Part shown: piece after piece, positions 1-64,000 of the stretch | Layout: every line of letters starts with the position of its first letter | How positions within the stretch are numbered: position 1 is the stretch's first letter | DNA from: Microbotryum violaceum | Lineage: Eukaryota | Direction: 5' to 3' | Length of the DNA: 64,000 nucleotides | Assembly: GCA_001244265.2 (NCBI GenBank) | Contig: CDLV01000012.1 | Coordinates: 992,001 to 1,056,000 of the forward strand | Position numbers and translations under genes: made by a program | The notes under the pieces: generated by a model | What the model was told of the DNA's origin: nothing | Database searches by the model: none | Seen by the model: the letters and a program-made list of their open reading frames with translations, nothing else

Positions 1-474
1 AGTCCGAGTGCGATCCGTCGTCGACGACTCGACAGACATTCCCATTGCAACAGGGATGCCCATCACGTCTATATCGACTTCTTCGTCTTCGCCGAAAGCA
101 CTCGACCAGATGTTGAGATTCAAAGATGTCGTTGTCAACACCAATGTTGGTGCATCACAGCCGCGGGGTACGCTGTCGGCGGCATCGGCTTTGACAAGTT
201 TTGACTCCGAACCTCTACCTTTCGCTCCTGAACACTCCATCGGCTCTCTCGCAGATTAAAAATTAATGGTGCATCTTCAAGTTTCCAACTCAAGTTCGTT
301 TCTGCTCTGAACAAGGCTGGTGTTGCGGGCTCCACTTGTTCAGTTTCGACCATCAAAGCCGAGTCTTCCTCCGTGCAATTAGTCTTCAGCGTGCCAGTCC
401 GGATGACGCCCCCGCTTCCCATCAATGTCACCGCCAAAAGCGTATCGTTTCATTTTCCATCAATATGGTTTTGA
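1..474 (+). CDS. possible 3' exons of an unknown gene running in from the window edge
   Basis: Open frame from the edge to a GTACGC donor (~168), a CTCGCAG acceptor (254), then an open frame LKINGASSSFQLKF...FPSIWF*. The phases only join with an extra G in the G-run, and no family is recognised. Confidence 0.2.
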
Positions 475-893
475 GCTCAAAATCGCTCTTCAAGGTAGGC
501 CAAATAATCCATGAGTATTATGCATGCGGGAGTCCGATGCAGATCACTGCCAGTCCTTTCTTTCTCAATCGCCCCTGTCCGTCTTCAGATGACTCCCACT
601 TCGATGAGTCGATCGCTGGACAGACGGATCTCTCTTTTGTTCTCAGCCTGATCTTCAACTCTTCTTGATCCCTCAAACTCGTGTCGTTCGCTGGCAAGGG
701 ATGATTTTTCGGACCGAGTTCTTGAGTTGACCAGCTCCGCTCTCAACCTTGACACGCTGCCCGCCGAAGCAATACTGTTAATGAGATTTCTCCTTTTGTT
801 CGAATCGACCAGCGAGATAGTTTTATATCTGACGCTTTGCTACTATGGCAGAGCAACCAGCATGCCAGCGATCGTCGTCAACTCTTACGCCGT

Positions 894-959
894 GCATCTG
901 TCCCTGCCAGCTTACGGCGGATGGCATCTGTCCCTGCAGCTTACGGCGGATGGCATCTC
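894..959. repeat. tandem duplication, 29-30 bp unit x2.2
   Basis: gcatctgtccctgc(c)agcttacggcggatg occurs twice, followed by a partial third copy. Confidence 0.85.
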
Positions 960-1250
960 GTTGTACAAGACGACAGCAATCTGGACCCCGCCCTCCCAAA
1001 GTGGCTGATGAAAATATTTCTAACCACACGATACAGCTTGGCGAGGTGAGCTCGGGCGCCTTCTTTATGGCCGGCCACTGCAACTGGTGGAGCAGTCGAC
1101 TCGTGCTCAAAGGAACCCCCAGATCCACTCCCATGGTACGGACCCGCCGAGCTCACCAACCTTCCCTCAAATGGTGACGATACCTCTTGGACGGTCTTTT
1201 GATGAGAGGAAAGGGGTCTGGAACATGCAAGACGCTTCGGACTTGTTCTA

Positions 1251-1640
1251 CACATGCGTGCGCGAAACTCATGGATGCCATATGGAAAAACGCCGTATGT
1301 CTGCCAAGACCAAAGTTACCTTGCACCGTGAACGGCTCCCTTCTGATTTCAATCAGCATCGATTGAAATTGTTATTATTTTTGCCAGCCCCTTCACAACT
1401 GGACTACACAGCCAAAAAAAGCCAGCAATTTCAAGCGATGCGGAATCAGAAGGGAGCCATTTAAGGCGCAAGGTAACTTTGCGTGTAGTTAGTTGTGAAG
1501 GGGCTGGCAAAAATAATAACGATTTCAATCAATGCTGATTGAAATCAGGAGGGAGCCGTTCACGGTGCAAGGTAACTTTGGTCTTGGCAGACATACGGCG
1601 TTTTTCCATATGGGCTCCATGAGTTTCGCGCGCGCATGTG
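1251..1640. mobile_element. non-autonomous foldback MITE, Tc1/mariner/pogo-like (TA target duplication)
   Basis: Near-perfect ~160 bp terminal inverted repeats (1251-~1409 and ~1483-1640; CACATGCG...CGCATGTG) flanked by TA at 1249-1250 and 1641-1642. The same peptide appears on both strands in the ORF track. No coding capacity. Confidence 0.85.
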
Positions 1641-2205
1641 TAGGGGCTCAAATCGGTGAAGTGAGCTATAGCAACTTCGCTACAGCAATATCACAGACCA
1701 CTGACAGGATTTTCTCGTCGGACTTGCATCGTCGTGATTTTCTGGGCCAATCTTGTGGTAACAGGCGCTCATCTGTTTCAACGAAAACTTTGACTTGCAA
1801 AATCGCTACTTCTGTCACAGACCGATTTGGAGCGAGCGATGCGTTGGTGGCTGTAAGGTATGCGCCTCTGATGTGCATAAAATACAATTTGTCGTTCTTA
1901 AAAGCAAGTCGTAATTAGAACTCGACAATTCTAGCTACTCAGAGACTATTTATGGGGCTGTTCTGTAAGGCATCCCCTTGCAGTCGTGATCGGACTTGTG
2001 CGGACATTTCCCGCCATGTCCGTAACGCAGACCGCCTTTGAGGCTGCGGTGCGTGCACGAGATCTGTGGTAGGAAGATGAAATCATCATAAGTCCTGCCT
2101 TACACATATGTTTCGGTAGCCATCCGAGGGAAAAAAGAGATAGCTTGGGCATGTTCTAGGCCTGCCCGAAGAAATTACCGGCTGCAGCAAAACAACAAAA
2201 GAAAA

Positions 2206-2287
2206 TGCCCAGTGGCGGGATCGAACCGCCGACATCAGACTTAACGCGTTATTAGGTCTGCATCATAACCGACTAGATCAACCGGGC
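2206..2287 (-). tRNA. tRNA-Ile (anticodon AAT) with an 8-nt intron
   Basis: Cloverleaf: acceptor GCCCGGT/ACTGGGC plus discriminator A, D-arm ATCT-AGTCGGTTA-TGAT, anticodon stem CAGAC/GTCTG with CT-AAT-A (anticodon 2253-2251), intron ACGCGTTA (2249-2242), T-arm GGCGG-TTCGATC-CCGCC, then a TTTT Pol III terminator. Confidence 0.92.
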
Positions 2288-2346
2288 TTTGGACGAAGAG
2301 ACTGGCTCTACCTGGCATATCGATTAATGACATTTACCCCAGATGA

Positions 2347-5181
2347 CATCATCAGAGTATCCGGCTCGCTGATGGCGAGCTCACCACTGACATGGAGCGC
2401 ACGCTCGAGCACACCCATTCTCATTTCCAGCAGCACTACCTTGTCGAAGCGAAGGATCCGGAACAGGTCGTGACGATGCGGGATGAGCTCTTGGGACCCA
2501 TCAGATCAGCAAGACCTTGTGACGACCCGCTTTCCGACGCTCGCTTCCTTCGGCGGTTCTCGAATTCGCACGCCGACATTCTGGCCGAGCCCATCAGCGA
2601 TGCCGAGGTGCTCGCAGCGATTCGAACCACGCACGAAGGTCGATCTCCGGGTCCTTCAGGGGTCCCCTATGAGATGTATCGAGCCTGCCCCCTGCTTTGG
2701 GCCCCTCTCTTGACTCGAGCCTACAACGAGCTGATTACTCGAGGCTCCCTTACTCCACAACAGAGCCAGGCCAATGTGCGCCTCTTGTTCAAACACAACA
2801 AACCTGGTGCAGCGCGGTGCGACCTCAAATCGTATCGTCCGATCACCTTGCGGGAATGCGACTACAAGATCTTCACCAAGGTCTACGTGGCTCGTCTGAA
2901 CCGGATCCTCCCCGATGTTCTTCCGGCCGGACAGCATGGGTTCGTCAAGGGGCGAAGACCAGCGGACGCGGCTTTGCATCTGCGGCTCCTGATCGATGAG
3001 ATTAGGGGTCGTGGGGCAGAGTTCCCGACAGCAGCGCTCCTCTCCTGGATCAGAGCTCGGCTTACGACATGGTCGAGCACGACTGGGTCTTTGCGGTGTT
3101 TGAGGCTCTCGGCGCGCCGGAATCTTTCCAGCGCGTCTTGCGGATGCTCTACAACGGCGAGACGTCCACAGCGCGGTACATTGTCAACGGTTTCCTTACC
3201 GAGACGGTGCGACTCCTGTGCGGTCTTGGCCAGGGCGATCCTCTCTCTTCTTCTGTCTGGGATGTGGTATTCCAACCCTTCCTTGATTCTCTCAGTCGAC
3301 GCAACATTGCGCTGACTATCACTCTTCCGGAGCTGGCTCATCGTCCGCAGACTCGATGCATCACCAATTTGGCGTTCGCGGATGACGCCGTCGTCGCTGT
3401 TGCTGGGCCGGAAGCTATTGCTTCGCTCGAGGCGTTAGCTCGGGATTGGCGACTCGCGACGAACGGACGTCTAAACACCGACAAAACTGTGGTGATGCCA
3501 TTGGGCGCGACGTTGTGGGATCGCGCGGACTTGTCCAAACTGTCGTTCGTGGCACCGGACGAGTCTCTTCCCTGGATCGGTCTCCAGTTTGCGCCTGACG
3601 GCAACAACAGGCTGGGATTCCATGATCTTGAGCGAAGGGTTGATCGAGTGATTCTATCGGTGCGCGACCGATGGATGACGCACCATACCCGGGCTTTCTA
3701 TCTTAACCGCTACGGCATCTCCAAGGTGCTGCACTCTCTCTCCGCCGACATCCCGCCATCCGAAGTGATCAAGTCGATCGAGCGCAAGCTTGCTGACTTT
3801 GTGAAGGGAGGCCCGCGGCGCAGCGACTACAAGCAATCGGTCGTCTTCACGGCACGGGCACGAGGCGGTCTCAGCGTCGTGAGCATCCAGGATGTGGTGG
3901 ATTCAGTCTCGGTACGGATCTGGGATGTGCTGGCCGGCGGGTCAACTGCGATTTGGGGCGATCTGGCTCGGAGTTCCATCCGGCGAGCGCTTCCGACCTT
4001 TGACTTTGCTGCGGATCTGTGGACGTGGAGGAACGCCGACGCACCCCGGGAGCTACATCCCCGCTGGCGAGCGGTGCTCTCGGTCGCTGAACGCTACCCT
4101 GCCGTCGTCGATCCTGCCAAACTTTCGGTCTCCAATCTTCTTTCTCTTTCCCCCTCCAACCGGGTCTGCATGACTCGCGGGCGTTCTCGGAGCAGGATAA
4201 GCGTTTGGCGAAGCATTTCAGTTTCGAACGCACCATCGCTGACATCTATGCTCGAGCTCAATACCCCGCAGCTCCAACGGTGCCCTGGACCCCTGAGAAG
4301 CATCCCCAAGGCGACGGCTCGGAGCTGTCCAACCTTTGGCAATGGAAGCGCGATCAAGTCCAGGCGTGGATCCAGGTCGCAGGCGATCGCTTCATCCCGC
4401 CGCTTCCGCCTCCTGTTCCCGTCCTCGCACGTCGACCACCCGTCATTCGTGTCGTTGGAGCACCTGGAGCCCGGCCCGGCGGTCCCCTCGAGCACATCTT
4501 GCCCAGAGCGACTCCGGTCGGCATGCCTGATCAAAGACTTCCCCTCCCCTCCGCCCCCTTGCTTGCTAATCAGTGGAGAATGTTGAGCTTGGACAGACCC
4601 TACACCATTGCGCGACTTCGACGCGTCATCAACCATCGACGTTTCGACGACACACAACGCCCTGGATCACTCGCCACACCCAAAGAAAGGCGACTCTTCT
4701 GGGGGTGGTTCCACACCGGGCCCGCCACGGCCCGCGAGCGCGAGGTGCACTTCAAGCTGGCGTACCACTTCACGCCAACGCGGAAGCGCCAGTTTGTGCA
4801 GCGGCATGGCGACTCGGCCTGCTGCCTTGTGCAGGCATGCAGCCTGGCAGGGGTGGAGGATGACTTTACTCACTTTTGGCATGATTGCCCTGACTCTTCT
4901 CAATTTTGGCAAGCAGCTAGGTCCATTATCTGCGACGCGCTGGGGTCGTGTCGATCCTCGACCTCGACTACACGGCACTTCAGATCGAGCACGGCCTCCC
5001 TCGACTGCGCGCTCGCCTTCCGACGTCGAAAAAGCGTCCAATCCGCGCCTTCATTGCGCTGGCGCTCGACACTCTCAGCAACCGACGCTGGGATCTCCAT
5101 CGCCACGCCAGAGCGATGTCGAGCATGGACAAGGAGATGGCGGGACTGAAGGAGAGGTTGGAGCTCAGATTGGCGCGATGA
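2347..5181 (+). mobile_element. 5'-truncated non-LTR retrotransposon ORF2 (L1/Tx1-like reverse transcriptase plus C-terminal CCHC zinc knuckle), frameshifted
   Basis: RT motifs SPGPSG, YRPITL...DYKIFTK, QHGFVKGR, LDQSSAYDMVEH, GQGDPLS and LAFADD; C-terminal C..C...HFWHDC. Split over ORFs 2392-3315, 3069-4586, 4205-5149 and 4948-5181 by -1 shifts at ~3045, ~4152 and ~4944. No APE endonuclease, no ORF1, no introns. Confidence 0.93.
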
Positions 5182-6974
5182 AGTAGATGTCCCTCCCTCC
5201 CTATCCAAGCAAAAACCAAACCCCCAAAAAATCACAAGTCCCTTTTCCCTCCTTCTCAATCTCCAAAATGTCTCCCAAACACGCCAGAATACTGAACCTG
5301 TTTTCTCTCGCTCTTTTTGCCATTCCTCCTCATAGGCTTCCGTACTCCCAGGAGCCTCGGGTTCTTTGCGCCGGCGGGCATTGTCGCCTTTGGTTCGAGC
5401 TTCTGCCACATCACGATGACACACAGCGAAAACGGATCCCCTTGGCCCTCTCCTGGACTATACCGTGAGTTTTCCACTCCTCTCAAGGGCCGGGTCTGTC
5501 TTCTCTTTCGGTCGAGCGACCCCGTGATCTCCTGTTCAAGGCCGGCACAAACTGCCTGCGTGGCTCGCCTCTCCTTGCTTTGCTGCTCGCTCGGAGTCGC
5601 GGCCCCGCGGCGGGTGACTCGGGTACCGAACCGCCATACACATCCACACTCGAGCGAGGTCCCACCCAATGACATCACCGTCGTGGGCCTCATGCTCCTT
5701 CTTTCCCCAGTATCTGCGGTGATTGGGAACCACCTGCACGTACAAGGGGACTCGAGTGTGCGTTCCGAGATTGGGAGTACGCCGCAGGGAAGCGAGGCCC
5801 CTGCGGAAGGTATACCCCGCCCTTGTCTCCAGCCGCGCGCCGGTGTTGACGGCCACCCGCCCGCGCTGCACCCGACCGAGGCGTGTCCAATGGACTGTCA
5901 CATGCTCCGTGACTTTCCCCGGAAATCTCTGGATTGTGTGTTTTTGTGCGAAGTAGGCCTGTTTCGCAGTTGCAGTCATTGGAATGGGGGTGATCTGGGG
6001 TCGTGCGGTCGCGAGGGGGGGCCGACTTTGGTAACCGAAAAGGGGTTTGGAATCCGCGGTGGAGATCCAGCGCAGACGGGTACAAGGGGTATGTGATTGC
6101 TGCGGTCGCAGGGGGTTACATTCCCCCTTTGGACCACGTGAATCATTTGGATTGAGCGGGATGTTTGTGCCATCGGAGGCCTTGTTCGACGCGTCTCAAA
6201 GAATTAAGGGGCTTCAAGGAGTATGGCGGTCTCAGGGGGGGGCTGAAGTCAAAAGATCGAAGAAGGTTCAACTGTACGACTATAATCGGATTCGCCTGTA
6301 CAACACATGTACCATCACCAACGACTCATCCATCTTTTCCCGATTCCTTGTGTATAATCTTCAACCTTCCTTTCATTCGTCTCTGGGAGGGAGCAACCGT
6401 GGGTGGGGGGGACTTGAACTCGGATGTATCGGGTTGGTCTGTTCTGCTAGTTACAACGCATCAAGCGGCGGTTGTGGTCATCATCGTGCATACTGGGCAG
6501 CTTCTCCTTCATTTCCATAGGGGGTTTTCTCGTCTTGCAAATTCGCGATGAGTTTCAAACAAATAATAAATAAATTATAGGCCTGGGACTTCGCGGGTCA
6601 GGGTAGCTGCGCAGTCGCTCTCCTGTCGTTGTCTCGACCGAGTTGGGAAGTGGCGGCGGGGTGGGCCTCTTGTCGTTAGTACACTAGTTGGTTTCCTTTC
6701 TCTCTCTGTGTCTCCTTCTCTCTCTCATTCGTCTCCTGGGGGGGGGGGGGCAACCGCTTGGCTGGGCACTTGAATCCGAAGTATCGGATTGGTGGACTTG
6801 GCCCGTTTCTCGCATCTTGCCGGCGGTTTGTGTTATCATCATCGATTTCCATCTAGATTCTCCGTAGACCAAAACAGGGGACAGGAATGGAGGCAATATA
6901 CATCTATGATAAACAGTTTCTACCCAGTCAAACCCAAACCAAGTTCCCATAAATAAATAATAAAAATAATAAAA
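5182..6974 (+). mobile_element. probable long 3' UTR / A-rich tails of the non-LTR element
   Basis: Non-coding stretch after the ORF2 stop, with G-runs, ending in (TAAA/TAA)n-like tracts at ~6557-6575 and ~6949-6974. A candidate TSD CTGGCAT lies at 6975-6981 and 2312-2318. Confidence 0.45.
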
Positions 6975-7452
6975 CTGGCATCATGAGAGGTTTGGGGAAA
7001 GGTTAGGTGCTTTTGTTCTCCCGGCGACCGCCGTCTAGCGTTCTGCGGGCCAGGGTGTTCTCTCTACCTGACTACTTCGACCGCTGCAAGTTCTGGTACT
7101 TGAATATTAAGACCAAGTTTCAGTTGCAAGCTGCCGCTTGCGCAGCCGCTACGGTGATCCGAAGTGAACTTCCTGGTTATTGCTCAACCGCTTCGATCAT
7201 TTGGATCTTGAGTAAGTGCGGTGTTGATCCGAGCACTTGCTGACACGCGCCGATAATCGATGATTGCCCGACAAGTTTAATTGATAGGAATTGACGGACG
7301 AATGGAAGCGGAGTAAACACATCATTATATGTATATATATGGGGTCATGAATATGTGGGTTGGTGCCAGCTAACGAAGCCTTCCGAAAAAGTTAGAGCGC
7401 TCAAAGCAGCCAGTCGCTCGAGTACCTGCACCGTATGTAACAGCCACTCTGT

Positions 7453-9188
7453 CTAGGCCCTTTCGGTCAGAATTCCTCCCGGGTGGTGCTCAGCTTTTCC
7501 CTCTTCCATCGCAGCGGCGTCATCGGTGACTGTCGCATGCGAGGTGGCATCCGTGTCGAGTTCGTCGCCGATTTGCACGCCAGGGATGAGGTTAGCGGTG
7601 TTGGCAAAGCCCTTCATGAGAGGAGCACCATCGATAGCCGCACTTTGCGAGGCGTCGGCCGAATCGATCGAGCCAACGACCTCCTCGTAGTCAAGGTGCT
7701 TCAAGAGCACATAAATCGCAGTCGACAGGAGCGAACCGAGGAACTGGCCCACGTAGTAGAGCCATGCGTTGTGGGGAAGGATCCGCTGACGACACAGGGA
7801 CCAAAAGTGCGAGCAGGGCTGTACATTAGAAACAGAGTCAGGTAGTCATCTTTTAGCGAGCCGATAACGCGCTTCAACTATGTCCCACCTGACTTACTTG
7901 ATACCGGCGCCAGTCCAGCCGATGCTAGCAAGATGCCCAACGAAGAGGGCCAAACCGATTGCAACAGGGGCGAGGAACGTCGAACGCGATTTTTCGGCAG
8001 CGAGCATGAGCACGGTGAAGCAGAGCAGCGCGGTGGTCAGCATCTCGATAACGAGACCTTTGCCAGACGAGAGTCCCACGACGAGCGAGTTCTGAACGGA
8101 GAAAGTGCCGAGCGTGACACCCTTCGACAGTCCCGCGGCCGCGATTCCTCCGAGCAATTGGGCAATGACGACGCCGACGGCACGACGAGAGGAGAGCCCG
8201 CCGACGAGCCACAGGGACAGGGTAACGGCAGGGTTGAAAGCAGAACCTGTGATGCTGCAGGAGACCAATCAAAGGTAGTCGGTTGCTCACGTGGTAAGTA
8301 ACCGCCACAGAGTAAGCACAGAGGAGCTGAACTCGCCGTTCACTTACCGGAAGAAAGCCCATGCCACCACGACGAGCGAAAAGCCAAACGACAAAGCAAT
8401 GAAAAGAATCGTCTGATTATTCTCTCGTCGAGTCAGAAAAATTATCGACATTTGGGCGCTACGGGGCCGACACCTTACCTGATTATCGGTGGTGGTCAAA
8501 GATTGGTTGTTAACGGCGCCTCGGTTGTAGGTAGCTGACTGAGCGCCTTGGAAAGCGAGGAACAGGAACAAGACTGTGTTGGGCTTGATTGAATCGGAGT
8601 TCAAAAATCAAGACAGGGGAGGAGGCGCCGAGTCGTTTCGAGACGTCGCAACAGCGTAGGTGTAACCAGGGTGAAACAGCCGGCGGCGATCGTACCGGAA
8701 TCAGAGTCGGCGGTGGACAGGGGGTGGAAGATAGAGTCGAGGAATTCGTCAGCGGTGAGACAATACACAAGGGGTTCTAGCCTGCTCTGATTTGCGGTTT
8801 TGTACGTACAAGTTCCGACAAACTCTCCCACGCATGCGAGGATATCATGTATTAAGGCGCGAGCGACTCGCTTCCCCGTGCTGGAGAGCCCGTGGCTGTG
8901 GCCAGTACGAACGGAGCCGTCGGTCCCGTCAGCGTGCTTCTCGTCGAGGTGCTGGTGATGCTGGTGTACAGGGAAGGGGCGAAGCTGACGGAGGCGACCG
9001 TAGTTCTCCTCGTCTCTGTCGGCACCACTAGGCTCCCAGCCGGGACCTCGTACAGCGGGAGTTGTGAAGCGCAAGATGGGTCGGTTCCTCGCGCCCTGAT
9101 GAGCGGCACTCGACCGGTTCGAGCCCGTCGCTCGGGGGGGCTTTTGCGAGGCCGCGGCAAGAGGCTGAGCTGAACGTTCCATAGCCAT
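7453..9188 (-). CDS. aquaporin (MIP family), multi-exon
   Basis: ACVGEFVGT, ITGSAFNPAVTL (NPA1), GLVIEMLTT, APVAIGLALFVGHL, TGAGIN|PARTFGP (NPA2, across an intron), WLYYVGQFLG. One -1 shift in a C/G run at ~7773-7776, likely an assembly error. Confidence 0.92.
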
Positions 9189-9447
9189 ACTGTCGCTGAA
9201 GTGGTGAGTGTCCTGTGCGATTACCAAGGCGAAGCAAGAAAGACCAGTTTCTGGGACGAGAGAGTGGAGAGGTGGAGAGAAAAGGTCACCGGTGGTGCGT
9301 GTAACGTGCGAAATGTTGAAACAGTCGGTGATGACGATCATTTCTCACCCGAAACCCAAGAGGAGCAGAACTCTTGCCCTCTCGTAAATGAACCCAGTGA
9401 TCCAGCTTGCCGATCGCGGACGATTGATAGCCAAAGGTGAGACATCG

Positions 9448-9459
9448 CACGTGACGTCA
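9448..9459. promoter_or_regulatory. putative composite E-box/CRE (CACGTGACGTCA) upstream of the aquaporin
   Basis: Overlapping CACGTG and TGACGTCA about 260 bp upstream of the aquaporin ATG. Motif match only. Confidence 0.3.
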
Positions 9460-10441
9460 TTCTGTCAGCACCGCGATCGCCGAGTGCCGCGCTTCTATTA
9501 AAAAATCGAAGGTGAAAATCTGTACCGTCGTCGCATGTAGGAGGCGCCAACCCACTACTATGCATACCAATTGAAACGTAACGGAATTTAAGAGCTATTT
9601 GTTGCATAGCTCCGCGCTTAGCAGAGCCCAGGTAGTGTAGGCAACACTAGTTCCGGTGGCGCCAGTGGCGCCAGTGGCCAGGCGTTGCCAGAGCCAAAAT
9701 CCGCAACGTCGGTTTGAAGTCGTCCCAATGCTTGTGACTCAGGCAAATCTCATTCGCACAGCGCGCTGACAACCTGCCCAGGTTTTCACTCTGAAAGGAG
9801 GTTGGAAGATGTGGCGCCAAGTCCTTCACTGATGTAAGCCCTGAGAAATGGGGGCATCACAATATGGGTGTATGATATATGACACATGTTATGGTGGTCC
9901 AGCGGATCTAGCGTTCGTTTGATTCTGTCTTTGAATAAGACTAGCTGGAATTTATGGCTTTAAACTTTAAACACCGGCGAACTGCACTAAACCAAGTTTC
10001 AAGTTTTGTCCCCGCGTCGAAACAAAGCATCTCTTTTCTGAGTGGACACGAACGGGGCGAGGACAGGGACGGGATCAGTCTCGCCATACATCTCCCTACC
10101 TCACACCACTTGTGTCTCGACTCAGATCACAAACACCGCAGAGGGAAGCGAGCTGGCCCCTGGGACACGTAGTACTAGATGCTTCGAACTTGAGAGAAGT
10201 GCGCCTCAGACGGAATTTCACTACCATGTGAAACGAGTTTGTAGAACAAATGTGTCCCCTACGGCACTAAGGGGTGTCTAAAATGCACACTGTTGCAGTG
10301 ACTCAATCCGTCCGTTTGATGTTATGTAGTTAGCCGGAAATCATGCTATGCTGTGGCTCGTGTGAAGTTACATTCGGTGCAGTGACTGACGGCCGGAATG
10401 AACGACTGCCCAACCTGCAGTGACTACGGGTAAACACTGAG

Positions 10442-10801
10442 CAAGGGTCCGCATTACTATTAGGTCAGATCACCGCCAGATCTGATCTGATCTTTCTGCC
10501 TTGATTGATCTGATCTTGATCTGATCGGAACAGATCAATTTGATCTGAGACATGAAATTGCCTAATTTGGTGCCGAGAGACTTCTACATGTCTACATGTT
10601 AAAATCCGCATCTTCCTCATCCTCGTAGTCCTCGTCCTCCATCCTCATCCTCATGGTGCGCCGCCTTTGAAATTTCAAATCACAGTGGCACCATCTAGGT
10701 ACCGCCTACTTTTGGATTTTTTCCTCGAGGCTTGATTGATCTGAACTTGATCTGACCCCTGTCAGATTACAGATCTGATCTAGTACTAATGCGGACCCTT
10801 G
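10442..10801. mobile_element. non-autonomous hAT-like MITE (360 bp)
   Basis: 15-bp perfect TIRs CAAGGGTCCGCATTA / TAATGCGGACCCTTG, many subterminal (A)GATCT(G) repeats at both ends, and an imperfect 8-bp TSD (ACACTGAG 10434-10441 vs GCACTGAC 10802-10809). Confidence 0.85.
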
Positions 10802-11126
10802 GCACTGACTAGGAACTTGCTCAACCACGGAGTTAGAGGCAGGAAAAGCGGTTAAAAGCTTTTAAAATCAGACGAGTGCTCCTAAAGCTTCCAACCGGTG
10901 ACCTCACCAAGAACTGCGAGGAGTATTGCACTGGAGAATGCCCATGCTCTTAGCAGCTCTTAGCCCAGACTCTCCCAGACTCGAGTGTCACGACGTGGCC
11001 CCGAGCGCGGATTCGCACCCTACGCACCTCACCTTTACGTCCTTGCGCTCCTCCCGGCAGGAAGCAGGACCCACCTCACGTTTTACGCCTGTTGGGTCAC
11101 CGAGTGCCACCCGTTGCACCAACGCC

Positions 11127-12804
11127 ATGTTGTCGCGCTCGCAGCGTGCGAACCTGAATCAGGAGAACCCTCAGCACACGCATCGACCCGCGACAGGCAT
11201 CATCACCAAAACCCCAGCGCGCCCATCGAATGCAGCGCCGGGCCAGGGTATGCTTGGTGCAGGCCCTGTGTTGACCGCTAGGCATACCAACAAGGTCCTG
11301 GCGGCCAAAGACCGAAACGGCGGTGTAGGCGGTGGACTTGGTGTCAGTTTCGGACCAGCTGGTGAGCACACGACGGTTGAACGACGGGTTGAACGACGCG
11401 GGGCGATCGCAGCCTGCAGCCGCCCGCCGCGTCGCGTCGCATGGAACAGTTCCAACTAGACTGACCCTTCCTCCGGTCACCTTCCCAGCAACCAACAAGC
11501 TTCTCGTGTTTGACGCGTCGTGCAAGCCTGGCCCCCCCGTCACCGTACAACGCGTCAGAGGGTCGGCGCTCTCTCCTAAGGCCGTGCAGCCCGTGCAGCC
11601 CGTGCTGCCCGATCACCTTCGCACCCCTTCGCCTGGCGTTCACCGATACGCGTCGCTCTCCTTCTCTCCCGAAATCGTCTTCGATTCCGAACCTGATGCG
11701 AGCCACGAAACACTAGAGGAGGTGGATCTGGACCAGGACGTTGAGCTAGCAGGCGCTAGCGCGAGGAACTACGGTCAGTGGCGGGGTGCATGACCTTGGC
11801 AAAGGCGGTGAGCCAGAATCGCTACTCACTTCAAAGTCTCATGGCCGGCTTGATTGTACGTAGATGAGGAGTTCGAACCAGGCTTCTTCATTTCCAACTA
11901 CGCCGATAGCAATCTCGGTGACGTGATGCGAGGCATCGAGCTCGGCACAATCAACGCCGACTACGAAGCACTCGCAGCCCAAGATGAGGCCGATCGCACG
12001 GCTTTCAAAGCAACCTTGGAGATCGGTTGTGATAATATGGATCAGAGTGAGTTATCTCGATACCGTGCTGCTTCGGTGAGACTGTCAAGAGTCACGAAGA
12101 GCTAACCTTCCCCGTGAGCTCCTGACCTGTCTACAGACGCCGACTTCCCGAATCACGCAATATTTCCCATGCCGATACAACGCAAGGCCTTCTCGGTCAA
12201 GTCCACGAACATGCTTCCCCCGGTATCGACGAAGCAACCCATCCGGTTCGTGCAAGCGGCCGCGTCCAAGCCGAGTGGTCGACCGGCTTCTGCGACGGCG
12301 CAGCCGCCCCGGACCACTGGCGTCGCCGGCGACCCGTCTTCACCGTGGCCGAATCGGAACACCAGAACATCCAACGACACTGCGATGTCGCACCTTGCCT
12401 CAACTCGTCAAGCGCTCGGAGCCAAATTAGCCGAGACTTCACGCACTCGACCGGCCTCCGTCGCGTCGAAGAGCTCTACTGGCCGGCCAGCTTCCCGGCT
12501 CGTCCCGAACAAAACGGACGCGAGGGATTCTTCTCTCCCCGTCTCCTCGACTACTTCTTCCTCCGCCTTTTCTCTTCTTCCGAGTGGTGTTCGTCGCGCG
12601 TCCAACAGGTCCGTATCGAGCTTTCGCACGCTTCCTTCGAACGGCCCTGCTTCTCTTGCCGCCGCGCCAGCTGCGGCTCTCGACGATGCCGAGGAAGCGC
12701 TCGAAGCGTTTGGAATAGTGGAAACGCAACTCGACGTTTTCGAAGACGAACAGGACCTTGGCGTTGATGATGCCTTGTCGTTCCGGCTTGATCTGGACGG
12801 TTGA
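11127..12804 (+). CDS. hypothetical intrinsically disordered protein (possibly securin-like), 4 exons
   Basis: ATG 11127 MLSRSQRANLNQEN...KTPAR...KVLAAKDRN. GT-AG introns at ~11362, ~11774 and ~12047 link ORFs 11332-11793, 11854-12105 and 12169-12804. Acidic C-terminus. Confidence 0.7.
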
Positions 12805-13413
12805 TTTTGCCCCTCTTCGCGGCGTTGATCAGTAGATGGTTCTCCCTTCCTGTTCCGCCTCGACCTTCAGCTGTAGCTTGTGATACATATTGAACCCACC
12901 TCTCGCTTTCTTGATTTGAATACATTTTGTTAGTACAATTGTCGACTTTGCAATGCTTTCATTGATTTGTGTACATCTGGACCAGCTGCAAGACAATGTA
13001 ATTGGGGTGCAACAGCGGGACTGAATGCTGAGCTGCCGAGCCAGATCGCTAGCGCTGATCGAGGCAAAGGTGCAAATGTTGCGCGTGAAGAGGCTTCTTG
13101 ACACGCCTTGGAGCTCATTCCAGCAGGTCGACTCTGACCACCACCCTTGACCTATGCACAGGACGTGGTGGATCCGGAGCATCTCGGTCATCCGTGGCCA
13201 TCCTCTTCGACGACCTCTGTCCTCGTCGTCACGAGCTGCTTCGGTCGTGCGGCGTGCAGTCAAGTGCCGGCACTAGTAGTACACCGTCGGCCTCTTCAGC
13301 ACACCCGTCCCCGGTCGCCGGCCGTGCCCGTCCCATCCCGCCCGCGTCCTCCGCGACCACGCCTCCTACAGCCCCCGCACACGCGGATTATTTCGCTGTA
13401 AAGCATCCTCGAC

Positions 13414-16271
13414 ATGGCCACTATGAACAGTCCCGGTGTCTCTCCGACTCGCGCGCAGCTCAAGGCCTACACCGCCGCGTTCGCGTCGCATTACATGAGA
13501 AATCAGCCGCGCTATCAACGCCTGCTCATGCTCGGCTTCACGTCTTACGTCTGTTCGAACGTACGTCTACGAATTCCTCCTACCCTAGTATTGGTCCCGC
13601 TATACTGTTCAATAAGTGTGTGGTACTGTCCATTGAACGACATCGTGGTCTACTGCACAGACCTACATGGGTGTCACCGGTCGCGGCGCTGCAAAGAAGC
13701 CCCCACAACCCGGTTCAGCGGCCAAAGATCTGTCCAAAGATGGATCCGCCACGTCGACCTCGTCCAAAGGGCCGGCCGATGACGTCGAGGACGACAAGGT
13801 AGCCGGTAGTCGACGACCCAAGAAGAGACGGGGGCCTAGAGTTGAGGTTAGTCACGGGCGGTAGCGCCGGAGGCCTGGTCCAGGTCTGGGGGCTCTACCC
13901 GGCCCTCGCAAGACAGACCCGAACTGCGCTCGACGAAGGCGCATGGTCGCTTATAAAGTGGAAAAGTTGATCCTGTCCTCCTCATAGGTCGATGCTGTCT
14001 TCTTCGAGCGGCTGTCTAGGATACTGCGCATCGTGATTCCATCCAAGCGGTCCAAAGAAGCATCGCTGCTCGTGATCCATTCGCTCTTTCTCGTCCTTCG
14101 AACACTGCTGTCGCTTTACGTCGCGTCGCTCGATGGCAGTATTGTTTCTGCGCTTGTCAGGGCCAAGCCGCGCGAGTTCTTGTATCGCATCTTCTTGTGG
14201 ATGGTCAGTACTGCGAATCAGGCTAGCCCTTTCACCTCCCCATTGGACCTCTGCTTATGCGCCCGCATCTTCTGGCAGGCCGTTGCAATCCCCGCAACGT
14301 ACACGAACTCAATGTTGAGCTACATGCAAAGCAAGCTCGGTAAATCTCGACCTGTTATCGCCTGTGGGTGCGATCTGGGAGCAACGCTGACCGAATATCC
14401 TTCCCCGACAGCGATCGCGTACCGCACTCGGCTGATCAAGCGTGTGCACGAAATGTACCTCGAGGACACCACATTCTACGCCCTGGGCAACCTGGACGAC
14501 CGCATCAAGAATGCAGATCAGCTCATCACGGTCGACATACAGAAGTTCTCAAACTCGCTGGCAGAGATCTACTCCAACATTGCCAAGCCGGTGCTCGACG
14601 TCATCATCTACAATTATCAGCTTTCGCGGAACGTTGGAGCCGAAGGGCTTATTGGATTGACCCTCATCATTCAACTGTCCGCCGCACTCTTGCGCTTCGC
14701 CACCCCTCCATTCGGAAGGTACGCTGCCGAGGAGCAGCGACTCGAGGGTGAATACCGATTCGCCCACACACGCTTGCTCGAGAACGCCGAAGAGGTCGCT
14801 CTCTACCGCGGCTCGCTCGTCGAGAAGAACATCATTGAGCGCAGCTATTTCGCTTTGATCAAGCACGTCAATCGAATTTTCCGCATGCGCATGTTGCACG
14901 GACTCGTGGAGGAGGGCATCGTCAAGTGGGTGTGGGGCTCCCTCGGGCTGCTCATCTGCGCGATCCCCGTCTTTTTCAAGATCCCAGGCGCTTCGGGTGG
15001 TGTGGATTTCGGTGGTCGTACCGAAGGGTTCGTGACGAACCGTCGCCTCCTTTTGTCGGCCTCGGACGCGCTCGGCCGATTGATGTCGACCTATCGCGAA
15101 CTATCGGAGCTGTCGGGCTACACCCAGCGCGTGTCTGAACTGCTCGATACGATGGAGGAGACCAAGCGGGGCAAGTTCCAGAAGAAGCTAGTCAGTAGCG
15201 CCGGTACAGAGGAAAATGCGCGCGTCCTGCAAGGGCGAGGCACGTTCGTGCATTCGGACGACGAGATCATCTTTGATAAGGTCCCCATCGTCACACCGAA
15301 TGGCGACATCCTTATCAAGTCGCTGTCCTTCTACGTCAAACCAGGGGGCCATTTGCTCGTTATCGGTGGCAACGGTACCGGCAAGTCATCCTTGTTCCGT
15401 ATTCTCGGTGGTCTGTGGCCCATCTACGGAGGTACGGTCACCAAGCCGCCGGCGAGCGAGTTCACCTACATCCCGCAGCGACCCTACCTTTCACTCGGCA
15501 CACTACGGGACCAGATCATCTATCCCCACTCACGCAGCAAGATGATCGAACGAGGCGTGACTGATGCCGATCTGATGCGCATCCTCGCCAAACTTGAGAT
15601 TGATCACATCGTCGAGCGCGAAGGTGGCTGGGACGTACAAAGGGAATGGAGAGACGCTCTTAGCGGTGGAGACAAGCAGCGCATCGCCATGGCCCGCTTG
15701 TTCTACCACTCTCCCAAAGTGAACCGAAGAGGATGCCGTATCAATAAGTGCACGAGTTGACACAGTGGTTTCCAATTTACAGTACGCTATTCTCGACGAA
15801 TGCACGAGCGCCGTCACCCTTGCCGTGGAGAAGACATTTTACGATGGTGCCACTGGTAGGCCCAGTTTCGATTGCTGCTCGCGAAGACGATGCAGCCACT
15901 GTGCTGATTGAGCGTCATCATTGCCGTTGACTTGTTGCAGAGCTCGGCATTACACTTTTGACCGTGTCGCATCGACCTTCCCTGTGGAAGTACCACAAAT
16001 ACATCTTGCAGTACGATGGGCAAGGCGGTTATGCTTTCTGCCCCCTCGACGCCGAGAAGAGGCTCGCGTTGCAAGAAGTAAGCCCTTCCCGAGGTTGACC
16101 CATTGATTGAGACTAGGAACCGCACCCTGATCAGAACTTCTTGATCGCACGCCTAATCAGGAGAAGCAGGTGCTCGAGCAGAAGCTGTTGGAAGTGCCAC
16201 AATTGCAAGCGAGGTTGGAGGAGATGACGAGGGAACGAGCTGAGCGCGAGAAGCGGAAGGACTCTATCTAA
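13414..16271 (+). CDS. PXA2: peroxisomal long-chain fatty acid ABC transporter (ABCD family, Pxa2-like)
   Basis: ABC_membrane_2-type sequence ([30 protein letters not shown]), Walker [10 protein letters not shown], signature LSGGDKQR, Walker B YAILDE. Multiple GT-AG introns; stop TAA 16269-16271. The PXA1 vs PXA2 assignment is tentative. Confidence 0.93.
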
Positions 16272-16543
16272 GTAGCTCTTTAACCGACGAAGTAGCTTTT
16301 GGGCGATAGCTTGACCTTCGATGTGTAAACCGATGCAAGTCCGAGCAAGTCTCTGGATCTCACTGTGTGCCGGGAATAGTGGAGTCTGGCAAGAGCTCGC
16401 AAATCGGCGATGGGTTATTTCATGCCAGTTCCTGCCTCGATCATGTGGGGGAGGTCTTGGTGGGTGGGAGGGACTAGCAGGCGCAACTGACAGGCGGAGA
16501 CTCCCTCCATGCCGTCCATCGACTGGGACAACTTCAAACGTAT

Positions 16544-17042
16544 ATGGGCTGGAGCCTCGCAAGAAGTACGATTCGTCGGGGTTGTGACTCTCTTGGACTC
16601 AGGATGGCGTCTTCTTCTGCTCCGACACTTCGCAACACCCCCGCCTCGTCGACCGACCTTGCGCCGCTACTGGAGCAGGGCTGGTCGCTCACTGCGCCAG
16701 CTTCGTCGTCACAGAACAAGCTCAAGAAGGAATTCATCTTCAAGGACTTCTCGCAAGCCTTTAGCTTCATGACAAGGACAGCTCTGAGCGCCGAGAAGCT
16801 GAACGTGAGCAGGACCATGAATCCATGATCGCCGTCTCCTCGTTTGGTTGGCGCCGAATGCTGACAACATGGCGTTTTCTGACACTGCTGGGTTACGATA
16901 GCACCATCCTGAGTGGTTTAACGTGTACAACAAGGTCATCATCGAATTGACCACGCACGATCGCGGGTCGTCGCTGACCGGCCTCGATGTTCGGCTCGCG
17001 ACGAGGATAGGCCAATTTGCGCAGGAAACGGGAGCTTCATAG
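16544..17042 (+). CDS. pterin-4-alpha-carbinolamine dehydratase (PCBD family)
   Basis: [17 protein letters not shown]...[25 protein letters not shown]...LTGLDVRLA, with one intron ~16805-16901. The start may be 16544 (possible targeting peptide) or 16604. Confidence 0.92.
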
Positions 17043-17723
17043 GGTGCCGATACTACCGAATACGGAAATGGGCGTCCAAATTCATCGTTATAATCACTAT
17101 CGAGGGTTTAACATTGTCCGCTTGGAGCTGATCATACACCGAGCGCCTGAACTGCTGCGACGCTTCGCAGGCATGCTTACTACACTATTCGTTATCCTGA
17201 GGATAGGCACCCAGGCAAATTCGGACATGATTTTTGTGGGCGAGACTTTCGAGCAACGCACACATATGTCTGGCACACACGACGACTTTAATTGTGGACG
17301 CCGACGTTGGAGTCCCCATAAACAGGGGGAAACTTGGCCCTGATCGGCCTGATCGGCGTAAAGAATAAAATTGTGGTGGTCACTGCACCGGCCACAACCG
17401 TGTGATAAGGTCTGAACACCGAGCGTCCGACAGGAGCCCGGCGAGATAGCTGGGCTCATTCACCCTGAAGAAGTGTACCACCTTGGTATCTACCCAGCTA
17501 CGTATGTAGCTAATACGAGTCGGGGTTCGCTGCAGTGCGCGCTGCTCGTGGCCCGAGAAGAGCCGGCGTCATGAGCCCTCGGAAACCCGGCGGTGATGAC
17601 GTCGTGATGAGCCCCGCATGTAGCGCGAATTCAGATAGCGAGGGGCCGTTCTCTTACCCTCTTACCTCATCCGCTTTACAGCTCTCTCAGACCTCAGACA
17701 CGTACGAACACAAATACCACATC

Positions 17724-18341
17724 ATGTAAGTTGTTGGTTGTGACATGCCATCTGCGGCTCACGGTCTTCCGACTGACCGAGTGCTGCACATGTGCTTCTA
17801 CGTTGCGCAGGTCCGCCAACCCATATTCGAACTCGGCCAACTTCGACCACGGCCGCACGACCACACCGTCGGTTGACTCGTCTGCCCCCGCGCCCACAGC
17901 AACAAGTCAAACCAAGACGTCAGCCACCGATCCGGAACACACCGAGTACCCCGAACAGAGGCATGCCGGCAAAGGTAAGCCGCAGCTCTTGACTTCTGGG
18001 TCGTGACTCCCCGAGCGACCTCGGTCAGGAGATTGACGCCCGAAATAGCTCCGGCAAGCTTGAGCGAGTCTCGTCTTCTTTATTTACGGGCTGAATTCTG
18101 ACGTACAACCCTATATTACTCGTTCTCACCTTCTCGTTGAACAGTCGGATTGGGTCCCAACTACAAGGTGCACCCTACCACTTCCGACAAGATCGAGGGC
18201 CAAAAAGACATCCTAGTTGGCAAGATCACTCGAAACGAGGAGAAGGTGCAGGACGGCCTTGACAAGAAGACTGGTGACAAGTGGGACAAGGAGAAGGCCA
18301 AGGATGATGCGGAGGATCCCTTCGCCAAGAAGGAGGCCTAG
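17724..18341 (+). CDS. small hydrophilic CsbD-like/stress-type protein, 3 exons
   Basis: AT|G start split by intron 17726-17810; EYPEQRHAGK|VGLGPNY...DKIEGQKDILVGKITRNEEKVQDG. Confidence 0.7.
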
Positions 18342-19846
18342 AAAGCCTGGCACGCATCGGTGCTTACATTCCTTCTGCATGCCCGCTATGGCTCCTGTCA
18401 ATCCTCGTCTAGTTCATCTCAGAGCTCAAGTCGTCTTGTATTTCCCACTGATTCACTTCCGCAGTATGAAATCTCAAATAAATCTTCACGGGTATGCTTG
18501 TTAGTGACGTGACCACCGTCCCACTTACTTAAATGTGATCTCCAACCACATACAAGTGATGTTGGGAGAGTAGGTTCCGGCTCGATTGGGCGCAGTGGAG
18601 TGCTGAAGCTGGCTTGGGCCCCGATCTACTTTCCGACTATGTATTCGTTACAGGTCTTCTCGTGTTTGTGAGATGACCAGGTGGAAATTACGACCAGATA
18701 CCGCGGGAATGGTTCAGCAATATGGCTACTTAACATCTGAACAGATTCCCACTTTCTGGAACGCCTTCGACCAATGGCACGATTCCGTTCGTAAGTGTCT
18801 GATGTAGCCTTAAATTAGTCGGCAGGGTACAAAGCTAACGCTTTGCAAGTATGGAAAACTCCTGAGGATGGTGCCGCGCACGTACTACCAGCCCGAAACT
18901 AGTAAGGCGTTCTGGATCATCACTCACATTCCGTCCCAGAGTTCGGTCTCGATGTTGACGGGCAACTTAAGCGAGTACACGATGACGCACCATTCTAGAT
19001 CCAAGGAAACTTTTGTCGATGAAATCAATTTTTAGGCGTACAGCGTACCCGTTAAGAGTGCAGGACGTCACCATACAGTGTAGTCGTGCCCCCGGAGGGG
19101 ATTCAGGGGCTCGTCTTGCGGAGGAAGGAATGCGTGCAGAAATCCCGGGGCGACATTCAACCACGATCAGCTCAAGGCATAAGTAATGCGAGATGAAAGG
19201 TTTTTGGCCATCTATATCCGAGTGTTACGCGGCCTTTTCTCACTTGATTTCCTACCATTGCAACGTTGGTCGGCGCAGGGACGCCGTCCTCACCGCGCAG
19301 TCAGATGCGCACCGATTCGCAGATCGTTCGTTGTGTCCGATAAGCAGACGACCAGGACCCTTCGCTGCGGTACCAAGCATGAAGAGTGGTTACAATACCG
19401 TGGGCCAGCGTGGTTAAATCAGCAGCCGGAGGAGACGGAGGCTACGATGGGACCAGGCTTGGACGCTGGAACGGGGGCACACCGGTCGACCACAGCAGGC
19501 AGCGGCGTGGGAAAGTCGGAACCCGAGACAGGCTCTCTACCAGAGAGACTGGTGTCTATGCTGCCTCTTTGCACGTCAAAGAGGAAATTGAACCTTGGAA
19601 GACATGGGATGCGCCTACTCGTCCTCAATTCCACTTGGTGAGTTTGGTGGGTACTGGCTTTCAGGCTGAGGGCGATCGCTCTCAAGCTTTGCCCGTGTGA
19701 AACCCTAAATTCAAGAAGAATGAAGAATGAAGGAGCAGATCACTATCCGATCTGCACGCCATGGTCAAGTGAGAACACGGGGTCCCACATAGGTGTGAGG
19801 ACACCATACTACAAGCAAAGTACATTCACTGGTCACGATGCTACTT

Positions 19847-20603
19847 TCATAGCTTGGGCTTTCCAGTGGCTTCTGGCCGATTTATCGAGGGTACTACCTT
19901 CTGCAGCCATCGAGTTAGGTCCTGCAGCTCCTCCAGACAAGCACTATGAGCCATGCCTGGGATCAGAGAATTGTTTATGGGAATCCTCGGATCAGCCAAT
20001 GCGACCATCGGCCCATATCGTTCTTTGCCCAGAGGTCACTTACCAGGGTAGGTTTGGAACTCCAAACGTTGAAGACCGGCGCCTCGAAGTCTGGCAACTC
20101 CGGCCTCGCCGGTGCTAAAGCTGCGCACAGAGCATGAGGAAGGCTTGAGTGAAGGAGCACAAGTGGACGCAGGTACCACAATGCGCTCGTGACCGCAGTC
20201 TTCGAGTTCGTGCTTACGAGATGACAGGGTCGGCGGTGCCGTGGCCGACAAAGACGGGTGTTTCTCGTGCCCACGGACTTAGCATCTGCAGGGGGTGTAC
20301 ATGCGCCTAGAAGACGTCAGGGTTTCCGATTGGTCGCTCGTGAAATTTCATCCTGTTACCGTAACTTGCCGATACGAACTTCCACTGCAGCGGCGTATAC
20401 CCCGATAGCGCGACGACATCCCCGAATCTCAATTTGCCGGCCAGGCCGAGCGTCATCGCCAAAGCCGCACCTTGACTGTCCACCAATTACGATCCTACCG
20501 GGTGCGATACCAGCGTCTATTTCGGTCTGTATGATCTGGGTGAGGTCGTCGACCGACTCGCCGAGTCCTTCTTCATCTTCGTCGCGTAGGTGGTCCAATG
20601 ATG
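19847..20603 (-). pseudogene. 5'-truncated acyl-protein thioesterase / lysophospholipase (APT1-like)
   Basis: DEDEEG...EIDAGIAPGRIVIGG[frameshift]SQGAALA...VALSGYTP|...TPVFVGHGTADPVI|...FQTYP|GMAHSA...WL. 2-nt loss just before the nucleophile Ser (~20477); no N-terminal HGLGD exons found. Confidence 0.7.
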
Positions 20604-20866
20604 CTAGGGGAGAATCAAGTCAGCCGGTTGTAGCGCTATAGAAGCGGTCCCGGCTCGGGGGACTCAATGGGGTCCGGTCAAGCGTTGGACCCGGGCTGAC
20701 CTGCAGCTAGCTGCTCGCCTCCACGCTCAGTCTCAGCGCACTGCCTGCTCGTGCGCTAGGTCGGCGATCGTCATCCCACTGAGCACACAGCGCTTTTTTG
20801 GATTTGCGACCTGTACTAGTCTCGATTCCGGCCTGTCTCGCATCCGGTGCCGCAGCTTCTCCTCCA

Positions 20867-20912
20867 CTCAGCTCGGCTCAGCTCAGCTCAGCTCAGCTCA
20901 GCTCAGCTCAGC
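20867..20912. repeat. (GCTCA)n pentanucleotide microsatellite
   Basis: About 9 tandem GCTCA/GCTCG units upstream of the PHD gene. Confidence 0.9.
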
Positions 20913-21021
20913 CCGTCCTGCCGCTCGCGCTCAGCTATCAGCTCCACATCAGCTCCGGGGCCCTACGTCAGTCGATACCCACAACTGGACTACATATCAT
21001 CCGCACTATAATACCACCAGC

Positions 21022-24000
21022 ATGAGTAAGTCCAAAGTGCTCGAGCTTTGTCCGAAGGTTGTGAGCATGCTAGCTCGTTAGCGTCACCGGCCAAGCGTCA
21101 CCTTACCGCGCCCGGCCCAGCTTATTGCGTAATCACCTCATCACGTCGGCTATTCCCACCGAGCCAGTCTCCACATCTGTGCTCCTGCACGTTCATCATG
21201 ACATTGCGCCGCGAGCGGATGTCCAGCGCGATGGCCACCTTCGACGTGACGTCGTTCGGACGTCTACGGCGCCTCAACGACTGCCTTCGCATTGCTCGTC
21301 TTGCTGGGGTCCGATTCTAGACGCAGGCGACTCGCTCAGCACTGATCCTCTGTACCCTCCGTCCTGCCTACAGCCAAAGGAAAACGGAAAGGAAGCTATC
21401 GTACCGCCTCGACATCCGTCAGCGCCAGCAATTCGCCCAGCCTCGGCGCGTCGCTGCCCTTGCCCTCGCTCGCGTCGGATGCGGCACCCGGACATGCATC
21501 ATCAACGGCCTTGAATGCCACGAATAACATAGAAGCAGGAGAGACGAACTCGAGTGAACAACGGCCCTCGAAACAACAGCCCTCGAATCATGCCGCTAAC
21601 TCAACAGAGGCTGTGGACGGCACCCCATCTCAAATCGAGCCTGGACCCGAGGAGCCTGAACCGGTGCCTGAGCCTGAGCTTGAGCCGGCGCCAACGGCAC
21701 CGGACAATGTCGAGCCCGTCATGGCGGCCTCGTTATCATCCTCGGCATTGTGCGCGCCGGACGATGCGGTAGCCGCTACGAACACGAGCGTCCTTTCTCC
21801 CGAGGCCGAACGTCACGAGTCGCCCGAACAGACCGAACCAACAGTCCAAGACCTTCTTGAGCGAAGCGACCGACAATATTCGGAATCCGCGGCGGACGAA
21901 CCATCCGCTGGCGCCGAGCCGGTCGAAGGGGACCCTGGAGAGGTTCCTCCCTTGGCTTCGACTTCGGTGCATGTTGAAGAAGAGGTCGATAACAAGCCTT
22001 TGACGACGACGATCGAGCCGGAAGCGGAGCCTGCTGTCGAACCCGAGTCGGGTCTCGCTACCAACTACGCGGGCAAACCACGGCGGTCCGGGGCTACGCT
22101 CAAGAAGTCACCCCCACTACCTGCTTCCAAGAACAAGATGGCCACGGGTAAGAAAGGGTCGACCAAAGGAACATCCAAGCTCGACGATTCGCGTGAGTTA
22201 AAAGACGAAATTTATGTCGAGAAGCGAGGCGCCAGGGCCGCGCGAGCCGGCGCGAAGAAGCTAGTCGAGGTCGACGAGGACGAAGGCTTCTTATTGGAGG
22301 AAGAAGAAGAGGCCGATGGTGCGGAGGGCTTCACGAGATGCATCTGTGGAGAAGACAGTGAGTTTGCTTATCGTACCCTGGAATCTTCGGACCAGACACT
22401 GACGCAGCTTGATCTCCTTGCGCAGCCGTTGAGAAGGAACAAGAGCTCATGATCCAGTGCGACACTTGCAAATGCTGGCAACATGGACCATGTATTGGAC
22501 TTGTAGAAGAGGAGGTGATCTCTCTCTCACAATGCCCTGTAAGATGCTTTTGAGACGCTGACGATGATCTGGGATCAAATGGCAGGAATGTCCCGACCGG
22601 TACTTCTGCGAGTTGTGCAAGCCAACATGGCACGGCCAGAATGGGTGGGTTTACCGAAAAACCTTTGAGGTGCTCGGCTTGACCTCTTTTTCGCTGACCT
22701 AATCACCGATGATTGCCGCAGTCAAATCCGCAAAACCCACCGCAAAGTCATGATAAACCGTACTGCCGCCTTACCCTCACCACCAGGGCAGACGAGCGGC
22801 GTTGCCCCCGCTACTATGCCAGTCACCGCCAGTATTCGTGGGCAAAAACCTCGCGAGTCCGCTGATGCCGCTCTGGTCTCGGCATATCTTGCCGTTGAGT
22901 CCACCGGCGATGCGTCCGCGCCGGCGATCCGCCACGAATCACGGTCGCTCTCACCTAATCAACAAGGCGGCGGGACCAAGGCCGAACCAGCGCCAAAGAA
23001 GCGGAGTACGATGAACTCTCGCGATGCCGCTTACGATGACGCCATCGCGTTGAGCCTGATGACGCCGGCAGCAGCGGCGATGCGTGCCAAGTTGGAGAAG
23101 AGAACCGTCACCGGGAAAGATGCTGCCGGTCTGGGTCTCGATGAGGACGGAGTGCTACGGCATCCTGCCATCTTGCTAGGCGAGCTACCAAGTCTACCCT
23201 CACTCAATTTCGAGTCTGCACCGCCGCCTCCGGGCGCTCCCGAGGCCAAAATGGATGTCGATGTCGACGGACTGAACCAACCTGGAGCAAATCTCGACGA
23301 CGACTCGAGTGAGTGCTCCGGATCAGAACCACCGGCTGAGAACGAAACGGGACTGACCTTTGTGATATTCCTATGTTTCCCAGCTGTATCACCCAACCCC
23401 AATGCTAGTGCTCGAGCGAAACATCCGAACCAATACACCTATCGTCCCAAACCGGGGCCAACGCCGAGCGGTCGAGGACGCGGCTCGCCCGTCAAGCGAG
23501 CCAGTGGCAGGGATACGTCAGGAGGCGCTTCACTGGGGAACACGTCTGTCAATGCGAGCGGTGTGACCATGGCTTCGTCCGAGCATCCATCTCGCACCCA
23601 CCGGCCGCAGCGTGATTGGGTACCAGGCAACGACCCCTCGGGATGGGGCATCCCCGAACACCTCAAGCACCTTTCGCACCTGCTCCCAACGCCTAGTCCT
23701 CAGCCCATCCACGTTCCGCGCAAGCGATCTTCCGACTCATACTCGTCGAGGACGCCACCGACGACGGCGGAAGCTCCGACCAAGATCCGATTTCCGAACA
23801 AACGCATGACGATGCCCGAGATGCGCAAGCGCGCGCGCAACGTACTTGAGTACTTGACGAGGGTGCAGATCGAATTGTCGGATCGGGAGAAGAGGACCGA
23901 GCATGTTGAGAAGGCGGCCCTCTCTGGTGGTTCGGGAGCGTCCGGATCGACCGTTGCCGTTCAACAGAACGCGGCCAGTTCGGACCACCTCGATAGCATG

Positions 24001-24063
24001 AGCCTGATGGACGAGTTGACCAAGGACATTATCATGTTTCAAAAGACGTACTTTGAGGGCTAG
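21022..24063 (+). CDS. CTI6: PHD-finger protein, Cti6-like (Rpd3L histone deacetylase complex subunit)
   Basis: TRCICG...MIQCDTCKCWQHGPCIG...YFCELCKP (PHD), KRSTMNSRDAAYD, C-terminal RMTMPEMRKRARNVLEYLTRVQ...MDELTKDIIMFQ. First exon ATGA|GT is spliced in frame to 21374. Confidence 0.85.
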
Positions 24064-24543
24064 TCAGTAGTTTAAGCGCTGTATCACTTGGATTTTTCCT
24101 TTGTTCTGTCGTTCATGTTGCGTCCATGTCATTTTGTGTACCGTTATAGCTTGTGCACTTGATCATTCTCAGTGTCCAAGAATAATCCCAGAGAGCGCCA
24201 ATTGCACATACGCATAATTATGGGGCAGAAGAAATGCATTCCACTGCACAGTTCCACAGTTAGTTACCAGGCGATCCGCACGCCTGGTCGGATGCTTTAC
24301 CATCTCGTCCAAGATTAGGATATTACATAATTTTATCTCCAAGAAGATTCGATTCAATATTACGTTCCGTGTGGTGGAGTTCGTCGGCCAAGGCTTGGCC
24401 GTGAAGCATTAGTAATGAGACGCATTATCCGCATTCGCCCGCTGACTGGCTTGCGCGGGTGGTCGACGGCGTTCAACGCTTAGCGACGCTCTACGTCTTC
24501 CCATCTTGCACACTCGAACCTCTTCTGTGACCCAGATCCGATC

Positions 24544-26388
24544 ATGTCATTCGCAACACGCTCTCTGCTTCGCTCGTCGCGCTTCGTCGCTCCCCGCTTG
24601 GCGGTTCGCCAGCCGGTTCTGGCCCGTCGCACTTACGCGACCGGCGCCCCCGCTTCGGGAGGCAGCAACACGACCCTGTTCGCCTTGCTCGGTGCGGCCG
24701 CGCTCGGTGGAGGCGCCTACTATGCGTTCAGTGGTCACTCCGACTCGGACCCGACCAAGATCAAGGACGCCGCGTCTCCCCAGACGGTCGACTACCAAAA
24801 GTGAGTGCCCGGGGGGACCTGTGGCAGTGGTGCGCTCGGTCGACGGAGCGGGTGAGGCCGCGCTTGCTCCGTCGGCGGCTATCAGTTACCGCGGGAGAAG
24901 TGGTCTCATCTGTGTCGGTCCGCTACAGCGTCGACCGCGATTTTGACAGGGTACTCATTCGACCTTAACCTTTGATTGCTGGCAGGGTTTACGATGCTAT
25001 CGCCCAAGTGCTCGAGGCTGAGGATTATGACGGTGAGTGGGGATCGACAGCGGGCGGGCGCTTCTTTCAGCTTCGATTCCCGGAGTCGAGTCGGAAAAGG
25101 CGACGTTGCGATTGGCAGGGAGGGGTCCAGCGGATCCTTGCTAGTTATTGCTGCCCACGGGATGTGGGATCCCGAGTTACCTTGATGGCGGATGCCCATT
25201 CAAAGTTGGGCTTGTTTGACAGCAGACTCATCTCGGCTTATACTTGATTTTGTTCGACTGCAGATGGCTCGTACGGCCCCGTACTCGTTCGTCTGGCGTG
25301 GTGAGCCTGCCCTCTAGGTCCTTGACGCGCTATGCGGGTCACATTAACTAATGCTCTGGATCTCACGGCGATCACTAATCCGTTACTAGGCATGCTTCCG
25401 GTACCTACGACAAGACAACCGGCAACGGTGGTTCTAACGGCGCTACCATGCGCTTCGCTCCCGAGGTCGGTCTTAGATTCCGACCCCTCTTCTCTATCGG
25501 ACCGCACGTGTTCGTAAGATTGCTGACTTTCCTAGCCGTCGTCTCCCATAATATCGTCGCCCAGGCAAACCACGGCGCAAATGCCGGTCTTGATGTGGCC
25601 CGCAACTTGCTCGAGCCCATCAAGAAGCAATTCCCCGAGATCACCTACTCTGACCTGTGGACCCTCGCCGGTGTCTGCGCAATCCAGGAGATGGGCGGAC
25701 CTACGATCCCTTGGCGAGCGGGCCGCAAGGACGGCAACGTCGAGAACTGCACCCCCGACGGTCGTCTCCCCGATGGTGACAAGGGCGCGGACCACTTGCG
25801 CCACATCTTCTACCGCATGGGCTTCAACGACCAGGAGATCGTTGCTTTGTCCGGTGCTCACGCCGTTGGACGTTGCCACACTGACCGCTCGGGCTTTTCT
25901 GGGTACGTCCATTTTCGCTTGATCTCTCCTTTCTTTTTCGAGGAGGATAGTTCGGGAGAACTGACCCCTCTGTCTGGCATGATCTGTTCAGACCTTGGCA
26001 ACACTCGCCTACTTCTTTCAACAACGAGTACTACAAGCTTTTGCTGAATGAGAAGTGGCAGGTCAGTCGCATTCAGCCTGTCAGCGATCCATGCCGCTTG
26101 GTTGCTGACCTCTCTCTTCACGCATTCGCACACGCACACGCACAGTTCAAGAAGTGGAAGGGACCGATTCAGTACGAAGACAAGTCGACCAAGAGCTTGA
26201 TGATGCTCACGACCGACATGGCTCTGACGACGGACAAGGCGTTCCGACCGTACACGGAGCAATACGCCAAGGACGAGAACAAGTTCTTTGCCGACTTCTC
26301 CAACGTCTTTGCCAAGCTCATCGAGCTCGGTGTGCCCGAGAAGCAATTATCGGAGCCCCTCAAGCTCCGCCCTACTGGTAGCGAGTAA
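24544..26388 (+). CDS. CCP1: mitochondrial cytochrome c peroxidase
   Basis: Arg-rich presequence; [56 protein letters not shown]; multi-exon. Confidence 0.95.
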
Positions 26389-26751
26389 ATGGGCGGGCGA
26401 ATGGGTGGTTTGAAAAATTAAACTTGAACTTTCTTGGAGGCTTAGGCCAGGTTGTGGTGGACGAGGCTCGGCGATAGTGTTACTTTGCAGTGAAAAGGAA
26501 CGCTTTGTCTTGTTCTTACGAAGCGCACATAGCGGTGACTTTTCTCGAGCATTCGTCCAGGGGTCAGCTCGCGAAACGCGGCAACGGAAGCTTTTTCAGT
26601 CTCACTTCAAAGAATTACTCCAGCCTGATTCAAAGCGGAGCGAGCCAGTCTGCTCTTGCCCAGAGCCAACAATATCACCGCCCAACTGTCATTTCGATCA
26701 TTCAGGCGGAGAGGTCCCCGTCTTGGCCCCTTCTCTATCCACAACGCGCTC

Positions 26752-28451
26752 TCAACGTTTTCTCCCCGGTCGACTAGGTCGTGCAAATGCAGGCTTGTCT
26801 CCACCACCATCCCCAGTCGGTGTGCTTTCCCCTGCTACGGTTTGTCCGAATTCGGCGGCTACAAAAGCGTCGGTGATTTCCTCGGGTGACGAAGTTTCGA
26901 GCTTCAAGTGGACAGGGAAACAGATGTGCACGCTCAGCGTGCGAGCCAGGCTCAGGAATCAGGACTGGAATTTGTCGTTTCAGTACTTACTCGTTTGGAC
27001 ACGTCGACGCCCAAGTTTGATGCCATCGTTCGGACCGAATGGAAACTCGACGCGTAGATCATGCGCGACTTAATCGGGGACGTGGAGGGGCACGAGTAGA
27101 TGAATACTGCGTAAAGGAGGATGAGCTTATGAGCCCATCAAAGTCACGTAGGGGGTTCAGATGATTCTGTGATTCAAGCATCAACGCACCCGTTCCAGCC
27201 GAGTGTTTGTAGAAAGTGAAGCATGGTGCATCCTTTGGCAGTGCGAGGCTGGAGGGTTGTTCGGGCGAGGGAATGATGCGTTCCTCTTCGATCCGCTGTG
27301 GTTTGTGATTTGACAACCTTGTAGGTTAGCAAATGGGTTTCCGAGTGCCGGGTTTAGCACCCAAACCCACCAGCTCGACTATCTCCTTGTCTCCAGCAGC
27401 GAACGTCTTGATCAGCTCGGCGGCTTCATCGCTCCACCCGGTCCCCACTTTCTTCCCGTCCGCTGAAGCCCCTTCGGTCGAGCCCGAAAGATCCAACATG
27501 CTCCTCGGCTGGTTCGCGTTTTCGCTTGTGTCGCCTTCTCGTCTCTCTTTGGCTTCGGCGGCTTTGATGTCGGCGATCTCTTGTTCCCTTGCGGTCAAGG
27601 GGGCGCTAGATTGTTGGGCCTTTAGATGATCCCTGTACGCGGCGAAGGTCAATTCATCCTGGTAGAGATGTGAGGTGGGAATCACGGTCAGTCTGGGATG
27701 TCGATGAACACCCGAACTGAAGAGGTCCCTATCGTACCTTTGTAGAAGCGAAAATGGAAGAAGAAAACCTCGAATCGCCTAGTGCCCGGACGAAGGATTG
27801 TTGGGACGAAGCGTAAAGCATCTTGGAGCGCACGGGGGATGCATCGGGGACGTAGGAGATGAAGAGCCACGATTCTGGATTGCGGTTCCTTTAGGTCGAG
27901 ATTCGTAAAGGTAGCAGGCGGACACCAAAGTAAAGTTGAATGCAAAGTGGGGCCCCAGCATGTTATGAGAACGGGTGAGAAGGAGCGGCATAAGAGAGCG
28001 ACGGGGTTGATATCGATGAAGGGGTTATGAGATCAAAGAGTGTGAGCTCTCGGGGACATTAGAGGGGAACGGGAGATGGCCGCACCTGTAGAGGAGGAAG
28101 CAGGGCGATTGGTCTTCGCCGAGTGGACTCAGCAGCTCAAAGTCTTGCTCGTCCGAGCCCTGCGCGTCGACTTGAGCGGCCGAGATGATCGTCTCTTGGT
28201 CGATGACGGTCTAGAAGTTGTCAGAGTGAGAGAGAAAGAGCGTCAGTGGATGCCGTGACGAGCGGGCGGTGCGACCGAGCTCGGGACCACGTCGTCGTCG
28301 TCACGGTACGTCACTCAGTGGCACAGACTGCCCAACATCAGGTCTGATCTGAGCTGACCTTGATGATGCGAACCGGTGAGTCGGCGCTCAAGGCGTTGGC
28401 CCATGTGTCAAGCAGATCCTTCGAGGGAACGATTCCTGATGCAGCCGCCAT
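26752..28451 (-). CDS. TWF1: twinfilin (two ADF-H domains)
   Basis: MAAASGI..., [32 protein letters not shown]-terminal capping-protein-binding tail [11 protein letters not shown]. Confidence 0.88.
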
Positions 28452-29041
28452 TCTGTGCTGGGCGGGTGTGGAGAAGGCGAGCGAGGGCGGGCTGGGCACT
28501 GCAACCGACCGCCGAACCGGGCTCGGAATCGGGACCGGCGGTGCACGGACCGCGCGTCCGGCCGGTCGAAAGGCGGCAGCAGGCGGCGACAGACCGCGAC
28601 AGGGACCGACAGGGAAACAACGGACCGCGGCCACGCATCAGCTGAGCGTGATCGCGCTTCCTTCGCCGCAACTAACTCCAAGTCTGCGCTTCAAAAACAG
28701 ATCCAGAAACCCGACACGTCTGGCATCGTTTTGGACTCACCCAGAGTACCTTACGGCTTGCGCAACGAGCGCCGCGCCCTGGACCGCGCCAACGCCGGTC
28801 TCGCTGCGAAGTAACGATCCGTCTCGATCCGAACGGGATAGCGTCGCCGGTCTCAGCCTTTGCCGAACCTCGACTTGATCCGCTTGGGCGTTTCAAGTTG
28901 TAGCATCCGATCCAACCCTGTCTGAATTCCGACGGCTTCTCCAGAGGAGGTACGTCCAGTTCGCTCCGTAGACACAAGCCGGGCGCCGTTTGACGATCGC
29001 CTTGGGCAGATATCTGTACATCGCTTGCTCACCAACCATTC

Positions 29042-31968
29042 ATGTCCCTTGGATGCCACGCAGCCACGACGATGAATTCAAGAGCATTGATCTCGAGATG
29101 CGGCTGCACAATCGCATCTTCGCGATCGCTGGCTAATACCCGACACCACCCCGCTTTGGCCTCTTCGAACTTGTGCTCCTCATCGTCGACCTCGATCCCA
29201 GCGCCGAGACCCTTCTCGTCGTCGAATTCCAGCTCAGCCGCCTTCTCAGACTACCGAGATCGGAAGCAAGACCGCGACCGAGACCGTGCTTATGATCGAG
29301 ATCCGAGAGGGAATGACCAGAACCGAGGCAAGGACGATACCCGCCCTACCCAATCCTACCCTGCCAGGAGGAACCCAACCTCTCCGACGTCCTCGCTCTC
29401 GTCGTCCACGTCATCACCATCATCGACCTTCTCAGCTCGCGAATTGTCGGCCCAATACCCCTTGAGGTCCAACTCCATCAAACACACTCGCCACGACTCG
29501 GACAGACCTACGCCGACGTTGCAACCTCGTGTCGGACGAGCCCTTCGCGAATGGCAGAAATTGTCACCCGAGGAAAGGAAGCGCGAGGACAGGGCTCGCG
29601 AACGGCTGCTCCGAACGATGAGCCCCGAGAAGCTGTACGCCTTGGAGAGGGAACGCGCGAGGTTGATTCAGATCAAGTTCGAAAAGAGGGATGCCGAAGA
29701 GAGGCAGCGATTGCTCAATAGTGCTAAGAACGTGGGAGCGACAGGGGTCGTCAGGAGGGTGAGCCAATTGACATCGACGTCGCCGCCCGGGAACAGCCGA
29801 GAGATGGTGCCCGGCCGAGTCAACTCTCGGCTGTTGACGTACAGGAACTCGGACCGAAATGCGGTACCCCCCGTTGTCCGGGGCGGAGTGCAACCCTCTT
29901 CCTCGGCCCAACGTAGGCCGGCTAGGAAACAACCTCGAGCCCTCAAAAAAGTCACCCTCCCCACCACCGTTCGTCTCGAAAATCTCACGCGCATCCTCGG
30001 AGTACGGCTACCAGCCTTGCAAAAGGCAATGCAACGCATCGGACTGGACAACGTCCGACCCGAGCGCCTCTTGACCGCCGAGGACGCCTCCCTCGTTGCT
30101 CTCGAACTCAACTTTGATCCCACCGTCGACGACGAGGCCGCCTTCGATCTTTACCCCTTACCCATCCTCGACGAAATCGAGCGACCGCTGAGGCCACCAA
30201 TCACAGGCATCTTTGGGCACGTCGATCATGGCAAGACTTCTTTGCTCGACGCACTGAGGCAAACCACCGTTGCCAAGGGTGAAGCGGGAGGGATCACACA
30301 ACACATCGGTGCATTTGAAGTCGAAGTCGATGCCATCGTTCGCAATCTCAGCAACGGCGGCAAGGACGGTACCGTTCCCACTCCGTCTTCGATCGAGCCC
30401 GACTCAGGCGCGACCATCACATTCCTGGACACGCCCGGCCATGCTGCGTTCACGGCCATGCGAGAACGTGGAGCAAGCGTGACCGACGTCGTCGTACTCG
30501 TCGTCGCTGCTGATGACGGCGTGAAACCTCAAACCGAGGAAGTCATCGGTCTCATCAAGAGTGCCGATGTGGGCGTCGTGGTCGCCATCACTAAAGTTGA
30601 CAAGCCTGGAGTAGATACGGTAAGCTTCCACGCATTGTTGCAGTCATTCGATCCTCGCTGACATTGCTGAGAGTTCATCTGCATCAGCTCAAAGTCAAGC
30701 AAGAACTGATGGCGGCCGGCGTGGAGATTGAAGATTTCGGCGGCGACATCCCCTGCGTTGAGGTATCCTCTGTCACTGGGCATGGTCTCCCCACCCTCGT
30801 CGAGACAATCTCTGCGATCGCCGAGATCCGCGAACTGCGAGCCGAGCGATCCGGCCGAGTCGAAGGTCGCGTCATCGAGTCCAGGGTCGAGAAAGGGCGA
30901 GGTAACGTTGCGACCGTGTTGGTGATGCGGGGTTGCTTGAGAGCGAGCGCCAGTCTCGTCGCGGGGACGACCTGGTGTCGAGTTCGATCGCTCATCCCTC
31001 CGACGGGAAAAGCGGTCTCACTCGTTTACCCTGGCCAACCGATCGAGGTGACGGGATGGAAAGATTTGCCTAGCGCGGGCGACCTCGTCCTGGAAGCCGT
31101 CAACGAGGACGAGGCTAAGCGAGCGGTCACAAACCGCGTCAAGAAGATCGAACAACAGAAGCTTTGGGAAGAGGTTGAAGTCATCAATGAGAAGCAGAAG
31201 GTCGATTCAGAGGTGGAGCTGATCCGGAGGGAGGAAGAGGCCAAAGCCAAAGCCAAAGGGCTGCATAGGAACGCCGCGATGTACGCTGGACAGGCTGCGG
31301 TCGAGGAATTGACGGGCGGTGAAGGTGCGGGTGTCAAGGAGTTGATCCTCCTCATCAAGGCTGACGTCAGTGGTACGGTCGAGGCCGTCGTTGGATCGCT
31401 CCAAGGTATTGGCAACTCGGAAGCCAAGGTCAAGATTGTCAGCTCGGGTGTCGGCGATGTGCAGGAGTCGGACATCGAGATGGCCCGAGCGATAGGTGGC
31501 GCCGTCGTTGCGTTCAACGTACGCACCCCTGCATCCGTCATGAAACTTGCCGCTCGACCGCCACATCCCGTTGCCGTCTACGCCTCATCAATCATCTATC
31601 GCCTCGTCGATGTGATTCGGACCGCTGTGGCCGACTTACTCCCCAAGACGATCGAGGTGCGCGTTCACGGTGAAGCGCTCGTCCAGCAACTTTTCTCCAT
31701 CACCATCAAGGGTGTCAAGGTCCCCAAGGTCGTCGCTGGGTCCAAGATCTCGAACGGGGTCTTTCAAAAGACTCGAAAGGCTCGCGTGGTGAGGAATGGT
31801 GAAGTCATCTTTACTGGGACTGTGGATACGCTCAAGCACGTCAAGAAGGACGTAACCGAACTCACCAAGGGAGTCGAATGTGGTATTGCTTTGGAAGGTT
31901 TCGAAGGCTTCCAGGAGCAAGACTTGATTCAAAGTATCGAGGAGATCGAAGTAGCGAGAACTCTCTAG
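29042..31968 (+). CDS. IFM1: mitochondrial translation initiation factor IF2
   Basis: [57 protein letters not shown]. Single intron 30620-30687. Start is 29042 or 29072. Confidence 0.95.
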
Positions 31969-32094
31969 TAGCTTTGATAATGATATAACAATCTCATCTC
32001 TGACAACAACGTTATATATCGCAATATAGAGATCCAACTGCCGATCCATGCAGGGGTCAAGCTTTATGCACCAGGGCTAGTATCGTCGTCTCAC

Positions 32095-34096
32095 TCAAGC
32101 GGTCGGACTCGTTTCGGGGTACATCGCCGCCGTCTCGCACGATTTGACAAACCTCCACCTGCCACGCATGTCCATATCCATACTGCAAAAGTATCTCCCC
32201 ATCACGGAGAGTCCCGCAAGGTTCTCGATGCATTCGAACGGAATCGAGCGGTGTTCCTCGTCGCCGATGTTCTCCTGTGCGACGTAGCGCGTGCCCCCGC
32301 CTTCGATGATAACGTGGTAAAAGGGTTGGGACCTGCCGTGAGGAAGGGTGTCGACGTCCATTGACTGAATCCATTCTTCGCTGGCCAGACACTCTTCGTC
32401 GAATCCTCTGACAACACCGCAGTAACCGAACAAGCGATGTCGGAAGACCTGAGCATCGATAAGATTGGAGAAGTTGAGGATGAAGGTCGCGCAAAACTTA
32501 GTGGTCAGGGAGAGGTACTGACCTGCCCGATTCTCCACCGGATCCTCGAGGTCCCCAATTGCGGTTCCGGTCCGACCATGTCATCATCACGCATCTCCCG
32601 ACAAAGGCGTAGCACCGTCTCGGCGCGCTCGCCCGTAAAGACCCGGGACAGCGTGTTCTCGAGGTACGAGACATCATGGGGATACTCGGCCTGAATGACT
32701 GATACGGCCCAGTTGGCGTACAAGTGCCGCGATTCGGGCGCCGCAAAGTGGTATAGAGCCAGAGCGACAGAGTAATGCGCCGAAACCAAGGCGTAGTGAT
32801 CTTGGACAACATCATCATCGCCTCGTCGAACCGAGGCGAGAATATTTTGCGCCACTCGCCCGCACTGCAATCGGAACCGTTAGCAACTGGCCACAGCACC
32901 GCTTGGGCGTCAAGACATGTCGACTCACCATGGTCTTGGCTGGAGCGGGTCCAAGGCGACTAATGGGCATCACCATCTCGAGTCTCATGCCAAGCAGCAT
33001 CCTTTGAAGGTCGCTTGGCTGGGCGATCTTGCCTTCAAACACGTTGACCATGACCCAGTCTGCACTGTCTCCCAACGCAACGCCAGCCAGCATCACGCCA
33101 GGGAAGCCGATGGGTTTGGCTCTGATATTGTACTCTTTAGGCAGTCGTCGGACGAATGAGCAGAAGATCGACACGAGAGACATGGGCAATGTCCCGGACT
33201 CGAACCGAGCACTTGGGTCGGCCTCTGGGTCGATGCCGCTCCAAACGTGCGACAAAAAGTGGTTGTCGAGATCATGGAACGAGGTCGCATCCGCGGCTCT
33301 GAATCCGATTCGACGCATGTAGGACATCACGGAGACGGCGACGTGCTCCAAGAGCGCCTCGCCTTGGACCCGCTGTGAAGCAAGTAAGGCCAAAAGCTTG
33401 GGATGTCGAACCATGTCGTAGCTAAGAAGATACTGTGCAATACAGTATGAGGCGGTCGAAGCGATGAGCTCGCTGCACTCTCATCGGATGGAGGGTGGTG
33501 TACCGGTCTGTTGGGGAAGTGCGACTCACATCCCTATAGTCTACACCATCCCGGAACGCGACAAAGGCCCAGACCCCCTTTTCAAACGAGTCCTCCTGCT
33601 CGACGGTCTCATCGGCGATAGTGGCCCAGACCGCGATCGCCTGGTCCCTCAAGATACAGCGGTAGGCTTGTTGGGCCCAGTACCGTTCCGAAAGCCAGGT
33701 CAGGGGTCTGTCGAAATCTTCAAGGCGCTGCAGTTGCACCAGCGCCTCGATCACCTCGTCGCCTTGGCCTCGCAGTGCTTCGATTAAGGGTATGCGGCCG
33801 TGTGACGTCGAAGCGAGCGTCCGGATATCGTGCTCTACTTGGGTATCTCGCATGGATCGCAGGCGGTAGAATTGGTGGGCATCATCGTCATAGGTGCACT
33901 GCTTGCCGCGACGCCATCTTGCTGCGACGTGGGGTCGCCACAAGTAGCTGTCCAGCGCGATCTGACGCAATGACCGAGAGGAAGCCGAGCACGCGAGCAA
34001 CGTCTTAATCGACAAATGCAATTGGGTCGGTAGGCACGACAGGATCGCCTGTAGTAGCTCGGGAGGGAGCGTGACACCCCTTGTCGGTAACGTCAT
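32095..34096 (-). CDS. F-box protein with transglutaminase-like (SirB1) and YccV-like (hemimethylated-DNA-binding-type) domains (FBXO21-like)
   Basis: N-terminal LPPELLQAIL...LW F-box; GTLPMSLVSIF...PIGFPG; C-terminal WRIGQ|VFRHRLFGYCGVVRG...QPFYHV...YVAQEN. Confidence 0.8.
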
Positions 34097-34308
34097 GGTT
34101 CGTACAGCGAGGCGAGCGACCTGCGACCAATCAGATCGTCCACACCGGCAAGACGAGAGAGAGCTAACCGGGGTTCGGCCGGCCCCCAGCAGTACCGAAG
34201 GCGTCTCCACTCCCAGCACGCCTTGAAATTGGCTGACCCGACTACATGTAAAAAATCGGTCTCCCTACTTTCTACAAAATCTAATATCTTACACAACAAA
34301 AACCCGTC

Positions 34309-35254
34309 TTAATCATCTCGTTCCTCCCGGAATCGAGGATTATCATCGACAAAGCCCCCCATGCCTGCCGGGACTTCTGGCTGAGCGTTGCCATAATGAT
34401 CGCCCCGGTAGAGATCGTCCTGCTCTTGCTGCCGTGTGATCTCGAGCGCCTTGATATGACCCCATCCTCCTCGGCCTGCGTCGAATTCTTGTCGGAACTC
34501 GTCTCGTACTGGATGGGAGTAATGTTGTAAAAGTCAGTCGAAGGCCGCCACGGTCGAGCCCCCACACCAAAAGAAAGACTGACCCTGTCCTCCAGATTTG
34601 CCTCGGCCGTATTGCCTATTGTCGAGGTATCCCGGATCAAGATCGGCTCGAATCAGTCGTTCGTCGAGTTTGGTGTTGGACACGTATCGCAACGATGCCA
34701 GCGCGTGTTCGTGGTGGAAATATCTGATCGGTGCGATGATTCGCCGAGAGGAGAGTAGAGCCAGGGACGAGGAGGAAGAACTTGTCAGCTGGACAAGCCC
34801 TCTGGGTGACCGCACACCAGCAACTGGACTGACTCGACAAAGCAGAAACCACACGGGGTCTTTGTGTTGCGGTCAAGACCCATGATGATGCGCTTAACTT
34901 CTCCGACCCGACTAAAGAGCTCGTAGATCTGTTCCTCCGTCGTCTGCGTGGGCCAGCGCCACATGAGAAGTTGGTGGTCAGCTGATACCTCGAGTGCAAC
35001 ACATGTGAATAGCGCACGCAAAGCTGGACGCACAAAAAAGGACAGGTTGCCGACATAGACCGTCGACGACACGGCGAGGTTGGCATGCTGCAGGTCGATC
35101 GACAGCGGCGAGCGGCTATCCCGGTACGACGACCAGCACGACAGAGCTTGGCAAACCGTAGTCTGTGTAGTGAAGTGTTGAATCAGCACACTACCCGTTG
35201 AGATGCCAGGGCGTGTGACGAGAAGGTGCAGGAGGAGGCTCAAGGACTGACCAT
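34309..35254 (-). CDS. CBC2: nuclear cap-binding protein subunit 2 (CBP20)
   Basis: ATG|intron; [22 protein letters not shown]...[20 protein letters not shown]...[13 protein letters not shown]...[15 protein letters not shown]. Confidence 0.95.
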
Positions 35255-36869
35255 GGTGAAGAGCGTGGGCGACTGGATAGGTCCGTTCTGCAGAGGCAAG
35301 GACTCGGATAACAATGGTGCACGATGCGAACGAGTGGAAACTATCCGAATGAGGTAGAGAGCTGCGCTGGCAAGTAAGTGTCGGATACGAATCGCTGATC
35401 GTTGCGAGAGAGAAACGTAGAGCAGCGCGGCAGCCGGCCGGTGCACTTTGCGCCAGCTTGAGGCTGAGATGTCCGAGAGTCTCTAGATTGCAACATCCGA
35501 CGGCGCACCGAGTGTGCAGCCCGGGGAACTTCTTGAATGCCACCCGCACTGGTGTGTGCGATGTAATCTACCTAGACCAAACAAAACTTTTCAAACTATT
35601 CAAACCCAAGCCGTGGGAGTGTTGCATCCCACCATCCGCTCTCTAAGCTGTTGTGCCGTCCTTATCCTTCCATCCCCAGCGACCTGCCAACCCGTGACTT
35701 GATATCCAACAACGACGACGATGACACAGACGTTGTTCTACGTGAGAAGAATCAAGGGATGTCGCGTTGCTGAATGTTAGCAGGCTCCTTAGGCTGGTTG
35801 TCGGATAGATACGGCGAGGAAAGCGTGACTTACTGATGATCGAGAGGGGAGGGGACGATGGCAATGTTGGCACAAAGTGTGAGACACAAAGGTTGATGCG
35901 GGCGACCGGATGGAGCCGATTTGTAGTCGCCCTAGGCGTCTGATCGAAACGAGGGCAACATCGACAATAGAGGGTAGGGGTGGGTTAGGAGAGCGAGGGT
36001 CAGCCGATTGAGTCTCTGAGCCAAGTGGGGGTTCGGTCGCACGAGGTCGCACCGGGCCAATCCAAACGCAGCAACAAGGCAGCAGCCAACTCACCCAACT
36101 CCATCACTCTATACTCGGACCATCGACAGCGACATTGCACGAAGGGGAGGGCGGGTGCGAAGTGTGGGTGGCAGTGGGCCTTTCTACGAGTTCGATGAGG
36201 AAAGAGAAAGAGAGAGAGGTCCGGCCGAGCCAGCGAGGTCATGCTCTAATCTTCCGTCTACGGACCCGCTTTGGGGGACAATGAGGTGATGTGCACCCGA
36301 GTTCCGCGGCATCACGAAACGTACATCGCGCCGAGCAACGGGTGACTATTCTACTGTCGGCTAGTTTCGTCTTTTTTTCTTTGTTCTCCCTGTCCAGAAC
36401 AGCTGATGTCCCTGGTTTTCCAGGCTAGAATGTAGTTCGACAACTCGGATGTCGGCTCAACTCGAATTCTCCCGGTTCGGCGACGTACGAGCTGTCGGGA
36501 CTCTTCCGAACATTCCGCATCGATTCGGTTATTTCAATGTGATGTTCATCGAGCTCATCCATCACGCCTTTCGGCATCCCGCTCTGTGTTGGTGAGAGCA
36601 CACAAGGTTAGGAGCAAAAAGAAGAGCAAGGAGGAGTGAGAGGGCTCGAATTCGATCGATAGATTATTTTTTTGAATTCTGTAGTATATCTACATTTGGT
36701 CGTGCCATACATGCTCTGCCCAAGAGAGTGGAATCCATGTTTGCTCCAAGTCGAAATCCATCGTGAAAGTACTTGTGGAGTTGCAGTCATCAAAAACTTA
36801 CTAACCCCATGGATCAGATCTCTTGCACATGATCCAGTGGATTCCCAGGACCTTGCTCTGCGGCTATAA

Positions 36870-37697
36870 TGCAAGTGCACGCCGACCACGCACACTGATG
36901 CAGGCCCGTGCACCCACACGCACACTAGCCATTCCACTTCTGCCCCAGGGGCTGGTATGCATGTCCGTGCACAGACGCGTAGATCATTGCATACGCTCGC
37001 AAGTTGGTCTACACGAACTTTTGGTCCAAAAGAAGGTCGGCGCACGCCCATGCACACTGATGCACACCCGTGCACGTCGACATCGACTGAACCAATGCCG
37101 CGCCGGTGCGGACCGAGGCGAGCCAGCCAGGGACTTGGTATTCGGAATCATCCGAGTCGGAGGCGTGTGCATGAGCGTGCAGTCGTGTGCACATCAGTGC
37201 AGTTGCTTGGATAATTAAGATGCAACCGTACAGATCCAATTTCCGGTGTGTGCACTCCAATGCACACCGATGCACGCCGATTCTGGTGCGTCGCGGTGAC
37301 TCATCACCGGCGTTACGCTTGCTGGCCGGCGCCGGAGCATTCTTGAAAATGGATGCACTGCGACCCACTACTCGGAGAGCACATGTCTTGATTAGGTGTA
37401 CACGATTAAACTCAACAACCGTTCGTTCATAGCAATACCACATCCGTGCATGTGAATGCAAGCGCGTGGTCGAGATCGAGCCTCAGCTTGGCCGTCGTTG
37501 GTGGACCGGTGCGCTTGCACTACGCAGCGTTTTAGCCGTACGCGTGCCAGGAGACCGCCGTCCGGCCGCGCCGCGCTGTGTACATGGATACAAGCAGGTG
37601 CATGGATCTGAATCTCACATAAACTGATACACCAAGCTTTTGGAATCAAAATGCATATAGGTGCACCTCGATGCACCCCCTTGCACCCCAATGCACC
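36870..37697. repeat. array of clustered, 10-bp-phased YGCA(C) decamer repeats
   Basis: YGCA at 36889/99/909/919; 36958/68/88/98; 37041/51/61/71; 37168/78/88/98 (inverted); 37251/61/71; 37447/57; 37652/62/72/82/92. Confidence 0.8.
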
Positions 37698-37893
37698 AAT
37701 GCCGAAGATCGATTTGGGCCTGCGGACCACTGCTGACCCCTGTGGATCGTGGTGGCCGCCGCATCGGGCGGCAGCGACGTCTCTAAGGGGCTCGTACGAA
37801 ACGGTGTTACCTATCAGGAAACGTTCCGGCAGAACTCGCTTGATTTGCACAGCACATCTTGTCTGGTTCGGTATGTTACCAGTTCCCAAGTTC

Positions 37894-39067
37894 TTACAAC
37901 CTAGCTCGCTCCCACCGCCCCTTGACCGGGTTCAAGCCAAACTCCTCCCAAAACTCTCTCGAATCGAGCGCTCGACCGATCACCTCGGGCGTCCGGGGAA
38001 GTGCTCGCACATTGTGCTCCCTCAACAGCTCCCTCACCCAATTACCGGCATCCTTAACCGCCTTTTCTGCCGAAGGTTCAGCGGCCCAAGCCGAGGCAAG
38101 ATCCCACCAGTCGTACACTCGCAAGTCGGTCAGAAGGTAACGGCGACCAAGGAATCCTTTTGACGACTCCGGGCCCTTAGCGGGCTCTGCAGCAGGGACG
38201 CTTGAGCTCGACATCGAAGGCGATAGATGGACTGCAATCACGGCTCGAGCAACGTCAAGGCCGTGGATAAAGTGTACCGAGCCCTTGGCCCTGAGCGCTG
38301 CCTTGGACGGAGCAATCCTTTGAAACCAATTGGCCGGGTCGCGCGTGCCGCCCTGATTCAATGAACAAGAGAACAGTGAGCGAAGGGAAACTTGTAGAGT
38401 ACAGCTACGTCTGGCTCGTGGCTTGAAGACTTCACAGCCTACACGACGTACCCACAGACCGCACAAATTGAGCACGAATGCATCGGCTCGGAGCGAAAGC
38501 AGTTCGTCCTCCGCGATCGCCCTCGGGTTGTCGGTCGCGTACTCGGAGTGCCTCGTCGTCCATTCAAACTTTTGGCCCTTCGAGTTGACCGCTGACTTTT
38601 CATTTAAGCTGCCGGATGTTTGCGATGCTGCCGCCAAGGTTGGTCCGCCCTGTTATGTCGCGGTGGCGAACCGGGGCGATGGCGCTTAGCTCAGCCTCTC
38701 GCTCGCGAACTCCTGAGTTGCACAAGTATGCGCCCACACTCACGTCATAGATACCAGTACTACCCAGCTGAATCCACTTGACCGATCCATGCTCCTGTTC
38801 ATACCCTTCCACCAAGCGCTTGCTCATCCCTTGCCCCTTGAGCGGGAACACGATCAACACCGTCTTGGCCCTTGGCAGCGCATCGTACTGCGTAGCGTCA
38901 TCACCCTCACTATCCCAAACCCACTTCAATGTCCTGTCCCGGCCATCGCGAGTCGTTGCAACGTGCGAGATAGACGAGTCCTCGAGTAAGGGCTTGAGAA
39001 ACGTGTAGGTCCACCCACCGCCGAGAACGAGCAGGTCGACGGAAGTGTTAGAGGAGGTGAGGGACAT
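37894..39067 (-). CDS. NAD(P)-binding Rossmann-fold protein (atypical SDR / YeeZ-like)
   Basis: VDLLVLGGGW, ATTRDGR, WIQLGSTGIYD, LNLCGLW, VHFIHGLDVARA, RRYLLTD; two introns. Confidence 0.8.
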
Positions 39068-39169
39068 CGTCTTGGGGGTGAATAAGTCCACTAAGTGTGA
39101 GAGGCACTGCATCAAAAGAGTGCTGATGTGTAGGTTTAGCGGAGGGGTGAGAGGCCAAGGCGCGCCTCG

Positions 39170-39196
39170 CGCATGACGCGCATGACGCGCATGACG
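39170..39196. repeat. 9-bp tandem repeat CGCATGACG x3 in a promoter region
   Basis: Directly visible; contains TGACG bZIP half-sites about 100 bp upstream of the Rossmann gene ATG. Confidence 0.75.
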
Positions 39197-39625
39197 AGCG
39201 CCGGGGGCGATCGCCGGCGATCGGGGGATTATACGATCGGACGCATGTGGGGGCACTCCTGTGGGGCGGGCGGCTGTGATGTTTAACTTGAAGCTGGAAG
39301 ATTCGCACGCCGAGGACTGTCTACATCGCCATATATTGCTTATAGGCAGTCAAAGTCACCTCATGAACTGCATATCGGAAAGCATGGTGTTCTAGAATTC
39401 TTGAGCCACAACTGTATCTGCTTGCAGGGTCAGAATCTGACCGAAGTGAACGCATGACTCGGATCCCGCAACCTCGCTTCGAAAGTATAGTAATGACTTT
39501 GTACATTGATGATTAAATGAAGCCTGAACTAATATACATCAGACGGCGGCGCATACGAAGGCTCGGTATGCTAAACTAGAAAAACGAAACAATTCTCAAT
39601 TGTTATTGTGGGAAGTTTGAAACAT

Positions 39626-40421
39626 CTAGTACGATGTGCCGGTAAGCGTGAGCTGGCCACGGATAGCACCGGCGAGGTAGCTGGCGGTGTGGGTGTCGGT
39701 GAAGAAGCCGGGAGGGTTCTGCTCAATCTGGGCAAGTGTGAAGTTCGTTCCGGTCTATAAAAGGAAGGGTATGGCATCCTGGTCAGCACACTGCCTGGTA
39801 GACAAGAACATGTAGGGTGCACCAGCTCTAAAAAGTTAACGGCTCACGTCGGTTCCGTTGGGAGTGAGACCAGTGGTGAAGGGCCCTTGCAGGCAGCCGA
39901 TCGAGACACGTCGACCAAACTCATCGATAGGCGAAGTGATGGTAGGATTGGGGAACGCGATCCTAGGGGGGCCGTTGCGGCCGTAGACAGCTTGGTGGAT
40001 GTGGGTCGCCGTCTTGGCAGGTGAGCTGTAGTTACCCGAGACGAACACGGTGATGTTGTAGCAGATGATCTCTTGTCGAGCGTTGATACCGTAGTTGAAC
40101 CATCCGTAAGCTCCGGACTCGCCAGGAGTGGGGGTCGAGTTCGCGTTGACACTGTTGGGTCCAGGAGAAAACGGGCATTAGCGAGCGACCTTAAGCGGCC
40201 GGAGCCTGCGTGTGGGGAACTCACACTTGATCAGGCGTGGCATACGCAGAGTACGTCGAAGTGAAGTCAAAAACACCATTCGAGATATACTGGCTGTTGG
40301 GCTCGTACACCCCCTTGCCCGAGTCGTGGCTCTTCTTGCCCTTGCCGTCGTTCTCCGGCACAGGGGCCGCGAAGGCGGAGAGTATGGGGAGCACGGTGGC
40401 GAGGATGGCGACGGTCTTCAT
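39626..40421 (-). CDS. secreted CHRD-domain protein
   Basis: Signal peptide MKTVAILATVLPILSAFA; ICYNITV, TATHIHQA...NGPPRIAF, GCLQGPF, FFTDTHT...GAIRGQL; two introns. Confidence 0.85.
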
Positions 40422-41594
40422 GATGGTGAGTGGTGTACGAGGGAATATGAGGTGAGAAGTGATGAGAAGGAAGCTAAGCAAGGTGAGTCCGAGGAAGGTG
40501 TAAACGATAACGACGAGACGGTACTGTGTAATCTTGAGGCCAAATTGGGGAGCAAGGCAGAAATGTCGTCATGGGGACCCGAATCATACGACGGTGCGAT
40601 GCAGCCAGCAAGCAGTCCACGGAGGTGAACCCAGAGAGCTGTGAGCAAACTGATGTTGCCAAGGAAATACTCCAGGTGCCGAGGGGCCCTCCGGCACCCC
40701 GCCGATGACAGCGGACCTGCTTCCAAGGGCCGATGGCGCCTGCAGCCAATGCTCTCTTGAATGCGAGGTTGACGCGCCTCACGTCACCCGACTTGCCACC
40801 CACCGAGCCCCTGATTATCGAGCGTGTTCCCATCGCCAACGAGCTGGAAATATTGGAAAGTTGGTGGACTGCCGAGTTAACATGTTGCTGCCAGTAGCAT
40901 GTGCACAGACTTGATGTAATCCGAATGCATACCGACTACAAATTAGTAGAGCGCGCGGGCGGGATCGGTCATAGGGGTCGTCGCTGGAAGTGTCCAAGCC
41001 GCCCAAGCTTTGCCAAGCCGATCAAAACCCAGGCGGATCGAACGACCAGGCGTGCCTGGGCGCTGCCAGGTCGAATTCGCTCACGGTGCGATCCGCAGCA
41101 GCAAAATTGGCTCCTCTTGCTTAATTAAAACGTGCATAATTCTTCTGCTGCAAAGTGACTTGGGGCCCAGCTCCGTAGCGCACGGTCACAAAGCGGTGCA
41201 CAATGCTTGTACGGTGCACGTGCGAGCAGCAAGCGCAACCGGGAGCCTCGGGCAGGCGGCTAATCTTCACGGCAATCTTGTGCAAGGGGGGACCATTTAA
41301 CTCGGACATGAAAATAAGGCGCAGACCCAAAGTGGGGAGATTCCATCAGGTAGACATACTTGAACCTCTCAAGATAAAACATAGCTTGCAGTTTAGCGCT
41401 CTCAACTGGGCTCGCCGCGCATCCAGTTGAGTGGAGCGGAAGCTCCGATCGTTATATGTGTACGGAACGGAAGAGAACCCGAGACTACTAGGTGGAACCT
41501 GCCCGAATGGGTTCATCCGTTACACAGTGCTTGTTCATCCGACCAAGCAAAACACAAACTCATGCGAGGTCAATATATCCTCCCAACCTATCGA

Positions 41595-42781
41595 TCAGGA
41601 TCTCGGACCGCCCCTTCGTTTCCGCCCTCGCGCGTTGGGCCCCACACCCCGGCCCCGCCCCTTCAGGTCAAATCTCGGGCCTGACCGGGGCATCACATCC
41701 CGTACCGAGAGTTGAATAGAAACAGTGCTCTTGATTCTGTTCTGATAAAGTAGGTCATCGTCCTGCACAATGCAGCGAAGACGCGATAAATCGATGGCGA
41801 TTGCATTAGTGTCGTCTGTCGAGGATCCCCGCCAGCTCCGGTGAATTCCGATCAGCATACCTCGTCTTCGGGAGTGATCTCATCAGATACCTCGACGCTG
41901 CCGGTAGTCACTTCCATCTGTACGCTGCTCATTTCTGCATCCGATGATCCACCAGGCAAGGCGTCGCGGATCGCGAGCCCGAGCGACAGAGCGAGAGGGA
42001 TTGCTGCGCCCATCCCATGTATCGACAGGCATCGACATCTGAGCGCAAGAAATGTAATGTGTATCAACACCGTCTCAGCTCACGTAACCAACTGAAAGCA
42101 GAGAGGGGGGCACTGAAGCGAGGCGGACGAGACTGACCTGCGGTCTCTGAAGGCACCCACACCTCTCTTCAAGTAGCCTCCAATTCCCAGCCCGTTCTTC
42201 AGCTTGACCCAAATCTCCTCTTCGTCTTTTCCATCATTCAGGTCCTTAGATGGACCACTGATCTTGGCTCCCGACAGTGTCGACCCGAGCCGCACGGAAC
42301 GGCTAGGAGGAGGTCGAGCCCCGGCAAGACGTCGTAAGGTCCCGGCGTGGACTGGTCGTTTTGACGGAATTGGGGGTGCCAGCATGGATATGGTATTCGG
42401 TGCTGGAGTGAGGTTGACGGGAGCTGCATTCGAGGTCGAGGTCGACGCTACGGGTGCGCTGGCCGTCGAATGCAAAGGATGTCTTCGATCTGCTGGAGGC
42501 CCTTCCACCTGCTTCTCCTTGCCTTTTCCCTGGTTCTTTCCCTCGGTTTTTTCTGTGCTTCCAAGTCTATCCTCTCCCTCCTTCTGGCCACTGCCAATGG
42601 ACTCGGCGACACTGCTTATGCAATCCGCAAGTGAAGCAGGCCGTGCGAGCGAGGGCGACGGTCGATCCTCGGTTAACTTGACCTTCTTATGTCTCCTGCC
42701 CTCTTCCGATCGATCCGAGGCCTCAGATTCAGTTCCCCGTTCCTCCGATTGTCGCGGTGCTACTCGCTTCTGCGCCCCCAT
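41595..42781 (-). CDS. POP7: RNase P/MRP subunit Pop7/Rpp20 (Alba-like) with a long disordered N-terminus
   Basis: IWVK...GGYLKR|...LSIHGMGAAIPLALSL...VTTGSVEVSDEI..|..QNRIKSTVSIQL; RG-rich tail. Confidence 0.72.
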
Positions 42782-43590
42782 GCCGGCGATGTGTGAACAG
42801 AAGTGGATCGGCGGGGTGGAGACCGTCGTGCGCCTCAAGTTCGTGGAGCTACTGTGGAGCTCGGAGCTCGGAGCTTTGTCGGCAGGAGCTCACCCGGCCG
42901 GGTTTCTTACTTTGATATATCCCTCGTCACGCGTCACGTGACACAAGCTGGGTTATAATCGAGTTTTTGAATCGCTCGAAATTCGCGACATTTATTCCAC
43001 GCATTGACGTCCTTCTTCCCGAAGGATTATTGCTCCAAATTCAAGACATTTATCTCACGCCTCGACCTCACTCTTGCAGGTCATAGGAATTCTCCGCTCG
43101 ATCGCCCATTGTCGATGACCATCAGACGACATGCACGCGTGAGCGGCTGTCAAAAATCGGCGCGTCCGCATACGTTGAGTGGTGAGTTGTGGAGTCGTGA
43201 CTTTAGAACTCGGAAGCTCTCAGTCTGGCTCGGGTAGATTTCGATCAGGTTTCAACTCGCCGCTGGCGTCGCTGAGAAGTCATCAAGGCCTGATGGAAAA
43301 AATAAGCTATCAGTGGGCGATGTCAGACAGGCGCTACTCCTTTGGGATCTTTCAGCTGCCCAGCCTGGATAGTAAGGTGGCCATGAAGTTGGGGAATAGG
43401 TACCGCCCGAGGTCAGTCGATGCGTTTTCCGGACCCAAGCTTCCGGCTGCTCTCATTTTCCCGAATCCCGATCACACCATTCATTTTCCAAACGCCGACG
43501 GGCTCGACTCTCGAACTTAGGACCCCGTTACCCCGTTAGGTGTCGGGCGGAGGGAACCCGCGCCCCCGTCGTCGTTGTACCGCCGGCGCC

Positions 43591-44290
43591 CCCCGCCGGA
43601 GCCGGAGCCGGAGCAGGGCCGACTGCCTCATCACCGGGATCCGGCGCAGCCAGCACCACTCAGACAGGACCAAACTACCGGCTGCCGGGGCCCGACGCCT
43701 TCTTCAACGTTTAACCCCGACGGAGATCCGCAAACTCGGCGATACCCAAGCAGGCGACTTCGACTGGCGCATCTTCCTTGAAAAGGTTGATGTTCCCCAA
43801 AAGCTCTGGCCGCTCTACAAACCTCACCAGATTGGCGAATACAAAAGCGTCCAGCGATGAGCCCGCGGCTTGTTCGGCAGACTTCTGGGCAATCCACTTG
43901 TGGACCACCGTCACTTCGGAATCGAATTGCGGCAAGACCTCATCCAGCAGCGAAAGCGGAGGCAGTTGCTCGCTCGGTTCCGAGTGACCATGGTCGACAG
44001 TGTGTACAGCCGTCCAGTCAAGCACCATCTGCTCGACGCTTTTGTAGTCGCCAATCTGGTGAGGTTTGTAGAGCGGCCAGAGCTTTTTGGGAACGTCAGC
44101 CTTTTCAAGGAAGATGCGCCAGTCGAAGTCGCCTGCTGGGGTATCGCCGAGTTTGCGGATCTCCGTCGGGGTTAAACGTTGATGAAAGGCGTCGGGCCCC
44201 GGCAGCCGGTAGTTTGGTCCTGTCTGAGTGGTGCTGGCTGCGCCGGATCCCGGTGATGAGGCAGTCGGCCCCGCTCCGGCTCCGGCGGGG
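43591..44290. repeat. ~265 bp inverted repeat (arms 43591-43855 and 44031-44290, ~175 bp spacer)
   Basis: Same peptide QRLTPTEIRKLGDT.AGDFDWRIFLEK.DVP.KLWPLYKPHQIG.YKSV on both strands; arms differ by scattered substitutions and small indels. Confidence 0.92.
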
Positions 44291-47200
44291 CGAGCCCGCG
44301 GCTGTTCGGCCACAGGCTCAGGTCTAGCCGAGAAAGCTTGGAACTCTTCGCAGAGCTTGGACTGTATGTTCAACATCTGGGCAAACCTGGATTCCATGTG
44401 CTGTCGGTACCTGCGCTCATCCTCGTCGTAGACATGTGGCAAGAGGTCGGGTCGCTCGAATGCTTCCCTCTGGGCGATGGCGAGAAGTTGCGGCAGTCGT
44501 CCTTCATCCAAGCGAGCACTTCATCTCGATGTCCGGTGTTGAACAGAGGCAGGTTAATGAACAACGGAATAGATGGGATCCGTTGGTAAAGGCCCGCCAA
44601 ATGCTGAAGTTACCCAACCCAGTTGCTAGCTGAAGGTAAGCAAGTCGCCTCTGTTCCCGGTCCAAGCACAAGTAAGCGCCGCGTTGCGGAAAGACTGACC
44701 ACGATCAAGTATGACCTCACGTCAAAGAGCAGCTTCAAGTGGCGCCAAGTAGCTTCGTCGAGCTGTCGTCCATCAAGCGCTGTGTGGGTCTCGGTGTCGG
44801 CGATTGCAGACGCAAGATTGGGCTCACAAAGACAAGGAAAGACCAGGCGCCGGAGATGCTCGGGCGCTTGAATGCGCAGCCGTGGCACCACGTAAGGTTC
44901 ATCGCGCTTGAAGCCAGCGAGCGCCAAGACGCCCTGCAACGCATTGAAGCCACCATATTGTCAGGATTTTCAAGCTCTGTTTGATTGCCCTGTGAAATGA
45001 GAGAGGGAAACTCACCGGTGATGGCATGGGGTCCATGTAGATCGCGGCGCAGGTCATTGCATTGTCCGAGTCGCTTGATTTCGTCGGGTCGACAACTTGA
45101 GAGAGGCAGTGCAAAACACGTCAGTTGCGGTGAGACTGTGGGGCAAACTCCAGAATAGACGTACCCCATTTCCTCGAAAATCCGGGGCTGGTTGAATCTA
45201 GCATAATGCCCGGCCTTTGGCGAGATGATGCCGGCGGCCACTTTGAACTGGTCCAACACTCGCCGATCGTTCTTGCGTCGGGAGCCAACGCGACATTTGA
45301 CTTGATGCCAAACAAAAAACAAATCTGCCGCGGCGTGCCCAGAAAAGAAATGAGCTCTACAGGAATTATTGAAAGGGGTGAACATGAAAGGGAGGAGTTT
45401 GAAACTACAAGCCGAATTGTTGCCGGATCGAACCAGGCGATCTCACGGAGGAGTTCGCCTTCCGACTTATAACTTGCCGCTTCGGACTCCCTGGCGTGAG
45501 TGAAAAAAGTCGCCTTTGTGTCCGCCTTCTTCTTCTCCCTTGGACCTTGCTCGGTGGTCTCGTCGCTCTCAAACGCAGTGAAGGAGTCGTATTGCCAGTG
45601 CGAGTACACCATTAAAGCTCCAATGGGGTATAGCGCGGACCATTTGTGGAGCACCATTCCGTTCACATCTTTACCGCCCTATAAATTGCAGCTCTAAATC
45701 AATCAGTAATACTTCCTGCAGTTCTACGAGGACCTGCGAGGAGCAAACAGCACGGAGTACTGACCTCTTTTCGAGCATTGTGGAGATGCTTTGATGACAC
45801 CTGAAAGACCGTCATGCCCCGTTGTGTCGCAGCTTCCGGCTGATCTTCGGCTTCCCTCACGATTAGAATGCGATCTCGCTGAGACGATAGGTTGAGGTGC
45901 CATGAGGCCATGTGGCACAGGTGAATAATCCCGACGGTGTTTCCGCGCGCCAATGTGCCCACGCCGGTCAAGACCATGGCACACCGCCTGGCCCAATTAC
46001 CAACTACAGTGATGGAATAAAGAGATTTTGACCGCTCAATTACTATGACCGACCCACGGAATCGTCAACCGACAAAGTTAAGCCAGACGTACATTGGCAT
46101 CGGCCCGCGGTGTTTGCGACCCTCAAATACGAAAGGGAGGCCTCCTAATGATCCTTCAGAGTGTAAATGCCGTGCTCTGCCGGAGTAGTCTTGAGTACAT
46201 CGTTGTCGGGATCGCTGTCAAAAGTACAAGAATGCGCGAGGACCATTAATAATGCGACAGACAGTCTGCCCCTCTCACCCGGGAGAAAAGCTGAATCCTG
46301 TGCCCCGGCCCGCCTTGTTGACGGCTTGTACAGCTGGTTCAAGACCTTCAAAGTGGTTTTGCTCCAGTGCAACTCGTCTGGACTCGGCTCGGGAACGCCC
46401 CGTGCCGCCTCTTGCCGTGCCTTAAAGCGGTTGACCATCGTCAGATGGAGCTTGATGGTGTTCTGAGGCAACAAATGGGGAGCAGTAAGTCTTCGTCCCA
46501 AGGCTGATTTATTGCTTGACCCAGTTCTGAAGTAGGGAATTGAACGGTCAAAGGGTGACTGACTGCAGAGTAATACAACTTAGTCTCAACGCGTGGGCTT
46601 CCGATGAACTGCATGTAGTCGAAGATCCGCTTTCCATCAATCCGATCGAAGCGACCCGGCTCCTCAAAGTCTTGTGCGGCCATCCAAATCTGCCCCAAGC
46701 GAGAAGGCGTTGTAAGCAGCAAAAAGGGTAGCCTGCACAGCGCCATCCCATTCCGCCCTGATTCAAATGACACAGAACTTCCTGAGCTGTTGACGCTCTG
46801 ATTTGGCAGTGTTCAACGGTTGCCCCGCATAGAGTGCATGTTAATTCTCGACGCGCAGCTGGCGCAAGGGATCTTGGGATGCTGCGCAAACATCGAGGAC
46901 CGAGGAACAACGGACCGCACTCCGCCAAGTCGCCGGCCGCTGCACCGACCGATCAACTCACCATCCGGGCGAGGCTCGAACAATTTTCTGGAGAGTAAGT
47001 CGCCGAGGAGTTTGAGGCGCAGTTGTTCGGCCTTGTGCTCCTTGCTTTCGGGCCTTTTCTTCGGCGCGATGGGACCGCGAGCGCGGACGTTGCCGTCGTC
47101 GTCCATTTCGTCGTCGTCGTCGTCCTCCTCCGACTCGGCGTCGCTGCTTACCCCATTCTCCCCGCCGGGAACTGACCCTGAGCCCCTCCCTCTCTATAGA

Positions 47201-47900
47201 CGAGATTTTGAAATATATAAACATAGCTAGTCAGTACCACATCCCACATCATTGACCACATCATTGACTCCGTTCGCTCGAGCGTTCAAGGACAAGCCTG
47301 GTTGTGGTTGCGGTTGCTGTTGTTGTCGCTGCTGTTGGTCCTCTAGTTTTTCGTGTTTGTCCTGGTGGTCAGAGAGCTAAAATTGTTGCTGGTAAATTCA
47401 AGTGGTCTAAGGAGGCGCCAAAGTCTCTCGGTCGTCAGTTTGCGATTCTGCTTGACGAGCAATTAGATTTCGGCGTTGGTCGGGCAGCGACGGCGGGGGT
47501 CGACGGCGTGGGTCGACGGCGTATCTTCGGCTTCCCGAACCCGTAAACTTCTGCATACTCAATATATCCTCCAGAGAAAAGGCATGTAGGGTCGATCGCG
47601 TGCCAAATCTCTTGAACCGAGCGATCCATTCTCGTATGACCCTCGGCTTGCTCGTTCCGACGGTGAGTAGCCGATGCGGGTCGGCTTCTTCGAGAGCAGT
47701 GGCGGCTGACGAAATTCGAGCGAAGGTCGCACCCGCTGGATTCGAGTGACTCGACGTCGTCTCGCAGCGCCGATAAGAAGCGGGAAAATTTTCCGCGCCT
47801 TCGAACAGCCCACCAAAGTTGGACCGGTCGACCTTGAATGTATATACACCCCCATGGCCGGAGGTCTGTCCTGACGAGCATGAGACGGGGGCGCAGTGGG
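43856..47900 (-). mobile_element. degenerate Crypton-type (CryptonF/Ndc10-domain-2-like) tyrosine recombinase element, intron-containing
   Basis: Spliced remnants: NTIKLHLTMV...RQ, TPAEHGIYTL, LARGNT (R), LHKWSALYPIGALMVY, KAGHYAR (HxxR), IKRLGQ[W]...AAIYM (W, Y), LAGFKRDEPYVVPRL..APEHLRRLVFP, PSIPLF..PLF, and GCR1_C-like SVEQMVLDW...PPLSLLD. In-frame stop 46145-46147; frameshift ~45053. Termini not defined. Confidence 0.78.
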
Positions 47901-48471
47901 CCTCGGGCTCACGGCGGGGGGGCGAGGGCCAACTTGAAGCCTGCAGCATTCAGCGATTCCATGAGGAAGTGGATCTGAACAGTTGGCGCTGTCTTATTGT
48001 TCAGACCAGACCAAAGTAGCTAGTGATTAGATTGGGAGCTGATGGGGGTTGGATGACAGCGGACGGAGGGAGACGGGCGGTGCGACACGGAGGTTTGCGT
48101 CCAAGAGCGGGGACCGGGAGGCCCGATCATAAATTGCAATGCGGTCGGGCCACCGCGCCTGCAATAAAAAAGACGTTAAGAGGACGTGCCTGTTATGAGA
48201 AGCCTTATGAGAACATCCATAAGGTGGTTTATGAGACGGTCAAAGGTGATCACCTTTTTGGAAAATCGACTGGGTAATAAGGAGAGCAGAAGCCTGCAAG
48301 CCTGAAGGCCTGAAGCACGCAGACGCGCAGACCGCGATCCCGGCCCCGGCCGACCGACTTCGCCGCATACTATGGTATAGGCGATACCTGCTCTTTACTC
48401 GACACTACAATAAACCCCTATTGAACAGGGTCATGTTAGCATATCTGCACGTAGATATCATGCACTGGAAG

Positions 48472-48520
48472 CAAGGGTCCGCATTAGATCTGATCTGATC
48501 TGATCAGTGATCTAATTAGC
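48472..48520 (+). mobile_element. solo/truncated terminus of the hAT-like MITE family
   Basis: CAAGGGTCCGCATTAG followed by (GATCT)n, matching the TIR and subterminal repeats of 10442-10801. No partner TIR seen. Confidence 0.8.
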
Positions 48521-48753
48521 TGTGCCCTGCGCCTCCGAGTCCAGCCTCCCGCTACCCTGGTCTGCGCTTCAAAGTTCGACCGGAGGGAGGAAAATGTCCA
48601 AAAATGAGGTGAGCATCGACCCATTTTGAGCCAAAAATGTCCAAATTTGCGGGCCGCCTCTGGCTGGGCTTTCGGGGGTCCTACGCCCTCGCTCGCGCTC
48701 TCTTTGAGCTCTCGTACATCGCGCACCGGCACGAGTCCAGCCTCCCGCTCAAG

Positions 48754-49693
48754 ATGAGCTCTATACAAGCGCGTGAGCGTCAATCGAAGAAAGAAACCCA
48801 AGCGCTGTGAAGCACTGATTGCGATCCACCTCAAGATAGATTTGCCTTCGGCGTCCCAGGGCTATCTGCCGTACTGGATGATATTCGTTTCGTCAGTCAA
48901 CCCCACCCCACCCTGCTCCGCTCGCGAGACTGGCGGCTCTCGCAAGTCACCACAGATTGACATTCACCATCGCATGCTTGACTGTCGAACAACAGCTCTC
49001 TAGCCTTGTTCAACTCGGTTCAGAACTTTTTCACGACGTCCTTAACCCGCCGCATCTACGCTCGGTCACCCGCTTCCGGTCCGTCAGGCCGTCAGGCCCG
49101 AGCACGTGTCCAACTCCTCGTCGTTTCACAACCCCTGATCTCACGTCGCTCTCTTGCCTCTCAGTCACGCCGCTACAGGCCAGGACATTCGCGGTCTGGA
49201 CGCTGGCCTCCGCTGCAATCCGTATCTATGCAGCCTACAACATCTCGCTCAAGCCGTAAGCCCGGACACCCAACCCCCCCAAATATAGTGCCACGGGGTC
49301 CTTCGTGCTTCATGAATGACTGCCAAGTCTATCGGCTCTGACTCTATGAATCTCCGAACAGGATGTACGAGCTCGCTCTGATCTCGTACGTTCTGGCACT
49401 TGGCCATTTCGCACTCGAATGGCTTGTCTTTCGCACCGCGGCGTTGGGAGGAGGTTTGATCAGCCCCTTGATCGTCGCATGTACGTCGGCGTGACGTCGC
49501 AACTCCACCAAGCGCAAGAGCTGACGTGATTGATTATTTCCGCCTTTGGTTCAATCAGCAACGTCATTGATCTGGATGATTAGGCGTGAGCTCTCAGACC
49601 ACTCTGCGCGTTCAACAAATCTTTCTTTCATGAAGTACGGACTGATCCTGCCAGATCTTTTCACCAACAGAATACGACCACTACGTCTCTTAA
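48754..49693 (+). CDS. ERG28: ergosterol biosynthesis protein Erg28
   Basis: GYLPYWMIF|..FNSVQNF...|VTPLQARTFAVWT...IRIYAAYNI|MYELALISY...HFALEWLVFRT...SPLIVA|STSLIWM; many short exons. Confidence 0.9.
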
Positions 49694-49749
49694 TTCTCGC
49701 TCAATAAACATTTCCAAGTAGTGTATTGCCATCAGGATCAAGATCCTAA

Positions 49750-51545
49750 TCAATCACCAAGATCAGCCAATCTGGACGGCTTGGCACTTTTGCCCCTAAA
49801 CCAAGGACCACGACCCTCTTGTTGCTCCGACAACAACTTCCAGAAACCGCAATTCTGCCCAGGAACGACCTGGGATGCCGAGCAGGTCCAGAAAAAAATC
49901 ATATCGTCACCTTCTTGCCCCTCTGCCACGTCCGAGTCTACCTTCGGCTTATCCTTCTGCAGATAAGCTCTCGCCCGTCCTTTACCGTCCGGTCTGAGGA
50001 TCGTAGGCAATTTGCATTGACAATGTGGTGTTCCAGCGTATGCTCCGCCAGTAAGTGGCACCGACGTTTGGACGGGCAAAGGCGCATAGTCGGGGCGGTA
50101 ATGCCGGAACGTGATCTGTTTGAATTGGGGAAAAGCCGAATTCGTTAAATCTGTACGGCGGCCTCCATCTAGGACTGAAGCAGCTTCAGACGAAACTAAC
50201 ATTGATTCGTTCGCGGTAGCGTTCTTCTTGACCCGGAATCCTGAAGGTGTCGAGTGCCGAGACGGGCTGGATTGAGTGCTTGTAAAACTCTTGCGTGCCC
50301 GGGAGCATCAGGCATAGTGAGTTGTGGGGCAGCACGAGATCGAGCGATCTCATCTCGATGCCAGGCAAAGGCATGAAAGGTCGCAGACGAAAAGGTCGGG
50401 TACATCCCAAGGAGAGCGACGCGATGGTCGGGAACGGGCCAAGATACGTGAGGACATCCGAATGGGGTCCGACGCTTTCCTTGGCGCCTCGGTAGCAGTT
50501 GGCAGCGGCGACGTTGGGTACCCATTCACCCGCGGTGTACTCGAGGGGATGGCGCCGACGGGACCCAAGTATCAAGTTGACCAAAGGCTGGATCAAGGAG
50601 CGCGCCTGGTCCATAAGTGGAGTGAAATAGCGCCCCTGGCGTTTCGTGCCGTTGTACCAGTGCGTGGACAAGGCGACGTTTGTTGCGTTGACCAGATCCT
50701 CGTCTCCGACTGAAGGCGCTTTCTCGAGGTAGAAAGAGGTTGTGTGGGGCGATTCAACTTCGCGGTCGAACATGTACCACTTATTACGTCCCCCTGCAAT
50801 CGATGATAAAGTTAATGACGAGGCTCAACTGGGCTACTAGACATGGGCGGCTCTTCCGATTTGACTGACATGGCTCTTTGCTTCCTTCTTGCGCACGTCC
50901 ATCGTTCTCGTCGAGCATAGATTGGAAAAGCATGCTGGCCAACTCCTTTGGCAGGACGTTGGGGATGAGAATGATGCGACCACGAGTGTGTTTGGCAATC
51001 GCTTCCGGGGTTGACAAGGTCAAAGGAGGCAGATGGGTCGGCGTTGTACCCGCCCCTGTCGTAGTATTCGCCAAGCCGCCGAGTGGTATGGTCGTAGTCG
51101 AATTCGCACTCAATTTCGGCGTCTTAGACGTTGGCTTTCGCTGCAACAGCTGGTACGCATCGACGGTCGAGGTTAAAGTTGTTTCGACTTCGCGCTTGGG
51201 CGAAGTCGGTCGGGTCGATGCCTCTCCTCGCGATCGGGCAGGCAGCCGCATCGTCGACGACGAAGCTGGTTTGAGCCAGTGATCAAGCTTCTCTATGCGC
51301 TTCCTCTTGACGGCCCGAAGACCCGTGCTGTCCCAGGTGGTGACGAGTCGCCCGGCGGCGCTGACGGGTTTGACATTGTCGTCGCGTCCCAGCAAAGCGG
51401 TGGTCGCGCGCTCGAGGTCGCGCGACGACGCGACGAAGAAACGTTGCAGGGTCGACCGAGGCAGCTGTGGAAAGATGGCTGCGAGCGTGTCGATGGCTTC
51501 TTGGTGCTCCTCTGGTTTGATCTCGGTCACGGTACTCGACGACAT
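49750..51545 (-). CDS. CUE-domain / AlkB-like 2OG-Fe(II) oxygenase / GRF zinc-finger protein
   Basis: N-terminal LAAIFP...DLERATTALL (CUE); ANCY...VGPHSD...IASLSLG...HNSL..M...QEFYKHSI...RIN|.TFR (AlkB); CQC...FFWTC...CGFW (zf-GRF). Confidence 0.85.
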
Positions 51546-51852
51546 GTCGGCGGGGGCATCGAGACGCGTAAGTAGCGTCGGTTAGAGATCCGAGTGGCGA
51601 AATGAAACATTGGCTCAGATTTATGGCCATGCTCATGCGCGCACGCTCTCGCGCGCTCGTGCGGGCGAGCTAGTAGTATGGCGAGCTGGTGTGCCCTTGT
51701 CGCCTTGAAAAGAAAGAACGTCAATGGAATGTCATCTAACGTCACGGGATTCGGAGTCGACTCATTTGCCTCAGCCTCGACGGGATCTCCTTCTGCCTCG
51801 CGCTCCCCACTCGCCGCCTTTGACACACTCACTCGCACTCTTCGAAATCACC

Positions 51853-52650
51853 ATGAAACAAACGGCCCCAGTTGATGAGCATACCGCCCTCTTGGGTTCT
51901 GCAGCTCGTAAGTACCTCTGCTAGAGCGGCTTCCGCTTCGCAGACGACGCCACTCGCTGTTATTCCGGGCTCAGACACCCAAGTACCTGCACTAACACTG
52001 CCGCGCGCATTTCGTTTCCATCTCTTCACAGCCCCACCCTACCACATTATCGACGTCGAATCGAACCGGTCATCCCAAGGCCCATCGCCATCCGGGACCC
52101 CTATCTATTACGTTTGCACACCTTCAGGCTCGCTCCCCAACTATGCCCTCCCTCGTGTCTCGTCGTCGTCCTTCTCGTCCGTGCATCGACTCCCGGCCGG
52201 CCCTTCGCCTTTCAACGACTTACCACTACCCATTGCCTCGGCATTGGCATACCAACAGTCGCTCCGCCATGCGGATGCGAGGGCGAGGGGGCGCGTCATC
52301 CGTGGTGTTATCGGCGCATTGCTTCTCTGGTGGGGCCTGTCCCTCCTCGTTGGATTAATTGTGGAGAACGAGCACGAACTCGAGAAATGGACCGAGCACA
52401 AGTGGAGAGACGCCAAGCGGTGGTCCAAAAATCACCGATGGGAAGTTGAGCCGGAACTGGAAGGCCAGGAGAAGGGGAGGTGGAGTCGACCCTTGTCTGA
52501 CGATCCATTGCAGGTACGCACGGGAATGACTTAGACGGTCGTGTCGTTTCGAGCACAAATGGCTGATCTGCGCTGCGGTGCGTGCAGATCTTGTCCTCGC
52601 CACAAATGACGACTATGCCGACGGAACGCTCCGAAGCAATTTCGGCCTAG
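51853..52650 (+). CDS. hypothetical single-pass membrane protein
   Basis: MKQTAPVDEHTALL...|PPPY..., TM segment GVIGALLLWWGLSLLVGLIV; GT-AG introns at ~51908 and ~52514. Confidence 0.65.
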
Positions 52651-54106
52651 TCAACGATTTGTCCCACAACGATAATGTCGATCACACCTCAAGTTCTTTC
52701 TTTGCACAATTTACACGTTAGTGACTCTCGACACTTAGTATTAGGTCCCTCGCCCCAAGTTTTGTACTGAACATAATGGAAGTAATGAACACGGTCTGCT
52801 ATCTTCGCCATCAGAAGTGAGGCGCCTTCTCACGACGAGCACTTGGATGAGATGGCGAGATTCCCATGATGGTATCTGTGCATCAAAGTTGACCTTTGGT
52901 GTCCTATCTTGACGCTGTTAGCCTGTTGGTCAACGTGCGCACTCGTTTGCCTCGGCGTTGCAGCCCCTGGCCGCCGCACGTGGCACATTCGGCTCGACCC
53001 AGCGTTTGCTCCACGGTAATACACAGATCAGCACGCTCACGCGCTCTATCCTGATATATAAGAAGGTGTAACGGGTTTTTTTGTTTCGGTAGTTCCACAG
53101 TCTCTGAGGTTTGAGCCAGGCATCGCAGGGTATCTGGCCACCAGCTTCTTGAATCGGACGCCTTGACCCGGCCGCTCCGAGTCGAAGCCTCGAATCAATT
53201 GCAAAGTTCCGGAATCTGGCCTCATGATCTTGGCGATTCCTACCTTTCATTTTGGCTTGGTGGAGGGTGAAGGACAAAAAGAATGACTATGGTGACCCAG
53301 ATAGAGAAATTATACCTTTTACCGTAGGGGATGTTGAATGGTGACTAGGAGGATAACCGCCGCACTCCGTGCAGTGCCATTTGATTTTCATCTGGCGCCG
53401 CCGCGCCGGTTACCATTAATCTGAGGCTGCACGTGTGGCGGGTGCAGGACCTATTTGGTGAGGCTGGGGCTTTTTGTGGTTTTGAAACAAATGAATGATA
53501 AAATACCTCCATAGCCTTGTCGGTACATGATCCCATGCTGGCTATTCCCGCCGCGCCCTTCGATTCATGATGGGGCAATGTGCCCTGCCACCAAACCAAC
53601 GGGACGCGCTGCAGCACCGGAGCCGCTGGGCGCCCAGAGCCACAGTCGCGCGTTGTCGCGCGGGCGGCGCGCACAGGCGCCAATTTCGTGAGATTCGTGT
53701 CGAGCGTTTTAAACTTTTCTGTCAAAACTTTGGCGGGGCCTCAGCTTTGGGCTCCTGCTTCTCCCCTACCACCACCCGCATCCCGTGTGTCACCTCATTT
53801 CTCCGTCTTTTCTCACAGTATACGCCCTCTTGATCGAGTGTGTGACCATACCATCGCTTCACCAGCACCACCACCCACCGGTACCGCCTGCCCAACCTCG
53901 TCCACTCGTTCGACCCTCCGCCAGCAGCTCATCCGCAATTCTCGACTCTCCTTTGTGTGGAACATCTCGGAGCCCGTGTTCTAGTGTGCGACGCGCTTGA
54001 CGGATCCGCCTCGACCTCCACTTTTTACTGCAGCATACGAGTGTCATCACTGCAGACCACCGTCACTCCTTTCTCCACCTTCTTTCTGTCCTCAATACCC
54101 TTCATC

Positions 54107-56921
54107 ATGCTCGTCTCGTCCTCGCTCGCGGCGCTCGTGTTGCTCACCACCTCGGCACTCGGATCGTCCCTGCACGGTGATGCGCAACAACAACAGCAGC
54201 AGCAGCAACTTCACCGGGGCCGCAAGTTCAGATTAGCCAAGCGTCTGGAGCCCGTCTCGATCCAAGGTGTCGTCAATAAGAAGTGAGTATTCTGGTTTTT
54301 TATCTTTGTTGCCACGGCCGGGGACGACCCCTCGCGTTTTTCGCCCGGTGATCGTTAGGGCCGCGCGCGTCGCGGGCCGCCACGCTCTGCCGGTTCGTCT
54401 ATGTCTCGGGTCGACTCTGCACAGACCCTCGCATGCATCGATCTCTTGACGGCAGATCCACTTGCGCACATGCTCTTGGATGACTTAAGGCTGTGTCTGC
54501 GCTGCACCAACCGCACCTTTCACGCCCTGCCAATGTCGCTGGATGTTTTCGTGTCCTTGGTTCCTTGGTGTCAGCTGCGCGTAGTCTGGGCCGAGCGTCG
54601 ATCGCGTTTCGGGCGGTTGAGCGAACAACGCGCGCCACGCGCGGCGCGTCGCATCGACTTGGCCCGTGCCCGCCTCGGCAAAACGCGTCGCGCAGCGGGC
54701 TTGGTCCCGATGCTTTTAGCCTACCGGCTCTGTCGCTCGGCAGCGTTCTAGGTTCAAACTTTTCGCTGCCCCAAGCTGTGCTTCCACCTTCCAGAGTTGT
54801 GCCCAGACACCCTGATTCCCGACCAGAACACTGACTGCGGCTTGTTTGTTTTTTTCCTCGGCGTTTTCTCTCCCTCCCAGATTCGTCAACAACGACTTGG
54901 CGCGCAGTTCGCACAAGTATGCGACCGCCTCCGCAACCAAGATCATCAACTTTGCGAGCAAGAACACCACCGCCAAGATCCGTCGTCATATGGCCGCCTT
55001 GTCCGAGGCAGCTCAAGCCATGGAGAAGCGATCAATCGAGTCCCAGAAGTCGTCAAAATTTGACAAACGGGCGCCCAAGGGCTCCCTCGACCTCACCGAT
55101 TGGAGTTAGTCACGTCCTTCCTCTCTGTGATTGTCATGTTATGGGACAGTTCAACCCATATTCGCAATGTCATTGTGCTTTCATTTGCTCGTACCTTCAT
55201 CTGAATCGAAGCTGATGCGCCCCTCGTCCCGGTCTTCCAGTCACCGGTGGTCACGACACGGTCTACTACGGACAACTAAGCATCGGAACACCTTACCAGA
55301 CCTTTGAGATTGATTACGATACCGGCTCCGCGGAGTGCGTACCGGACAGCGTTTCGTGCCGAGCGAGTCAACACCGTGCTAACCCTTGCCTTTTCCACCG
55401 CTTGTTAGCCTTTGGGTCCCAGGTCAGAGCAACCCGACCAAGCACACCAAGTTCAACGACGACAAGTCGACCTCGTTTGAGCAGTCCAAGGTCAAGTGGT
55501 CGGTCAATTACGGTACCGGCAGCTCGACGGGTCTCATCGTTCGAGATCGCGTGCAATTGGCTGGCTACAATTACGCGACCCAAATCTTTGCGCTCGCCAG
55601 TGCATCCGCTCAGGTGCTCGAGAACCTCCCCGTCGATGGTGTTATGGGCTTCGCCTTCTCTTCGATCGCCTTCATGGGCTCGCCGACGATGTTGGAAAAC
55701 CTGATCAACCAAGGCTCGGTTTCGACTCCTGCCGTCAGTTTCTACTTCAAGCGCGCGCGTGACACGACTTCCAAGACGAGCGGCACCCTCGATGGCGGTG
55801 AGATGTGCGTCGGTTGCATCGACTCGTCCAAGTACAGTGGAGCTTTGAGCTACACCGCCGTTTCGGATCAAGGGTACTGGCAAGTCCCGTCCGATGGTAT
55901 CGCCGTCAACGGCGCCGTTGTTTCCGGCACGAGCATGCAAGTTGCGGTCGACACGGGAACGACCCTCATCTATGTCCCCGTCGCGGTCGCTGACAAGCTC
56001 TACACGTCGCTTAACGCCAAGAAGTACGCCGATGGTTCGTACACGGTCCCTTGCGCCGCCGCCTTCCAGACCCTTGGTCTCTCGTTCGGAGGCAAGATCT
56101 ACAACATCCCCCTCGCCGATCTTTTCTTGGGTTACGCCGACTCGAGCGACAAGTCGCAGTGCAGCCTCGGTATCACCGGTGTCGACAATACCAACGCCGA
56201 TGGAGATACCGTTGCCATTGTCGGTGTCTTGTTCCTCAAGGCCGTCTACAGTGTCTTCACCTACTCGCACGGCGGAAAGCCTGCCGTTGGCTTTGCGCAG
56301 TCCATCACGAGTGGCGTCGGCTCGGGCAGTGTTTCGGCTGCGACCTCGCCCGCCGCAACCCCGGCTGGCACTGTCACGACTTCGGGTGGCAAGAACGGGT
56401 CCACCTCGGCGACGACGACGGCCACGACCAAGTCCTCAGCCGCTTCGAAATTCGTTGCAACACAACAGGCCGTCTCGATCGCCGCTCCTATCGTTCAGTC
56501 GGCCTCAAAAGCCGTCACAGCCAAAGCGGCCGCGGCAACTAGCAGCGGAAGCGGCAGCACCTCAACCGGCGGCAGTGACAATGGCGGCAGTGACGATGGC
56601 GGCAGTGACGATGGCGGCAGTGACGATGGCGGCAGCGGCCAGGGCGTCATCGGAGGCTTCACCTTCTCCTACTTTGACGCGTCCTCGACCGCTTCTGCTG
56701 CTCCTGCGGCTACAACCCCCCCGACAGAGTCCGTCACCACGACCGAAGCATCGCCGACACCAGTTGCGGACTCCGCCTCGCCCAGTGCTTCGCCGACCGA
56801 GTCGGTTGTCGATTCCCAAGCCTCGACGTCTTCGACGAGCGCTGCTTCTACTTCCTTCGCCCTGTCGGGCTTGACAGCCATCGCCTCGGTTTTCCTCGGC
56901 GTGTTCGTTGCCATGGCATAA
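54107..56921 (+). CDS. pepsin-like aspartic protease, secreted and probably GPI-anchored (yapsin-like)
   Basis: Signal peptide MLVSSSLAALVLL; YYGQLSIGTP..DYDTGSA|DLWV; second motif VDTGTT; Ser/Thr-rich tail and hydrophobic C-terminus FALSGLTAIASVFLGVFVAMA. Confidence 0.93.
56569..56636 (+). repeat. 15-bp coding minisatellite (GGSDD)x4
   Basis: gcggcagtgac(a/g)atg tandem units within the protease tail. Confidence 0.85.
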
Positions 56922-57321
56922 GGTTCCTTCCAACGCGCCTCCTCTGATGAACAAAAGACGGTCATAAATAGCTTGTCTCGTCTCGCTTGTGTTGTTTATC
57001 TCTCTCTTCTCTCTCTTGGTGATCCTCTGATCCACCTAATGTGACACTTTATTCCATTGTTGCATGCCTTTCGTCCTTTTCACAGCCACACTTATATGTT
57101 CCCATCTTGACTAGGACAGTGCATTACTCCTGTCCATAGACACTCTCATGACTTGAACTGCTATATGGTACGCTTCGAAGTTCCGCTGAGGGCTTATACG
57201 AATCAATTTCGGCAGAGAGCAATGGTCGTGCACAGAAAGTCCAAAGATCCGTGAGGCGATGATGACTCGAACATGCCTTTTATCGCGTAATACAAAGAGG
57301 TATCGAAACTACACACCACCC

Positions 57322-60116
<2,795 letters not shown>

Positions 60117-60200
60117 GGTGGATAGCGTGCGAGTCGACGCGAGGGCAGGAAGGAGCGGAGCAAGAGCGCCAGAGTAGTACACAGCGAGGGGTAGCGCGCC

Positions 60201-60252
60201 GTATTAGGCCGTATTAGGCCCTATTAGGCCCTATTAGGCCGTATTAGGCCCT
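60201..60252. repeat. 10-bp tandem repeat STATTAGGCC x5
   Basis: gtattaggcc gtattaggcc ctattaggcc ctattaggcc gtattaggcc in the CEF1/TOM6 divergent intergenic region. Confidence 0.9.
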
Positions 60253-60730
60253 ACTATTCCCGGACCGCAGCGCTTGGGCTGGGTGCCCCGGCTCAGCGGT
60301 GCCCGGCTCAGCTTCTGCACTACGCACCGCATTCCCAATCGTCGCCTCGAGCACATTCAACACTAGGTGAGAAGAGGATCTTGTCCGCCTCTGCTCAACA
60401 CTCGGCCGGGTGGGGCACGTTCCTCGGTCAAGTCGGGCTCGCACTCTGGATCGAGCTCGCTTCGCATCCATCCCGGCCCATCGACGTCATCCGCGATCAC
60501 ACCACCACCAGCCATGACCTAGAGTACCCGAGTCGACCTAGGTCACCCGTATAGTTTGGAGGCATTTGTCACGTTTGACGATCATGGACTTGCTCGACTC
60601 GTACGATCGAGCGTGGCCTGTCTTTCGCAAGCCAACCGGCCCCGAGTGACGAGCACAACACCCGCCGCCAGCAGCAACCCATCTCGAGTACATGAGCGCT
60701 AACCTAGTCTCTACCTTGTAGAAACTGATC

Positions 60731-60988
60731 ATGGCCCCTCCCGCTCGCACACCGCAACAAATCACGCTCGGTGACATCCTCCGAGCCCAATGGAATGACC
60801 CCGAGGTACGCCCAGGGTTTGTTCACGCTCTGACCTGCAAGAACAAACTCATTCATCTTCTCATCTTTGATCGGTTTCCACCACAGTCGTACAAGGCCAA
60901 CTTTGGGATCGGAGTCGCCGTCGCAACGTTCGCCTCGGCGATCGTCGTCCTCTCCCAGTTGGGCGATCTGCTGGTGCCTCAGTTCTGA
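60731..60988 (+). CDS. TOM6: small mitochondrial outer-membrane translocase subunit Tom6-like
   Basis: 58-aa product after removing intron 60806-60886; C-terminal TM followed by GDLLVPQF, resembling the Tom6 C-terminus (DMLAPQL in yeast). Confidence 0.65.
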   Translation: MAPPARTPQQITLGDILRAQWNDPEVRPGFVHALTCKNKLIHLLIFDRFPPQSYKANFGIGVAVATFASAIVVLSQLGDLLVPQF

Positions 60989-61410
60989 TCGAAGCAGTTT
61001 GTCGACCTCACTGTAACAATAATCCATGCATATGAAAATCAACCTCATCACTCGCAAACTCTGATGGCCGAGAGAACGGGGCCTCTGAGATCACCAAGAG
61101 AGAAGTTGTGTGCAAATCTTGAGCCAAATATCAAGCCTGTCCCTGGCCACGGCCCAGCCAAGCCAACAGCAGCCCAGACATGGACTTTTTGTAATGTGCA
61201 GGCTTGATTCCATAGCAGGAAAAGCTGCTCTGCCGCTGATCTGCCGCGGATTTGTGCCGTACGACTCGGAGTGAAGCGCGCGTCATTTGACCAGCTGCAG
61301 GTTTTGATGAGCCCCGAATAAAGTCAAAGTCCATCCAGCTCAGTCCAGCTTTGGAACAGCAGCTCGGTCTCTCTCCGCGCACCCTCTTGCGCTGCGTACA
61401 TCTGTCCATC

Positions 61411-63386
61411 ATGTGAGTTGCACCACCACACCAGGCGCTGACCAGTCTCTTGCTGCTCTGCAAGCCCGTCCCTCCCCCCCGACCCGATCAGACCGCTTGC
61501 GCGTCCACCCACCACCGACCCATACCGTACGACCCCCGCCGTCGCCACACGACTCCACAGTCGCATCCACCTGCGAGCTCGTGTCGCATTCACCCATCGC
61601 TGACCTCCTCGCATCCTCTCCGTACTCAGGGTCTCGATCACCTTCAAGACGCTGCAACAAAAGCAGTTCAAGATCGAGGCGCAACCGACCGACACCGTCA
61701 GTATTACTCCTACAACATCTCGTCCCATCCGTTCTCAGCGCGCTCACAGTCTCTACCTTCCTGGCTCACCACAGGTGCTCGACCTCAAAATCAAGATCCA
61801 AGCCGAACAGGGATTCGAGGTTGCATCTCAAAAGATCATCTTCAGCGTGCGTTCGGATCCGCAAAGTCCAGCTTCAAACAGCTGACGTCCGACTCTGGTC
61901 TCTCTATACAGGGCAAGATTTTGGCCGATGACAAGACCGTTGCGGATGCCAACTTCAAAGAAAAGGATGCAAGTTCAACACACACACACAAGTCCCCTCG
62001 ACCCCCCGGAACGATCGAACCGAGCTGATTCCTCCCTCCTTCCCCACTTCTTGTACTTAGTTCTGCGTCGTAATGGTCTCCAAGCCCAAGGCCGCACCTG
62101 CTCCTGCCGCTGCTCCTTCCACATCGGCAGCATCAGCCGTCCCTGCTACACCTGCTCAAGCCTCAGCACCCGCTGTAGTGCCCAACGCCCCCGCCCCCGC
62201 CCCCGCTGTACCCAATTCGGCCGTCCCCGAAACCCCGTCGGCATCGACCAACAGCACCGTCCTGGACACCGTCGAGACCCCGGCCGTTGCAGGAGCGTCG
62301 ACGGGCGAAGAAGCATCCTCGTCCAGTGACACGTCCTTTCTCATGGGCTCGGCGTTGCAATCCTCGATTAACGAGATGGTCAGCATGGGCTTCCCAAGGG
62401 ATCAGGTCATGAAGGCCTTGAAAGCGAGCTTCAACAACCCGCATCGTGCTGTCGAGTACCTCATGACTGTGAGTCAAGTCAGCTACAGCATCATTCTCGA
62501 TGCTCCCATTGCAAAGGCTGATGCATTTGTTGAATTTGTGCCTCCAGGGTATCCCCGAGTCGTCCGAACCAGCTCCTGGACCGGCTGCGGCTGCGGCTGC
62601 TGGGGCCCCGGGTACACCTTCTCGTGCCGGTGGTAACGCTGCGCCTCTTGCTTCTACACCTGCACCCGCTGCGGCGGCGGCCCCCGCGGCTGCCCCGAAC
62701 GCCCCTCGTAAGTTTTGCTGCTCTTGGAGCCCGCGGTCGGCGCAGTCTAGGCCCGAACCGTAGCTCACCCTATCGCCACACGATGGTCTTCGACAGGCAA
62801 CCTTTTTGAAGTACCCGCACCCGTAGCTGCTCCTGCTACAGCAGCTGCTACGACAGGGGCTGCCCGAAGTGGCGCTGCCGGTTCGAGCGAGCTCGCACAG
62901 TTGGCGCAACAACCCATCTTTGGCCAATTGCGTTCGTTGGTGCAACAGAACCCGGCGTTGCTGCAACCTTTCTTGCAACAGCTCGGCGCTTCAAATTCCG
63001 AGTTGTTGAGCATCATCGATAGGAACCAAGCTGAATTCGTGAGATTCTTACAAGAAGGACAAGAAGGTGGGGCCGCGGGTGGGAAGGGCTGGAAGGCTTG
63101 TTGGATCAGTTCGGCGATGATGAGGAGGGCGAGGATAGGAATGAGCATTATATCCAGGTGACGGAGGAGGAGAACCAGGCGATTGATAGGTTGACCGCGA
63201 TGGGCTTCGATAGGGAGGTCGTCATTCAGGCATACCTTGCTTGCGATCGGAATGAGGAGCTGGCCGCGAACTAGTGAGTTTTGCGCTGGTAAGGCGAGTT
63301 AAGTGCGCAAATTTTGACTAACGACCACACCACTTCCTTGGGTTCGCTCTAGCTTGCTTGAGCACGGCTTTGACGATATGGAGTAG
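61411..63386 (+). CDS. RAD23: UV excision repair protein Rad23 (UBL-UBA-XPCB-UBA)
   Basis: AT|G split start, [17 protein letters not shown] (UBL), [26 protein letters not shown] (UBA1), [20 protein letters not shown] (XPCB), [32 protein letters not shown] (UBA2). -1 shift in a G run at ~63081. Confidence 0.96.
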
Positions 63387-64000
63387 AATAAACCGTGACG
63401 ATGACGACGACGAACAACAGCTCTGAATTTTCCTCTTTCTTTCAGTTCTGCTCCTCTCGCCTTCCAATGAGCCGTAATGAACGTTGTCGCCGTGATCAGA
63501 AATGATCTGCCGGCCTTGAAAGTGAATCCGATACGGGTCTCAAGTACTGCATGCCAGGGTTTGAGCTCGTCGCCCGGTCACCGGCGGTGTGAATCGAATG
63601 TTTGGTCGCCACGATCGGGCTCACCGAGACGAATTTTCGAGTCGCGCTGCTATCCTCGTCCAATCCTCAGTCATAGCTGCCTGAGGAACATCTGCCCCAT
63701 GAGCGACTGGTCCTCGAGGCCGAAATAGTCCCACATCGTTCCTGGGGCGATCTCGCTAGGTCCGTGCGAGCTCGTGCGAGAGGTGGCGCCGGTGACTGCC
63801 TGCCACGACTTGCCACGACGCGCGCTTTGGCGCTTTGACACGCTAGTGGCGACAGCGTGTGCGTCAGTTTGTGCTCCCCTCCCTGCTCGACGGCTCCCAC
63901 CTTCCTGATCTTTCCCCGGTACTCTTTAAAGTTGGCCTAGCACATCTCGGTTCTGCATCTTGCTCCCACCGCCGCCGACCTCTCCTCTTCCTAGGTCGAC

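Follow-up and report, generated by a model that had tools for sequence, protein, structure and literature searches.

A dead, 5'-truncated L1-like LINE inserted upstream of a tRNA gene in the anther-smut fungus Microbotryum violaceum

In a gene-dense window of the genome of Microbotryum violaceum, i.e., the whole stretch of 64,000 nucleotides that was analysed, a dead and 5'-truncated copy of an L1-like LINE (hereafter copy A) lies beside a tRNA gene, from which it is separated by a gap of 64 bp (2288-2351) and with respect to which it is divergent, the LINE being on the forward strand and the tRNA gene on the reverse strand. Taken by itself, the insertion is that of an ordinary truncated LINE, and its boundaries are corrected and its target site defined below. 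The adjacency of copy A to the tRNA gene is not proof of Pol III-directed homing, and a single copy cannot show targeting. On balance, the closeness of the two probably results from an untargeted, at most weakly biased, insertion that was kept in permissive DNA.

The tRNA gene (2206-2287, reverse strand) matches the Rfam family RF00005 over the full model (1-71) with 46.9 bits and E = 3.3e-9, where the gathering score is 29, and is the only match to RF00005 at E ≤ 0.01 in the 64-kb window; it was picked up neither by ARAGORN under default settings nor by a scan of the whole window at the gathering threshold. With introns allowed, ARAGORN returns the identical coordinates, places an 8-nt intron at position 36 and applies the label Asn(att). 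With the 8-nt intron after position 37, i.e., at the canonical 37/38 position, the anticodon is AAU and the gene is best read as tRNA-Ile(AAU), in disagreement with ARAGORN, and the tRNA-Ile gene proposed in the first-pass annotation is retained on that basis. A B-box-like motif, GGTTCGATCCC, is visible in the gene upon inspection, and directly 3' of it stands a T-rich stretch (2180-2205, reverse strand), TTTTCTTTTGTTGTTTT, which includes a TTTT run and is likely the Pol III terminator. A cloverleaf above threshold, a promoter box and a T-run terminator together point to a putatively functional nuclear tRNA gene. The upstream spacer (2288-2343, reverse strand) is intact and shows single-copy contig depth in four runs; its AT-rich ATTAAT (2323-2328, i.e., -36 to -41 from the tRNA) sits at the place expected for TFIIIB/TBP and may have a TATA-like role. 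Both the tRNA gene and the 64-bp promoter-proximal spacer are undamaged and, with its intron, terminator T-run and single-copy flank, the gene is thus neither a retro-copy nor a piece of the repeat.

Copy A comprises an ORF2 remnant (2352-5181, forward strand) with a post-APE linker, the reverse transcriptase (RT) and a C-terminal CCHC region. The RT matches Pfam RVT_1 (PF00078) in two reading frames (E = 2.3e-5 and 2.9e-11), which bears out the earlier description of a LINE RT beside the tRNA gene, divergent from it and some 60 bp away. In tblastn with the Microbotryum ORF2 proteins P0001 and P0002, identity is 97-100% from 2353 to 5178, running successively through frames 1, 3, 2 and 1 with apparent frame shifts at three places (near 3043, 4149 and 4941); the C-terminal segment has no Pfam match at E ≤ 0.01, yet is 99% identical to P0002 there. 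The 5' end falls near residue 392 when compared with a relative of 1335 residues, i.e., it lies inside ORF2, and in all four runs the alignment of the family contigs begins at 2352 with more ORF2-coding sequence ahead of it. Copy A is dead, lacking both ORF1 and the endonuclease domain, and while its 5' side does face the tRNA gene as first supposed, what faces it is a truncation point inside ORF2 and not the true 5' end of the element. Likewise, the extent first given to the element stands in part only, as LINE homology indeed begins near 2350 but the copy does not end at 5181. Judging from contig continuity and depth, it extends through a 3'UTR of about 1.4 kb (5182-6556, forward strand) to an A-rich tail of the AATAA type (6557-6579, forward strand). 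A multi-copy family contig (X2 record 13) aligns without a break over 2352-6137, depth is still high up to 6500, and the ORFs within 5182-6556 have no Pfam match.

The family to which copy A belongs occurs in anther-smut fungi, with 71 of 76 homologues found in Microbotryum and one in Sporobolomyces, and L1-like elements were reported in Microbotryum violaceum by Hood in 2005, as cited in PMC3956500. The family is multi-copy, the word depth of its contigs exceeding that of the unique contigs on the flanks by a factor of 7.5 to 38 across four runs, a ratio that is not a copy number. In full-length relatives, PF03372, PF00078 and PF13966 give the layout APE-RT-CCHC, namely the APE-type endonuclease PF03372 in P0023, P0009, P0070, P0029 and P0033, PF00078 at 1e-20 in close relatives, and PF13966 in the CCHC region of P0023, P0070, P0029 and P0033; in the closest relatives, P0001 and P0002, PF03372 was not detected at E ≤ 1. 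In the family alignment, C1212, C1215, H1224 and C1229 are invariant and constitute the C-terminal CCHC motif, and the best relative of solved structure is human L1 ORF2p (E = 1.9e-25), R2 coming at 3.7e-18. Considering RT, APE and CCHC together with the tail and duplication described below, the family belongs to the L1 group (APE-type) of non-LTR retrotransposons. Microbotryum gene models show one long ORF of about 2070 residues, where about 700-735 residues ahead of the endonuclease are ORF1-like; this region has no Pfam family at E ≤ 1, and a Cx2Cx4Hx4C knuckle was seen in it by eye. A metagenome scan with a 9-protein family alignment confirmed 399 of 596 candidate stretches. The best 80 of the 399 loci were all L1-like at 21-31% identity with none of the Microbotryum family, and ARAGORN found in these 80 (417 kb) one doubtful tRNA-Trp with a 61-nt intron, a result that carries no information on the Microbotryum family.

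Directly after the tail of copy A comes the 3' end of a related LINE (fragment B; 6580-6975, forward strand), which in a pairwise alignment is about 68% alike to the terminal ~230 bp of copy A and shares with it the direct repeats D4, D6 and D9, of which D6 is common to both tails. Fragment B has its own A-rich tail (6949-6974), in which TRF finds an array of the 9-nt AAATAATAA at 6955-6974, and lies 4.3 kb from the tRNA gene. The 8-bp sequence TGRCATCA is present at both ends of this composite of copy A and fragment B, i.e., on the left as TGACATCA (2344-2351, forward strand), spanning -57 to -64 relative to the 5' end of the tRNA, and on the right as TGGCATCA (6976-6983, forward strand), following the tail of fragment B. 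Extended to 14-mers, 2344-2357 and 6976-6989 match at 12 of 14 positions with both junctions abutted, for which the probability by chance is estimated at ~0.002, and the right copy is followed by the 6 nt TGAGAG, similar to the TCAGAG with which the truncated LINE begins, in the manner of a junction microhomology. No comparable match was found right after the tail of copy A (6580). From this similarity, with its 2 mismatches in 14, the 8-bp repeat may be taken as the target-site duplication of the composite and, combined with the 6-nt microhomology and the A-rich 3' tails, it is consistent with an L1-group non-LTR insertion. The duplication initially placed 25-31 bp upstream of the tRNA gene has to be abandoned, no direct repeat of at least 11 nt linking 2288-2352 with 5181-5300.

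Instead of a LINE insertion into a resident spacer, the adjacency might have arisen from a rearrangement, a mis-assembly or a mobile unit bearing a tRNA-like sequence. The window copy departs from the family contigs by four single bases, all of them contractions of C or G runs (at 3043, 4149, 4941 and 5346). Such contractions are a typical long-read assembly error pattern, and the local assembly is thus not flawless; besides, the unique flank contigs end at 2346 in two runs, 5 nt before the LINE start. However, the duplication brackets the LINE composite alone, the flank 1859-2346 was recovered with 0 differences in an independent run, and the intron, terminator T-run and single-copy flank of the tRNA gene speak for a resident locus. 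As for mobile units, Kojima's survey, in what it sets out on tRNA-bearing Helenus elements, has none in Microbotryum (PMC10886601). An origin of this kind appears highly improbable, and insertion into a resident spacer is retained in what follows.

Copy A is the only TE-protein-coding sequence in the gene-dense 64 kb, where it stands beside the only tRNA gene: other copies of the LINE were found in the window neither by blastn nor by tblastn, and Pfam revealed no transposon domain in the 119 other window ORFs of at least 130 aa. The vicinity of the tRNA gene also contains a foldback (1248-1643, with arms of 153 nt) and, according to contig depth, a very high-depth repeat (about 1851-1979). With non-LINE repeats thus crowding the tRNA gene, a permissive pocket fits as well as active targeting. 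The comparison with contigs of four runs covered the window up to 6500 and 24 of the 172 loose ends. Contig depth has holes, e.g., 1667-1833, which is empty in three runs.

In four of four runs, a contig of single-copy depth leads from a repeat (to 1899 or 1910) through 16-27 nt to LINE position 5995, the joint being 1910 to 5995 in three runs and 1899 to 5995 in one, and there is no tRNA gene within about 74 nt of the 5995 junction. These joints are read as a probable paralogous truncated LINE beside another repeat, and the contig could equally represent a different repeat inserted into a LINE. They were also considered as an empty-site allele, which was rejected: such an allele would delete the tRNA gene with its unique flank, the joints carry 16-27 extra letters with repeats on both sides, and the 3' side is matched with 15-17 mismatches and 10-18 gaps. 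No empty-site allele was thus recovered from these contigs, the coverage of which stops at 6500 and ahead of the right duplication copy at 6976.

The question of whether the place was chosen bears on a second rival explanation, according to which the family or a sub-lineage of it homes to Pol III genes in convergence with TRE5-A of Dictyostelium discoideum and NLTR-B of Polysphondylium pallidum. The integration complex would be brought to TFIIIB or TFIIIC by a protein of the element, for which the ORF1-like N-terminal region is the most plausible candidate, with the first-strand nick about 55-65 bp upstream and the element directed away from the tRNA gene. Homing in this general sense seems rather unlikely, and its more specific form, where the ORF1-like region is the candidate TFIIIB tether, slightly less likely still. 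Copy A does exhibit the opposite orientation with a duplication at -57 to -64, i.e., one copy within about 40-65 bp upstream, and the ~735 residues ahead of the endonuclease in relatives leave room for a candidate targeting function. The duplicated target TGRCATCA lies in a G+C-rich context and is not A/T-rich as an L1-type endonuclease alone would favour, so that something besides sequence may have chosen the place. The only LINE in 64 kb adjoins the only tRNA gene. The genome is compact, with 7,364 genes in 26.1 Mb and a mean inter-CDS distance of 1.18 kb (PMC4469406), and compact genomes are the setting where such homing arose elsewhere, as described in PMC5006619. Chance was modelled as uniform placement with figures published for M. 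lychnidis-dioicae, for which PMC4469406 gives 26.1 Mb, 134 tRNA genes and 392 LINE copies: 0.40 LINE ends are expected at no more than 100 bp from a tRNA gene per genome, and only 0.03 copies with TRE5-like distance and orientation, figures that are suggestive for one genome but, where many windows are scanned, do not decide the matter.

Against homing, the basis is one copy only, dead, 5'-truncated and chosen for being beside a tRNA gene, whereas the related truncated copy joined at 5995 borders on non-tRNA repeat sequence over at least 74 nt and fragment B sits away from the tRNA-proximal position. These two contrary copies nonetheless come from diverged sub-lineages, about 90% alike for the 5995 copy and about 68% for fragment B. 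By locus-tag order, homologues in annotated genomes often occur in runs on small repeat-rich contigs, and plain repeat clusters would appear alike. The table of tRNA-targeting elements in a 2018 review contains no fungal non-LTR element (PMC5911963), and no fungal tRNA-targeting LINE was found in the literature covered, i.e., open-access papers and bioRxiv.

Under the preferred reading of an untargeted insertion, we infer an order of events, the details of target-primed reverse transcription and a reason for the location as follows. A copy that was dead on arrival, from a multi-copy L1-like family of Microbotryum with an APE-RT-CCHC ORF2, would have entered the spacer upstream of tRNA-Ile(AAU) by target-primed reverse transcription, with the element transcribed away from the gene. 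Reverse transcription from the A-rich 3' tail would have stopped or been joined inside ORF2, hence a copy without ORF1 and endonuclease, and the 5' end would have been sealed at the 6-nt microhomology. Fragment B, within the same duplication, may have come by 3' transduction with copy A or by a later insertion into its tail, for which the integration of the fungal L1 element Zorro3 into poly(A) tracts, described in PMC7175516, offers a precedent. The copy may have survived because, in a gene-dense genome, tRNA-adjacent DNA offers one of the few sites where an insertion does no harm.

Were homing nevertheless true, the family would be the first non-LTR retrotransposon in fungi that homes to tRNA genes, and the strategy of Dictyostelium TRE5/NLTR-B would have been re-invented independently in a third kingdom. 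To our knowledge, Pol III-directed integration by target-primed reverse transcription has been documented so far in dictyostelid amoebae only. A second, independent system, in a genus of plant pathogens that is genetically tractable, has compact genomes and is represented by several complete public assemblies (e.g., of M. lychnidis-dioicae, M. silenes-dioicae, M. saponariae and M. intermedium), would then permit to ask how the Pol III machinery steers a LINE endonuclease, and whether genome compaction predictably yields safe-harbour targeting.

Among known systems, TRE5-A and NLTR-B share with the Microbotryum LINE an APE-RT-zinc-finger ORF2 of the L1 group and, with copy A, a position upstream of a tRNA gene in the opposite orientation. 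As described in PMC5911963, TRE5 is oriented opposite to the tRNA gene and integrates 44-54 bp, and NLTR-B does so 39-64 bp, upstream of the coding sequence for the mature tRNA, such that the duplication of copy A at -57 to -64 falls inside the NLTR-B range and just outside that of TRE5. In contrast, targeting by these elements is established from dozens of copies and by experiment while Microbotryum offers a single truncated copy, the kingdoms differ, and in Microbotryum at least one related copy is without a tRNA gene within about 74 nt. Yeast Ty3 and Ty1 are comparable in that they, too, find a safe harbour upstream of tRNA genes within a fungal genome that is compact (PMC5911963), but they depend on integrase-based integration of double-stranded cDNA and not on target-primed reverse transcription, and their distances differ, i.e., at the transcription start for Ty3 and up to about 1 kb for Ty1. 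By domain order, Zorro3 of Candida albicans falls into one broad clade with the Microbotryum LINE, sharing also an ORF1-like part with a knuckle, and fungal L1-clade LINEs have in common with it an A-rich 3' tail and frequent 5' truncation. The presence of fragment B in the tail of copy A recalls the integration of Zorro3 into poly(A) tracts (PMC7175516); unlike copy A, Zorro3 has no tRNA-gene link and, unlike Zorro3, the Microbotryum family has one ORF of ~2070 residues and a tail of the AATAA type instead of pure poly(A).

Human LINE-1, the ORF2p of which is the best solved-structure match, differs from the Microbotryum LINE in that sequence similarity is only distant, the target is not TTTT/AA-like and the 3'UTR is about 1.4 kb. 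The hallmarks of human L1 insertions are 5' truncation, junction microhomology, target-site duplication and possible 3' transduction. The copy A insertion shares them all, i.e., it is truncated, apparently sealed at a microhomology, bracketed by a putative duplication and possibly accompanied by a 3' transduction.

The LINE remnant at 2352-6579, hereafter copy A, is a real element, with Pfam RVT_1 matches in two overlapping frames and, with Microbotryum proteins as tblastn queries, 2353-5178 covered at 97-100% identity in four segments (frames 1, 3, 2, 1), which bears out the ORF2 homology claimed in the first-pass annotation. Its homologues are named Microbotryum in 71 of 76 cases (M. silenes-dioicae, M. 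saponariae, M. intermedium) and Sporobolomyces in one, which places the window in an anther-smut fungus. Full-length relatives, of about 1330 residues, comprise an APE endonuclease (PF03372), a reverse transcriptase (PF00078) and a C-terminal zf-RVT domain (PF13966). Of the relatives with a solved structure, human L1 ORF2p ranks first (E 1.9e-25), and R2 proteins come next (3.7e-18 and weaker). Three longer gene models (P0029, P0033, P0002) run as a single ORF to about 1950-2080 residues; no Pfam family fits the ~735 residues ahead of the endonuclease in the models of about 2070 residues, which represent an ORF1-like part and where a Cx2Cx4Hx4C knuckle was seen by eye in the printed sequences. 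In these models, a long acidic linker precedes the endonuclease. L1-clade elements from Microbotryum violaceum were reported previously (Hood 2005, as cited in PMC3956500). Copy A is a known kind of element, belonging to the L1 group as either L1 proper or Tx1.

The boundaries of copy A were delineated with Logan contigs of four runs (X17, X2, X5, X8), labelled as four organisms and aligned to 1500-6500. In all four runs, multi-copy family contigs start aligning exactly at 2352 and carry additional sequence upstream of the match, which continues the ORF2 frame of P0002 just ahead of QSIRLADGE; copy A is therefore 5'-truncated, the break falling near residue 392 in an ORF2 of 1335 residues. Owing to the truncation, copy A is devoid of ORF1 and endonuclease. 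Depth is at single-copy level over the flank 2001-2334, and that of the family contigs exceeds it 7.5- to 38-fold, a ratio that is not a copy number. The repeat runs past the ORF2 stop codon (5181), i.e., a 5,290-nt contig aligns over 2352-6137 without break, contig depth stays high and even climbs up to 6500, and an A-rich AATAA-type tail occupies 6557-6579. As such, the element end previously set at 5181 had to be moved to this tail, while the divergent arrangement about 60 bp from the tRNA gene stood, a spacer of 64 bp (2288-2351) separating the LINE from the 5' end of the tRNA gene on the opposite strand. Compared with family contigs of all four runs, the window is one base short after each of 3043, 4149, 4941 and 5346, the first three deficits coinciding exactly with the three frame shifts of copy A and all four being homopolymer contractions of C or G (in the window CC, C5, G4 and C3). 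These deficits may stem from genuine slippage mutation or from errors in long-read assembly; whichever their origin, copy A is non-autonomous because it is 5'-truncated. With its boundaries now corrected, copy A is an ordinary dead 5'-truncated copy.

The neighbouring tRNA gene, at 2206-2287 (-), is real as well. A focused Rfam scan gave a match to the full RF00005 model at 46.9 bits, where the gathering score is 29, with an insertion within the anticodon loop, and it is the sole RNA-family match in the 64 kb (Rfam, E<=0.01). Picked up neither by default ARAGORN nor by the Rfam whole-window gathering scan, the gene was recovered only with introns permitted or filters relaxed. ARAGORN with introns reproduced the coordinates and assigned the label Asn(att), putting an intron of 8 nt at position 36; by our reading, an intron placed at the canonical 37/38 position would instead leave the loop CU-AAU-A and hence Ile(AAU), the isotype originally proposed. 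Sequence inspection further revealed a B-box-like GGTTCGATCCC and, immediately 3' of the gene, a TTTT run. Both the gene and an AT-rich ATTAAT at -36 to -41 were left intact by the LINE insertion.

Directly behind the copy A tail sits a second LINE 3'-end fragment, fragment B (6580-6975), recognised from alignment, direct repeats and TRF. Over its last ~280 bp it aligns with the end of copy A, with a mean column identity of 68%, the direct-repeat families D4, D6 and D9 link the two, and TRF reports an A-rich AATAA-type tail of its own. The 14-mer TGACATCATCAGAG at 2344-2357, spanning the truncation junction, matches TGGCATCATGAGAG at 6976-6989, which begins one base past the fragment B tail, with two mismatches (12 of 14 positions). 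Being flank sequence on both sides, its first 8 nt are the target-site duplication; the last 6 nt, LINE sequence at left and flank at right, are junction microhomology. Such microhomology is typical of 5'-truncated L1 insertions. Of random 100-nt targets taken from the window, 2.75% contain an equally good match, the chance of a match abutting both junctions is about 0.002, and no comparable match follows the copy A tail at the site after 6579. The duplication formerly placed 25-31 bp upstream of the tRNA gene gained no support from the direct-repeat search, the insertion site lying at -57 to -64 relative to the mature tRNA 5' end. That an artefact or rearrangement explains the adjacency is very improbable. 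Because the duplication brackets copy A plus fragment B, the latter arose either by read-through with copy A (3' transduction) or by later insertion into the copy A tail, for which the insertion of the fungal L1 Zorro3 at poly(A) tracts, as described in PMC7175516, offers a parallel.

On the 3' side of the tRNA gene lie a foldback or MITE-like element at 1248-1643, whose 153-nt arms (1248-1400 and 1491-1643) are 96% complementary and 90 nt apart, and a short high-depth repeat at about 1851-1979. Contig depth over 1500-1666 clearly exceeds single copy in all four runs, and the highest word depth of the aligned stretch is reached at about 1851-1979 (1351, 5407, 2457 and 411), where many differing flanks occur past about 1850 and 1979 together with internal length variants of 54-68 nt. 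These repeats flanking the tRNA gene fit a general permissive pocket, which speaks against homing of the LINE family to tRNA genes; an untargeted insertion retained in such a spot is the reading we favour, with some reserve. Further away, 13988-63158 is ordinary gene-dense DNA, with Pfam matches that include an ABC transporter (13988-15757), a peroxidase (25379-26385), an IF-2/eIF5B-like GTPase (28994-31965), a 2OG-Fe(II) oxygenase (50189-50824, -), an aspartyl protease (55383-56918), a Cef1/Myb splicing factor (57325-59933, -) and a Rad23-like UBA/XPC-binding protein (62061-63158).

Homing to tRNA genes, which we hold to be rather unlikely, nonetheless draws on several observations. The window's single LINE stands beside its single tRNA gene, and once 8 of the 127 ORFs of at least 130 aa were set aside as lying within the LINE (4 of them, on the forward strand, already run through Pfam), no transposon domain turned up in the other 119 (Pfam, E<=1e-5). 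The duplicated target is not A/T-rich. With the figures given in PMC4469406, namely 26.1 Mb, 134 tRNA genes and 392 LINE copies, uniform placement predicts 0.40 LINE ends per genome at 100 bp or less from a tRNA gene, and 0.03 copies in this distance range and orientation. Against this, the case is one copy, picked for its adjacency from a scan of very many windows, and fragment B lies 4.3 kb away from the tRNA gene. Moreover, single-copy-depth contigs from the four runs follow the repeat to 1899/1910, continue for 16-27 letters and join LINE position 5995. This join marks a locus elsewhere in these genomes, combining the ~1851-1979 repeat with a diverged LINE 3'UTR starting at 5995. The locus would thus be a related truncated copy, about 90% alike, whose 5' junction is free of tRNA genes over about 74 nt, which counts against homing; the junction could instead reflect insertion of the other repeat into a LINE.

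In a metagenome scan, the best 80 of 399 confirmed loci were all L1-like, at 21-31% identity, with one doubtful tRNA among them. As for tRNA-targeting non-LTR elements, the table of a 2018 review comprises dictyostelids only (PMC5911963) and a 2016 survey dictyostelids and Protostelium (PMC5006619); searches of open-access papers and bioRxiv brought up neither a fungal LINE reported to target tRNA genes nor a paper tying Microbotryum LINEs to such genes. The position and orientation of copy A make a cheap genome-wide check worthwhile. According to PMC5911963, the tRNA-gene-targeted TRE5 of Dictyostelium inserts 44-54 bp upstream in opposite orientation and NLTR-B of Polysphondylium 39-64 bp upstream, and in favour of homing the geometry of copy A, divergent and with its putative duplication at -57 to -64, agrees with these two elements.
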